Shown: in pieces, positions 1 through 52,189 of the stretch
Numbering within the stretch: the first letter of the stretch is position 1
Layout of the letters: each line of letters starts with the position of its first letter
Assembly (NCBI GenBank): GCA_024276735.1
Contig: JAJRWQ010000068.1
Location: 1 to 52,189, forward strand
Direction of reading: 5' to 3'
DNA: 52,189 bases
Source of the DNA: Actinomycetes bacterium
Lineage (GTDB): Bacteria > Actinomycetota > Thermoleophilia > BMS3ABIN01
Notes under the pieces: model-generated
Told to the model about the DNA's origin: nothing
The model's input: the letters and a program-made list of their open reading frames with translations, nothing else
Database searches by the model: none
Made by a program: the position numbers and the translations under genes

Positions 1-1104
1 AGCCCGGTCCAGGGGGCGGATCACCTCCGCGTCGGCCACGCGGGCGCCCGCCACCGCCTCGGCGATGGTGCCGCCGGCGACGCTGGGCGAGTCGCCGTCC
101 AGCTTGCCGGCATCGAGCAAAACCTTCATCAGCGCCGCCACGCCGCCGGCGCGGTGCAGGTCCTCCATGTGATGCGCGCCGGCAGGCGAGAGCGAACAGA
201 TGTGGGGAGTATCGCCGGCGATATCGTTGATCGCCGCCAGCTGGTAGTCGGCCTCCGCCTCGTGCGCCACCGCCGCCACGTGCAGCACGGTGTTGGTGGA
301 ACAGCCGAGGGCGGCGTCGACCGTGAGCGCGTTCCTCACCGCCGCGGCGCCGACGATGTCGCGGGGCCTGAGCCCTTCCTCCACCAGCTTCACCGCCCGG
401 CGGCCGCTCTCGCGCGCCAGCCGCAGGCGGGCGGCGTCCACGGCGGGAATGGTGCCGTTGCCGGGCAGCGCCAGCCCCAGCGCCTCGGTGAGGCAGTTCA
501 TGGAGTTGGCGGTGAAGAGGCCGGCGCAGGAGCCGCAGCCGGGGCAGGCGCAGGCTTCCAGCTCTGCCAGGCGCTCCGCCTCCATCCTGCCGGTGAGCCC
601 TGCTCCCACCGCCTCGAACACGTCGTGCAGGTCCACCTTCTCGCCGTCCAGGTCACCGGCGAGCATGGGACCGCCGCTGACGACGATGGCGGGCACGTTC
701 ACCCGCAGCGCCCCCATCATCATTCCCGGGACGATCTTGTCGCAGGTGGGCATCAGCACCAGGCCGTCGAAAGCGTGGGCGCGGGCCATGATCTCGATCT
801 CGTCGGCGATCACCTCGCGGCTCACCAGCGAGAAGCGCATGCCCTCGTGGTTCATGGCGATGCCGTCGCAGACGCCGATGCCGCCGAACTCGAAGGGCAC
901 GCCGCCGGCGTCGCGGATGCCGTCCTTGACCGCCTCCGCCAGCGAACGCAGGTGCAGGTGACCGGGAACCACCTCGCTGAAGGCGTTGGCGACGCCGATG
1001 AACGGCTTGTCCATGTCCTCGTCACCCAGCCCCAGCGCCCGCAGCAGCGAGCGGTGAGGCGCCCTGGCGATGCCCTTGGTAATCTCGTCGCTGGGGAGCT
1101 TCAC
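1..1104 (-). CDS. ilvD: dihydroxy-acid dehydratase (3' end runs off the window)
   Basis: Not in the ORF track. Manual minus-strand translation from GTG at 1104 gives MKLPSDEITKGIARAPHRSLLRALG...KPFIGVAN...VCDGIAMNHEGMRFSLVSREVIAD...CDKIVPGMMMGALR...VSGGPM, all IlvD signatures. Confidence 0.95.
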   Translation of the reverse strand, partial: MKLPSDEITKGIARAPHRSLLRALGLGDEDMDKPFIGVANAFSEVVPGHLHLRSLAEAVKDGIRDAGGVPFEFGGIGVCDGIAMNHEGMRFSLVSREVIADEIEIMARAHAFDGLVLMPTCDKIVPGMMMGALRVNVPAIVVSGGPMLAGDLDGEKVDLHDVFEAVGAGLTGRMEAERLAELEACACPGCGSCAGLFTANSMNCLTEALGLALPGNGTIPAVDAARLRLARESGRRAVKLVEEGLRPRDIVGAAAVRNALTVDAALGCSTNTVLHVAAVAHEAEADYQLAAINDIAGDTPHICSLSPAGAHHMEDLHRAGGVAALMKVLLDAGKLDGDSPSVAGGTIAEAVAGARVADAEVIRPLDRA

Positions 1105-1382
1105 TTCACCACCAAAACTTCGTCCGCCCATCTGAAAACCCGCGTGACAAGCGGGTGAAATTTATACTATCATATTAGTGCACGCCCATGGCGGGCAGCA
1201 CGGCGGGCAAACCCCCATTTCACCCATAGCTCCAGGATCGCTGCTCAACCGGGTCCCACCTCGAACCGATAAGCCTTGAAGAAACGGCCGGCGGAGTCCG
1301 CCCTTCAGGGACTCCCGGCGAAAAGGGGTCGCGCTTGGTGGGGGGCGTGACCCGGGGCAGGCGGGATCGACAGGGCAGAGGC

Positions 1383-4198
1383 ATGAAGCTGCAAAACAAG
1401 ATCCCTCTATACATCGTCTCCATCATCCTGGTGATCGGCGTGGTGGGCTCCATCGCCATCATCTCGGTCCAGAAACGCGCCAGCACGCGCCAGTTCGAGG
1501 ACACGGCGAGCGCCATCTCCATCAACATCCTCAACGGCCTCGAGCAGGACATGCTCAACCAGGACCGCAGCCACATCCAGCAGACGCTGGACGACCTGAG
1601 CCAGAACGACGCCATCAACGAGATCGACGTCGTCTCCCCCGACGGCAGCATCTGGGCCTCCACCGATCCCGGCGCCATCGATACCGCCACCGGCGAGGCG
1701 GCACGCAACCTGCTCGCCGGCAACACCGGCGACAAGTACGTGAGCGACTACGGGCTCGACCACCTGACCCTGATCACTCCCATCCCCGCCAAGCAGGAGT
1801 GCCTGCAGTGCCACGGCACCATCGCCGCGGCGCCCAACGCCCGGAACTCCCTGGGGGCCATCCGCGTGGACGTCAGCACCGCCTCGCTGGACGAGAGCGT
1901 CACCCGCAGCCAGCAGATCCTGATCATCGTCGGCCTGCTCACCTTCGTGCTGGTGACGGGAACCATCGTGTTCATGCTGCGCCGCTCGGTGCTGCGGCCG
2001 CTCTCGCGCCTCACCGACGCCGCCATGCGCATCAGCAACGGCGACTACTCCACGCGGGTGCCGGTGAAATCGGCGGAAAACGAGATCGGCGCCGTCTCCG
2101 TGGCCTTCAACGAGATGGTCGACGAGGTGGAGAGCCACACGCGCAAGCTGCAGGAAGCCAACCGCGAGCTGGAAAAGGCCAACCGGCTGAAGTCGGAGTT
2201 CCTGGCCAACATGAGCCACGAGCTGCGCACCCCGCTCAACGTGATCATCGGCTTCTCGGAGGTGCTCCGGGACACGCCGCCGGAGCAGCTCGGGGAAGAA
2301 GACCGGCGCGAGTTCGCCGAGAACATCGTCTCCAGCGGCTACCACCTGCTGGAGCTGATCAACGACGTGCTCGACCTGGCCAAGGTGGAGGCGGGCCAGA
2401 TGGAGATCGTGCCCGAGGAGTTCTTCGTGGGAAGCGTGCTCAAGGAGGTGGTGACCACCCTGCAGCCGCTGGCGGCGAAGAAGGGGCTCACCATCGACGT
2501 GGACCTCTCGGAACACCTCACCAGCGTCTACGCCGACCCGGGCAAGTTCCGGCAGATCCTGTACAACCTCCTGAGCAACGCCATCAAGTTCACCCCCGAG
2601 GGCGGCTCGGTGAACGTCTCGGGAGTGGTGATGGGCAACACCGCCCGCTTCGCCGTCGCCGACACCGGCATCGGCATCGCCGAGGACGACCAGGAAAGGA
2701 TCTTCTCCGAGTTCCAGCAGGTGGACGGCTCGGCCGCCCGCCAGTTCGAGGGCACCGGCCTGGGCCTGGCGCTGACGAAGAAGTTCGTGGAAATGCACGG
2801 CGGCCGCATCTGGGTGGAGAGCGAGCTGGGCGCCGGCAGCACCTTCTACTTCACCCTGCCGCTCCCCGCCGGCTCGTCGCTTCCGGCCGCCACCCCCGCG
2901 GAGCGGGAGGTGGGCAAGGGCGCCGCGGTGGCGCCCGCCGCCCCCCGGGACCGGGACGAGGAGGAGGCGGCCCCGGAGATCCTGGTGGTGGAGGACGACC
3001 GCGCCACCGCCGACCTGATCAGCGTCTGGCTGGAGAAGGAAGGTTACCGGGTGGACGTGGCCACCGACGGCGACGAGGCCCTGGAGAAGACCCGGCAAAA
3101 CCACCCCTTCGCCGTCTGCCTGGACATCATGCTTCCCCGCCGCGACGGCTGGCAGGTGCTCCACGACCTCAAGTCCGACCCGGAGACGGAGGACGTGGGG
3201 GTGATCATCTGCTCTGCCCTGAACAACCCGGACCTGGGCTTCGCCCTGGGGGCGGCGGACTACTGCGTCAAGCCCCTGAGCCGCCAGTCGCTGCTGGAGA
3301 AGCTGGATGGCCTGAAAAAGGTGCTCGACGGCCGGCGCTCGCAGCCGCAGGTGCTGATCGCCGATCCCGACGTCGAGGCCGCCCGCACCACCGCCGAGCT
3401 GCTGCAGCGCCAGGGCTACGGCGCCAAGACCGCCGCCAGCGGCGAGGAGGCCGTCAGCCTGGCGCTGGAGCTGTGCCCCGACATCGTCATTCTCGACCTG
3501 ATGCTGGAAGACACCGGCTGCTTCGACGCCGTCTCCTCCCTGAGGCGGCACCCCCTGACGGCGGACATCCCCATCATCGTCACCGCCGGCGGCAAGCCCG
3601 AGGACGAGGGCCTGCGCTTCCTGGAGAAGAACGTGCAGAAGGTAGTGAACAAGGGCGACGGCCGCGAGCTGCTGCTGGCGGAGATCTTCCGCCTGGAGAA
3701 ACTGGACCCCGACCGGGCGCGGCTGGTGGACGCGGAGACGCGGCTCTTCAACCGCCGCTACTTCCACAAGCGGCTGGCGGAGGAGATCCGGCGGGCGGAA
3801 CGCTACTCGCTCGACGTGTCGGCGATGCTGGTATCGCTGAGGCACGAAGACGGGCGGCCGCTCAGCGACGGCTCCGTGCTGCGCCGCGTCGCCGGCATCC
3901 TCCGGGGCAAGCTGCGCGCCGCCGATCCCGTGTCGCGGTACGACGAGAACCGCTTCGCGATCCTGCTGCCGGAGACGCCGCGGCGCTCGGGTCTCGCCGC
4001 CGCGGAAAAGTGGTACGCTACCTCGGCGGCGTCACCTTCACCGCCAGCGACGGCACCAGGATCAAGGCCTCGGTGAACGCGGCGATAACCGACTCCCCAA
4101 GTGGTAAAATCTCCTATGAGCAGGTAACGGCGAGACTGGAACAGGCGCTGGCCCAGGCAGAGGCGGCCGCCGGGGACAGCGTGCGACAGGTGGTATGA
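1383..4198 (+). CDS. hybrid sensor histidine kinase (TM, CXXCH sensor, TM, HAMP, HisKA, HATPase, REC, REC, degenerate GGDEF); frameshift at ~4008-4010
   Basis: [15 protein letters not shown]-box, [22 protein letters not shown], two REC domains, and FNRRYF...[15 protein letters not shown]. The GGDEF C-terminus ([10 protein letters not shown]...IKASVNAAI...QVV) continues in the -1 frame to 4198, where it overlaps the next ATG (ATGA). Confidence 0.9.
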
Positions 4199-4599
4199 GC
4201 AACATGGACGGCAACGAACAGGAAACAGGCGCAAAGGCAAGGATACTGCTGGTCGAGGACAACCACATGAACTCGCGGCTGACGGAGTTCGTGCTGGAGC
4301 GGGACGGCTACGCGGTGGAGATCGTCACCACCGGCGAGGACGCGCTGGTGGCCGCCCGCGAAAACAAGCCCGACCTGATCCTGATGGACATCCAGCTGCC
4401 GGGGATGGACGGGCTGGAGGCCACCCGCATCCTCAAGCAGGATCCCCAGACCGCCTCGGTGCCCATCGTGGCCATCACCGCCCACGCCATGCGCGGCGAC
4501 GAGGAGCGCATCATCGCCGCCGGCTGCGAAGGCTACATCCCCAAGCCGATCAACACCTGGAAGCTCGGGGAGACCCTGTCGCGTTACCTGCAGGACTGA
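4195..4599 (+). CDS. single-domain response regulator (DivK/CheY-like)
   Basis: ILLVEDN, DLILMDIQLPGMDG, AITAHAM, YIPKP. Confidence 0.93.
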   Translation: MSNMDGNEQETGAKARILLVEDNHMNSRLTEFVLERDGYAVEIVTTGEDALVAARENKPDLILMDIQLPGMDGLEATRILKQDPQTASVPIVAITAHAMRGDEERIIAAGCEGYIPKPINTWKLGETLSRYLQD

Positions 4600-4629
4600 G
4601 CGGCGGGGACGCCCGCCCCGGCGGCCACC

Positions 4630-6288
4630 CTAGAGCCGGCCGGAACGAAGGATTCCCACCACCAGCCAAAGGCCGAAGAAACCCGAGGCCAGGTAACCAG
4701 CCAGGGCGAACACGGAAATGCCCGCCACCTGGGGCCCCTCGTGGGCAAAGAGGCCGATGATGGCCGATCCCATCAGCACCGCCGCCAGCACGATCGCCAC
4801 CACCAGGCGGTTGGCCATCACCATCAGGCGCCGCATCACCTCTTCCAGGTTGCGGTGGACGAAGTTCAGCTTGACCTCCCCCTGTCGCAGCTGCTCCAGC
4901 ACGTCGTGCACCTGGTAGGGATACTCCATCAGGATGCCGGCGTAGTCCCGCAGGCGCTCGCCGCCCCTGGCCGCCAGCGTCCCCGGCGCGTAGCGGCGGT
5001 ACATGAACTCCCGCGCGTAGGGCTCCACCACCTCCAGCACGTTGAAAGTGGGGCATAGCTCGCGGCCGATCCCCTCCAGCGTGGCCACGGCGCGGTCCAG
5101 CAGCAGGTACTGCACCGGCAGCTTCAGCTTCAGGCGGTAGATGGCCCCGAAGATGTCGCGGAAGACGTGCACCGGGTCGATCTCGTCGAGGCGAGCGCCA
5201 AAGTACTTGGCGAACATGTCCCGGGCCTCCGCTTCGAACTCCGCTTCCTTCTCCCGGGGGAACTCCACGCCCAGCGCCGCCAGGCGCCGGGGCAGGCGTT
5301 CTATCCTTTCGTTCATCACGTCCAGGAAGAGATCGATTATGCTCTGCCGCTCGCTGTCGGCGATGCGCCCGGCGATGCCGAAGTCCACCAGGCCGATGGC
5401 GCCGTCGTCGAGAACGATGATGTTTGCGGGATGGGGATCGCCGTGGAAGAAGCCGTCTTCGAAGATCTGCTTGAACCAGCACTGGGCGATGACCGTGGCC
5501 AGCCGCTGGCGCTCGCCGATGTCCATGGAGTCCAGGCGCAGCTCGTTCACATGGGTTCCCCCGATGTACTGGAGGGTCAGCACCCGCGAGGTGCTGTACT
5601 GCCAGTAAACTTTTGGTATCACCACCGAGTCGTCGTGGAGAAAATTTTTCCTGAACTTCTCGGCGTTGCGCGCCTCCACCCGGTAGTCGAGCTCGTTGCG
5701 GATGGCGCGGGCGAACTGGTCCACCACCCCCACGGGGTCGAAGAAGAGCTCGTGGTGCCAGTGGTCGGCGACCAGGTGGGCGATCTGGTACAGCAGGTCC
5801 ACGTCGGACTCGATCTGCTTCTCTGCCTCCGGGCGCCGTACCTTGATGATCACCAGGTCGCCGTTGGGAAGCAGCGCCCGGTGAACCTGGCCGATGGAGG
5901 CAGCGGCGAGGGGACGGTCCTCGAACTCGATGAACAGCCGTTCCACCGACAGCCCCAGCTCCTCCTCGATGTGCCGGCGGGCCACCTCGGCGGGAAATTC
6001 CTGGACGTCGTCCTGGAGCTTGCGCAGCTCGGCGATGATGTCGGGGGGAACCAGGTCCGGGCGGGTGCTGAGCAGCTGGCCGAACTTGACGAAGGTGGGG
6101 CCCAGCTCCTCCAGCATCTCCCGGATGTGCACTCCCCGGGCGCCGGGCTCCGCCATCTTCTTCCGGCGCCCCGGCACCAAGCGGCGCAGGCGCCGGCCCT
6201 CGAACAGGTACCCGAAACCGTGCTTGACCGCCACCTCGGTGATATGACGCATGCGGTCGACGTTGCGCACGCTGCGTACCAGCGGCAT
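4630..6288 (-). CDS. AarF/ABC1/UbiB family atypical kinase
   Basis: LGPTFVKFGQLLSTRPDL, AAASIGQVH, FFHGDPHPANI, DFG, two C-terminal TM helices; start at ATG 6288. Confidence 0.92.
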   Translation of the reverse strand: MPLVRSVRNVDRMRHITEVAVKHGFGYLFEGRRLRRLVPGRRKKMAEPGARGVHIREMLEELGPTFVKFGQLLSTRPDLVPPDIIAELRKLQDDVQEFPAEVARRHIEEELGLSVERLFIEFEDRPLAAASIGQVHRALLPNGDLVIIKVRRPEAEKQIESDVDLLYQIAHLVADHWHHELFFDPVGVVDQFARAIRNELDYRVEARNAEKFRKNFLHDDSVVIPKVYWQYSTSRVLTLQYIGGTHVNELRLDSMDIGERQRLATVIAQCWFKQIFEDGFFHGDPHPANIIVLDDGAIGLVDFGIAGRIADSERQSIIDLFLDVMNERIERLPRRLAALGVEFPREKEAEFEAEARDMFAKYFGARLDEIDPVHVFRDIFGAIYRLKLKLPVQYLLLDRAVATLEGIGRELCPTFNVLEVVEPYAREFMYRRYAPGTLAARGGERLRDYAGILMEYPYQVHDVLEQLRQGEVKLNFVHRNLEEVMRRLMVMANRLVVAIVLAAVLMGSAIIGLFAHEGPQVAGISVFALAGYLASGFFGLWLVVGILRSGRL

Positions 6289-6292
6289 CTGT

Positions 6293-6655
6293 CTACCCCT
6301 CTCCGCCCTTCCCGCCCGCGGCGGCATCACCCTCCGCGCCGGCGTCGGCCTGCTCCTCCAGCAGCTTCACCCGGTGCTCCAGCTGGGCCAGGCGCAGCTC
6401 CAGGTCCGAGAACTTCTCCCGGGTGGGCAGCGACATCTCGTCCAGGGTGCGCCGCACACTGCCGTCGAGGCCGTCCTTGAGCGAGCGGGCCTCGCCGCGG
6501 GCACGCTCCACCATCTCCTCCAGCAGCCGGCGCCCGTCCCCGGTGGATGCCTCGCCGCGCCGGAGCAGCTCCTCGGCCAGCGCCTCGATCGCCTCCAGGG
6601 CGATCGCGGCCGCGCCCACCGCCAGGAAGATACTGCGTTTACCCGTCTCGTTCAT
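6293..6655 (-). CDS. phasin-like/PHA-granule-associated family coiled-coil protein
   Basis: FLAVGAAAIA...EELLRRGE...LPTRE..DLELRLAQLE pattern; typical neighbour of ABC1 kinases; GGAGG RBS. Confidence 0.65.
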   Translation of the reverse strand: MNETGKRSIFLAVGAAAIALEAIEALAEELLRRGEASTGDGRRLLEEMVERARGEARSLKDGLDGSVRRTLDEMSLPTREKFSDLELRLAQLEHRVKLLEEQADAGAEGDAAAGGKGGEG

Positions 6656-6812
6656 CGGCGACCGCCTCCCCGGACAACTATTGAAACGGCAGACATGCAG
6701 AAAACATTATCACTTCTGTAACGGCAAACCGGGAGGAAGATGAGCCCACCCGCCGGCGGTAGAGATTCTACCCCCGCTCGCGGGGATTTGAACCTGGGGC
6801 GCGGCCGCCGCC

Positions 6813-9131
6813 TCAGGCGCGGGCGGCCTTCCGGCCGGCCTTGCGGCCGGCCTGCTTGCCGGAGCCGGGGCGGTAGCGCTTCTCGCGCTCCTTCCAGAAA
6901 GTGAGCAGCGGCGCCGCCACGAAGATGGAGGAGTAAGCACCGGAGGCGATCCCCACCAGCAGGGCGAAGGCGAAATCCTTCAGCGTCTGGCCGCCGAAGA
7001 CCAGCAGGCAGGCCACCGGCATCAGGGTGGCGAAGGAAGTGATCATCGACCTGACGATCACCTCGGCGATGGATTCGTTCACCATCTGCCCGTAGGTGCC
7101 CCGGCGGGCCCGGGGCGTGTTCTCGCGCACGCGGTCGAAGACGATGATGGTGTCGTACAGGGAGTAACCGAGGATGGTGAGCACCGCGGCCACGGTGGCG
7201 GTGGTGACCTCGCGACCGGTGAGCGAGTAGACGCCCACGGTGATCACCAGGTCGTGGATCAGCGCCACCAGGGTGGCGACGGCGAACTTGTACTCGAAGC
7301 GGAAGGAAACGTAGGCGATGATCAGGATCCAGGCGAAGACGATCGCCTGCACCATCGAGTTCAGTACCTGCCTGCCGAAGGTGGGGCCCACGATCTGCCA
7401 CTGCTTCTCGGAGACCCCCAGGGAGCCGTCCAGGGACTCGACCACCTTTGCCTGCTCCTGGTCGCCGAGCGTCGGCAGGGTCACCTGGTAACGCCCGTCG
7501 CCGGTGCTCTGCACCACGGCGTCGCCGTAGCCGGCGGCGTTCATCGCCTCGCGCACCCCATCGACGGAGGTGTCGCTCTCGAAGCCCACCGTGAGCTTGC
7601 TGCCGCCCTGGAAGTCGATCCCCAGGTTGAGCCCCTTGGTGGAGAGGCTGAAGATGCTGACGACGATGATCAGCCCCGAGAGGGCAAACCAGATCAGCTT
7701 GCGCCCCACGATGTCGAAGGTGAACCAGGGCTGGTACTCCTGGCCGGGCTTGAGACCCATCAGCACCGGGTGGCGGAAGATGCGCAGGTTGGAGAGCAGC
7801 CCCAGCATCGCCCGGGTGGCGAGCACGGCGGTGAACATGCTGATCACCACGCCGATCATCAGCGTCAGCGCGAAGCCCTTGACGCCGGCGGTGGCCACCC
7901 AGAAGATGATCAGGGCGGTGATGATGGTGACGGCGTTGGCGTCGAGGATGGTGCGGAAGCCCTTGCTGTAGCCGGAGCTCACCGCCGAGCGGATGGTCTT
8001 GCCGCTGCGCACCTCCTCCTTGATGCGCTCGAAGATGACCACGTTGGCGTCGGCGGCCATGCCGATGGTGAGGATCATGCCGGCGATGCCGGGAAGGGTC
8101 AGTGTCGCCGGGTACCAGGGATTCACCAGCACCGCCAGGTAGAAGATGCCGTAGATGATCATCGCCAGCACCGCCACCACGCCCAGCAGGCGGTAGTAGA
8201 CGATCATGAAGGCCATCACCAGGATGATGCCCACGGCGGCGGCAAAGAGCCCCTGCCGCAGCGAGTCCTCGCCCAGGGTGTCGCTGACCTCGTTCTTGTG
8301 AATCACCGAAAGCTCCACCGGCAGGGCACCGGTCTGCAGCACCAATACCGTGTTCTCCACTTCCTTGAAGGGGATCTTGCCGGTGATCTCGGCGCTGTCG
8401 CTGTCGATCTTCTCCTTCACCGTGGGCGCCGACTGCACCTCGTCGTCGAGCACGATGGCCATCTGCTGCACCTGGCCGCTGATGGCGCCCTCGGTGGCGA
8501 GCTCGTCGGTCACCTGGGCGAAGCGCTTGGCGCCCTCGCTGGTAAACTTCATGTCCACCTTGGCGTTACCGAGCTGGTCGTAGCCGACGCTGGCCCCCTC
8601 CAGGGCGTCGCCGGTCATCAGCGGCTCGCTGTCCACCACGAACGGCACCTGCAGCGGCTTCCCGGTCTCCTGGTCGCGCACGATCTCGCCGTTCTCGTCA
8701 CGCTGGGCCTGGTAGAGCAGCTGCTTGCCGGGGGGCAGCGTTTCCGCGGTCACCTCGCCCTGGCGGGCCTTCTGGGTGAGATCCTGGTCCACCTTCTTGA
8801 ACTCGAGGATGGCGGTCTTGCCGATGAGGTCCATGGCCTCGTCCACGTTGCTGACGCCGGCGAGGCTGACGGAGATCTGGTTCGTTCCCTGGCGGCTGAT
8901 GATGGGCTCGGCGATTCCCAGCTTGTCCACGCGGTTGCGGATCACCATCTCCGCCTGGTCCATCTTCTCGTCGGTGACGTCTCCCTGGGCCTGCAGCACC
9001 ACCTCCAGGCCCCCCTGCAGGTCCAGCCCCAGGTGAGCACTCTCGGAAAGGGGATAGATGAGGTAGAGGGACACGGCCACCAGGGCCAGCATCACGCCGA
9101 TGATGAGCAGGTTTCTTTGTTTCTCCGTCAA
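6813..9131 (-). CDS. secDF: fused protein translocase subunit SecDF
   Basis: LGLDLQGG, GMAADANVVIFERIKEE (SecD) and LGIDFQGG, GYSLYDTIIVFDRVREN (SecF) in one ORF. Confidence 0.95.
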   Translation of the reverse strand: MTEKQRNLLIIGVMLALVAVSLYLIYPLSESAHLGLDLQGGLEVVLQAQGDVTDEKMDQAEMVIRNRVDKLGIAEPIISRQGTNQISVSLAGVSNVDEAMDLIGKTAILEFKKVDQDLTQKARQGEVTAETLPPGKQLLYQAQRDENGEIVRDQETGKPLQVPFVVDSEPLMTGDALEGASVGYDQLGNAKVDMKFTSEGAKRFAQVTDELATEGAISGQVQQMAIVLDDEVQSAPTVKEKIDSDSAEITGKIPFKEVENTVLVLQTGALPVELSVIHKNEVSDTLGEDSLRQGLFAAAVGIILVMAFMIVYYRLLGVVAVLAMIIYGIFYLAVLVNPWYPATLTLPGIAGMILTIGMAADANVVIFERIKEEVRSGKTIRSAVSSGYSKGFRTILDANAVTIITALIIFWVATAGVKGFALTLMIGVVISMFTAVLATRAMLGLLSNLRIFRHPVLMGLKPGQEYQPWFTFDIVGRKLIWFALSGLIIVVSIFSLSTKGLNLGIDFQGGSKLTVGFESDTSVDGVREAMNAAGYGDAVVQSTGDGRYQVTLPTLGDQEQAKVVESLDGSLGVSEKQWQIVGPTFGRQVLNSMVQAIVFAWILIIAYVSFRFEYKFAVATLVALIHDLVITVGVYSLTGREVTTATVAAVLTILGYSLYDTIIVFDRVRENTPRARRGTYGQMVNESIAEVIVRSMITSFATLMPVACLLVFGGQTLKDFAFALLVGIASGAYSSIFVAAPLLTFWKEREKRYRPGSGKQAGRKAGRKAARA

Positions 9132-9239
9132 GCCAGTATCAAGTGGTAGGGATGTCGATGCCGGGGGGCGCTCTCCGGAAGGCGGCGTACCCGGGCAGTC
9201 ACACGCCAGCGAAAAGCATAAGTCATAAAGAGGGGGCTG

Positions 9240-9605
9240 TCAAAGCAGCCGGCGCAGCTGCTCCTCCACCCGCCGCACCAGTTCCCCGGCATCCAGGCCG
9301 TCGGTGGCCAGCACGATGTCCGCCTGCTGCCGGGCGCGGGCCAGCCGCCGGCGCTGCTCCGCCAGCTGGCGCGGCTCCCAGCCGGTCTGCTTGCGCCCGG
9401 CGACGGTCTCGTCGGAGGCCTCCAGGTAGATCACCACCCGCGGCCGCGTGCGCCGGAAGAGGTCCGGTACCAGCGAGTGTTCCTGCGATACCGAGCGGGC
9501 GCGGTAGCCGCGCCGCGCCAGCGCCTGCGCCAGCAGCGACTTGCCCGAGCCGCAGACGCCGACGATGACGATGCCGCCCTCGCGATCGCTTGCCGACTCT
9601 CCCAT
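9240..9605 (-). CDS. small P-loop (NMP-kinase-like) hypothetical protein
   Basis: IVIVGVCGSGKS Walker A, VIYLEASDETV, ADIVLATD. Confidence 0.75.
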   Translation of the reverse strand: MGESASDREGGIVIVGVCGSGKSLLAQALARRGYRARSVSQEHSLVPDLFRRTRPRVVIYLEASDETVAGRKQTGWEPRQLAEQRRRLARARQQADIVLATDGLDAGELVRRVEEQLRRLL

Positions 9606-9662
9606 GTCCGACCCCCGTGGATCATCAAGCTCCCGGCGCCGGCAGCCGGCGGTGCGACGAAG

Positions 9663-10370
9663 CTACAGCGGGTAGTGAACGGTCATCTCCCGCACCTGCC
9701 CCCCGTCACCGTCGCCGGCGACCTTCAGCGCCACCACGCTGATGTCGTCCCCGGCACGGCCGCCGTCCCGCTCCAGCGCCCAGCGCAGCATGCCCCGGCT
9801 CACCTCCGCCGCCGACCCCCGGGCCAGCGACGCCGCCACCGAGGCCAGCTCCGCGGGCGTCGCCGGCCGGCCGCTGCCCCTGCCCGCGGCGAGGATGCCG
9901 TCGGAGAAGGCCACCACCGTGCGCGGCTCCATCAGGGGAAACTGCTCTATCTGCGGCCGGATCATGCGCCGGGTGCCGATGGGCACCGCCTCCGCCTCCA
10001 GCAGCCGCGTCTCCCCCTCCCCTTCGATCACCAGCACCGGGCAATTGGAGTTGCGGGAGACCACCAGTTGCCCGTGGTTGGTGTCGGCGGAAATGATGGT
10101 CAGGGTCGCCGAGACCTGGGCCCGCCGCTGGGCGTAGAGGGCGTCGTGCACCGCCCGGGCGACGGCGCCGTCACGGGCACCCTCGGCGATCAGGGAGATG
10201 GCCCGGGAGACGACGAAGGAGCTGATGGCCTTGGCGGCGGCGCCGCTGCCTTGCCCGTCGGAGAGCACCACGCTCAGCCCCCCCGTGGGCCGCTCCGTCA
10301 CCTCGACGGTGTCCCCGCCGGGCGAAACCCCGAACTTGTCGGTCTTGCTGACGGCGATCTCGAGCTGCAA
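9663..10370 (-). CDS. PP2C/SpoIIE family Ser/Thr phosphatase
   Basis: GGD, VLSDGQGSG, FSDGI, DDISVV motifs. Confidence 0.88.
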   Translation of the reverse strand: MQLEIAVSKTDKFGVSPGGDTVEVTERPTGGLSVVLSDGQGSGAAAKAISSFVVSRAISLIAEGARDGAVARAVHDALYAQRRAQVSATLTIISADTNHGQLVVSRNSNCPVLVIEGEGETRLLEAEAVPIGTRRMIRPQIEQFPLMEPRTVVAFSDGILAAGRGSGRPATPAELASVAASLARGSAAEVSRGMLRWALERDGGRAGDDISVVALKVAGDGDGGQVREMTVHYPL

Positions 10371-10376
10371 GGGAAG

Positions 10377-13352
<2,976 letters not shown>

Positions 13353-13430
13353 CGCCGCCTCCCTGTAGCCGCCGGGGCGCGGCCCATGCCGCCCGCCCGG
13401 CCGTACGCTACGCGAAGCCCCGCCGCATCA

Positions 13431-14453
13431 TCATAACAGCAACATGGCGTCACCGAAGCTGTAGAAGCGGTAGCGCTCGGCCACCGCCAGCCGGTAGAGC
13501 CGCCTCACTTCCCGGACCCCGGCGAAGGCCATCACCATCGCCAGCAGCGTGGAACGCGGCAGGTGAAAGTTGGTGAGCAGAGCATCGACGGCCCGGAAGC
13601 GGTAGCCGGGGGTGATGAAGAGATCCGTCTCGCCCGCCGGCGCCCCGCCGGCGCCGAAGACCGTCTCCAGCACCCGCACGCTGGTGCTGCCCACCGCCAC
13701 CACCCGCCGTCCCTCCCGGCGCGCCGCGGCCACGGCCGCGTACGAATCCCGCGGCAGGTGGTAGCGCTCGCGGTGAATCCGGTGCCGTTCCAGGTCGTCG
13801 GCGGCAACGGGACGAAAGGTGTCGAGGCCGATGTGCAGCGTCAGCGGCGCCGTGGCGATGCCGGCATCGCGCAGGCGCTCCAGCAGCCGCGGCGTGAAGT
13901 GCAGGCCGGCGGTGGGTGCCGCCGCCGAGCCCACCTCGCGGGCGTAGACCGTCTGGTACTCGTCCGGGCGTGCCAGCGGCTCGCGGATGTAGGGCGGCAG
14001 GGGCATCTCCCCGAATCGCTCCAGCAACCGCAGGGCATCGGCGCCGTCGTTTTCCGCCAGTAGCCAGCGGCCCTCGCCCAGGTGCTCCACCAGCGTGAAG
14101 GCGGGAATCGCGGCCGCGTCCGCCGCTGGCGCCAGGGGGGTGCCCGGCTTCAGCCTCGCCGAGGGCCGCGCCAGCACCTCCCACCTCTTTTCCCCGCGCC
14201 GGTCGAGGAAGAGCAGCTCCACGCGGCCGCCGGTGGGCTTCACCGCCCGCAGGCGCGCGGGCATCACCCGCGAATCGTTGTAGACCAGGAGGTCGCCCCG
14301 GCGGAGAAGCGACGGCAGCTCGTCCAGGCGCCGGTGATCCACGGCGCCGCTGCCGCGATCGTAGACCATCAGGCGACTGCTGTCCCGGGGGGAAGCCGGG
14401 CGCTGGGCGATCAGCTCCGGCGGCAGCTCGTATTCGAGCTCCGAGGTACGCAT
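13431..14453 (-). CDS. queA: S-adenosylmethionine:tRNA ribosyltransferase-isomerase
   Basis: YELPPELIAQRP, MPLPPYI, YQTVYA..GSAAAPTAGLHFT, TNFHLPRST, YRFYSFGDAM. Confidence 0.97.
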   Translation of the reverse strand: MRTSELEYELPPELIAQRPASPRDSSRLMVYDRGSGAVDHRRLDELPSLLRRGDLLVYNDSRVMPARLRAVKPTGGRVELLFLDRRGEKRWEVLARPSARLKPGTPLAPAADAAAIPAFTLVEHLGEGRWLLAENDGADALRLLERFGEMPLPPYIREPLARPDEYQTVYAREVGSAAAPTAGLHFTPRLLERLRDAGIATAPLTLHIGLDTFRPVAADDLERHRIHRERYHLPRDSYAAVAAARREGRRVVAVGSTSVRVLETVFGAGGAPAGETDLFITPGYRFRAVDALLTNFHLPRSTLLAMVMAFAGVREVRRLYRLAVAERYRFYSFGDAMLLL

Positions 14454-14461
14454 GGGCGGGT

Positions 14462-15010
14462 TCAGCGCCGCGCCCGCGCCAGCGCCGCCTCCTGCTCGCT
14501 GAAGATGCAGCCACAGTACTTCTGGCGGTAGAGGTCGGCCTCGCGGGAGAGCTCGACGCTGCGGCGGTAGCGGGGCCGCAGGTCCCGGTAGGCGAATTCC
14601 ACCCCGGCGTCCGCCGCTGCCTCCTCGCCCTGCTCGATGATGATGTCGTGATCCTGCCAGGGGCTCACCGAGAGGGTGGTGCTGAAACAGTCGAAGCCGC
14701 CGGCCGCCGCCAGCTCGGCGGTGTAACGCAGGCGCTGGCCGATGCAGAAGCGGCAGCGCTCACCCTTCTCCTCGCTGCCCCTGACCATGCGCAGCCACTC
14801 GCGCACGTCGTAGTGGGGCTCGCCCACCAGGGGCAGGCGCAGCTTGCTGGCGTAAGCCAGCAGGGTGTCGTAACGCCGGTGGTGCTCGGCAAAGGGATGG
14901 ATGTTGGGATTGAAGAAGGTGCCGGTCACCTCCGCCCCCTCGAGCTGCCAGGACTCGATGGTGGCGGTGGAGCAGGGAGCGCAACAGATGTGGAGAAGTA
15001 CCTTGAGCAT
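14462..15010 (-). CDS. queH: epoxyqueuosine reductase QueH (DUF208)
   Basis: LLHICCAPCS, FNPNIHP, RC..C, STTLSVSP, YRQKYCGCIFS. Confidence 0.93.
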   Translation of the reverse strand: MLKVLLHICCAPCSTATIESWQLEGAEVTGTFFNPNIHPFAEHHRRYDTLLAYASKLRLPLVGEPHYDVREWLRMVRGSEEKGERCRFCIGQRLRYTAELAAAGGFDCFSTTLSVSPWQDHDIIIEQGEEAAADAGVEFAYRDLRPRYRRSVELSREADLYRQKYCGCIFSEQEAALARARR

Positions 15011-15102
15011 AGAAGCAAATCCCGGGCGAACACAAACAGGATTCTAACAGATGCCGGCGGCAACGGGAACGCGCACCGCCGCGCCACGGTGGCAGCGCTG
15101 CT

Positions 15103-15131
15103 TTGACATGGCGATCCCGATCGGCTACTCT
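15103..15131 (+). promoter_or_regulatory. sigma70-type promoter for the DUF3048 gene
   Basis: TTGACA (15103-15108), 17 nt spacer, TACTCT (15126-15131). Confidence 0.7.
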
Positions 15132-15157
15132 CGAATGAGTAAGAGAAAGCTCTACCG

Positions 15158-16279
15158 ATGACAAGACCCCCTTCAAGTTCCAGTTCCGGTTTTTCCCAGA
15201 CCACCGTGATCGTCCTGCTGGCGTTGCTGCTGTCCGGCTCGCTCGCGTTCGTGGGCTGGGCCGTCTACGACTCCTTCAAGGGCGACGACGTGGTGCCGGT
15301 GGTTACCACCGCCGAAGAAGAGGAAGCGGAGGAAGTGGTTCCGCCACCACCGCCGCCGCCGGATCCCAGGTATTACTGCACCCTCGACGGCACCGCCTAC
15401 GACGACCGCGGGCCCACGCGCAAGCGTCCCATCGTCATCCAGGTGGACAACGCGCCCGCCGCCAGGCCGCAGATCGGCCTTGGCCGCGCCGACATCGTCT
15501 ACGAGGCGATGGCCGAGGGCCAGGTGACCCGTTTCTCGGCGGTCTTCGGCTGCCGCGACGCGGAGACGGGGGGGCCGGTGCGCAGCGCCCGCCTCATCGA
15601 CCTGGAACTGGTGCCGGAATACCAGGCGCTGCTGGCCGACTCCGGCGCCAGCATCGGCGTCACCAACGAGCTGGCGGCAGCGCCGGACGTGCCCCGGATC
15701 AACCACGGCGCCTATCCCGCCGCCTACTGGCGCGTGGGCGACCGCGCCGCCCCCCACAACCTGATGACCAGCACCATCCTGCTGCGCCAGGTGGCAGCGG
15801 AAGCAGGCATTCCCATCGAGGTGGAGGTGGGTGACGGCCCCGCCTTCAAGGACGATTCGCCGGCGCCGGGCAACATCAGGCACATCGCCGTTCCCTACTC
15901 TCCCTGGGCGCAGGTGAGCTACGACTACGATCCCGGCAGCAACAGCTGGCTGCGCTCCATGCAGGGGAAGCCGCACCTGGACGCGGAGACGGGACGGCAG
16001 CTGGCGGCCAAGAACGTGATCGTCCAGTACGTGCCCTCCTACGATAGCAACATCATCGAGGACGCCAGCGGTGACCGGGGGCTGATCTTCGACCTCACCG
16101 GCTCCGGCCGGGTGCTGGTCTTCCGCGACGGCGAAGTGATCGGCGGCACCTGGTCACGGCCGGGCTCCAGCGCGGTCACCACCTACATGGACGACGCGGG
16201 CCGCACCATCCCCCTGGACCGCGGCCCCACCTGGATACAGCTGGTGCCCACCGAGTTTACCGCCGTCTCCTGGAACTGA
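15158..16279 (+). CDS. DUF3048 (YerB-like) membrane-anchored protein
   Basis: N-terminal TM; IQVDNAPAARPQIGL..ADIVYE...TRF...GPVRSAR, APHN, NVIVQ, GPTWIQLV. Confidence 0.85.
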   Translation: MTRPPSSSSSGFSQTTVIVLLALLLSGSLAFVGWAVYDSFKGDDVVPVVTTAEEEEAEEVVPPPPPPPDPRYYCTLDGTAYDDRGPTRKRPIVIQVDNAPAARPQIGLGRADIVYEAMAEGQVTRFSAVFGCRDAETGGPVRSARLIDLELVPEYQALLADSGASIGVTNELAAAPDVPRINHGAYPAAYWRVGDRAAPHNLMTSTILLRQVAAEAGIPIEVEVGDGPAFKDDSPAPGNIRHIAVPYSPWAQVSYDYDPGSNSWLRSMQGKPHLDAETGRQLAAKNVIVQYVPSYDSNIIEDASGDRGLIFDLTGSGRVLVFRDGEVIGGTWSRPGSSAVTTYMDDAGRTIPLDRGPTWIQLVPTEFTAVSWN

Positions 16280-16303
16280 GCCGCCGCTTCCCGGGCGTGC
16301 CGG

Positions 16304-17326
16304 CTAGAACAGCTGCTCCTCGCCCCCGGGCTGGCTGATCCCCAGGTGCTCGTAGGCGAGGCGGGTGGCGATGCGCCCCCGCGGGGTGCGCTGGATGAGG
16401 CCCCGCTGGAGCAGGTAGGGCTCGTAGACGTCTTCGATGGTGTCGTGCTCCTCACCCATCGCCACCGCCAGCGTGCCCAGGCCCACCGGCCCGCCGCCGA
16501 ACTTCTCCACGATCAGGGTGAGTATCTCCCGGTCCACCTTGTCCAGCCCCTCGCTGTCCACCTCCAGCATGACCAGCGCCTGCGCCGCCACCTCCCGGGT
16601 GATGCGCCCGTCGTGCTTGACCTGCGCGTAGTCACGCACCCGCCTCAGCAGGCGGTTGGCCACCCGCGGCGTCCCCCGCGAGCGGCGGGCGATCTCCGCC
16701 AGGCCCTCCTCCTCGGCCTCGACGCCGAGGATGGCAGCGGCGCGGGACGTCACCTGCACCAGCTCTTCCTCGCCGTAGTAGTCTAGTCGGTGGGTGACCC
16801 CGAAGCGGTCTCTCAGCGGCGTGGTGATCAGCCCCGTGCGGGTGGTGGCGCCCACCAGCGTGAAGCGGGGCACGTCCAGGCGCAGGGTGCGGGCGCTGGG
16901 CCCCTCGCCGATGACGATGTCGAGCTGGAAATCCTCCATGGCCGGGTAGAGCACTTCCTCCACCGAGCGGTTCAGCCGGTGGATCTCGTCGATGAAGAGC
17001 ACGTCGCCCGCCTCCAGGTTGGTGAGGATGGCGGCGATGTCGCCCTTGCGTTCCAGCATCGGGCCCGAGGTGGTGCGGATGGCCACGCCCATCTCGTTGG
17101 CGATGATCCCCGCCAGGGTGGTCTTGCCCAGGCCGGGAGGCCCCACCAGCAGCACGTGGTCCAGGGCCTCGCCGCGCGAGCGGGCCGCCTCGATGAAGAT
17201 GCGCAGCTGGTCCTTGATCGCCTCCTGCCCCAGGAACTCGTCGAAGCTCCGGGGCCTGAGCGAGAGCTCCAGGTCCTGTTCCTCTTCGTGGACCGCCGGG
17301 TCGGCGAGGCGATACTCGTCGTTCAC
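16304..17326 (-). CDS. ruvB: Holliday junction DNA helicase RuvB
   Basis: [46 protein letters not shown]. Confidence 0.98.
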
Positions 17327-17464
17327 GATAGCATTCCCCCCTGGTGCCGGTGCCCGCCAGGAAGATCAGCGCCGGTGGCAGCCGTTTCCACTCCCGGGGA
17401 CCAGCCCGGCAACGGGGCCGCTGCCGCCGGCCACGCCGCTTCCGTGCCGCGGCTGCCGCTCACC

Positions 17465-18058
17465 TCAGTCACCCCCGGCCTTGCCGGCCGCGTGCTTCAG
17501 GGCCTGCCGCACCATTTCCTCCACGCCGGCTCCCTCGTCGCTGCAGGCCGCCAGCGCCGCCTCGGCCTCGGCGAAGTTGAAGCCCAGGCCCACCAGGGCC
17601 TCGCGGGCGAGGTAGTAGTCGTCCTTGCCGCCGGCCACCGGCTCTTCCGGCGCCACCGCCCCCACCTTGTCCTTCAGCTCCAGCACCAGCCGCTCGGCGG
17701 TCTTCCTGCCGATGCCGCTGATACTCTGGAAGAGGGCCACGTCGCGATCCACCACCGCCCGGCGCAGGTCCTCCGGCGAATAAGCGGAAAGCACCGCCAT
17801 CGCCACCCGGGGGCCGACGCCGGAGACGCCGATCAGCACCTCGAAGAAGGCGCGCTCCTCGGGGTCGATGAAGCCGTAGAGGGACATGGCGTCCTCGCGC
17901 ACGTACATGTGCGTGTAGACGAAAGCCTCGTCGCCGGGGTCGCCGACGGCGTTGAGCGCCCGCGCCGACATGGCCAGCCGGTAGCCCACGCCCCCCACTT
18001 CCAGCACTATCCCCTCGGGGCTGCGGGCGCGTATGGTTCCCTTGAGAGTTGCAATCAT
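17465..18058 (-). CDS. ruvA: Holliday junction branch migration protein RuvA
   Basis: MIATLKG, VGGVGY, VREDAMSLYGF, VSGVGPR, SGIGRKTAERLVLELKDK. Confidence 0.97.
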   Translation of the reverse strand: MIATLKGTIRARSPEGIVLEVGGVGYRLAMSARALNAVGDPGDEAFVYTHMYVREDAMSLYGFIDPEERAFFEVLIGVSGVGPRVAMAVLSAYSPEDLRRAVVDRDVALFQSISGIGRKTAERLVLELKDKVGAVAPEEPVAGGKDDYYLAREALVGLGFNFAEAEAALAACSDEGAGVEEMVRQALKHAAGKAGGD

Positions 18059-18088
18059 CGCCTGTGCCCCCGGCGCCTGCCGGGACGT

Positions 18089-18595
18089 TCATCCATGGAT
18101 GCCCAGCTTCGCCTCCGTTCGCCGCGAGTGGGCGTGGCAGATGGCCACTCCCAGGGCGTCGGCCGCGTGGTCGGGGCGCGGCACCCGGTCCAGCCCCAGC
18201 AGGGACTTCACCATCTGCTGCACCTGTCCCTTGGAGGCCTGCCCGTATCCTACCACCGCCTGCTTGATCCTGAGCGGCGTGTAGCCGGCCGGGTGAATGC
18301 CCCTCTCGGCGCAGGCGAGAATGATGACGCCGCGCGCCTGTCCCACCGACAGCGCCGCCTTGAGGTTGGCGCCGCCGAAGAGCTCCTCAATGGCCGCCGC
18401 GGCGGGAGAGTAATCATCGATCACTGCCTGCACCCCTCGGTAGAGCGCCAGCAGCCGCTCGCTCTCCGGGTCCCGGGCCGAGGTGGTCACCGTGCCGCAA
18501 TCCACCAGCCGCGGCCGGGACCCCGCCACCTCGATGATTCCCCAGCCGGTGGCGGCGGTGCCGGGATCGAGGCCGAGGATGAGGTCGCCGCCCAT
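18089..18595 (-). CDS. ruvC: crossover junction endodeoxyribonuclease RuvC
   Basis: ILGLDPG, GQARGV, IKQAVVGYGQASK.QVQQMV, PDHAADALGVAICH. Confidence 0.96.
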   Translation of the reverse strand: MGGDLILGLDPGTAATGWGIIEVAGSRPRLVDCGTVTTSARDPESERLLALYRGVQAVIDDYSPAAAAIEELFGGANLKAALSVGQARGVIILACAERGIHPAGYTPLRIKQAVVGYGQASKGQVQQMVKSLLGLDRVPRPDHAADALGVAICHAHSRRTEAKLGIHG

Positions 18596-18729
18596 CAGCA
18601 GCCGCCCGCCGGGGCGCCGCGCCGCCGCGGGGCCGCCCCGCAGTGGCCGAGCGGGTGCCTTGCTTTCAGAACCAGGCCGTTGCGTCCCATGTCCATTTCC
18701 TGCCGCCGGAACGGCGGCCACGGGATCTC

Positions 18730-19476
18730 CTAGGCGAGCGCCTCGAGGATCTCCTCGCTGATATCGAAGTTGGCGTGTACCTGCTGGACGTCGTCGGCGT
18801 CCTCCAGCGCGTCCATCAGCCGCAGCATCTTCTTGGCGTCGCTCTCGTCCAGCTTCACCGTGTTCTTGGGCTGCATGGCCAGCTCCGCGGACTGCAGCCG
18901 GATGCCCGCCTCCTCGAGCGCCCGGCGCACCGCCATCAGCTCGGTGGGGGCGGTGACGATCTCGTAGGTGCTCTCGTCCTGCGACACGTCCTCGGCGCCG
19001 CTCTCGATGGCCACCGTCATCAGTTCGTCCTCGTCTACCGATTCGGCGCCGACGATGATGATCCCTTTACGCTCGAATATCCAGGCCACGGAGCCGGTCT
19101 CGCCCAGCTTGCCGTTGTTGCGGGTGAAGATGTTGCGGATCTCCGCCGCCGTGCGGTTGCGGTTGTCGGTGGTGGCCTCCACGAAGACGGCGACGCCGCT
19201 GGGCCCGTAGCCCTCGTAGGTGACCGTCTCGTAGCTGGATCCCTCGCCGCCGCCGCTGCCCCGCTGGATCGCCTTCTCGATGTTGTCCTTGGGCATCGAG
19301 TTGTCCTTGGCCTTCTGGATGGCGTTGGCCAGGGCGGGATTGCCATCGGGGTCGGGCCCGCCTTCCTTGGCGGCCACGGTGATGGCCCGTGACAGCTTGC
19401 TGAAGAGCTTGCCCCGCTTGGCGTCGGTGGCCGCCTTCTTGTGCTTGATCGATGACCACTTGGAATGACCGGACAC
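18730..19476 (-). CDS. yebC: YebC/PmpR family protein
   Basis: GTG start, then SGHSKWSSIKHKK, YEGYGPSG, TDNRNRT, DDVQQVHAN. Confidence 0.96.
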   Translation of the reverse strand: MSGHSKWSSIKHKKAATDAKRGKLFSKLSRAITVAAKEGGPDPDGNPALANAIQKAKDNSMPKDNIEKAIQRGSGGGEGSSYETVTYEGYGPSGVAVFVEATTDNRNRTAAEIRNIFTRNNGKLGETGSVAWIFERKGIIIVGAESVDEDELMTVAIESGAEDVSQDESTYEIVTAPTELMAVRRALEEAGIRLQSAELAMQPKNTVKLDESDAKKMLRLMDALEDADDVQQVHANFDISEEILEALA

Positions 19477-19601
19477 TGCTTTCCCTCCGGGTTCGTGGTT
19501 TTTCCTGGCCGATCGGTGATTCCGTTCAACCAATAATAATACAACAGGGCGGGGATCGATGCTCGGGCGCCGGCGGCGCCGGGCCGGTGGCGGGAACGGG
19601 C

Positions 19602-20222
19602 TCAGGCGGTGCCGGCAGGGTGCCGGCCGGCGACCATTTCCAGGAACAGCCCGTGCAGCCGGACGTCGGCGGTGAGCTCGGGGTGAAAGGCGGTGACCAG
19701 CAGGTTGCCCTCGCGGGCGGCGACGGCGTGGCCGGCGTGCGTCGCCAGCACCTCCACGCCGGGCCCGGCCGACTCGATCCAGGGGGCGCGGATGAAGACC
19801 CCGGGGAAGGGCTTCCCGTCCAGCAGGGGAAGCTCCAGCTCCGCCTCGAAGCTGTGCACCTGGCGGCCGAAGGCGTTGCGACGCGCCTCGATGTCCATGA
19901 GACCGACCAGCGGCTGTTCCCCGCCGACGACGGCGCCCGCGAGCAGCACCAGGCCGGCGCAGGTGCCGAGAATTGGCATCCCCTCCCTGCCCAGGCCGCG
20001 CACCGCCTCCAGCAGGTCGTACTCCACCATCAGCTTGCCGATGGTGGTGCTCTCGCCACCGGGTATCACCAGCGCGTCCAGCCCCTCGAGCTGCCGGCGC
20101 CGGCGCACCTCCCGCGTGCGGGCACCGGTGCGCTCCAGGGCGCGCCGGTGCTCGCGGAAGGCTCCCTGCAGCGAGAGTACGCCTACTAGCGGTGTCTGGT
20201 GGTCGTCGTTCATGGGTGCCAA
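19602..20222 (-). CDS. pdxT: PLP synthase glutaminase subunit
   Basis: [43 protein letters not shown]. Confidence 0.97.
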
Positions 20223-20300
20223 ATCATGCCGGGCGGCCGGCGCCGGGAACGCGGCCGGGCGTCCCCGGGACGGCGGAGGAGCCTTTACGTGGAAAGGGCG

Positions 20301-21191
20301 CTACCAGCCGCGGTGCTGGAGAAGGTTCTCCTCGCCGATCTCGCGGATGTCCATCCCGGCCATTGCCTCCTTGAGGCCGGTGGAGACCCGCGCCAGGATC
20401 TCGGGGTCGTCGTAGTGGGTGGTGGCCTCGACGATGGCCTTGCCGCGGGCGGCGGGGTCCTCGCTCTTGAAGATGCCGGAGCCCACGAAGACACCGTCAG
20501 CGCCCAGCTGCATCATCAGCGCCGCGTCGGCGGGCGTGGCCAGGCCGCCGGCGGAGAAGTTGACCACCGGGAGCCTGCCGTTCTCCGCCACCCACTTCAC
20601 CAGCTCCAGCGGTGCCCGCAGGTCCTTGGCGGCGGCGGAGAGCTCCGCCTGGTCCATGCCGGCGAGGCGCCGGATCTCGCCGGTGATGGCGCGCATGTGG
20701 CGCACCGCCTCCACCACGTTGCCGGTGCCCGCCTCGCCCTTGGTGCGGATCATCGCCGCCCCCTCGGCGATGCGCCGCAGCGCCTCGCCCAGGTTGATGG
20801 CGCCACAGACGAACGGTACCTTGAATCTCCACTTGTCGATGTGGTGCGCCTCGTCGGCGGGGGTGAGTACCTCGCTCTCGTCGATGTAGTCGACCTCCAG
20901 CGCCTCCAGTATCTGCGCCTCCACGAAGTGGCCGATACGCGCCTTGGCCATCACCGGGATGGAGACCGTCTCCTGGATCTCCCGGATCTTCTCCGGGTCG
21001 GCCATGCGGGCGACGCCGCCCGCGGCACGGATGTCGGAGGGCACGCGCTCCAGCGCCATCACCGCCACCGCGCCCGCCTCCTCGGCGATACGCGCCTGCC
21101 CGGCGTCGGTGACGTCCATGATCACGCCGCCCTTGAGCATCTCCGCCAGGCCCGACTTCACTGTCATGGTTCCGATCTTCATCGCTCTCAT
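20301..21191 (-). CDS. pdxS: PLP synthase lyase subunit (start 21191 or 21182)
   Basis: [54 protein letters not shown]. Confidence 0.98.
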
Positions 21192-21214
21192 CGCCTTTCT
21201 TCTCTGATGTATTC

Positions 21215-21243
21215 ATCATAACCGAGAGTGGGTGAGGGGACAA
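21215..21243 (-). promoter_or_regulatory. sigma70-type promoter for pdxST
   Basis: On the minus strand: TTGTCC, 17 nt spacer, TATGAT. Confidence 0.6.
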
Positions 21244-21250
21244 ATTGGGT

Positions 21251-21352
21251 TGGATGCTGGACACTGGATTCTGGATGCTGGAGAGGTGCATCGCGCCTCG
21301 TTCCCACTTGGAAAACCAGGCGATTTTGTCCAGCGTCCAGCGTCCAGCGTCC
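21251..21352. repeat. palindromic element: (TGGAnnC)x4, 46-nt core, (TCCAGCG)x3
   Basis: Inverted heptamer arrays. The reverse complement of the core aligns without gaps to the cores at 51642, 51802 and 51948. Confidence 0.85.
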
Positions 21353-21361
21353 GCCCCACGG

Positions 21362-21390
21362 TTGACGCCCGCCGACACAGGGTGTAGCAT
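21362..21390 (+). promoter_or_regulatory. sigma70-type promoter for the GuaB3-family gene
   Basis: TTGACG, 17 nt spacer, TAGCAT. Confidence 0.65.
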
Positions 21391-21494
21391 TCGCCCAGCC
21401 TGGGGTGCCGGGCCGCGGCCGGGTGGCCGAAACGGTGTCGCCCGGCGTCCCGCGCCACTTGAAGAATCCAACACCGGATCCAACGGAGGGTCAG

Positions 21495-22652
21495 ATGGAA
21501 GTCGAGATAGGCCGAGGCAAGAAAGGGCGGCGGGCCTATGGTCTCGATGACATTGCCATAGTACCCAGCCGCCGCACCCGCGACAACGCCGACATCGACA
21601 TCAGCTGGTCCCTGGGGGACCTGAAACTCGACCTTCCCTGCCTGGCTTCCGCCATGGACGGCGTGGTCGATCCCAAGGTCGCCGGCATCATGGGCAAGCT
21701 GGGCGGCCTGGCGGTGCTCAACCTGGAGGGCATCCAGACCCGCTACGAGAACGCCGACGAGCAGCTGGAAAAGATCGCCTCCCTGCCGCGCGAGGAGGCG
21801 ACCGCCGGGCTGCAGGAGATCTACCGCGAGCCCATCAAGGAAGAACTGATCACCCGCCGCATCCGCGAGATCAAGGAACAGGGCGTCATCGCCGCCGCTT
21901 CCCTGACCCCGCAGCGGGTGACGCAGTACTACGAAACGGCCCTGGAGGCGGGCCTGGACGTGCTGGTGATCCAGGGCACGGTGGTCAGCGCCGAGCACGT
22001 GAGCACGGTGGTGGAGCCGCTGAACCTGAAGAAGTTCATCGCCGAGATCCCGGTGCCGGTGATCGTGGGCGGCTGCGCCTCCTACACCACCGCCCTGCAC
22101 CTGATGCGCACCGGCGCCGTGGGCGTGCTGGTGGGCGTGGGCCCGGGAGCGGCATGCACCACCCGCGGCGTCCTGGGCATCGGCGTTCCCCAGGCGACGG
22201 CGGTGGCCGACGCCGCTGCCGCCCGCGTGCAGCACCTGCTGGAGACCGGCAAGTACGTCAACGTGATCGCCGACGGCGGCATGCGCACCGGCGGCGACAT
22301 CGCCAAGGCCATCGCCTGCGGCGCCGACGCGGTGATGATCGGCTCGCCGCTCTCCCGCGCCAAGGAGGCGCCGGGACGCGGCTACCACTGGGGCATGGCG
22401 ACCTTCCACCCCGAGCTGCCGCGGGGCACGCGGGTGAAGACCAACCAGGTGGCGACGCTCGAGGAGATCCTGGTGGGGCCGGCGCGCGAGAACGACGGCA
22501 CCCTCAACCTCTTCGGGGCCCTGGTCACCTCGATGGCCACCTGCGGCTACGAGAACATACAGGCTTTCCAGAAGGCCGAGGTGATGGTGGCACCGGCCCT
22601 GCAAACCGAGGGCAAGAAGTTGCAGCGGGAGCAGGACGTGGGCATGGGGTGA
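21495..22652 (+). CDS. GuaB3 family IMP dehydrogenase-related protein
   Basis: EIGRGKKGRRAYGLDDIAIVPSRRTR, LHLMRTGAVGVLVGVGPGAACTTR, IADGG; no CBS domains; GGAGG RBS. Confidence 0.93.
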   Translation: MEVEIGRGKKGRRAYGLDDIAIVPSRRTRDNADIDISWSLGDLKLDLPCLASAMDGVVDPKVAGIMGKLGGLAVLNLEGIQTRYENADEQLEKIASLPREEATAGLQEIYREPIKEELITRRIREIKEQGVIAAASLTPQRVTQYYETALEAGLDVLVIQGTVVSAEHVSTVVEPLNLKKFIAEIPVPVIVGGCASYTTALHLMRTGAVGVLVGVGPGAACTTRGVLGIGVPQATAVADAAAARVQHLLETGKYVNVIADGGMRTGGDIAKAIACGADAVMIGSPLSRAKEAPGRGYHWGMATFHPELPRGTRVKTNQVATLEEILVGPARENDGTLNLFGALVTSMATCGYENIQAFQKAEVMVAPALQTEGKKLQREQDVGMG

Positions 22653-22865
22653 GAGGCAGAGGGCGGCGTCAGCCGCCGCGGCCCTGCAGCAGGAAGGACG
22701 AGACTTCGATCAGCCAGGCGGGACCGATGGAAACAGTGTCTTCCCTTTCAGGATCGGCCGCGGCCGGTCCCCGCACTTTCCCGGGCACCCGTCGCCCGAG
22801 CCGGCCCCGCGGGCCCGCCGCGGGAGCGAAGCCCGGCCCCGCACGCTCACTGACTGCCGGCAGCG

Positions 22866-23717
22866 ATGGCCAGGGATAAGGCCAATCCCGGGGGAAACCT
22901 CCTGCGGGCGCTCAAGGAAGGTTTCGACGGTTTTTCCCCCTCGCGCAAGGCCATCGCCCGCTACCTGATCGATCACTTCGACGAAGCACCCTTCCTCTCG
23001 GCCCAGGAACTGGCACAACGCACCAATACCACCAACTCCACCGTGGTGCGCTTCGCGCAGCACCTGGGCTACGCCGGCTACCCCGAGATGATGAAGGCCG
23101 CCTGGCACGAGCACCGCCTGAGCGTCGGCGGCCAGATGCATTTCCCGGTGGACGACGACTTCTCCGGCAGGGCGCTGCGCACCGACATCCACATCCTCAA
23201 CCAGACCATGGGCAGGAACGAGGCGGACGAGTTCCTGCGCATCGTGGAGCTGGTGGAGAAGGCGGGCACCATCCTGCTGGCGGGCATGTTCGAGGCGGCG
23301 CTGGTGGTCGATTACCTGCGCTACTTCCTGGCCATCATGGGGCTGCCGGTGACGGCGGTCACCGACGCCGCCGAGGATTCCGTCGCCGCCGTGCTCAACA
23401 TGGGACGGCGGCCGCTGGTGCTGGCGGTGGGCTTCGGCACCGCGCACCAGTTCCTGCTGCGGCTGATCAGGAGCGCCCGCGAGCGGGGCGCCACCATCGT
23501 CGGCATCAGTGACAACGAGTTCTCGGAGGTGGCGAAGCTGGCCGACGAGAACCTCTACTGCTACCTGGACAGCAGCTCCTTCGCCCCCTCGCTGGTGGGA
23601 GCCTTCAGCATCGCCAACGCGCTGGTCTCGTCCCTCTACACCCGCAACAAGGGTGACTACGACGCCCACTTCTCCCGCCTGCGCACCCTGCCCCTGAGCT
23701 CGGACTGGCTGGTTTGA
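22866..23717 (+). CDS. MurR/RpiR family transcriptional regulator (HTH-SIS)
   Basis: FSPSRKAIARYL...ELAQ..TTNSTVVRFAQHLGYAGY plus a SIS-like C-terminus. Confidence 0.9.
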   Translation: MARDKANPGGNLLRALKEGFDGFSPSRKAIARYLIDHFDEAPFLSAQELAQRTNTTNSTVVRFAQHLGYAGYPEMMKAAWHEHRLSVGGQMHFPVDDDFSGRALRTDIHILNQTMGRNEADEFLRIVELVEKAGTILLAGMFEAALVVDYLRYFLAIMGLPVTAVTDAAEDSVAAVLNMGRRPLVLAVGFGTAHQFLLRLIRSARERGATIVGISDNEFSEVAKLADENLYCYLDSSSFAPSLVGAFSIANALVSSLYTRNKGDYDAHFSRLRTLPLSSDWLV

Positions 23718-23741
23718 GCGCCGGCGGCGCCGGCCGGCAGG

Positions 23742-23768
23742 AAAAAGGGCCCGCGGGGGCGGGCCCTT
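23742..23768 (-). terminator. intrinsic terminator between convergent genes
   Basis: 10-bp stem AAGGGCCCGC/GCGGGCCCTT with a 4-nt loop; U-run on the minus strand. Confidence 0.65.
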
Positions 23769-23889
23769 CTCAACACTCGACACCGGACGACCGCCGGCGA
23801 CCTTCAGGGAGGCGCGCCGCGCGACCCCCGGGATATCCACCGGCCGCCCCGTTCTCCACGGGACGGAAATTGCCGATCGAAAGAAAGCC

Positions 23890-24099
23890 TCAGGAGGCCA
23901 GTAGCGTCTCGGTGCTGTCCGTGGACCAGGCGCCGTCGTTGACGCGGCGTTCGAAGCATTCCTTGCACACGTATGCGCCGCTGCCGTCCTCGAAACAAAC
24001 GTGTATTCCTGCCTCCCGCTCGCGGCCGATGAGCTTCTCGCTGCACTCGGCACCTACACCCGGTTCCACCTCGTAGACATACTTGACTACTTTCAGCAT
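23890..24099 (-). CDS. small Cys-containing hypothetical protein (69 aa)
   Basis: ATG preceded by GAAAGGGG; non-shadow amino-acid composition; C...HxC...CxxC. Confidence 0.65.
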   Translation of the reverse strand: MLKVVKYVYEVEPGVGAECSEKLIGREREAGIHVCFEDGSGAYVCKECFERRVNDGAWSTDSTETLLAS

Positions 24100-24336
24100 C
24101 TATACCAGCCCCTTTCCAGTAACACTTGCTTTTCCGGCGGATATAATTCTTTATCGGCAGCTGGACCTTTTCCCCCAGCCGCCGCGCCGCCGGCGGGCGC
24201 TCGGTCCTGCGCCTCCCTCTCGTAATTTGGATGCCGCCGGGGGGACAAGGATTCCCCCCGCTGCCTCGAATCAGGGACAACCCCTATGCCGCCGGGCGGG
24301 GGAAGGGGGGAAGCAGCTGCCGGCCGCGGCGCTGCC

Positions 24337-25218
24337 TCAGCCGGCCAGCTCTCTCAGGTCGCGCATGCGCCGGTCGTCGCTGGGATTGGTCTTCCCCGGC
24401 GTCTCCATCACCAGGGGAACCCGGCGCAGGCGGCGGATGCGGGCAAAGGCCCTGAGGCCGGCGACGGGAATGACGCCGGCGCCGGGATGTTCGTGGCGGT
24501 CACGCAGGGAGCCCCGCGCCACCGCGGAGTCGTTGAAGTGCACCAGGGCCAGGCGGTCGATACCCACGGCCTCGTCGAAGTCCGCCACCGTCCCGCGGGC
24601 GGCGGCCGGTGTCGCCAGGTCGTAGCCGGCGCCCCACATGTGCGCCGTGTCGAGGCAGACGCCCAGGGGGATGGCACCGCCTGCCTCTTCCACCGCCGCG
24701 ATCACCTCCGCCAGCTCCTCGAAGCGCGAGCCCACGAGGTCGCCGCCGCCGGCGCTGTTCTCCAGGAGCAGGAGGGGAGGCTCGCCGGCGGGCAGGGGGC
24801 CGCCCTCGCTCTCCAGCCGCAGGATGCCCGCCACCAGGGAGGCCCGCGCCTCCGCCGGCGTCTCCTGCTTCCTGCTTCCCAGGTGAAAGACCACGCCCGC
24901 GCAGCCCAGGGCCATGGCACGGTCGATGTTGGCCCTGAGCAGCTTCACCGACTTGGCATAGATGGGAGCGTTGCGGCCGCTGCGGCAGGAGAGGTTGATC
25001 AGGTAGCCGGCATGGAGAAAGACGGGGGCCAGGTCGTGCTCGGCGACGTACTCCCTGAACTTCGCCGCCGCCTCCAGGTCCAGCCGCCCGGGGTTCCAGG
25101 CGGAAGGATTGCCGGACATGATCTGGAAGGTGGTGCAGCCGATCTCGCGGGCGTGTCGCGCCCCTGCCAGCAGGCCGCCGCCGGTGCTGATGTGGATGCC
25201 CAGTCGCCGCGGCTGCAT
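24337..25218 (-). CDS. nfo: endonuclease IV
   Basis: LGIHIS..GG, HAGYLINL, FHLGS, LLENSAG, CLDTAH, HFNDS, DRHEH, METP. Confidence 0.95.
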   Translation of the reverse strand: MQPRRLGIHISTGGGLLAGARHAREIGCTTFQIMSGNPSAWNPGRLDLEAAAKFREYVAEHDLAPVFLHAGYLINLSCRSGRNAPIYAKSVKLLRANIDRAMALGCAGVVFHLGSRKQETPAEARASLVAGILRLESEGGPLPAGEPPLLLLENSAGGGDLVGSRFEELAEVIAAVEEAGGAIPLGVCLDTAHMWGAGYDLATPAAARGTVADFDEAVGIDRLALVHFNDSAVARGSLRDRHEHPGAGVIPVAGLRAFARIRRLRRVPLVMETPGKTNPSDDRRMRDLRELAG

Positions 25219-25240
25219 CGCTACACCGCCGCCGGCGCCG

Positions 25241-26185
25241 CTAGAGCGTATCCATGTGCCGCGGCGGCCAGTAGATGAAATCGACGCGGCCGATGACGTT
25301 CTCGATGGGCACGTAACCCCAGATGTGGCTGTCGGAGCTCTCGTTGCGGTTGTCGCCGAGCACGAACAGCTGCCCCTCGGGCACCACCTGGGGCGGGCGC
25401 GTGTAACGGGGGCTGTCGGCTCCCTCGATGACGAACTCCTCGCCGTTCACCAGCACCTTGCCGCCGGTGATCTCCACCGTGTCCCCCGGCAGGCCGATCA
25501 CCCGCTTCACGAAGGGGATGCCCGGCTCGGCGCCGGTGTGCTCGGTGGGGGGCCTGAAGACGATCACGTCCCCCCGCTGGATATCGCGGAAATGGTAGAT
25601 GACCCGGTCGGCGATGATGCGGTCGTTGAGCCGGATGGTGGGCAGCATCGACCCGGAGGGAATCTTGTAGGGCTTGGCCAGCGTCGCCTGGGCGCACATC
25701 GCCACCCCGAAGGCGACGGTGATGGGAATGACCACGTCGCGGAAGAGCTTTCTCGCCCGCCGCCGCCAGCGTCCCTGCCTGGACGGCGCCGCCTCCGGCT
25801 CCAGTCCGGCGTAAGGGCTCCCGGTTGCGGGGACCCCCGGCGGCCGCGCTTCCATGCCGGCGTGGTAACCAGCCACGGGTACACGGGGGCTCCCGGTACC
25901 GGTGCCGCCGTCCGCGCCGCCCGGGCGCGGCTCGTGCCCGCACACCGGGGCAGTGCCGCCTTCCGCCGGGGCGTCCACCCCCCGGCCGGCCGGAGCTTCC
26001 GCGGCACCGCGGCCCGCCGGCTGCTCCCCGGTGTCACCAGCCGGGGCAACAGCATCATCCGGCCGGGGGCGCACCGGCGGCTGCCCGGTTTCACCCGCAG
26101 GGGGAAACGCGGGGGGCCGCTCGCTTCCAGGCCGATCTCCCGTTTCCTGGCGCTCCTGTTTTTCCCTGTCCGGTTCCTGTTCCAT
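25241..26185 (-). CDS. lepB: signal peptidase I with a long low-complexity N-terminus
   Basis: IPSGSMLPT, FVKRVIGLPGD, VLGDNRNESSDSH. Confidence 0.93.
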   Translation of the reverse strand: MEQEPDREKQERQETGDRPGSERPPAFPPAGETGQPPVRPRPDDAVAPAGDTGEQPAGRGAAEAPAGRGVDAPAEGGTAPVCGHEPRPGGADGGTGTGSPRVPVAGYHAGMEARPPGVPATGSPYAGLEPEAAPSRQGRWRRRARKLFRDVVIPITVAFGVAMCAQATLAKPYKIPSGSMLPTIRLNDRIIADRVIYHFRDIQRGDVIVFRPPTEHTGAEPGIPFVKRVIGLPGDTVEITGGKVLVNGEEFVIEGADSPRYTRPPQVVPEGQLFVLGDNRNESSDSHIWGYVPIENVIGRVDFIYWPPRHMDTL

Positions 26186-26291
26186 GAAATGTTCCGCTGC
26201 CCGCCGTCACCGGGACGCCGGCGCGCGGAGATGGAGGGTTCCTGCATCCATGGTAGCGATTAACCGCAGCCGGGGCCAAGTCCCCGCCGGC

Positions 26292-27497
26292 TCAAATCGC
26301 CATCTTGCTGACGAACTCGTCCTGGAAAGTCTTGTCGAGGGGCAACGCCACGTGCCTGATGATGCCGCGGAGCTCTTCGAGCTGCTCTCGCCCTGCCTCG
26401 TCCAGCATCATCACCGCTCCCCGGCAGGCCGCGTCGTCCAGCACCTCCACCCGGTCGTTGGGCAGGTCGGGGAACATCTTCAGCAGCCGGGCGTTGTCCA
26501 GGTTGATGTAGCTGCCGAAAGTTCCGGTAATAAGCATGTGGTCGAGATCCTGCACGCCGCTCTTTGCCTGGAGCACGGCGATGGCCGCGTGCACCGATGC
26601 CTTCACCAGCTGGAAGGAGCGGATGTCGCGCTGGTCCAGGGTGATGGCGGTGTCGCCGTCCTCGGCAATCACCACCGGCCCCTCCCGCAGCAGCCGCCCG
26701 CCGGCATCGACCCAGTCGTTGCGCCGGAGCTCGGCGATGATATCGATCAGCCCGGAGCCGCAGATCCCCCGCGGCTCGCCGCCGCCCACCACTTCACACT
26801 GGAAGCGCTCGCCGTCGAGCCGCGCCTTGTAAATGGCGCCCTAGCTGGCCGAAACGCCGAAAGACATGTGCGTATCCTCGTAGGCGGGCCCGGCGGGGCT
26901 CGACGCCACCCATATCTTGCCGCGGCCGCCCAGGGTCATCTCGCAGTTGGTGCCCACGTCGATCACCAGCCGCGGCCGTTCGCTGGCCGCCATGTCCACC
27001 AGCAGGATGTCGGCCAGGGCGTCGGCGCCGACGAAGCCGAAGATGGGCCGGGGGACGAACAGGTTCGCATCCCCGAGCGCGATGCCGAGATCGGCGGCAG
27101 GCCCGTAGAAATCCTCTGCTCCCCTGAGGTTGAACGGCGTGCCGCAGAGAGGCGACGGATCGAGGTCGAGAAGGAAGGCGAACATGGCGGAGTTGCCCAC
27201 CACCACCAGCTCCCGCACCCGGCCGGGATCCACGCCGGCGCGCCGGCAAAGCTCGGCGGCGGACGAGCCCACGGCTTCGATCGCCTGGTTGTGCAGGGAA
27301 GCACGTACGCCCTCGTCCTCGGCCGCCTTTCCCAGGCGGCTGGCGATGTCGGCGCCATGTTCCTTCTGGGGATTGGGCACCACCAGCGTTTCCAGCGCCC
27401 GTTTTCCGGGCAGCTCCACCAGGCGGAGCCAGATACTCGAGGTCCCCAAGTCCACGGCGATGCCGTAGGACTCCTTGGCTTTGTGGTCGATACTCAT
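26292..27497 (-). CDS. ASKHA-domain corrinoid reductive activator (RACo/RamA/DUF4445-like) with an in-frame TAG at 26841-26843; recoded, pseudogene or sequencing error
   Basis: YGIAVDLGTS, NPQ..GADIASR, FGFVGADA, VIDVGTNCE, PAGPAYE, then TAG, then in the same frame GAIYK...PRGICGSGLIDIIAEL, QRDIRSFQLVKA, GTFGSYI. Confidence 0.85.
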
Positions 27498-27690
27498 TTT
27501 CTCCCGTACAGGCGGAGTCGCCGCGCTCGAACCTGGAAAACCTTGCGTTCCCGGAGTGGAGGCGGGGGTCCGTTCCCAGTCGGCGGGCACCGGTGAAAAA
27601 AGGGTAGCAGAAAAGAAGCATGCAGACAAATCCTGCAAATCAACGATATTCCGTATCAGTACAAATACTGTGGAATTGGCCATATTCCTC

Positions 27691-27699
27691 TGGTAGACT
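27691..27699 (+). promoter_or_regulatory. extended -10 promoter (TGn-TAGACT) for the radical SAM/GT operon
   Basis: TGGTAGACT in an AT-rich divergent intergenic region, about 150 nt upstream of ATG 27847. Confidence 0.45.
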
Positions 27700-27846
27700 T
27701 GAACCGGGTAGGGACCACGATGGGGTGGTAGTAACCGGCTGCGGCACTTCACGTCGTTGCCACCATGGTCTCCGCGCAGTAAATTCACTATATTTGTGGG
27801 CACGGGCGTGCCCTACCCTGGAAGAAAACGACGACAAGAGGCGTTC

Positions 27847-29313
27847 ATGAAAGCAATGGTGATCCTGCCGGCCTGGCGGCCGGACGATATCTATCCCTCC
27901 AAGCTGGCCAAGTCGGCGGTGAGCTACCAGCATCCCCTGGGGCTGTTGTATATCGCCACCTGCATGCTGGAGGCGGGCCACGAGGTGGAACTGGTGGACG
28001 GCGCCTTCTGGACCCAGTCGCAGGTGCTGGAGAAGGTGAAGCGCTTCCGCCCCGATTTCGTGGGCATCTCCGCCAACGCCTCCATGTGGAAGAAGGCCTG
28101 CCGCACCGCCGCCGACATCAAGGAGCTGGACGCCGGCATCCACGTTTCCGCCGCCGGCCCCTATCCCACCGCGGTGGAAGAGAAATGCCTCGAGCAGTGC
28201 GAGCACCTGGACTCGGTGGTGATCGGCGAGGGCGAGGAGACGGTGCCGGAGCTGATGGAGCGGCTGGAGTCCGGCGGCGACCTGGCGGGGGTGGCCGGCG
28301 TGGCCTACCGCAACGGGGACGGCGAGATCGTCACCAACCAGCCGCGGCCACTGATCGAGGACCTGGATTCCATCCCCATCCCCCGCCGCGAGCTGCTGGG
28401 TGACTTCGACAAGTACGAATCACCGCCGGGCAGCTACAAGCAGAAGCCGATCGCCATCGTCATGACCTCCCGCGGCTGCAAGGCCCGCTGCATCTACTGC
28501 TTCCAGATGAAGGGCGAGCGGCGCATCCGCTTCCGCAGCGTGGAGAACGTGGTCCAGGAGGTGGAGGAGCTGGTCAACCACTACGGCTTCCGGGAGATCC
28601 GGTTCCTGGACGAGACCTTCACCGCCGACCGCGAGCGGGCGATGGAGATCGTCCGGCGCTTCCGGGAGAAGAAGCTAAAGTTCAGCTGGTACATCTCCTC
28701 GCGGGTCAACACCGTCGACTACGAGATGCTGCGCGAGTTCAAGAAGGCCGGCTGCTGGGCGGTGCTCTTCGGCGCCGAGAGCGGCGTGCAGAAGAACCTG
28801 AACACCATGCGCAAGGGCATCACCCTGGACCAGACGCGGGCGGCAGTAAAGGCAGCCAAGAAGGCCGGCCTCAAGGTCTACACCCCGTTCATCATCGGCA
28901 TCCCCGGCGAGACCTACGAGGAAGCGCTTAAGACCATCGACTTCGCCATCGAGCTCGATCCCCACTACGCCAACTTCCATTCCATGACTCCCTTCCCGGG
29001 AACCGAGCTCTACGAGAACATCGAGCAGTACGGCACCATGTCCGGTGACACCGACGACTACACCTTCGAGGGCGCCGCCTTCGTTCCCTATACCATGACC
29101 CGGGAGCAGATCGAGGAGCTGCGCACCATCGGCTTCCGCAAGTTCTACTCCCGGCCCCGCTTCATCCTCCGGCGCCTGTTCGAGGTACGCAACTGGTACG
29201 ACCTCAAGACCGTGGCCAAGGGCGCCGGCAGCTTCTTCTGGCTGTGGGTGAAGCGTGACTCGCTGAAGGTGGACCGCTCCGCCAAGGCCGCCTCGGAGAG
29301 CGAGGAAGGCTGA
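27847..29313 (+). CDS. cobalamin-dependent (class B) radical SAM protein
   Basis: N-terminal B12-binding domain (HPLGLLYIA, AGPYPT, VIGEGE), TSRGCKARCIYC, FGAESG, TPFPGT. Confidence 0.92.
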   Translation: MKAMVILPAWRPDDIYPSKLAKSAVSYQHPLGLLYIATCMLEAGHEVELVDGAFWTQSQVLEKVKRFRPDFVGISANASMWKKACRTAADIKELDAGIHVSAAGPYPTAVEEKCLEQCEHLDSVVIGEGEETVPELMERLESGGDLAGVAGVAYRNGDGEIVTNQPRPLIEDLDSIPIPRRELLGDFDKYESPPGSYKQKPIAIVMTSRGCKARCIYCFQMKGERRIRFRSVENVVQEVEELVNHYGFREIRFLDETFTADRERAMEIVRRFREKKLKFSWYISSRVNTVDYEMLREFKKAGCWAVLFGAESGVQKNLNTMRKGITLDQTRAAVKAAKKAGLKVYTPFIIGIPGETYEEALKTIDFAIELDPHYANFHSMTPFPGTELYENIEQYGTMSGDTDDYTFEGAAFVPYTMTREQIEELRTIGFRKFYSRPRFILRRLFEVRNWYDLKTVAKGAGSFFWLWVKRDSLKVDRSAKAASESEEG

Positions 29314-30452
29314 TGGCGAAGCAACAGCATCAGCGCGCGTCCGCCGCGCCGGAGCAGGCCGCCGCCCAGCAACGGGCGCCCGCCGGGAAGCCGGCCCGGG
29401 AGGCGGAGCCGCCGGCGGCCGCCGCGGTGGAGCAGCCGCGGGTGTCGGTGGTGATCCCGCTCTACAACGGCGCCCGCACCATCGAGGAAGTGCTGAAGGC
29501 GGTCTACGCCTCCACCTTCCGGGATTTCGAGGTGGTGATCGTCAACGACTGCTCCAGCGACGACAGCCTGGAGGTGCTGGCCTCGCTGGCCGACCGCTAT
29601 CCCCACCGGCTGGTCGACTTCGAGGAGAACCGCGGCGTATCCCGTGCCCGCAACGCCGGCGCCGAGGCCGCCCGCGGCGACATCATCTTCTTCATCGATG
29701 CCGACTGCCTGGTGCTGCCGCGCACCATCGAGCTCTGCGTCACCGAGCTCGAGCGCGGCGGCAGCATCTGCGTCGGCGGCGCCTACACCACCAAGCCCTG
29801 GGACGACGACTTCTTCAGCATCTTCCAGTCTCTCTACATCCACCACGTGGAAACCAAGGAAGAGCACCCCGATTACGTGGCCACCCACTGCATGGCCATC
29901 CGCAAGTCGACGTTCGAGGAATTCGGCGGCTTCATCACCGACTCGTTCATCGGCCATGCCGCCAGCGTGGAAGACGTGGAGCTCTCGCACCGCCTCATCG
30001 CCGCCGGCCACCAGCTCTCCCGGCCCCCGGGAATCCTGGTGCGGCACATGTTCGGCTTCAACTTCACCCGCTCCATCAGGAACGCCGTGAAGAAGAGCAA
30101 GTACTGGACCATGTACTCGCTCAAGAACCGCGACGTGATGCAGGACTCCGGCGCCGCCTCCCACGAGCTGAAGGTGAACGTCTTCACCCAGCTGCTCAAC
30201 CTGGGGCTGCTGGGAGTGGCCGCGGTAACCGGCCGCCGGTGGCCGCTGCTGCCGGCGGCGGCCCTGCTGGCGGTGAACCTGGCGGTGAACTCCCGCTTCC
30301 TGCTGCTGGTGAGGCGCGAGGAAGGCTGGGCGTTCCTGGCCAAGGCCATCGCCTATTACCTGCTCGTCTACCCCTTCGTGGTCGCGTACGGCTCCGGGAT
30401 CGGCACGCTCAAGTATGCCTGGGAGGTCAAGCTGCTCGGGCGCTACGCCTAG
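29313..30452 (+). CDS. GT2 family glycosyltransferase with C-terminal TM helices
   Basis: VSVVIPLYN, VNDCSSD, NRGVSRARNAG, FFIDAD, VEDVELS. Confidence 0.92.
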   Translation: MAKQQHQRASAAPEQAAAQQRAPAGKPAREAEPPAAAAVEQPRVSVVIPLYNGARTIEEVLKAVYASTFRDFEVVIVNDCSSDDSLEVLASLADRYPHRLVDFEENRGVSRARNAGAEAARGDIIFFIDADCLVLPRTIELCVTELERGGSICVGGAYTTKPWDDDFFSIFQSLYIHHVETKEEHPDYVATHCMAIRKSTFEEFGGFITDSFIGHAASVEDVELSHRLIAAGHQLSRPPGILVRHMFGFNFTRSIRNAVKKSKYWTMYSLKNRDVMQDSGAASHELKVNVFTQLLNLGLLGVAAVTGRRWPLLPAAALLAVNLAVNSRFLLLVRREEGWAFLAKAIAYYLLVYPFVVAYGSGIGTLKYAWEVKLLGRYA

Positions 30453-30460
30453 CGGAAACG

Positions 30461-31573
30461 ATGGGGAGCATGCTCGCATACGCGCGCCACGTGCCGGCGA
30501 TCTTCGTCAAACGCAACGTGCTGCAGTTCACCTTCTTCATCACCTCGCGCTGTAACGCCCGCTGCCCCTTCTGCTTTTACTGGAAAGACCGCCACCGCAA
30601 GCGCGACGAGCTCTCGCTGGAAGAGATCGAGCGCTTTGCCGCCACCATGGACGACCTCCTCTGGCTGCTCTTCTCCGGCGGCGAGATCTTCCTGCGCCGG
30701 GACCTGCCCGCGATCGCCGCCGCCTTCTACCGCCACACGCGGCCGGCGATCATCACCCTGCCCACCAACGGCCTGTCGCCGCGACTGATCCTGCCCGCGG
30801 TGGAGGAGATCGCCGGTGCCTGTCCCGAGAGCGCGGTGGTAGTGAAGGTCTCGCTGGACGGCGTGGGCGAGGAACACGACCGCATCCGCAACACGCCCGG
30901 CAACTTCGAGAAGGCGATGGAGACCTGGGAGGGCCTGCGGCGGCTGGGGGAGCGGTACCCGAACCTGCAGATCGGCATCAACACCGTCTTCTGCCACGAG
31001 AACCAGGAGATGATGGACGAGATCATCGATTTCGTCAACACGCTTCCCGGCTGCGAGACGCACACCATCTCCCTGGTGCGCGGCGACCCCGCCGACGAGG
31101 AATACAAGCACATCGACCTGGAGAAGTACCGGCGGGCGGTGGAGCGGCTGGAGGTGGACCTCAAGGGCGGCGAGAACGCCAAGATGTATCACTTCGCCAT
31201 GGCGCGGCTGAAGTCGGCCCAGGACCTGGTGCAGCGGCGGCTGATCTACGAGACCGTGCGCAGCAGCCGCCGGCAGCTGCCCTGCTATGCCGGGCGGATA
31301 ACCGCGGTGATGAACGAGGTGGGCGACGTCTTTCCCTGCGAGATCCTGCCGGCGAAGATGGGAAACATCCGCGATTTCGCATATGATTTCGGGGAACTGA
31401 TGCGCTCGGCCGCCGCCGACGAGGTGCGGGCGCGGATACACCGGAGCCGCTGTTACTGTTCGCATGAGTGTTACTTCGTCACCAACATCCTCTTCAACCC
31501 CCTCATGTACGCCCGCGTCCTCAAGGAGTACTCCCAGCTCGGCGGCGGAAACACCGGCACCGTTGCCGGCTAG
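30461..31573 (+). CDS. radical SAM protein with a C-terminal twitch/SPASM-like domain
   Basis: ITSRCNARCPFC, FSGGE, PTNG, VSLDG, CYAG...GDVFPCE...CYCSHEC. Confidence 0.9.
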   Translation: MGSMLAYARHVPAIFVKRNVLQFTFFITSRCNARCPFCFYWKDRHRKRDELSLEEIERFAATMDDLLWLLFSGGEIFLRRDLPAIAAAFYRHTRPAIITLPTNGLSPRLILPAVEEIAGACPESAVVVKVSLDGVGEEHDRIRNTPGNFEKAMETWEGLRRLGERYPNLQIGINTVFCHENQEMMDEIIDFVNTLPGCETHTISLVRGDPADEEYKHIDLEKYRRAVERLEVDLKGGENAKMYHFAMARLKSAQDLVQRRLIYETVRSSRRQLPCYAGRITAVMNEVGDVFPCEILPAKMGNIRDFAYDFGELMRSAAADEVRARIHRSRCYCSHECYFVTNILFNPLMYARVLKEYSQLGGGNTGTVAG

Positions 31574-33221
31574 CCGGCGACGCACCCTCCTGCTGCTGGC
31601 GCTGGTCTGCGGCTTCACCCTGCTGCTGGCGCTGCCCTTCCTGGGCCAGGCCTTCCACATCGACGACGCCATCTTCTGGGACTTCGCCAAAAACAACCTG
31701 CGGCACCCCTTCAGCCTGCACCTGGACGACTACCACCTGATGGGAGAGGATTTCTCGCGCTGGCGGGACACGCACCCGCCCCTGGATTCGCTGTACCTGT
31801 CGCTGGTGATGGTCGTCACCGGCAGCGACTCCGAGGTGCCGCTGCACGCCGGCTTCCTGCTCTTCCCCCTGGTCGGCGGGGTGGCGATGGACTTCCTGGC
31901 GCGCCGCTTCACCCGCCGGCCGCCGGCGGCGGCGCTGGCGCTGCTGGCGACGCCGGCGGTGATGACGCTCTCCCACACGCTGATGGCGGACGTGCCGATG
32001 ATGTCCTTCTGGATCGCCGCCACCGCCTGCTACGTGCACGGCGTCGACCGCGGCGACCGCCGCCTGCTGGCGGCAGCCTCGCTGCTGGTCACCGTGGACC
32101 TCTTCACCGGCTACCAGGCGCTGGCGCTGCTGGTGCTGCTGCCACTCTACCCGCTGGCCAGGGGAAAGCTCTCCCGCGCCAGCCTGGTGCCGTTGCTGCT
32201 GCCGGTCCTGGCCTTTGGCCTCTACACCCTCTACAACCTGTATGCCTACGGCGAGCCACCGCGTTTCGCCCATGCCAACGGCACCAGCTTCAACTGGGGG
32301 CACGTGCTGGACCGCCTGCAGGGGATGCTGCTGCAGGTGGGCGGAACCTCGCTGTTTCCGCCGCTGCTGCTGGCGATCTTCTCCGCCCGGCGCCGCCGCT
32401 GGGTGCTGGCGCCCTTCATGCTGGCGCTGGCCGCCGCCTGCGGCTACTACGGCAACGGCCTCGCCGGCCTGCGGCTGGCCTTCTACACGGTGATGCTGGC
32501 CGCGGCGCTGGCAGTGATTGTGACGCTGGCCGGCGAGGGCGCCCGGCAGTTCGCCCGCGCCCGGCGCGGCAGGTCGGTGGACCTGGACTTCGTCTTCCTG
32601 TCCGCCTGGCTGGCATTCATGTTCGCAGCCACGGTGATGCTGCTGCCGCACGCGCCGGCCAAGTACACCCTGGTCTTCCTGCCGCCGCTGGTGTTGCTGG
32701 CTTTCCGGGAGCTCGACGCCCTGCCCCTGTCCCGCAGGGCCCTGGATGCCACCGCCGCCCTGGTGGTGGTCACCACCCTGGCGGCCGGCACCCTGGTCTC
32801 CGTCGCCGACTACCGGCTGGCCGCGTCCTACCGCGACTTCGCCGGCGAGGTCGCCGCCGCCCGGCAGTCGGGCGCGTACGGTGGCGAGGTGTGGTTCGTG
32901 GGCGAGTGGGGCTTTAGGCACTACATGGAGGCCGCGGGCTTTCACTACCTCTCCCGCGGAAACGAATCCCCGGCCGCCGGTGATATCATCGTGCGCCCCT
33001 CGGTGGCCGATTGGCCGCTGGCGCCCGCGGTGCGCGACCGCATGCAGGTGGCCGAAGTTCGGGAGGTGGAATGGGGCTTTCCCCTGCGGCTGATGGGCCG
33101 CGACGCCGACGCCGGCTTCTACGGCACCTACTGGGGTCTGCTGCCATACTCGCCGTCCCGGACGCCGCTGGAGCGCTTCACCGTCTACCGGGTGGGGGCC
33201 GCGGCGGGGGCGGAACGCTGA
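31563..33221 (+). CDS. GT-C fold polytopic membrane glycosyltransferase (ArnT/PMT-like)
   Basis: First loop FHIDD, HPPL motif, many TM helices, C-terminal extracytoplasmic domain; probable TTG start at 31563. Confidence 0.8.
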   Translation: MPASRRRTLLLLALVCGFTLLLALPFLGQAFHIDDAIFWDFAKNNLRHPFSLHLDDYHLMGEDFSRWRDTHPPLDSLYLSLVMVVTGSDSEVPLHAGFLLFPLVGGVAMDFLARRFTRRPPAAALALLATPAVMTLSHTLMADVPMMSFWIAATACYVHGVDRGDRRLLAAASLLVTVDLFTGYQALALLVLLPLYPLARGKLSRASLVPLLLPVLAFGLYTLYNLYAYGEPPRFAHANGTSFNWGHVLDRLQGMLLQVGGTSLFPPLLLAIFSARRRRWVLAPFMLALAAACGYYGNGLAGLRLAFYTVMLAAALAVIVTLAGEGARQFARARRGRSVDLDFVFLSAWLAFMFAATVMLLPHAPAKYTLVFLPPLVLLAFRELDALPLSRRALDATAALVVVTTLAAGTLVSVADYRLAASYRDFAGEVAAARQSGAYGGEVWFVGEWGFRHYMEAAGFHYLSRGNESPAAGDIIVRPSVADWPLAPAVRDRMQVAEVREVEWGFPLRLMGRDADAGFYGTYWGLLPYSPSRTPLERFTVYRVGAAAGAER

Positions 33222-33249
33222 GCCTCTTTTCGCCGCGGGCACCGTAGCA

Positions 33250-34664
33250 TCAGGGAAGAAAGATGATGCGGGCGCTGCGCAGGTAGTTGCGGGCGATGGC
33301 GGGGGTGGTGAACTTGCGCAAATGATGTACCAGCACGTCGGGCTGGAGGTAGAAGCGCAGGTAGGCGCGCCGGAGCGCACCCAGCAGCTCCCGGTGACTC
33401 AACTCCGGTGCCGGTACACCAGCCTGCCGCTGACGCTGTAATCCCGCCAGTCGTCGGTGAGCAGCAGGCCATGGCTCCGGCAGCGCTCGTACTCGGCGGT
33501 GCCCGGGAAGGGCACCATGGTGGCGAAGCCGGCACTGTTCAGGTCCAGTTGCCGGGAGAACTCCATCGTCTCCCGGATGGTCTCCCGGGTGTCCTCCAGG
33601 AAACCGAAGATGAAGTAGCCGTGGGCGGAGATCCCCGCGCGCCTGGTGGCGGTGACCGCCTCGGCCACCTCTTCGCGGGTGAGCCGCTTGATCTTCAGCA
33701 GCATTTCGGCGTTGCCCACCTCGATGCCGTACTGGATCAGGCGGCACCCCGCCGCTTTCATCGCTTCCAGTTTCTCGGCCCCAATCTCGTTGGCGCGGGC
33801 GTTGCAGGTCCAAGCGATCTTCATGCCGCTTTCCACGATCGCCTCGCACAGCTCCAGCAGCCGGCGGCGACTGCAGATCATGGACGGGTCGCGGAAAGAG
33901 AAGACGCTGACTCCGTACTCGCGGTAAAGCCATTCCATCTCGGCGAAGACGTTGTCGGCGCTGCGCAGGCGATAGCGCTTGCCCTGCTGCGAGGTGACTT
34001 CGCAGAAACAGCAATCGTACGGGCAGCCGCGGCCACTGACGATGGAAGAGAAAGTACCGCCGGTGCCCCACGAGGGGAAGGGATTGTAAGAGGACGGGTG
34101 TGGCAGCAGGTCGTGGGCGGGAAAGGGAACCGAATCCAGTTGCTGGTTCTTCTCCCGGGGCGGCGCCGCCGTCACCTCACCGCCGCGGCCGACGAAGGTC
34201 CCGGGGATCTCTTCAAGGGAAGACCCGCCCGCCACCGCGTCGCAGAGGTCGGCCATCACCGCCTCCCCCTCGCCTACCACCACCACGTCCACGCACGGCT
34301 TCGCCACGGTCTCCCGCGGCAGCGCCGAAACGTGCGGCCCCCCGGCCACGGTGACCACGCCGTGGTCGAGCTCCTTGACGAGCCCCAGCAGTGCCTCGGC
34401 ATCGGGCCACTGGGGAGTCAGTGCCGAGACCCCCACCACCCGGGGCCGGAACTCTTCCAGGTGCCGGCGAAGCTCCCGGCGCGGGATGCCCAGCGAGTAA
34501 GCATCGAGGATCGCCACCGTGTGCCCGCGCTCGCGCACCGCCGCCGCCACGTAGGCCAGTCCCAGCGGCTGGGTCCAGAGCAGCGGTTTCTCCACCCGGC
34601 CCCGCCAAAGCCCCCGCGGCGGCGTCAGCAGCAGGACCCTGCAACCGTTTCCGTTCTCGCTCAA
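33250..34664 (-). CDS. cobalamin-dependent radical SAM protein; frameshift at ~33406-33408
   Basis: QPLGLAYVAA, GGPHVS, VGEGE, GRGCPYDCCFC, VPFPGT. The C-terminus PELSHRELLGALRRAYLRFYLQP continues in the -1 frame to 33250. Confidence 0.88.
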
Positions 34665-34776
34665 CTTCCCCCCTCCCGCGCCCGTCCGCGGGCGTTGCCA
34701 TCCCGGCGCGGGTACGCTCCGGCAGGCCCGGTGACCCGTGGTCACTGCGGTGAAGGTTGCCGCCGCCTGCGGGCAC

Positions 34777-35415
34777 TCACCCGCCCAGCAGCTCGCGGCA
34801 GACGGCGAGCGTGCCCTTGACGTCGGCGGCGAAGCCGTCGACGCCCACCTCGCTGGCCAGCTCCTGCGAGTGCGAGGCGCCGCCGGAGACCACCTTCACC
34901 CCTTCCCGGAGCCCCTCGGCCTCGAGGGTTTCCAGGATGTCCATCAGCGCCGGCTTGGTGGAAGTGGTGAAGGCCGAGAGCAGCAGCAGGTCGGCGCCGG
35001 TCTCCCTCACCTTGTCGATGAACTTGGCGGTGGAGACGTTGACGCCCAGGTCGTGCACCTCGTAACCGGCGGCCCTGAGGGCGGCGACGATGATGTTCTT
35101 GCCGATGTTGTGAATGTCTCCCTTGACGGTGCCGATGACCACCACCCCGCTCTGGTCGTGCCGCTGCTCGAAGAGGTAGGGTTCCAGGATCGCCATCGCC
35201 CGCTCCACGGCGTCGGCGCTGCGCAGCATCTCCGGGATGAAGTACTCGCCCGTCTCGTAGCGGCTGCCCACTTCCTCCATGGCCGCCGACAGGCTGGCGA
35301 AGACGTCTTCCGCCGCCACGGCGCCGTCGCCGGCGATCTCCCGCGCCAGCGCCTCCGTGCGCTCGCTGTCGCCGTCGATTATCGATTGTTGAAACTCTGC
35401 CAGGGTTTTTTCCAT
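34777..35415 (-). CDS. methyltransferase-cognate corrinoid protein (MtbC/MttC-like)
   Basis: Cap domain (MEEVGSRYETGEYFIPEML), GTVKGDIHNIGKNI (DxHxxG), DLGVNV, SGGA. Confidence 0.93.
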   Translation of the reverse strand: MEKTLAEFQQSIIDGDSERTEALAREIAGDGAVAAEDVFASLSAAMEEVGSRYETGEYFIPEMLRSADAVERAMAILEPYLFEQRHDQSGVVVIGTVKGDIHNIGKNIIVAALRAAGYEVHDLGVNVSTAKFIDKVRETGADLLLLSAFTTSTKPALMDILETLEAEGLREGVKVVSGGASHSQELASEVGVDGFAADVKGTLAVCRELLGG

Positions 35416-35418
35416 GGT

Positions 35419-36420
35419 TCAGCTCCCGTATTTCCTGCCGTATTCTACCAGCGCCGCCAGGTTCTCGTCAGGGGTCTCGCGGGGAATGGAATCGCCGCTG
35501 CTGAGAATGAAGCGGCCGTCCGCCGCCGCCGCGGCCCGGCGTACCGCTGCCTCCACGTCGGCGACGGTGCCCTTTTCCAGGACCGCCACGGCGTCGATGT
35601 TGCCCTTGAGGGTGATCCCCGGCCCCACCGCCTCCCGGGCCGCCGCCAGGTCCACCAGCGAGTCCACCTCCAGGGCGTCGGCGCCCGTCTGCGCCATCTG
35701 CGCCAGGATGGGCCCGCTGTTGCGACAGATGTGGAGGATCACCGGCACTTCTCCCCCCAGCTCGGCGATCGCCTCCACCTCGTAGGGAAAGGCGAACTCG
35801 CGGTAGTGATCGGGCGAGATCACGCTGGAAGAAGCAAAGGAATCCTTGATCACCACGGCATCCACCCCCGCCTGCGCCAGCGCCTGCGCCGTCACCACCG
35901 TGGCAGGCAACATCGCCCTGATCAACCGGTGCACGAAATCGGGGTCGCGGTAGAAATCGGTCATGAACCCGGCCAGGCCGCGCACGGTGGCGGCGTACTC
36001 GAAGGGCGAGCGCACCGACCCGAGAACGGCGTGGCGGCCGGCCGCCGCTTCCACCACTTTCTGCACCGGCTCCATCTTGCCGCCGGCCCAGGGGTCCGGG
36101 GTCCCGATCTTCTCCAGGTCACCGGGGCCGTCGACCAGCGTCTCCACCACCAGGGGAACGTCGTTTCCCTGTACCTCCACCGGGCAGCCCAGCACCGACG
36201 GGGGATCGCCCAGCCCCATCTCGGCGAGGATGCCGTCGTAGCCGTACCGTTCCCGCGCCGCGGTGAGCGCCGCCGCCATGCAGTCGCCGTCGAGAAAGCA
36301 CTCGTCGTTGTCGCGGCCGATGACCTTGGGGGCATAGAAGCCGTCCACCACCGGCACGATGGGCAACGTGTCGGCGGGCTCCCCGGCCAGCGCCGCCAGG
36401 AACCGTTCGCGGCCGTTCAC
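35419..36420 (-). CDS. MtaA/CmuA-like methyltransferase (uroporphyrinogen decarboxylase family)
   Basis: RERFLAAL.GEP.D, SPFE.A..VRG, ISPDHYREFAFPY, ILHIC, LKGNID, FILSSG.SIP..TP.ENL; the GTG start overlaps the rsfS stop (GTGA). Confidence 0.88.
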   Translation of the reverse strand: MNGRERFLAALAGEPADTLPIVPVVDGFYAPKVIGRDNDECFLDGDCMAAALTAARERYGYDGILAEMGLGDPPSVLGCPVEVQGNDVPLVVETLVDGPGDLEKIGTPDPWAGGKMEPVQKVVEAAAGRHAVLGSVRSPFEYAATVRGLAGFMTDFYRDPDFVHRLIRAMLPATVVTAQALAQAGVDAVVIKDSFASSSVISPDHYREFAFPYEVEAIAELGGEVPVILHICRNSGPILAQMAQTGADALEVDSLVDLAAAREAVGPGITLKGNIDAVAVLEKGTVADVEAAVRRAAAAADGRFILSSGDSIPRETPDENLAALVEYGRKYGS

Positions 36421-36764
36421 GAGGCCGCCTCCACCCGCGGCGCCTCCTTCCACAGCGACTCCAGGCGGTAGAAATCACGGGCGGCGGGGGTAAAGACGTG
36501 CACCACCACTCCCAGGTAATCCATGAGAATCCATTCCCCTTCATCCTCGCCCTCGATGCTGAGGGCGGTTACCCCGTGCTGCTTCAGGCGGTAACGTACC
36601 TCGTCGACGATGGCCCGGGTCTGGCGGCTGGAGCGGCCCGAGCAGATGACGAAGTAATCCGTGTAACTGCAAACCGGCCGCATGTCGAGGATGACGATGT
36701 CCGCGGCCTTCTTGCCGCCGGCGATGCCGGCTATCTCCAATGCCAGGTCGTGGTTGTCCTTGAT
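36417..36764 (-). CDS. rsfS: ribosome silencing factor
   Basis: KKAADIVILD, TDYFVICSG.S.RQ, WILMDY..VVVHVF...R.FYRLE.LW; start TTG 36740 or ATC 36764. Confidence 0.95.
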   Translation of the reverse strand: MKDNHDLALEIAGIAGGKKAADIVILDMRPVCSYTDYFVICSGRSSRQTRAIVDEVRYRLKQHGVTALSIEGEDEGEWILMDYLGVVVHVFTPAARDFYRLESLWKEAPRVEAAS

Positions 36765-36785
36765 GGAAAAGACCCCTCGCTACGG

Positions 36786-37979
36786 TCACTCTGCGGGCGG
36801 CTGCGCCAGGTCGCGGCCGACGATGACCACGATCGCCCGCCGGTCGACCAGGTCGTCCTTGATCACCGTCCCCGTCCCCAGCGCGCCGCGGACGCGATCG
36901 CACTCGGCGAGCGCGTCGCTGCCGCACCTGATCTGGGTCTGGCTGTAATCGACCCCCGATACCTCGTCGTTCACGGTAATATTATAACGCAGCGGCTCCA
37001 GCAAGGCCGCCGCCATCGGCGCCGCGCCGCCGATGCCGGTGCCGTTCCTCACCTCGAGGGAGTAGGAAGCAGCGGCGTTCGAGCCCATAAGCAGCGCTTC
37101 CACCTGGTCCGGCAGCGGCTCCAGGTACCAGTCACCGCCCCCCACCAGCCGCACCGGCAGCGCCCAGGCCCCGAAGGGAGAGTCACCCGCCGTCACCGCC
37201 ATGATCAGCGCCGCCAGGTCCTCCTGGCCCAGGTTGCTCTCGGCGGCATCCGCCAGCTGCCGGGAGAGGGTATCCCGTCGCTCCGGCGGCAGCGATGCCA
37301 GGCCCTGGACGAGGCCGCGGTAGAAGAGGGGCGTAATGGCGGGCCCCGCCTGGGGATCGGCCGCCGCCGCCGCCAGCCAGGCAACCGCCTCGTCCGGCGA
37401 CGCCTGGGTGTCGCCGGCGTCCAGGCTCACCGCGCCGTCCGCCGTGGCCAGCGGCTCCTCGGCCCTGACATCGACCCCACCCGCAGCTTCAGCGGCGGTC
37501 CGCAGCAGCGACTCGTCGAATTCCACCCAGGCCCCCGGCTCCACCTGTAGCAGGCCGGCCACATATTCAACCAGCGCCTCCCGGCCACCCTCGGAATAGA
37601 CCTCGTCCAGGCGGCGGATCTCTCCGCCCGGGGCGGCGGCGACGGTGCGGGGGGGAATGGTGACCACCCCGTAGCCGCCCGCCTCGTCGGCCGAGAGCAG
37701 GAGCAGCTGCTGGAGGGAGCCGTCGTCGCCGCGGCCGACGAGCAGGACGTCGCCGGCGTCGGGGGTCTCCTCCGCGGCCACCACGCCGCTGCCGGCGCGG
37801 GAACGCTGGACCAGCACGATCGCCAGGAAGACCGTCGCGGCCACGATGACGCCCACCAGGAGAATGGCTGCGGCCAGCCGGCGGCGACGGCGCGCGGCCA
37901 GGGTCGCCTGGTAACGGCTGCCGCTGCGTCCGCGGCCGCGGCGCCCGGTGCTGCTAGCGGTATAATCCTTCTTTCTCAA
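36786..37979 (-). CDS. LCP-like protein with a C-terminal LytR_C domain
   Basis: Basic N-terminus, TM helix, LCP-like middle region (TIP, GGVDV), EVRNGTGIGGAA...IVVIVGRD. Confidence 0.75.
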   Translation of the reverse strand: MRKKDYTASSTGRRGRGRSGSRYQATLAARRRRRLAAAILLVGVIVAATVFLAIVLVQRSRAGSGVVAAEETPDAGDVLLVGRGDDGSLQQLLLLSADEAGGYGVVTIPPRTVAAAPGGEIRRLDEVYSEGGREALVEYVAGLLQVEPGAWVEFDESLLRTAAEAAGGVDVRAEEPLATADGAVSLDAGDTQASPDEAVAWLAAAAADPQAGPAITPLFYRGLVQGLASLPPERRDTLSRQLADAAESNLGQEDLAALIMAVTAGDSPFGAWALPVRLVGGGDWYLEPLPDQVEALLMGSNAAASYSLEVRNGTGIGGAAPMAAALLEPLRYNITVNDEVSGVDYSQTQIRCGSDALAECDRVRGALGTGTVIKDDLVDRRAIVVIVGRDLAQPPAE

Positions 37980-38556
37980 TGAACCTCTCGACGCCTTCCG
38001 GTACCAGGTATCGAATCGACATTCCCTGCGCCACCCGTTCCCGCACCATGCTCGAGGATACGCCGATCGCCGGGATCTCCATCAACTCCACCCGCCCCTC
38101 GCCGCCGATTCGCCCGGTGATCTCCGCCAGCCTGTCCAGCGGGTAGCCCGGCCGGGTGGCGGCGATCAGCGTCGCCAGGCGCAGCAGCTCCGCGGGATCC
38201 TTCCAGTCGAGAATCTCCAGCACGGCGTCGGCGCCGGTGATGAAGAAGAGTTTCGCCTGCGGGTGCTGCTCCGCCAGGTGGCGCATGGTATCAACCGTGT
38301 AGCAGACGCGCCCGCTGTCCACCTCGTGGCGCGAAACGTGGAAGCGGGGATTGCCGGCGGTGGCGATCACCGTCATCAGGTAACGGGCCCGGGCGCTGGT
38401 GCCGCCCTCGATCTCCTTGTGGGGCGGCAGCCCCGCGGGCATGAAGAGGATACGGTCCAGGGCGTACTGGGACAGGGCCTCCTCGGCGCACACCAGGTGG
38501 CCGATGTGGATGGGATTGAAGGTACCACCCATGATCCCCAGCCTGGAGGATTTCAT
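37954..38556 (-). CDS. nadD: nicotinate-nucleotide adenylyltransferase
   Basis: GGTFNPIHIGHL, PPHK, YTVDT, ITGADA, VSSSMVR. Confidence 0.97.
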   Translation of the reverse strand: MKSSRLGIMGGTFNPIHIGHLVCAEEALSQYALDRILFMPAGLPPHKEIEGGTSARARYLMTVIATAGNPRFHVSRHEVDSGRVCYTVDTMRHLAEQHPQAKLFFITGADAVLEILDWKDPAELLRLATLIAATRPGYPLDRLAEITGRIGGEGRVELMEIPAIGVSSSMVRERVAQGMSIRYLVPEGVERFIEKEGLYR

Positions 38557-38634
38557 CGTTCCGGGCCTCCATCCGTTCCCCGGCTGCCGGCGCCGGCAGG
38601 GGGCAGGGTCCCGGCGCCGCGTTCGCTTCGCCTG

Positions 38635-39894
38635 CTAGTTGCGCACCTGCCCGTCCCCGCTGACCACGTACTTCACCGAGGTCAGCTCCCGCAGCCCCAG
38701 GGGGCCGCGCGCGTGCAGCTTCTGGGTGCTGATGCCGATCTCGGCACCCATGCCGAACTCGCCGCCGTCGGTGAAACGGGTCGAAGCGTTGACGTAGACG
38801 CAGGCGGCATCCACGACAGCGGTGAAACGGCGCGAGCTGGCGAGATCGTTGGTGACGATCGCCTCCGAGTGGCCGGTGCCGAAACGGGCGATGTGGTCGA
38901 TGGCGGCCTCGATGTCGTCCACCACCCGCACCGCCATCTCCAGGTCCAGGAACTCGGTGGCGAAATGCTCGTCGGTCGCCTCCTTCACGCCACTGGTGCC
39001 GCCGCCGACGATCTCCAGCGTCCGCGGGCAGGCGTAGAGCTTCACCTTGCGGTCCAGCAGCTCCTTCACCACCCGCGGCAGGTAGTCGGGGGCGATCTGC
39101 CGGTGCACCAGCAGCGTCTCGGCGGCGTTGCAGACCCCCGGCCGCTGTACCTTGGCGTTCACCGCGATCTCCACCGCCATGTCGATATCGGCGCCGGCGT
39201 CCACGTACACGTGGCAGTTGCCGCCCGCGGCATAGATCACGGGGATGGTGGAGTTCTTCAGCAGGAACTCCTTCAGTGCCTCGCCGCCGCGGGGAATCAC
39301 CAGGTCCACGTATTCCTTCATATTCAGCAGCTGCTTCAGCGGCGCCCGGTCCCGCGACTCCACCAGCTGCACCGCCTTGCTGGGCAGGCCGGCGTCGATG
39401 AGGGCGCCGTTGATCACCTCGGTGAGCATGCGGATGGAATGCAGCGAGGCGCTGCCGCCGCGGAGGATCACCGCGTTGCCGGTCTTCAGCCCCAGGCCGG
39501 CGGCGTCCACGGTGACGTTGGGACGGGCCTCGTAGATGACGGCGATGACACCGAAGGGCACCCGCACCTTGCGGATCTCCAGCCCGTTGGGCAGGCGCCA
39601 GCCGTCCACCACCTCTCCCACCGGGTCCGGCAGCGCCGCGATCTTCCTCAGCGCCCGCGCCATGTCGGCGATGCGGTCCTCGTCAAAGAGCAGCCGGTCC
39701 ATGATGGCACTGGAGAGCTTGGCCTTCTTGCCGTCCCGGATGTCGTCCCGGTTCTCCCGCAGGATCTCGTCGGAGCGCCGCTCCAGCGCCGCCGCTATCT
39801 CCCTCAGCGCATGGTTCTTGTCCGCTGCGGGCATGTCCGCCAGCTGCCTCGATGCCTCCCTCGCGTCTTCACAAAGCTTTTCGATCTTTTTCAT
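38635..39894 (-). CDS. proA: glutamate-5-semialdehyde dehydrogenase
   Basis: VPFGVIAVIYEARPNVT, VIPRGG, CNAAETLLVH, NASTRFTDGGEFGMGAEIGISTQKLHARGP. Confidence 0.98.
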   Translation of the reverse strand: MKKIEKLCEDAREASRQLADMPAADKNHALREIAAALERRSDEILRENRDDIRDGKKAKLSSAIMDRLLFDEDRIADMARALRKIAALPDPVGEVVDGWRLPNGLEIRKVRVPFGVIAVIYEARPNVTVDAAGLGLKTGNAVILRGGSASLHSIRMLTEVINGALIDAGLPSKAVQLVESRDRAPLKQLLNMKEYVDLVIPRGGEALKEFLLKNSTIPVIYAAGGNCHVYVDAGADIDMAVEIAVNAKVQRPGVCNAAETLLVHRQIAPDYLPRVVKELLDRKVKLYACPRTLEIVGGGTSGVKEATDEHFATEFLDLEMAVRVVDDIEAAIDHIARFGTGHSEAIVTNDLASSRRFTAVVDAACVYVNASTRFTDGGEFGMGAEIGISTQKLHARGPLGLRELTSVKYVVSGDGQVRN

Positions 39895-39940
39895 CGTTTC
39901 CTTCCTGCTCCAAGCTCGTATAACCGTACCAGCCGCCCCT

Positions 39941-41068
39941 TCATTCCGCCAGCACCAGGTAGTCGCGGTGAATGACCTCTTCCTCGCCGTGGGGGATCAG
40001 CTTCATCGCCTGGCGGCTCTGCATTCCCTTGATCGTCCGCAGCTCCTCGGCGGAGTAGTTGGTCTTGCCCTTGCCCACCAGCTCGCCGTCCGGCCCGCCG
40101 AGGACGATGTCCACGGCATCCCCGGCGGCGAAGTCGCCCTCGACCCCGGCCACGCCCGCGGGCAGCAGGCTCTTGCCACCCTCCCGCAGTGCCCTGGCGG
40201 CGCCGGCGTCGACGATGACGGCGCCGTGGCTGGGCAGGCCGTACTTGAGCCAGAGCTTGAAGCTGCTCAAGGACGACTCCAGGGGGCGGAAACGGGTGCC
40301 TACCTTTTCGCCGGCGACCACCGCGGCGATCACCCCCGGGCGTTTGCCGTTGGCGATCACCACCTCGGTGCCACCGGCGGTGGCCATCTCCGCGGCCACC
40401 ACCTTGCTGCGCATGCCGCCGGAACCGGCGGCGCTGCCGGCCCCGCCGGCTTCCACTGCCTCCAGCAGCGACCAGTCGTCCACTTCCTCGATCAGCCTGG
40501 CACCGGGATCAACGGCGGGGTCCTTAGTATACAATCCCTCGGTATCGGTCAACAATATCAGCAGGTCCGCGTGCACCAGGATGGCCACGTGGGCGGCCAG
40601 GAAATCGTTGTCGCCGTAGCGGATCTCCTCGGTGGAGGTGGTGTCGTTCTCGTTGATCACCGGCACCACGCCCCACTCCAGCAGCTTCAGCAGCGTGTTG
40701 CGGGCATTGAGATACTGGCTGCGGGCGGCGATGTCGAAGGAGGTGAGCAGGATCTGCGCCGCCAGCACCCCCTGGTCGCTGAACAGCCGCCAGTAGCGGT
40801 GGAAGAGCCGCCCCTGGCCGATGGCGGAGGTGGCCTGCAGCTCCACGGTGTCCCCGGCGCTCCGCGACCCGGGCAGCATGCCCAGGCCGGTGGAGATGGC
40901 CCCCGAGGAGACCAGCAGCACGCGGTGCCCCTCTTTCACCAGCCGCGCCGCTGCCTCCACGCGTGCCGCCATCACCTCTTCGCGGATGCGGCCCTCCGCG
41001 TCGGTGAGAACGTTGCTGCCGATTTTTATGACGATGACCGACGTGGCGATCCCGTCCCGGCGCTTCAG
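39941..41068 (-). CDS. proB: glutamate 5-kinase with PUA domain; non-canonical start (CTG 41068 or ATC 41050)
   Basis: VIKIGSN lies upstream of the first GTG; VSSGAI, GQGRL, VINEND, GDNDFL, GSGGMRSK, SLLPAGV, VIHRD. Confidence 0.95.
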   Translation of the reverse strand: MKRRDGIATSVIVIKIGSNVLTDAEGRIREEVMAARVEAAARLVKEGHRVLLVSSGAISTGLGMLPGSRSAGDTVELQATSAIGQGRLFHRYWRLFSDQGVLAAQILLTSFDIAARSQYLNARNTLLKLLEWGVVPVINENDTTSTEEIRYGDNDFLAAHVAILVHADLLILLTDTEGLYTKDPAVDPGARLIEEVDDWSLLEAVEAGGAGSAAGSGGMRSKVVAAEMATAGGTEVVIANGKRPGVIAAVVAGEKVGTRFRPLESSLSSFKLWLKYGLPSHGAVIVDAGAARALREGGKSLLPAGVAGVEGDFAAGDAVDIVLGGPDGELVGKGKTNYSAEELRTIKGMQSRQAMKLIPHGEEEVIHRDYLVLAE

Positions 41069-42351
41069 TTGAACGGTGTCGGCGAGGGAGCCGGCTCACC
41101 GGCTTCCACCCGGCGGATGTCCGCCCCCACCAGTTGCAGCTTCTGCTCGAAGTTCTCGTAGCCGCGGTCGATGTGGCCGATGCGTCTCACCTCGGTCACC
41201 CCCGACGCCGCCAGCCCCGCCAGCACCAGCGCCGCGCCGGCGCGCAGGTCGGGAGCCTCGACGATCGCCCCTTCCAGCCTGCAGTTTCCGTGGACCACCG
41301 CGTGGTGGCCGCTGGTGCGAATGTCGGCGCCGAGGCGATTGAGCTCGTCGACGAAGCTGAAGCGGTTCTCGAAAACGTTCTCGGTGACGATGCTGTGGAC
41401 GCGGGCCAGCGAGAGCAGCACCGTCATCGGCGCCTGCAGGTCGGTGGGAAAGCCCGGGTAGGGCAGGGTGGCGATGTCGGTGCCGCGGTAATCGTCGCCG
41501 CCGCGGCAGCGGATACCGCCCTCGTACTCGTCGACGCCGACGCCGATGGCCCGCATCTTGCTGATGAAGATCTCCAGGTGGCGCGGGTCGGCGCCGTCGA
41601 TCTCCAGCTCGCCGCCGGTGACCGCCGCCGCCAGCATGTAGGTTCCCGCCTCGATGCGGTCCGGCATCACCGTGTGGGTGGCACCACCCAGCTCGTCCAC
41701 ACCGTCGATGACGATGGTGTCGGTGCCGGCGCCGCTGATGCGCGCACCCATGGAAGTGAGAAACTTTACCAGGTCGATGAGCTCCGGCTCCCGCGCCGCG
41801 CTCTCGATCACCGTGCGGCCCTCGGCCAGGCAGGCGGCCATCACCAGGTTCTCGGTGGCGCCGACGCTGGGGTAGTCGAGGCTGATCACGTCGCCGGTGA
41901 GCCGGTTGGCGGCCACGTTGATGAAGCCGTGCTCCACGTTGATGCGCGCGCCCAGCTTCTCGAAGCCGCTGAAGTGGAAGTCCAGCTTGCGCGGCCCGAT
42001 GTTGCAGCCGCCGGGCATGGCCACCCGCGCGCGTCCCTGGCGCGCCAGTAGCGGGCCCATCACGGTGATGGAGGCGCGCATGCGGCGCACCAGCTCGTAG
42101 GGAGTAGTGTAGGAAAGGTCGCCGGAGGGATCGATCTCCACCCGGCCGGGGCTGATGATCACCGAGGCGCCGATCGCCCGCAGCACGTCCGCCATGGTAT
42201 AGACGTCCTGGATCAGGGGGACGTTGTAGAGAATGGTCTTCTCGGTGGTGAGCAGCGAGGCCGCCATCAGCTTCAGGGCGGAATTCTTCGCCCCGGAAAC
42301 CCTGACACTGCCCGCTAGCGGTATGCCTCCGGTTATCTCGAACTTCTGCAT
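41065..42351 (-). CDS. murA: UDP-N-acetylglucosamine 1-carboxyvinyltransferase
   Basis: SGAKNS, MRAS, PGGCNIGPR, SVGATEN, DRIEAGT, YPGFPTDLQ, DLRAGAAL, HIDRGY. Confidence 0.98.
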   Translation of the reverse strand: MQKFEITGGIPLAGSVRVSGAKNSALKLMAASLLTTEKTILYNVPLIQDVYTMADVLRAIGASVIISPGRVEIDPSGDLSYTTPYELVRRMRASITVMGPLLARQGRARVAMPGGCNIGPRKLDFHFSGFEKLGARINVEHGFINVAANRLTGDVISLDYPSVGATENLVMAACLAEGRTVIESAAREPELIDLVKFLTSMGARISGAGTDTIVIDGVDELGGATHTVMPDRIEAGTYMLAAAVTGGELEIDGADPRHLEIFISKMRAIGVGVDEYEGGIRCRGGDDYRGTDIATLPYPGFPTDLQAPMTVLLSLARVHSIVTENVFENRFSFVDELNRLGADIRTSGHHAVVHGNCRLEGAIVEAPDLRAGAALVLAGLAASGVTEVRRIGHIDRGYENFEQKLQLVGADIRRVEAGEPAPSPTPFN

Positions 42352-42430
42352 CACAGCCCAGCTTCCCGGCATGCCCAGCGGCCGCCGACACCGCCCGCGC
42401 CACGAATCGGCGGCGCCGGCGGTCCCGGGA

Positions 42431-42859
42431 TCATTCCTCCCCGGCCACTTTCAGCCTGTTCAGCGCCCGCCGCATGGAATTGCGGGCACGGTTGACGTCG
42501 ATGCCCGACTCGCCGCTGCTGGCCTTATCGAGCCATTTCCGGGCACGTTCGAGCGCCCTACGGGAACGTTCGACGTCGATTTCGGAAGCCCTCTCGGCGG
42601 TATCCACCGTGAGCAGCAAGCGGTCGTACTGAACCTTAAGGTACCCGTCTCCCACGGCGAAGCGCTGGTGACCGCCGTCGAGGTCCGTCACCATCACCTT
42701 GCCGACGACCGTCCGCGAGACGATGGGTGCGTGGCGGGGCAGGATGCCCAGCTCGCCCACGGCACCGGGTACCACCACCATGGAGGCGCAATCATCGAAG
42801 ACCATCCCCTCGGGGGTGACGATCTCGCACTTGAGTCTGCATTTTTCCTCAGGCGCCAT
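42431..42859 (-). CDS. atpC: ATP synthase F1 epsilon subunit
   Basis: EIVTPE, GELGILPRHAP, EIDVER; operon position. Confidence 0.95.
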   Translation of the reverse strand: MAPEEKCRLKCEIVTPEGMVFDDCASMVVVPGAVGELGILPRHAPIVSRTVVGKVMVTDLDGGHQRFAVGDGYLKVQYDRLLLTVDTAERASEIDVERSRRALERARKWLDKASSGESGIDVNRARNSMRRALNRLKVAGEE

Positions 42860-42897
42860 CCCTCATCTTCCTCCCGGAATGCCGGCCGTCACCGGCC

Positions 42898-44472
<1,575 letters not shown>

Positions 44473-45363
44473 TCATGCCAGCGCCTCCGCACCGGCCACC
44501 ACTTCCAGGATCTCCTGGGTGATGGCCGCCTGCCGCGCCCGGTTCATCATCAGCGTCAGGTGCTCGATCATCTCCTCGGCGTTCTCGGAGGCGTTGCGCA
44601 TCGCCGTCATGCGGGCGCCGTGCTCGCTGGCGGTCGACTCCAGGAGCGCCCGGTAGATGGCGGTCTCGGCGTAGGTGGGCAGCAGGTTCCGCAGGATCTC
44701 GGTGGCGCTGGGCTCGTAGATGAACTCGCCGCCCATCGCCCCCTCTTCCTCGGCCTGGGCGATGACGTCCGCCACCTCGTCGCCCAGCGGCAGCACCACC
44801 TGCTCGGGGACGATCTGCTCCATGGGGCTCTTGAAATGGTTGTAGACCAGGTGCACCCGGTCCAGCTCGTGGTTCTCGTACATGCGCACGATGTGCTGGG
44901 CGATGCCGGCGGCATCGGTGTACTTGGGCCTGTCGGTGATGCCCTCGATGGCCTCGGCCAGGGTATGGCCGCGGAAGCGCAGCGCCGAGACGCCCTTGCG
45001 GCCGATGACGATCCACACCGGCTCCTTGCCCTCGGACTTCACCTGCTCGTAGAGCTCCATGCCCCGCTTGAGGATGTTGGCGTTGAAGGCGCCGGCGAGG
45101 CCGCGGTCCCCGGTGAGCATGACGATGCCCACCCGCTTTTCCTCCTCGTGGACCTGCAGCAGGGGGAACTGCTCGCCGGTGTCGGCGTGGCGCGCCACCT
45201 CCTGCATCAGCTCGATCATGCGCTCGGCGTAAGGCCTCAGTGCCTCGATGCGCGCCTGGGCACGGCGCAGGCGGGCGCCGGCCACCATCTCCATCGCCCT
45301 GGTGGTCTTGTGGGTGTTGGTGACGGAGGCTATCCGCCGGGCTATGTCCTGCAGCTGGGCCAT
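44473..45363 (-). CDS. atpG: ATP synthase F1 gamma subunit
   Basis: TRAMEMVA, DRGLAGAFN, SEHGARMTAM, RARQAAITQEI. Confidence 0.98.
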   Translation of the reverse strand: MAQLQDIARRIASVTNTHKTTRAMEMVAGARLRRAQARIEALRPYAERMIELMQEVARHADTGEQFPLLQVHEEEKRVGIVMLTGDRGLAGAFNANILKRGMELYEQVKSEGKEPVWIVIGRKGVSALRFRGHTLAEAIEGITDRPKYTDAAGIAQHIVRMYENHELDRVHLVYNHFKSPMEQIVPEQVVLPLGDEVADVIAQAEEEGAMGGEFIYEPSATEILRNLLPTYAETAIYRALLESTASEHGARMTAMRNASENAEEMIEHLTLMMNRARQAAITQEILEVVAGAEALA

Positions 45364-45390
45364 CTGTCAGTACCTGCTCGCCTTTCCCCC

Positions 45391-46933
<1,543 letters not shown>

Positions 46934-46950
<17 letters not shown>

Positions 46951-47506
46951 AGCTATCCTCACTCCCTATCTTCGCCTGGGCGAGCCTGGCGCGCAGCTGC
47001 TCCAGTTTCGCCCGCAGGCTCCCGTCCACGATTATGGCTCCGAACCTTAGCACCAGTCCGCCGATGATGTCTTCACGCACCGATTCCTTCATCTCCACCT
47101 GCTTGCTGGTGGCCTGCTCGATGCGCTTGCGGATGCCCTCCCTGGTCTTCTCGTCCAGTTCCACTGCCGAGGTGACTTCCACCTCGATCACTCCCTGCTG
47201 CTCCCGGAACAGCTCCTGGAAGCGTTCGTTGACCTCGGGGACGAGATCCGCATGCAGCTTGTCGATCAGCAGCTTGAGACCGTTGACGAAGATCTCGTCG
47301 CCGCCCTCGGTGAGCTCGGCGACGATCTTCTTCTTCACGGCCGAGTCCACCTGCGGGTTGCGCATCACCGCGGTGAGCTCCTTCGACGCGCGCATGGCCT
47401 CGGCAAACGCCGCCAGGTCCGCCGCGGTGGACTCCAGGGTCCCCGCGTCCTCGGCGGCCTCGAAGAGCGCCCGCGCGTAGACGGCTGCTATCTCGGACTC
47501 GGCCAA
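46934..47506 (-). CDS. atpH: ATP synthase F1 delta subunit
   Basis: [22 protein letters not shown]...IVDGSLR; TTG start at 47506. Confidence 0.95.
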
Positions 47507-47508
47507 GT

Positions 47509-48015
47509 TCAGTCGCCTCCGGAAGCCAGCTCGTCGAAGTCGACCTCTGCCAGCGCCTCGTTCACCAGCTGCAGATGGTCCTCGCGGTCGATGCTCTTGG
47601 AGGCCACCTTCCCCGCCGCCAGGATTGCCAGCTCGGCGATCTCGTCCTTGAGCTCCTGGATCGCCTTGCGCGTCTCCCGCTCCACCTGCTTGCGGGCGTC
47701 CTCGACTTCCTTGTGGGCCTGCTGCCGGGCCTCCTCGACGATCTCGGCCTTGGTGGACTCGCCCACCTTGTGGGCGCGCTCGATGATCTCCTCGGCCTCG
47801 CGCTTGGCGTTGGCGATGCTCTCGCGGTATTCCGCCAGCAGCCGCTCCGCCTCGCGGCGGGTCTCCTCCGCGGCCTCGATGCTCTCGGCAATGGCCTGGC
47901 GCCGCTGGTCGATCATGTTCTGGATGGGACCGAAGGCAAACTTCTTGAGCACCAGAAGCACGATCACGAACGTGATCACGGTCCAAATCATCAATCCAGG
48001 TACGATATCTAGCAT
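47509..48015 (-). CDS. atpF: ATP synthase Fo subunit b
   Basis: N-terminal TM, LKKFAFGPI...R, long coiled coil. Confidence 0.96.
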   Translation of the reverse strand: MLDIVPGLMIWTVITFVIVLLVLKKFAFGPIQNMIDQRRQAIAESIEAAEETRREAERLLAEYRESIANAKREAEEIIERAHKVGESTKAEIVEEARQQAHKEVEDARKQVERETRKAIQELKDEIAELAILAAGKVASKSIDREDHLQLVNEALAEVDFDELASGGD

Positions 48016-48108
48016 GTCTTCTTGGTTAGCACCTCCCGTAGACCGCCGGGGCGGTAACGTCTGCCGCGGCGGCCCGGCCGGACCGCCCGCGGGTGCTTCG
48101 CCACCTGC

Positions 48109-48393
<285 letters not shown>

Positions 48394-48433
48394 TCAGCAG
48401 GCGCCCGGAGTCCGGGGTCCAGCATCCGCTTTG

Positions 48434-49273
48434 CTAGTGTTCCTGGTGGATCGCGCCACCAATATAGACAGCCGACAGGATGGCGAAGATGAACGCCTGG
48501 ATGCCGGCCACGAATATCTCGAACAGGCTCACTGCCACTACTCCCGCCTCGATGAACAGCGCCATGAAGGCCAGCTCGATCGAAAGCATGAAGATCAACG
48601 AGTAAAAGACGAGGATGACGATGTGCCCCGCCAGCATGTTTGCCCAGAGTCGTACCGAGAGCGAAACCACCTTGAAAATCTCGCTGAAGCCGTGAAGGAT
48701 GAACAGCAGCGGCTTCATTACCAGCGGCGCCGTCGTGGGCACCCAGTTCTTGAAGTACCTGAAGGCGCCGTTATGCTTGATCCCCGAGTAATGGGTGAGC
48801 ACGAAGGTCATCAGCGCCAGGGTCACCGTCACGTTGAGGTTGGAGGTGGCGGCGTAGGTCTTGAACTCGGGCAGGTTCTTGGCCCAGCCCTCGTCGATGA
48901 GCGAGAGGGGAAGGGGCACCAGCCCGATGAGGTTGTTGAAGAGAATGAAGGTGAAGAGCGTGGCAATGTACGGGAACCAGGTCTTGATCACCTCCGCAGG
49001 CATGGCCGCGCCCACCAGCCCGTCGCGAATGAACTCGTAGAAGGACTCGATGATCACCTGCTTGCGGTCGGGCATCAGCTTGGCCACCCGCGCCAGGCCC
49101 ACGAACAGTACCACCACCAGCGCCGCGGCGATCCAGAGGTAGAGCACCACCGTGGTGATGGACATGTCGATGGGACCCACGTGGAAGCTGAGCTCGTGGC
49201 CGCCGATGCTGATGGGGTGTACGGCGTGCTCGAATTCGTCCGCCGGGTTGAGGTTTCCGCCCTCCGCGCTCAT
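48434..49273 (-). CDS. atpB: ATP synthase Fo subunit a
   Basis: FNNLIGLVP, ATSNLN, SLSVRLWANMLAGH, IQAFIF. Confidence 0.97.
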   Translation of the reverse strand: MSAEGGNLNPADEFEHAVHPISIGGHELSFHVGPIDMSITTVVLYLWIAAALVVVLFVGLARVAKLMPDRKQVIIESFYEFIRDGLVGAAMPAEVIKTWFPYIATLFTFILFNNLIGLVPLPLSLIDEGWAKNLPEFKTYAATSNLNVTVTLALMTFVLTHYSGIKHNGAFRYFKNWVPTTAPLVMKPLLFILHGFSEIFKVVSLSVRLWANMLAGHIVILVFYSLIFMLSIELAFMALFIEAGVVAVSLFEIFVAGIQAFIFAILSAVYIGGAIHQEH

Positions 49274-49650
49274 GCCTCACCTCCCTGCGCCGTGGAATCA
49301 CCCTTGCTGCTGCGAAGATTGACCGCCGTCTCCAGGGCGAAGAACAGGGTATAGATCACCAGGAAGCTCACCGCCGTCATCACCAGGCGGTCGGGCCACA
49401 CCAGCGCCACCGCCACCAGCGATGCCCCCAGCAACACGAAGCGCAGGAGGAAGCTCACCACCGCCAGGCCGGCGGCCGCACCCGTTCCCAGCCGGGTCAT
49501 GCCCTTGAGGAAGAGCAGCGACGCGGCATAGTTGAAGAGAAACAGGCCCGACGCCAGCAGCCAGGGCACCAACAGCGGCCGGTAGAGGATGCCGGCCAGC
49601 ATGCCGGATGCGAGCAACAACATCATTACTGTCGTAATCTTGCCGCTGAT
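49270..49650 (-). CDS. ATP synthase protein I-like membrane protein
   Basis: Four hydrophobic segments with an LLRF motif, directly upstream of atpB; start ATC 49650 (after AGGAAGG) or ATG 49626. Confidence 0.7.
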   Translation of the reverse strand: MSGKITTVMMLLLASGMLAGILYRPLLVPWLLASGLFLFNYAASLLFLKGMTRLGTGAAAGLAVVSFLLRFVLLGASLVAVALVWPDRLVMTAVSFLVIYTLFFALETAVNLRSSKGDSTAQGGEA

Positions 49651-49684
49651 GGCAGCCTTCCTTTCGCCTCTCGAGGCATCTACC

Positions 49685-49897
49685 CTACATGCGCTTGTAC
49701 ACACCGTAGAGGCCCAACGCGAACCCCGCGAAGATGCCCACTATCAGGAAGAGCGGGACGGTGCCGACCAGGTAGTCGATGCCAAACCCGCAAGCGGTGC
49801 CTAAAAAAACCCCTCCGAGCAGATAGAAAGTTATCCACTCCCATCCAGAGGAGCTTCTCCCCCACCCGATTTTCTTTCCTGCCTTCTTGTCAGGCAA
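49685..49897 (-). CDS. AtpZ/AtpI (ATPase gene 1) family protein
   Basis: G...G..ID...GT.PLFLIVG...G..G pattern; first gene of the atp operon. Confidence 0.8.
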   Translation of the reverse strand: MPDKKAGKKIGWGRSSSGWEWITFYLLGGVFLGTACGFGIDYLVGTVPLFLIVGIFAGFALGLYGVYKRM

Positions 49898-49912
49898 ATT
49901 AAAAACCGCGTC

Positions 49913-49941
49913 AGTATATCATGCTCTCTTCGCGGCGTAAA
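49913..49941 (-). promoter_or_regulatory. sigma70-type promoter of the atp operon
   Basis: On the minus strand: TTTACG, 17 nt spacer, TATACT with a TGn extension. Confidence 0.6.
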
Positions 49942-49966
49942 GAGCCCCCCGGGGTATGCGCAAATA

Positions 49967-51037
49967 CTATCGCAAACGGGCGCTCCGACGCGTGCGAATC
50001 TTTAATATCTCCAGTAAGTAAACCAGATAGAGGCTGGTGGCGATCACCACCACGGTGAGGATCACGGTCACGAAACGGGGAGCGAAGCGCATGGAGAGCG
50101 CCAGCGAGCTGGTGAGCAGGCACCAGCCGTAGAGCACCAGCACCGCCTCCTTCTGGGAGAAGCCGATGTTGAAGAGGCGATGGTGCAGGTGGCCCCGGTC
50201 GGGCTGGAAGATGGAGCGCTTGTTCTTGGCCCGCCTGAGAATGGCGAGCGCCAGGTCGAAGATGGGGATGCCCAGGATCAGCAGCGGCAGGATCAGGGTG
50301 ACGGTGGCCACGCTCTTGAGCACGCCGCCCACGGTCACCGCCGCCATCACGAAGCCCAGGAGCATGGAGCCGGAATCGCCCATGAAGATCGAGGCCGGGT
50401 GGAAGTTGTAGCGCAGGAAGCCGGTGGTGGTGCCGGCGAGCACCGCCGCCAGGATGGCCGCCTCCGAGCGCCCCAGGGAGATGGCGATGATGGAGAAGGT
50501 GACGGCGGCGATGGTGGCCACGCCGGCGGCCAGCCCGTCCATGCCGTCGATGAAGTTGAAGATGTTCACCAGCACCACCACCCAGAGCAGCGTCAGCAGT
50601 ACCGCCAATGCCGGCGCCAGCTCCACGGTGCCCAAGAAGGGCAGGGTGAGGTAGTCGATGCGGATGCCGTAGTAGACCAGGAAGCCGGCGGCGATGAACT
50701 GGCCGGTGAACTTCACCAGCGGCCCCGTGCCCCGGAAATCGTCCACGGCGCCGAAGAGGGTCACCACCGTGGCCCCCAGCAGCACTCCCTTCATCTGGTT
50801 GGTGAGCGGCAGGAAGAGCAGCGCCGGGATGATGAAGCCGAAGTAGATGGCCAGGCCTCCCAGGCGCGGCACCGGGTCCTCGTGGATCTTGCGCCGGTCG
50901 GGCTCGTCCATGGCGCCCACGCGGCGGGCGATGTTGGTCACCGTGGGGGTGATGAAGAGCACGATCACCGCCGCCAGCACGAAGGCGAAGACGGCGGCGG
51001 CCTCGTCGCGGACGAAGAATTCGATCAGGGTGCCCAT
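49967..51037 (-). CDS. undecaprenyl-phosphate GlcNAc-1-phosphate transferase (WecA/TagO family)
   Basis: RKIH..PVPRLGGLA, GAVDD, NFIDGMDGLA, NFHPASIFMGDSGS, DRGHLHHRL. Confidence 0.92.
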   Translation of the reverse strand: MGTLIEFFVRDEAAAVFAFVLAAVIVLFITPTVTNIARRVGAMDEPDRRKIHEDPVPRLGGLAIYFGFIIPALLFLPLTNQMKGVLLGATVVTLFGAVDDFRGTGPLVKFTGQFIAAGFLVYYGIRIDYLTLPFLGTVELAPALAVLLTLLWVVVLVNIFNFIDGMDGLAAGVATIAAVTFSIIAISLGRSEAAILAAVLAGTTTGFLRYNFHPASIFMGDSGSMLLGFVMAAVTVGGVLKSVATVTLILPLLILGIPIFDLALAILRRAKNKRSIFQPDRGHLHHRLFNIGFSQKEAVLVLYGWCLLTSSLALSMRFAPRFVTVILTVVVIATSLYLVYLLEILKIRTRRSARLR

Positions 51038-51044
51038 GCCCGTC

Positions 51045-51545
51045 TCAGACCTCCATGCGATGCAGCTCCACGCCCGCCTCGTCCAGCAGCGACGACGCCA
51101 GCTCGTCCGGGTACCCCTCGTCGAAGTAGACGGCGACGATGCCGGCGTTGATGATCATCTTGGCACAGAGGGAACAGGGCTGGTGCGTGCAGTAGATGGA
51201 TGCGCCCTCGATCTTCACCCCGTGCAGCGCCGCCTGGGCGATGGCGTTCTGCTCCGCGTGCAGCGCCCGGCAGAGCTCGTGCCGCTCGCCGGAGGGCACG
51301 CCCAGCTGCTCGCGCAGGCAGCCCACGTCGATGCAGTGGCGAATGCCCCGGGGAGCGCCGTTGTAGCCGGTGGCCAGGATGCGCTTCTCCTTCACCAGCA
51401 CCGCCCCCACCTGCCGGCGCAGGCAGGTGGAACGCGTCGCCACCTGGCGGGCGATCTGGAAGAAGTACTCGTCCCAGGAGGGTCGCGAAGGGTGTTGCGG
51501 CGGGACCGACAGCAGGGATTCCTCTTTCTGGTGGTCGCGGCTCAT
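51045..51545 (-). CDS. dCMP/cytidine deaminase family protein (ComEB-like)
   Basis: [35 protein letters not shown]. Confidence 0.93.
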
Positions 51546-51609
51546 GACCATCCCCGTCGTTGCTTGCGTTACCCTAGGTTAGACGCAAGGAGGCGGGTTT
51601 GCAAGAAAG

Positions 51610-52053
51610 CGGATGCTGGATTCTGGATGCTGGACACTGGACCAAATCGCTCGGGTCTCGTTGTGGGAACGGGAGTTGGGGGTTTTATCCAAAGTCCACC
51701 ATCCACCATCCACCATCCAACTCAGACCCTGCCCCTGGACAGTGGATCTGGATTCCGGATGCTGGATTCTGGATGCTGGATGTTGGACTCTGGATGCTGG
51801 ACCAAATCGCTCGGGTCTCGTTGTGGGAACGGGAGTTGGGGGTTTTATCCAAAGTCCACCATCCACCATCCACCATCCAACTCAGACCCTGCCCCTGGAC
51901 AGTGGGTCTGGATTCCGGATGCTGGATTCTGGACTCTGGATGCTGGACCAAAACGTTCGTGTCTTCGTGTGGAAACGAGAGTAGAAGGTTTTATCCAGCG
52001 TCCAGCGTCCAGCGTCCAGCGTCCAGAGTCCAGAGTCTGTTGTTATCCAGCGT
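51610..52053. repeat. mosaic tandem array of three heptamer-flanked palindromic elements (periods 160 and 146 bp)
   Basis: Units 1 and 2 have identical cores (51642-51687, 51802-51847); unit 3 is diverged (51948-51993). Cores are flanked by TGGAnnC and TCCAnnn arrays, and units are separated by a CAGACCC...GG(G/A)TCTG linker hairpin. Confidence 0.92.
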
Positions 52054-52188
52054 CTAGAATCCGGTCCCCACCACCTCGTTGAAGTAATCGTAGTAGAGCA
52101 CCCGCTGGGAGGCGATCACCTGGCGGCGGTCGGCGGGATTGGACCAGCTGCCGCTCTGGACGTAGGCCTTCACCTCCACCGGGCCGCC
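52054..52188 (-). CDS. 3' end of an unidentified protein (possibly a secreted repeat-domain protein)
   Basis: Open frame GGPVEVKAYVQSGSWSNPADRRQVIASQRVLYYDYFNEVVGTGF* with high-GC3 codons; truncated by the window edge. Confidence 0.7.
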   Translation of the reverse strand, partial: GGPVEVKAYVQSGSWSNPADRRQVIASQRVLYYDYFNEVVGTGF

Positions 52189-52189
52189 G

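Follow-up and report, generated by a model that had tools for sequence, protein, structure and literature searches.

A possible family-specific juxtaposition of two cobalamin-using gene units, for sugar remodelling and for corrinoid methyl transfer, in a Thermoleophilia-type family

Introduction

Eight neighbouring genes of an actinobacterial genome, which encode corrinoid methyl-transfer proteins, radical SAM enzymes and glycosyltransferases, raise the question of whether they serve one cobalamin-dependent envelope-modification system, as an original prediction made from the sequence had proposed, or belong to separate systems that lie side by side. The stretch of DNA that was analysed, termed the window here, comprises 52,189 nucleotides. 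Literature searches found no description of this gene cluster in print, in keeping with the suggestion that the combination is not a described pathway. The reading that we tentatively prefer, at a probability of roughly 0.45, is that two cobalamin-using units have come to lie side by side at this locus in one family only; unit 1 would remodel a membrane-anchored sugar, and unit 2 would work with radical SAM enzymes that carry a B12-binding domain (B12-rSAMs).

Results

Organization of the locus

All eight predicted gene families were detected with Pfam at the expected place. A short RACo-like ASKHA ATPase (RACo; 26292-27497) is encoded on the minus strand. Next to it, and divergently oriented, lie four plus-strand genes, which encode an HpnJ/BchE/AprD4-like B12-rSAM (B12rSAM1; 27847-29313, from an ATG start at 27847), a GT2 glycosyltransferase (29313-30452), a SPASM/twitch-type radical SAM enzyme (twitch rSAM; 30461-31573) and a GT-C membrane glycosyltransferase (31464-33221, with TTG 31563 as a possible alternative start to 31464). 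A convergent minus-strand block encodes a second B12-rSAM (B12rSAM2; 33399-34745), a corrinoid protein (CP; 34777-35415) and an MtaA/CmuA-like methyltransferase of the URO-D superfamily (URO-D; 35419-36420). The description of eight contiguous genes was therefore right as to the families but had to be corrected as to a co-directional arrangement: the genes are split over both strands into three transcription units, which excludes one operon.

RACo and B12rSAM1 diverge from a common intergenic region. The GTG start of URO-D at 36420 overlaps the rsfS stop, and this GTGA overlap couples rsfS translationally to the URO-D-CP-B12rSAM2 block, with B12rSAM2 as the last gene of the operon. Given that all eight genes carry the coding GC pattern of the genome and that orthologues at 46-85% identity are arranged in the same order in all 10 related loci, they are not chance open reading frames. 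No gene of the locus reached a curated NCBIfam cut-off.

Composition and relatives of the corrinoid unit

Unit 2 comprises URO-D, CP and B12rSAM2 together with the short RACo encoded on the far side of unit 1. URO-D scored 204 bits with the Pfam family of that name and 157.5 bits with TIGR01463 (cut-off 235.4); its nearest solved chain is MtaA (4ay7, 2.2e-26). The predicted zinc ligands are His241-Cys243-Asp321, with Asp321 aligned with the Cys of 'PGC', and this Asp is kept across the entire URO-D clade, L122 included. According to PMC10418091, S-methyltransferases of the superfamily have His-Cys-Cys ligands and O-methyltransferases have a carboxylate, a rule under which the unit 2 methyltransferase would be of the oxygen type. 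CP matched B12-binding_2 (3.1e-15) and B12-binding (1.5e-22) in Pfam and reached 156.3 bits with NCBIfam pyl_corrinoid (cut-off 215.3). It consists of a cap and a Rossmann B12-binding domain in which the D-x-H-x-x-G motif reads GDIHNIG. B12rSAM2 matched B12-binding (1.9e-24) and Radical_SAM (7.9e-21).

The RACo-like protein is only ∼400 residues long. Raco_middle (1.6e-33) and RACo_C_ter (7.9e-35) each account for one half of it, the Fe-S (ferredoxin-type) domain is absent, and NCBIfam AcsV scored 191 bits against a cut-off of 800. In the source genome, translation revealed a single in-frame TAG at 26841-26843; stop-free orthologues of ∼400 residues were present in 23 of 23 genomes of the same family. 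Of 17 distinct genomes, 11 have GAG at the orthologous position, and the codons across all 17 are GAG, GAT, CGG, GCN or CAA. As judged from these codons, the TAG is a GAG-to-TAG change and an ordinary stop. Given this nonsense codon, unit 2 may be impaired in the source genome, unless the base call is wrong. Pyrrolysine at this position was considered and rejected, since PylS was not found in the genome (best match 15 bits), tRNA-Pyl was absent among the 36 tRNAs detected, and TAG is common as an ordinary stop, terminating 220 of 787 long coding-like open reading frames.

The URO-D clade is narrow: identities of 63-75% are seen in Thermoleophilia-labelled proteins and of 45-54% in a few more, and all others are at ≤37%. 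The only close relatives of unit 2 outside the family were found at L122 and L123, which represent a separate lineage of 72% GC. Here, a short RACo (36% identity), a URO-D with the same Asp variant (42%) and a CP (44%) are accompanied by a 234-residue protein of unknown type and two B12-rSAMs of 549 and 551 residues; the genes are tightly packed on one strand and include no glycosyltransferase. The RACo, CP and URO-D of these loci are reciprocal best matches to the window trio; the full-length RACo of the source genome, on contig C117, is not their reciprocal best match. Two further loci, L118 and L119, hold a URO-D (54-55%) and a CP, with no B12-rSAM on their 5.7-7.7-kb contigs. Within the family, one or two B12-rSAM genes follow CP in most loci and none does in L017 and L121. 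A B12rSAM2 orthologue at 57-61% identity was found in 7 of 10 loci, a paralogue at 32-33% in 2 and neither in 1, with two copies in L115 and L120 and zero in L121.

Given that the unit 2 clade occurs with B12-rSAM genes in both lineages with sufficient flanking sequence, it would be expected to work with them rather than as a free-standing catabolic demethylase. The opposite reading is that RACo, CP and URO-D are an ordinary catabolic O-demethylase, with URO-D as the MT1, which feeds methyl groups of methoxylated compounds into the Wood-Ljungdahl pathway, its proximity to the radical SAM and glycosyltransferase genes being functionally meaningless. We regard this as unlikely, although it has points in its favor: the His-Cys-Asp ligands fit the O-type pattern (rule from PMC10418091), the genome holds a Wood-Ljungdahl gene set (CdhC/ACS, an acs-linked pterin-binding methyltransferase and the full-length RACo on C117), and other families of the same class have classical RACo, CP and one or two URO-D genes without a B12-rSAM. 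It is at odds with the lack of the activator's Fe-S domain, which characterized activators possess, with the coupling of the operon to the housekeeping gene rsfS and with the renewed association with B12-rSAM genes in the tight operon of a second lineage. Nor does a recognizable H4folate methylase adjoin the trio; apart from the acs-linked gene, the genome has only one pterin-binding gene, which lies on contig C77 and scores 307 bits. The claim that the window contains no MT1 holds, and a search of the whole 89.6%-complete genome for MttB alone among the MT1 families found none.

Co-occurrence of the two units

Only one Thermoleophilia-type family was found to have the eight-gene set. RACo, B12rSAM1, GT2, twitch rSAM, CP and URO-D are present in 10 of 10 family loci, and GT-C in 9 of 10, being missing from L023. 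The flanking proA, nadD, LCP, rsfS, signal peptidase and AP endonuclease-like genes are equally syntenic, and so the synteny of the eight genes within one family is weak evidence of joint function.

Outside the family, the unit 1 trio of B12rSAM1, GT2 and twitch rSAM recurs in a second actinobacterial family as well as in Nitrospirota, Desulfobacterota, Proteobacteria and archaea, with identities of 48-57%. All 62 distant loci contained both GT2 and twitch rSAM, side by side except in L075, and 18 of them a B12rSAM1 orthologue (48-57%). By tblastn at 1e-8, RACo, CP and URO-D were found in none of the 62. The second actinobacterial family retained twitch rSAM in 5/5 loci and B12rSAM1 and GT2 in 4/5, with the corrinoid genes in 0/5, and no URO-D in 30 distant core-holding genomes exceeded 37% identity to that of the window. 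Thus, the glycosyltransferase/radical SAM core and the corrinoid trio are largely unlinked outside the family, and the notion of one conserved eight-gene system is not supported. The proposed tie of the corrinoid module to biosynthesis survives in spirit, through the B12-rSAM genes beside the trio in L122/L123, and is not supported as a statement about all eight genes.

A single pathway is accordingly improbable. In such a pathway, the corrinoid trio would supply or repair methyl-cobamide for both B12-rSAMs, or would methylate the sugar or lipid displayed by GT2 and GT-C. The retention of six genes in every family locus and of the short RACo in all 23 family genomes would suit it, but the housekeeping flanks are retained just as well, and the two parts co-occur in 0/62 loci, 0/5 loci and 0/30 genomes outside the family. 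Likewise, RACo and URO-D/CP flank the glycosyltransferase/radical SAM block, with RACo sharing its divergent intergenic region with B12rSAM1, but the activator is broken in the source genome while the other genes are intact; and the association of the trio with B12-rSAM genes in L122/L123 comes without glycosyltransferases.

Composition of the glycosyltransferase/radical SAM unit

GT2 (Glycos_transf_2, 4e-32) has a GT-A domain, a DADC motif and an amphipathic region that is conserved. Its two C-terminal hydrophobic helices, at 315-333 and 339-359, are predicted from hydropathy to be transmembrane, and its motifs are invariant across 15 sequences. In Foldseek searches, the AlphaFold model (pLDDT 87.8) matched PcManGT (6yv7, TMq 0.51-0.54) and Chlorella hyaluronan synthase (0.60-0.63), as against 0.38 for DPMS and GtrB. 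The modelled GT2 thus resembles membrane-embedded synthase-like GT2s more than DPMS/GtrB, and the proposal that GT2 loads a polyprenol, as polyprenyl phosphate, is not supported.

The twitch rSAM matched Radical_SAM (4e-18), with SPASM at 18.8 bits, below the 21.5 cut-off. C35, C39, C42, C279, C297, C335, C337 and C341 are invariant in 16 sequences, five of the conserved Cys being C-terminal, and an N-terminal peptide-recognition domain is absent. Homologues at 49-56% identity occur in several phyla. The model (pLDDT 81.3) showed only a generic match to SPASM/twitch enzymes (TMq 0.5-0.6), and the radical SAM folds gave no clue to the substrate. GT-C matched PMT_2 at 30.8 bits (cut-off 26.1) and has at least eight hydrophobic segments. 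A PMT_2 GT-C is present in 21 of 67 distant loci and absent from 46; its orthology to the window GT-C was not demonstrable (22.6 bits), and two other GT-Cs of the genome match it as well as the window protein does. The envelope-glycosylation flavor attributed to the locus is borne out by GT2 and GT-C and by a LamG/ConA-like protein inserted at the locus in three relatives. Five further B12-rSAMs of the genome lie inside a Wzx/AsnB/methyltransferase glycan-type cluster.

B12rSAM1 is the most conserved protein of the locus (75-85% identity within the family) and matched B12-binding (7.1e-21) and Radical_SAM (1e-28). Its top NCBIfam family is HpnJ (240.5 bits, cut-off 577.6), with residues 85-500 aligned to profile positions 57-470 of 472, which is full length. 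The nearest solved chain is AprD4 (6fd2, 2.9e-28 over residues 195-441), whose NCBIfam profile, named as a radical SAM diol-dehydratase family, scored 113 bits against a cut-off of 500. On sequence grounds, unit 1 is a local copy of an uncharacterized B12rSAM1-GT2-twitch rSAM trio common to bacteria and archaea.

It is doubtful that unit 1 builds a lipid head group by a route like that of HpnI/HpnJ or calditol, in which GT2 would glycosylate a membrane lipid, B12rSAM1 would contract or rearrange the sugar ring to a carbocyclic, acid-stable head group and GT-C would stand outside: the full-length HpnJ alignment, a full-length alignment of GT2 to HpnI (E 5e-10), the synthase-type fold, the 46 distant loci lacking GT-C together with the lack of demonstrable orthology of the window GT-C to theirs, and the precedents in PMC13459092 are set against scores far under the family cut-offs (240 versus 577 and 38.7 versus 310 bits), a squalene-hopene cyclase match of 27 bits over a partial region, the absence of an HpnK-type deacetylase from the cluster, a GT-C with the trio in 21/67 distant and 9/10 family loci, and a second radical SAM enzyme that is left without a role.

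Discussion

From the gene content, conservation patterns and motifs observed, we infer the following chemistry for the juxtaposition of two units. In unit 1, the membrane-anchored GT2 would attach a sugar to a membrane-bound acceptor, which may be polyprenyl phosphate or a lipid. Both radical SAM enzymes of the unit depend on cytoplasmic SAM and reductant and would therefore modify this sugar at the inner face, B12rSAM1 by AprD4/HpnJ-type deoxygenation, ring rearrangement or C-methylation and the twitch rSAM by an oxidation, epimerization or decarboxylation-type step. GT-C would then transfer what they make to an acceptor in the envelope. Unit 2 would be an O-type corrinoid methyl-transfer kit whose ATP-dependent activator has lost its own electron-input domain; it may share a substrate with the B12-rSAMs or keep their cobalamin methylated or reduced. 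The relationship of B12rSAM1 to AprD4 supports sugar chemistry. Several observations count against the two-unit interpretation: RACo lies on one side of unit 1 and URO-D/CP on the other, as would also be the case in an integrated system; the link of unit 2 to B12-rSAMs is known from two lineages only; His-Cys-Asp fits a catabolic O-demethylase equally, and the Wood-Ljungdahl set could accept the methyl group; and the window GT-C is neither demonstrably orthologous to those of distant loci nor present in L023.

Three-component extracytoplasmic glycosylation systems include ArnC/ArnD/ArnE-F/ArnT, GtrA/GtrB/GtrC and Ppm1/Pmt. Like these, the window combines a membrane GT2 and a PMT_2/ArnT-like GT-C in one operon, and its tailoring enzymes, encoded between the two, would act as ArnD does on a carrier-linked sugar before export. 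In the window, however, both tailoring enzymes are radical SAM proteins, of which one binds cobalamin. By Foldseek ranking of the model, GT2 appears to be of another fold class than DPMS, GtrB and ArnC; the cluster was found to contain no flippase gene, and the conservation of the trio across phyla does not extend to GT-C.

The pairing of a membrane GT2 with an HpnJ-like B12-rSAM recalls HpnI/HpnJ. In PMC13459092, HpnI/HpnK/HpnJ (bacteriohopanetetrol cyclitol ether) and Cds (calditol synthase) exemplify radical ring contraction of a lipid-linked hexose. Unlike that system, the source genome has no convincing hopanoid pathway, and the cluster has an extra SPASM/twitch enzyme and often a GT-C.

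As in MtaABC/RamA, the acetogen Odm/Vdm systems with their activating enzyme and RACo-CFeSP, a URO-D methyltransferase, for which MtaA is the closest solved relative, a His-on corrinoid protein and an ASKHA activator occur together. The window differs in having a single methyltransferase, with neither a second one nor an H4folate methylase, an activator without an Fe-S domain, His-Cys-Asp in place of His-Cys-Cys and linkage to B12-rSAMs. Its single methyltransferase and its ligands also distinguish it from the type 1 mlp clusters, which, according to the Kountz and Balskus preprint, require at least Mlp2 and Mlp3 with His-Cys-Cys ligands and belong to the metabolism of methyl-sulfur or methyl-selenium compounds (PMC10418091). 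Finally, although only the radical SAM half aligns and the window context is unrelated to aminoglycoside biosynthesis, AprD4 of the apramycin pathway is the closest solved sequence relative of B12rSAM1, and it is a radical enzyme that acts on a sugar.

Results

The window has a G+C content of 68% and carries mostly housekeeping genes, including those for ATP synthase, ruvAB, queuosine genes, secDF, pdxST and proBA. Eight genes lie between the signal peptidase gene and rsfS, and Pfam analysis confirmed all eight of the gene families that the original prediction had placed there. A curated NCBIfam cut-off was reached by none of the eight. They are organised as three transcription units, one of which is the RACo-like gene alone (26292-27497, minus strand). 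Divergent from it runs a plus-strand block that opens with a gene for a B12-binding radical SAM protein, B12rSAM1 (27847-29313), continues with GT2 (29313-30452), whose start overlaps the B12rSAM1 stop by one base, and a putative SPASM/twitch radical SAM gene (rSAM; 30461-31573), and ends with a PMT_2-type GT-C gene (31464-33221). Converging on this block are three minus-strand genes, of which that for the MtaA/CmuA-like URO-D methyltransferase (35419-36420) comes first, together with those for the corrinoid protein (CP; 34777-35415) and a second B12-binding radical SAM protein, B12rSAM2 (33399-34745). The GTG start of the URO-D gene and the TGA stop of rsfS overlap in a GTGA motif (36417-36420), by which the corrinoid genes appear to be translationally coupled to the proA-nadD-LCP-rsfS housekeeping operon. 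No Rfam RNA, cobalamin riboswitch included, was detected in the window at gathering scores.

The assembly comprises 1.61 Mb in 120 contigs and is 89.6% complete; close homologues carry the source labels Thermoleophilia, Gaiellales or Actinomycetota MAGs. Eleven B12-binding domains were found in this 1.6 Mb genome. A second cobalamin-heavy cluster, with every gene on one strand, occupies positions 878-19249 of contig C72 (L125) and holds five B12-binding radical SAM genes. Also encoded there are a pair each of class I SAM methyltransferases and asparagine-synthase-like amidotransferases, together with a Wzx-type flippase and an unknown protein of 640 aa. Genes for acetyl-CoA synthase and for an acs-linked pterin-binding methyltransferase are also present, as is, on another contig than the window, a second, full-length RACo. 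Here, a Wood-Ljungdahl-type set at positions 4319-21833 of contig C117 (L127, L128) consists of RACo (open frame of 656 aa), CdhC/acetyl-CoA synthase and the pterin-binding methyltransferase. A tRNA-Sec gene is present in the genome.

Within the Thermoleophilia-type family of the window, RACo, B12rSAM1, GT2, rSAM, CP and URO-D were found in the same order in all 10 loci, which represent several genera. GT-C was present in nine of these, and B12rSAM2 was represented by an orthologue in seven, by a paralogue of 32-33% identity in two and was absent from one. Equal synteny was observed for proA, nadD, the LCP gene, rsfS, the signal peptidase gene and an AP-endonuclease-like gene. Given that these housekeeping flanks are just as syntenic, the family-wide order of the eight-gene set shows common descent and not function. 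In one genus of the family, a LamG/ConA-like lectin-domain protein of 625-628 aa (L022:11015-12901, L023:7913-9790 and L117:8259-10145) is encoded between GT-C and B12rSAM2, and in L023 it occupies the GT-C position.

A scan of species genomes with the rSAM alignment returned 80 loci, 62 of which came from other phyla and belonged to Nitrospirota, Desulfobacterota, Gamma- and Betaproteobacteria MAGs, Hydrothermarchaeota and other archaea. GT2 and rSAM were both present in all 62 and adjacent in every case except L075, and B12rSAM1 orthologues (48-57% identity) were found in 18. Among 401 sampled Actinomycetota genomes, rSAM was observed in the window's family (three of three sampled), in five of one other family (∼50% identity) and in one further case at 34%. 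The original prediction had put the eight genes forward as a candidate system, an interpretation that is supported in part. They are indeed kept together inside the family, but outside it the core trio of B12rSAM1, GT2 and rSAM was never seen with corrinoid genes: no match to RACo, CP or URO-D at 1e-8 was obtained in any of the 62 distant loci, and the five loci of the second actinobacterial family have the trio and no corrinoid genes. When 30 of the distant genomes were searched whole, the best URO-D-family match had 37% identity, and the window's clade starts at 42%.

The GT-C protein of the window scored 30.8 bits for PMT_2 against a cut-off of 26.1 and has at least eight hydrophobic segments. 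An HMM built from 21 distant GT-Cs gave it 22.6 bits, no better than two other GT-Cs of the genome, and it was dropped from the conserved core because orthology was not demonstrable by this HMM. Given this result, the conserved core is taken from sequence comparison to be the B12rSAM1-GT2-rSAM trio, accompanied in many cases by a GT-C of some kind that can be exchanged.

Neighbours that recurred across the 67 distant loci were YeeE-like Sulf_transp (21), PMT_2 GT-C (21), B12rSAM1 (20), Usp (20), ABC ATPase (18), FtsX-type permease (18), an unknown 380-aa gene (18) and an amine-oxidase-like flavoprotein (10). Near the distant trios, genes of the Sulf_transp, Usp, DsrE-like and rhodanese kinds recur, and they have orthologues elsewhere in the window's genome, a hint that the conserved trio is connected with sulfur. 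The distant Sulf_transp genes (21 of 67 loci; e.g. L049, L060, L078 and L086) lie between B12rSAM1 and GT-C. On contig C11 of the window's genome (3277-7958, L139), a YeeE-like Sulf_transp orthologue of 43-49% identity is followed by DsrE-like and rhodanese genes. The amine-oxidase-like flavoprotein that accompanies the trio in 10 distant loci has an orthologue of 48% identity on contig C41 (L140:6967-11157), and after this gene come a PIG-V-like and a PMT_2-type GT-C.

Both B12rSAM1 and B12rSAM2 have an N-terminal B12-binding domain and a radical SAM core in Pfam, and cobalamin binding is predicted for each; the CxxxCxxC motifs read CKARCIYC and CPYDCCFC. The nearest named NCBIfam families of B12rSAM1 are HpnJ and BchE, and its nearest solved chain is AprD4. 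Scores of 240.5 and 165.4 bits were obtained for HpnJ (TIGR03471), the equivalog cut-off of which is 577.6. A search of the genome for the squalene-hopene cyclase C-domain gave 27 bits, over positions 145-284 only.

The rSAM protein scored 18.8 bits for Pfam SPASM, under the cut-off of 21.5. Its C-terminal cysteines C279, C297, C335, C337 and C341 are invariant in 16 sequences, with eight invariant cysteines overall, and the protein has no peptide-recognition extension. The rSAM model gave generic fold matches only (SkfB, anSME, BlsE and DesII at TMq 0.5-0.6), and an Atlas fold search with it returned only unnamed radical SAM clusters.

In GT2, a GT-A domain carrying a DADC motif is combined with two C-terminal membrane helices and a strongly conserved amphipathic stretch, YWTMYSL-N-RD...DSG-AS. 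The GT2 model (pLDDT 87.8) was closest to PcManGT, an archaeal mannosyltransferase, and to Chlorella hyaluronan synthase (TMq 0.51-0.63), as against a TMq of 0.38 for the polyprenyl-phosphate glycosyltransferases DPMS 5mlz and GtrB 9nyf; ArnC aligned to the N-terminal 115 residues only. By this ranking of folds, the protein is a predicted membrane-embedded GT2.

The corrinoid protein combines a helical cap with a Rossmann B12-binding domain (Pfam B12-binding_2 and B12-binding) and has the D-x-H-x-x-G motif as GDIHNIG; at 156.3 bits it falls below the TIGR02370 cut-off of 215.3. The URO-D methyltransferase shows TIM-barrel homology (Pfam URO-D, 204 bits). Its closest solved structure is MtaA 4ay7 (2.2e-26, residues 15-337), and its TIGR01463 (MtaA/CmuA) score of 157.5 bits is below the curated cut-off of 235.4. 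Of the predicted zinc ligands, His241 and Cys243 are retained and the third is Asp321, opposite the Cys of the MtaA sequence PGC, so the His-Cys-Cys pattern of thiol methyltransferases is absent. Asp replaces the second Cys of MtaA throughout the URO-D clade, including the metagenome locus L122. PMC10418091 (the Kountz and Balskus preprint) gives the sulfur methyltransferases of the URO-D superfamily as His-Cys-Cys and describes O-methyltransferases in which a carboxylate or a non-coordinating residue replaces one or both Cys. By this rule, the His-Cys-Asp enzyme would handle an oxygen-bound methyl group. A search of the genome for MT1 genes, confined to the MttB type, found none.

The activator matched RACo_C_ter (ASKHA ATPase C-terminal; 7.9e-35) and Raco_middle (1.6e-33). 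The Fe-S domain for electron input is an N-terminal [2Fe-2S] domain in RACo and a C-terminal 2x[4Fe-4S] domain in RamA; no Fe-S domain was found on the activator by Pfam. Against NCBIfam AcsV, it covered profile positions 205-619 of 632 only and scored 191 bits (cut-off 800). Given that the frame upstream of the activator reads non-coding and that open frames in orthologues go down to 402-409 aa, the protein has no ferredoxin-type domain. Short RACo forms are not confined to this clade: when 1.84 billion representatives were searched with a profile, ∼16 among the best 150, and seven among the top 12, had at most 410 aa and a match beginning at residue 2-9. Complex prediction for short RACo with B12rSAM1 gave no verdict (score 0.00 in two runs without controls) and speaks neither for nor against an interaction.

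The activator gene is interrupted by an in-frame TAG at 26841-26843 in this genome alone; an uninterrupted orthologue of 65-73% identity was present in 23 of 23 genomes of the same family. The codon at this position in 17 distinct relatives was GAG (11), CGG (2), GCN (2), GAT (1) or CAA (1). The best PylS match in the genome was 15.1 bits, no tRNA-Pyl was among the 36 tRNAs detected in this incomplete genome, and TAG serves as the stop codon of 220 of the 787 long coding-like ORFs, GT2 and rSAM of this locus among them. Pyrrolysine insertion or other TAG read-through was rejected on these grounds and on that of the sense codons in orthologues. The TAG is a GAG-to-TAG point change and may reflect a pseudogene, an allele of the minority or a mistake in the sequence. 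Only two read runs contained 0.05-0.09 of the sampled words, and a sequencing or assembly error may account for the TAG.

The URO-D clade is narrow, with 63-75% identity among Thermoleophilia-labelled proteins, a few members at 45-54% and then at most 37%. A metagenome scan with its alignment gave 14 loci, nine of which had the family arrangement, with zero, one or two B12-radical SAM genes after CP. Two further loci, L122 and L123 (72% G+C), present a tight same-strand row of short RACo (36% identity), URO-D (42%) and CP (44%), followed by an unknown 234-aa gene, two B12-radical SAM genes (549 and 551 aa) and then pantothenate/CoA genes; neither locus contains a glycosyltransferase. The L122 proteins find their best matches within the window's genome in its corrinoid trio and not in full-length RACo, and the long RACo frame of L122 reads non-coding in its N-terminal part. 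The L122-type URO-D was confined to the window's own family among the 401 Actinomycetota genomes, and other families of the same class have a classical full-length RACo with CP and one or two URO-D genes, without B12-radical SAM genes. At least one genome of the family (L138, G009:C27) also has, apart from the window-type locus, a classical-looking set in which a third RACo (33% identity) is joined by a URO-D (27%) and a corrinoid protein (29%) of its own.

Outside the URO-D clade, its closest relatives are at L118 and L119 (L119:157-5857), on contigs of 5.7-7.7 kb where URO-D (54-55% identity) and CP have as neighbours sucD, a true hemE and a gene for an STT3/AglB-type oligosaccharyltransferase; this company suggests an archaeal or archaeal-like host. 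L124 (31% G+C; URO-D 30%, CP 37%) is a 1.4 kb contig, too short for neighbours.

Discussion

From these features, we infer a pathway in which radical enzymes at the cytoplasmic face would alter a membrane-anchored sugar and a GT-C would, in this genome at least, export it to the envelope. A serious alternative is a pathway like those of HpnI/HpnJ or calditol, acting directly on a lipid head group; PMC13459092 gives the precedents. A hopanoid hpnIJ cluster was rejected, there being no convincing cyclase and scores below the cut-offs. No paper on the core trio or its pairing with corrinoid genes was found in our literature searches. Given that the trio keeps ∼50% identity from archaea to Proteobacteria, without a curated family or a paper found, its product is likely to be a widespread envelope or lipid component of anaerobes.

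The lack of a second methyltransferase, the activator without an Fe-S domain and the repeated company of B12-radical SAM genes favour, though only modestly, a role of the corrinoid trio tied to B12-radical SAM enzymes. The boldest reading is that short RACo, CP and the His-Cys-Asp URO-D may form a dedicated service system for B12-radical SAM enzymes, recruited here to a pan-phylum radical SAM/GT2 pathway; we give it a probability of roughly 0.15. Such a system might return inactive Co(II) to Co(I) at the expense of ATP, or use a corrinoid shuttle to load methyl groups that come from a donor other than SAM. With the electron path provided by the client enzyme, the activator could have dispensed with its own Fe-S domain, and the radical SAM/GT2 pathway served in this family would make a modified envelope sugar or lipid head group.

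Handling of an oxygen-bound methyl group fits a methoxy-compound demethylase feeding the Wood-Ljungdahl pathway, and O-methyl chemistry on a biosynthetic intermediate fits the His-Cys-Asp enzyme just as well. Were the corrinoid trio only an O-demethylase, a Thermoleophilia-type lineage with an unusual activator would join the subsurface users of methoxy compounds. The service reading carries a different consequence. Cobalamin-dependent radical SAM enzymes are hard to keep active in vitro, and we know of no helper proteins for them; a corrinoid protein, a methyltransferase and an activator without an Fe-S domain that repeatedly travel with B12-radical SAM enzymes would be a testable candidate for keeping cobalamin reduced or methylated.

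According to PMC10418091, the type 1 mlp cluster consists of at least the Mlp2 and Mlp3 methyltransferases, which have His-Cys-Cys ligands, a corrinoid protein and Ram/RACE. By contrast, the genome studied here gives one URO-D-family match to the window's protein, and the ligands are His-Cys-Asp. The parts of the locus come from known superfamilies. Its likenesses, each with defining features that failed here, are to three-component glycosylation systems, the hopanoid HpnI/J pair and the corrinoid methyltransferase sets.
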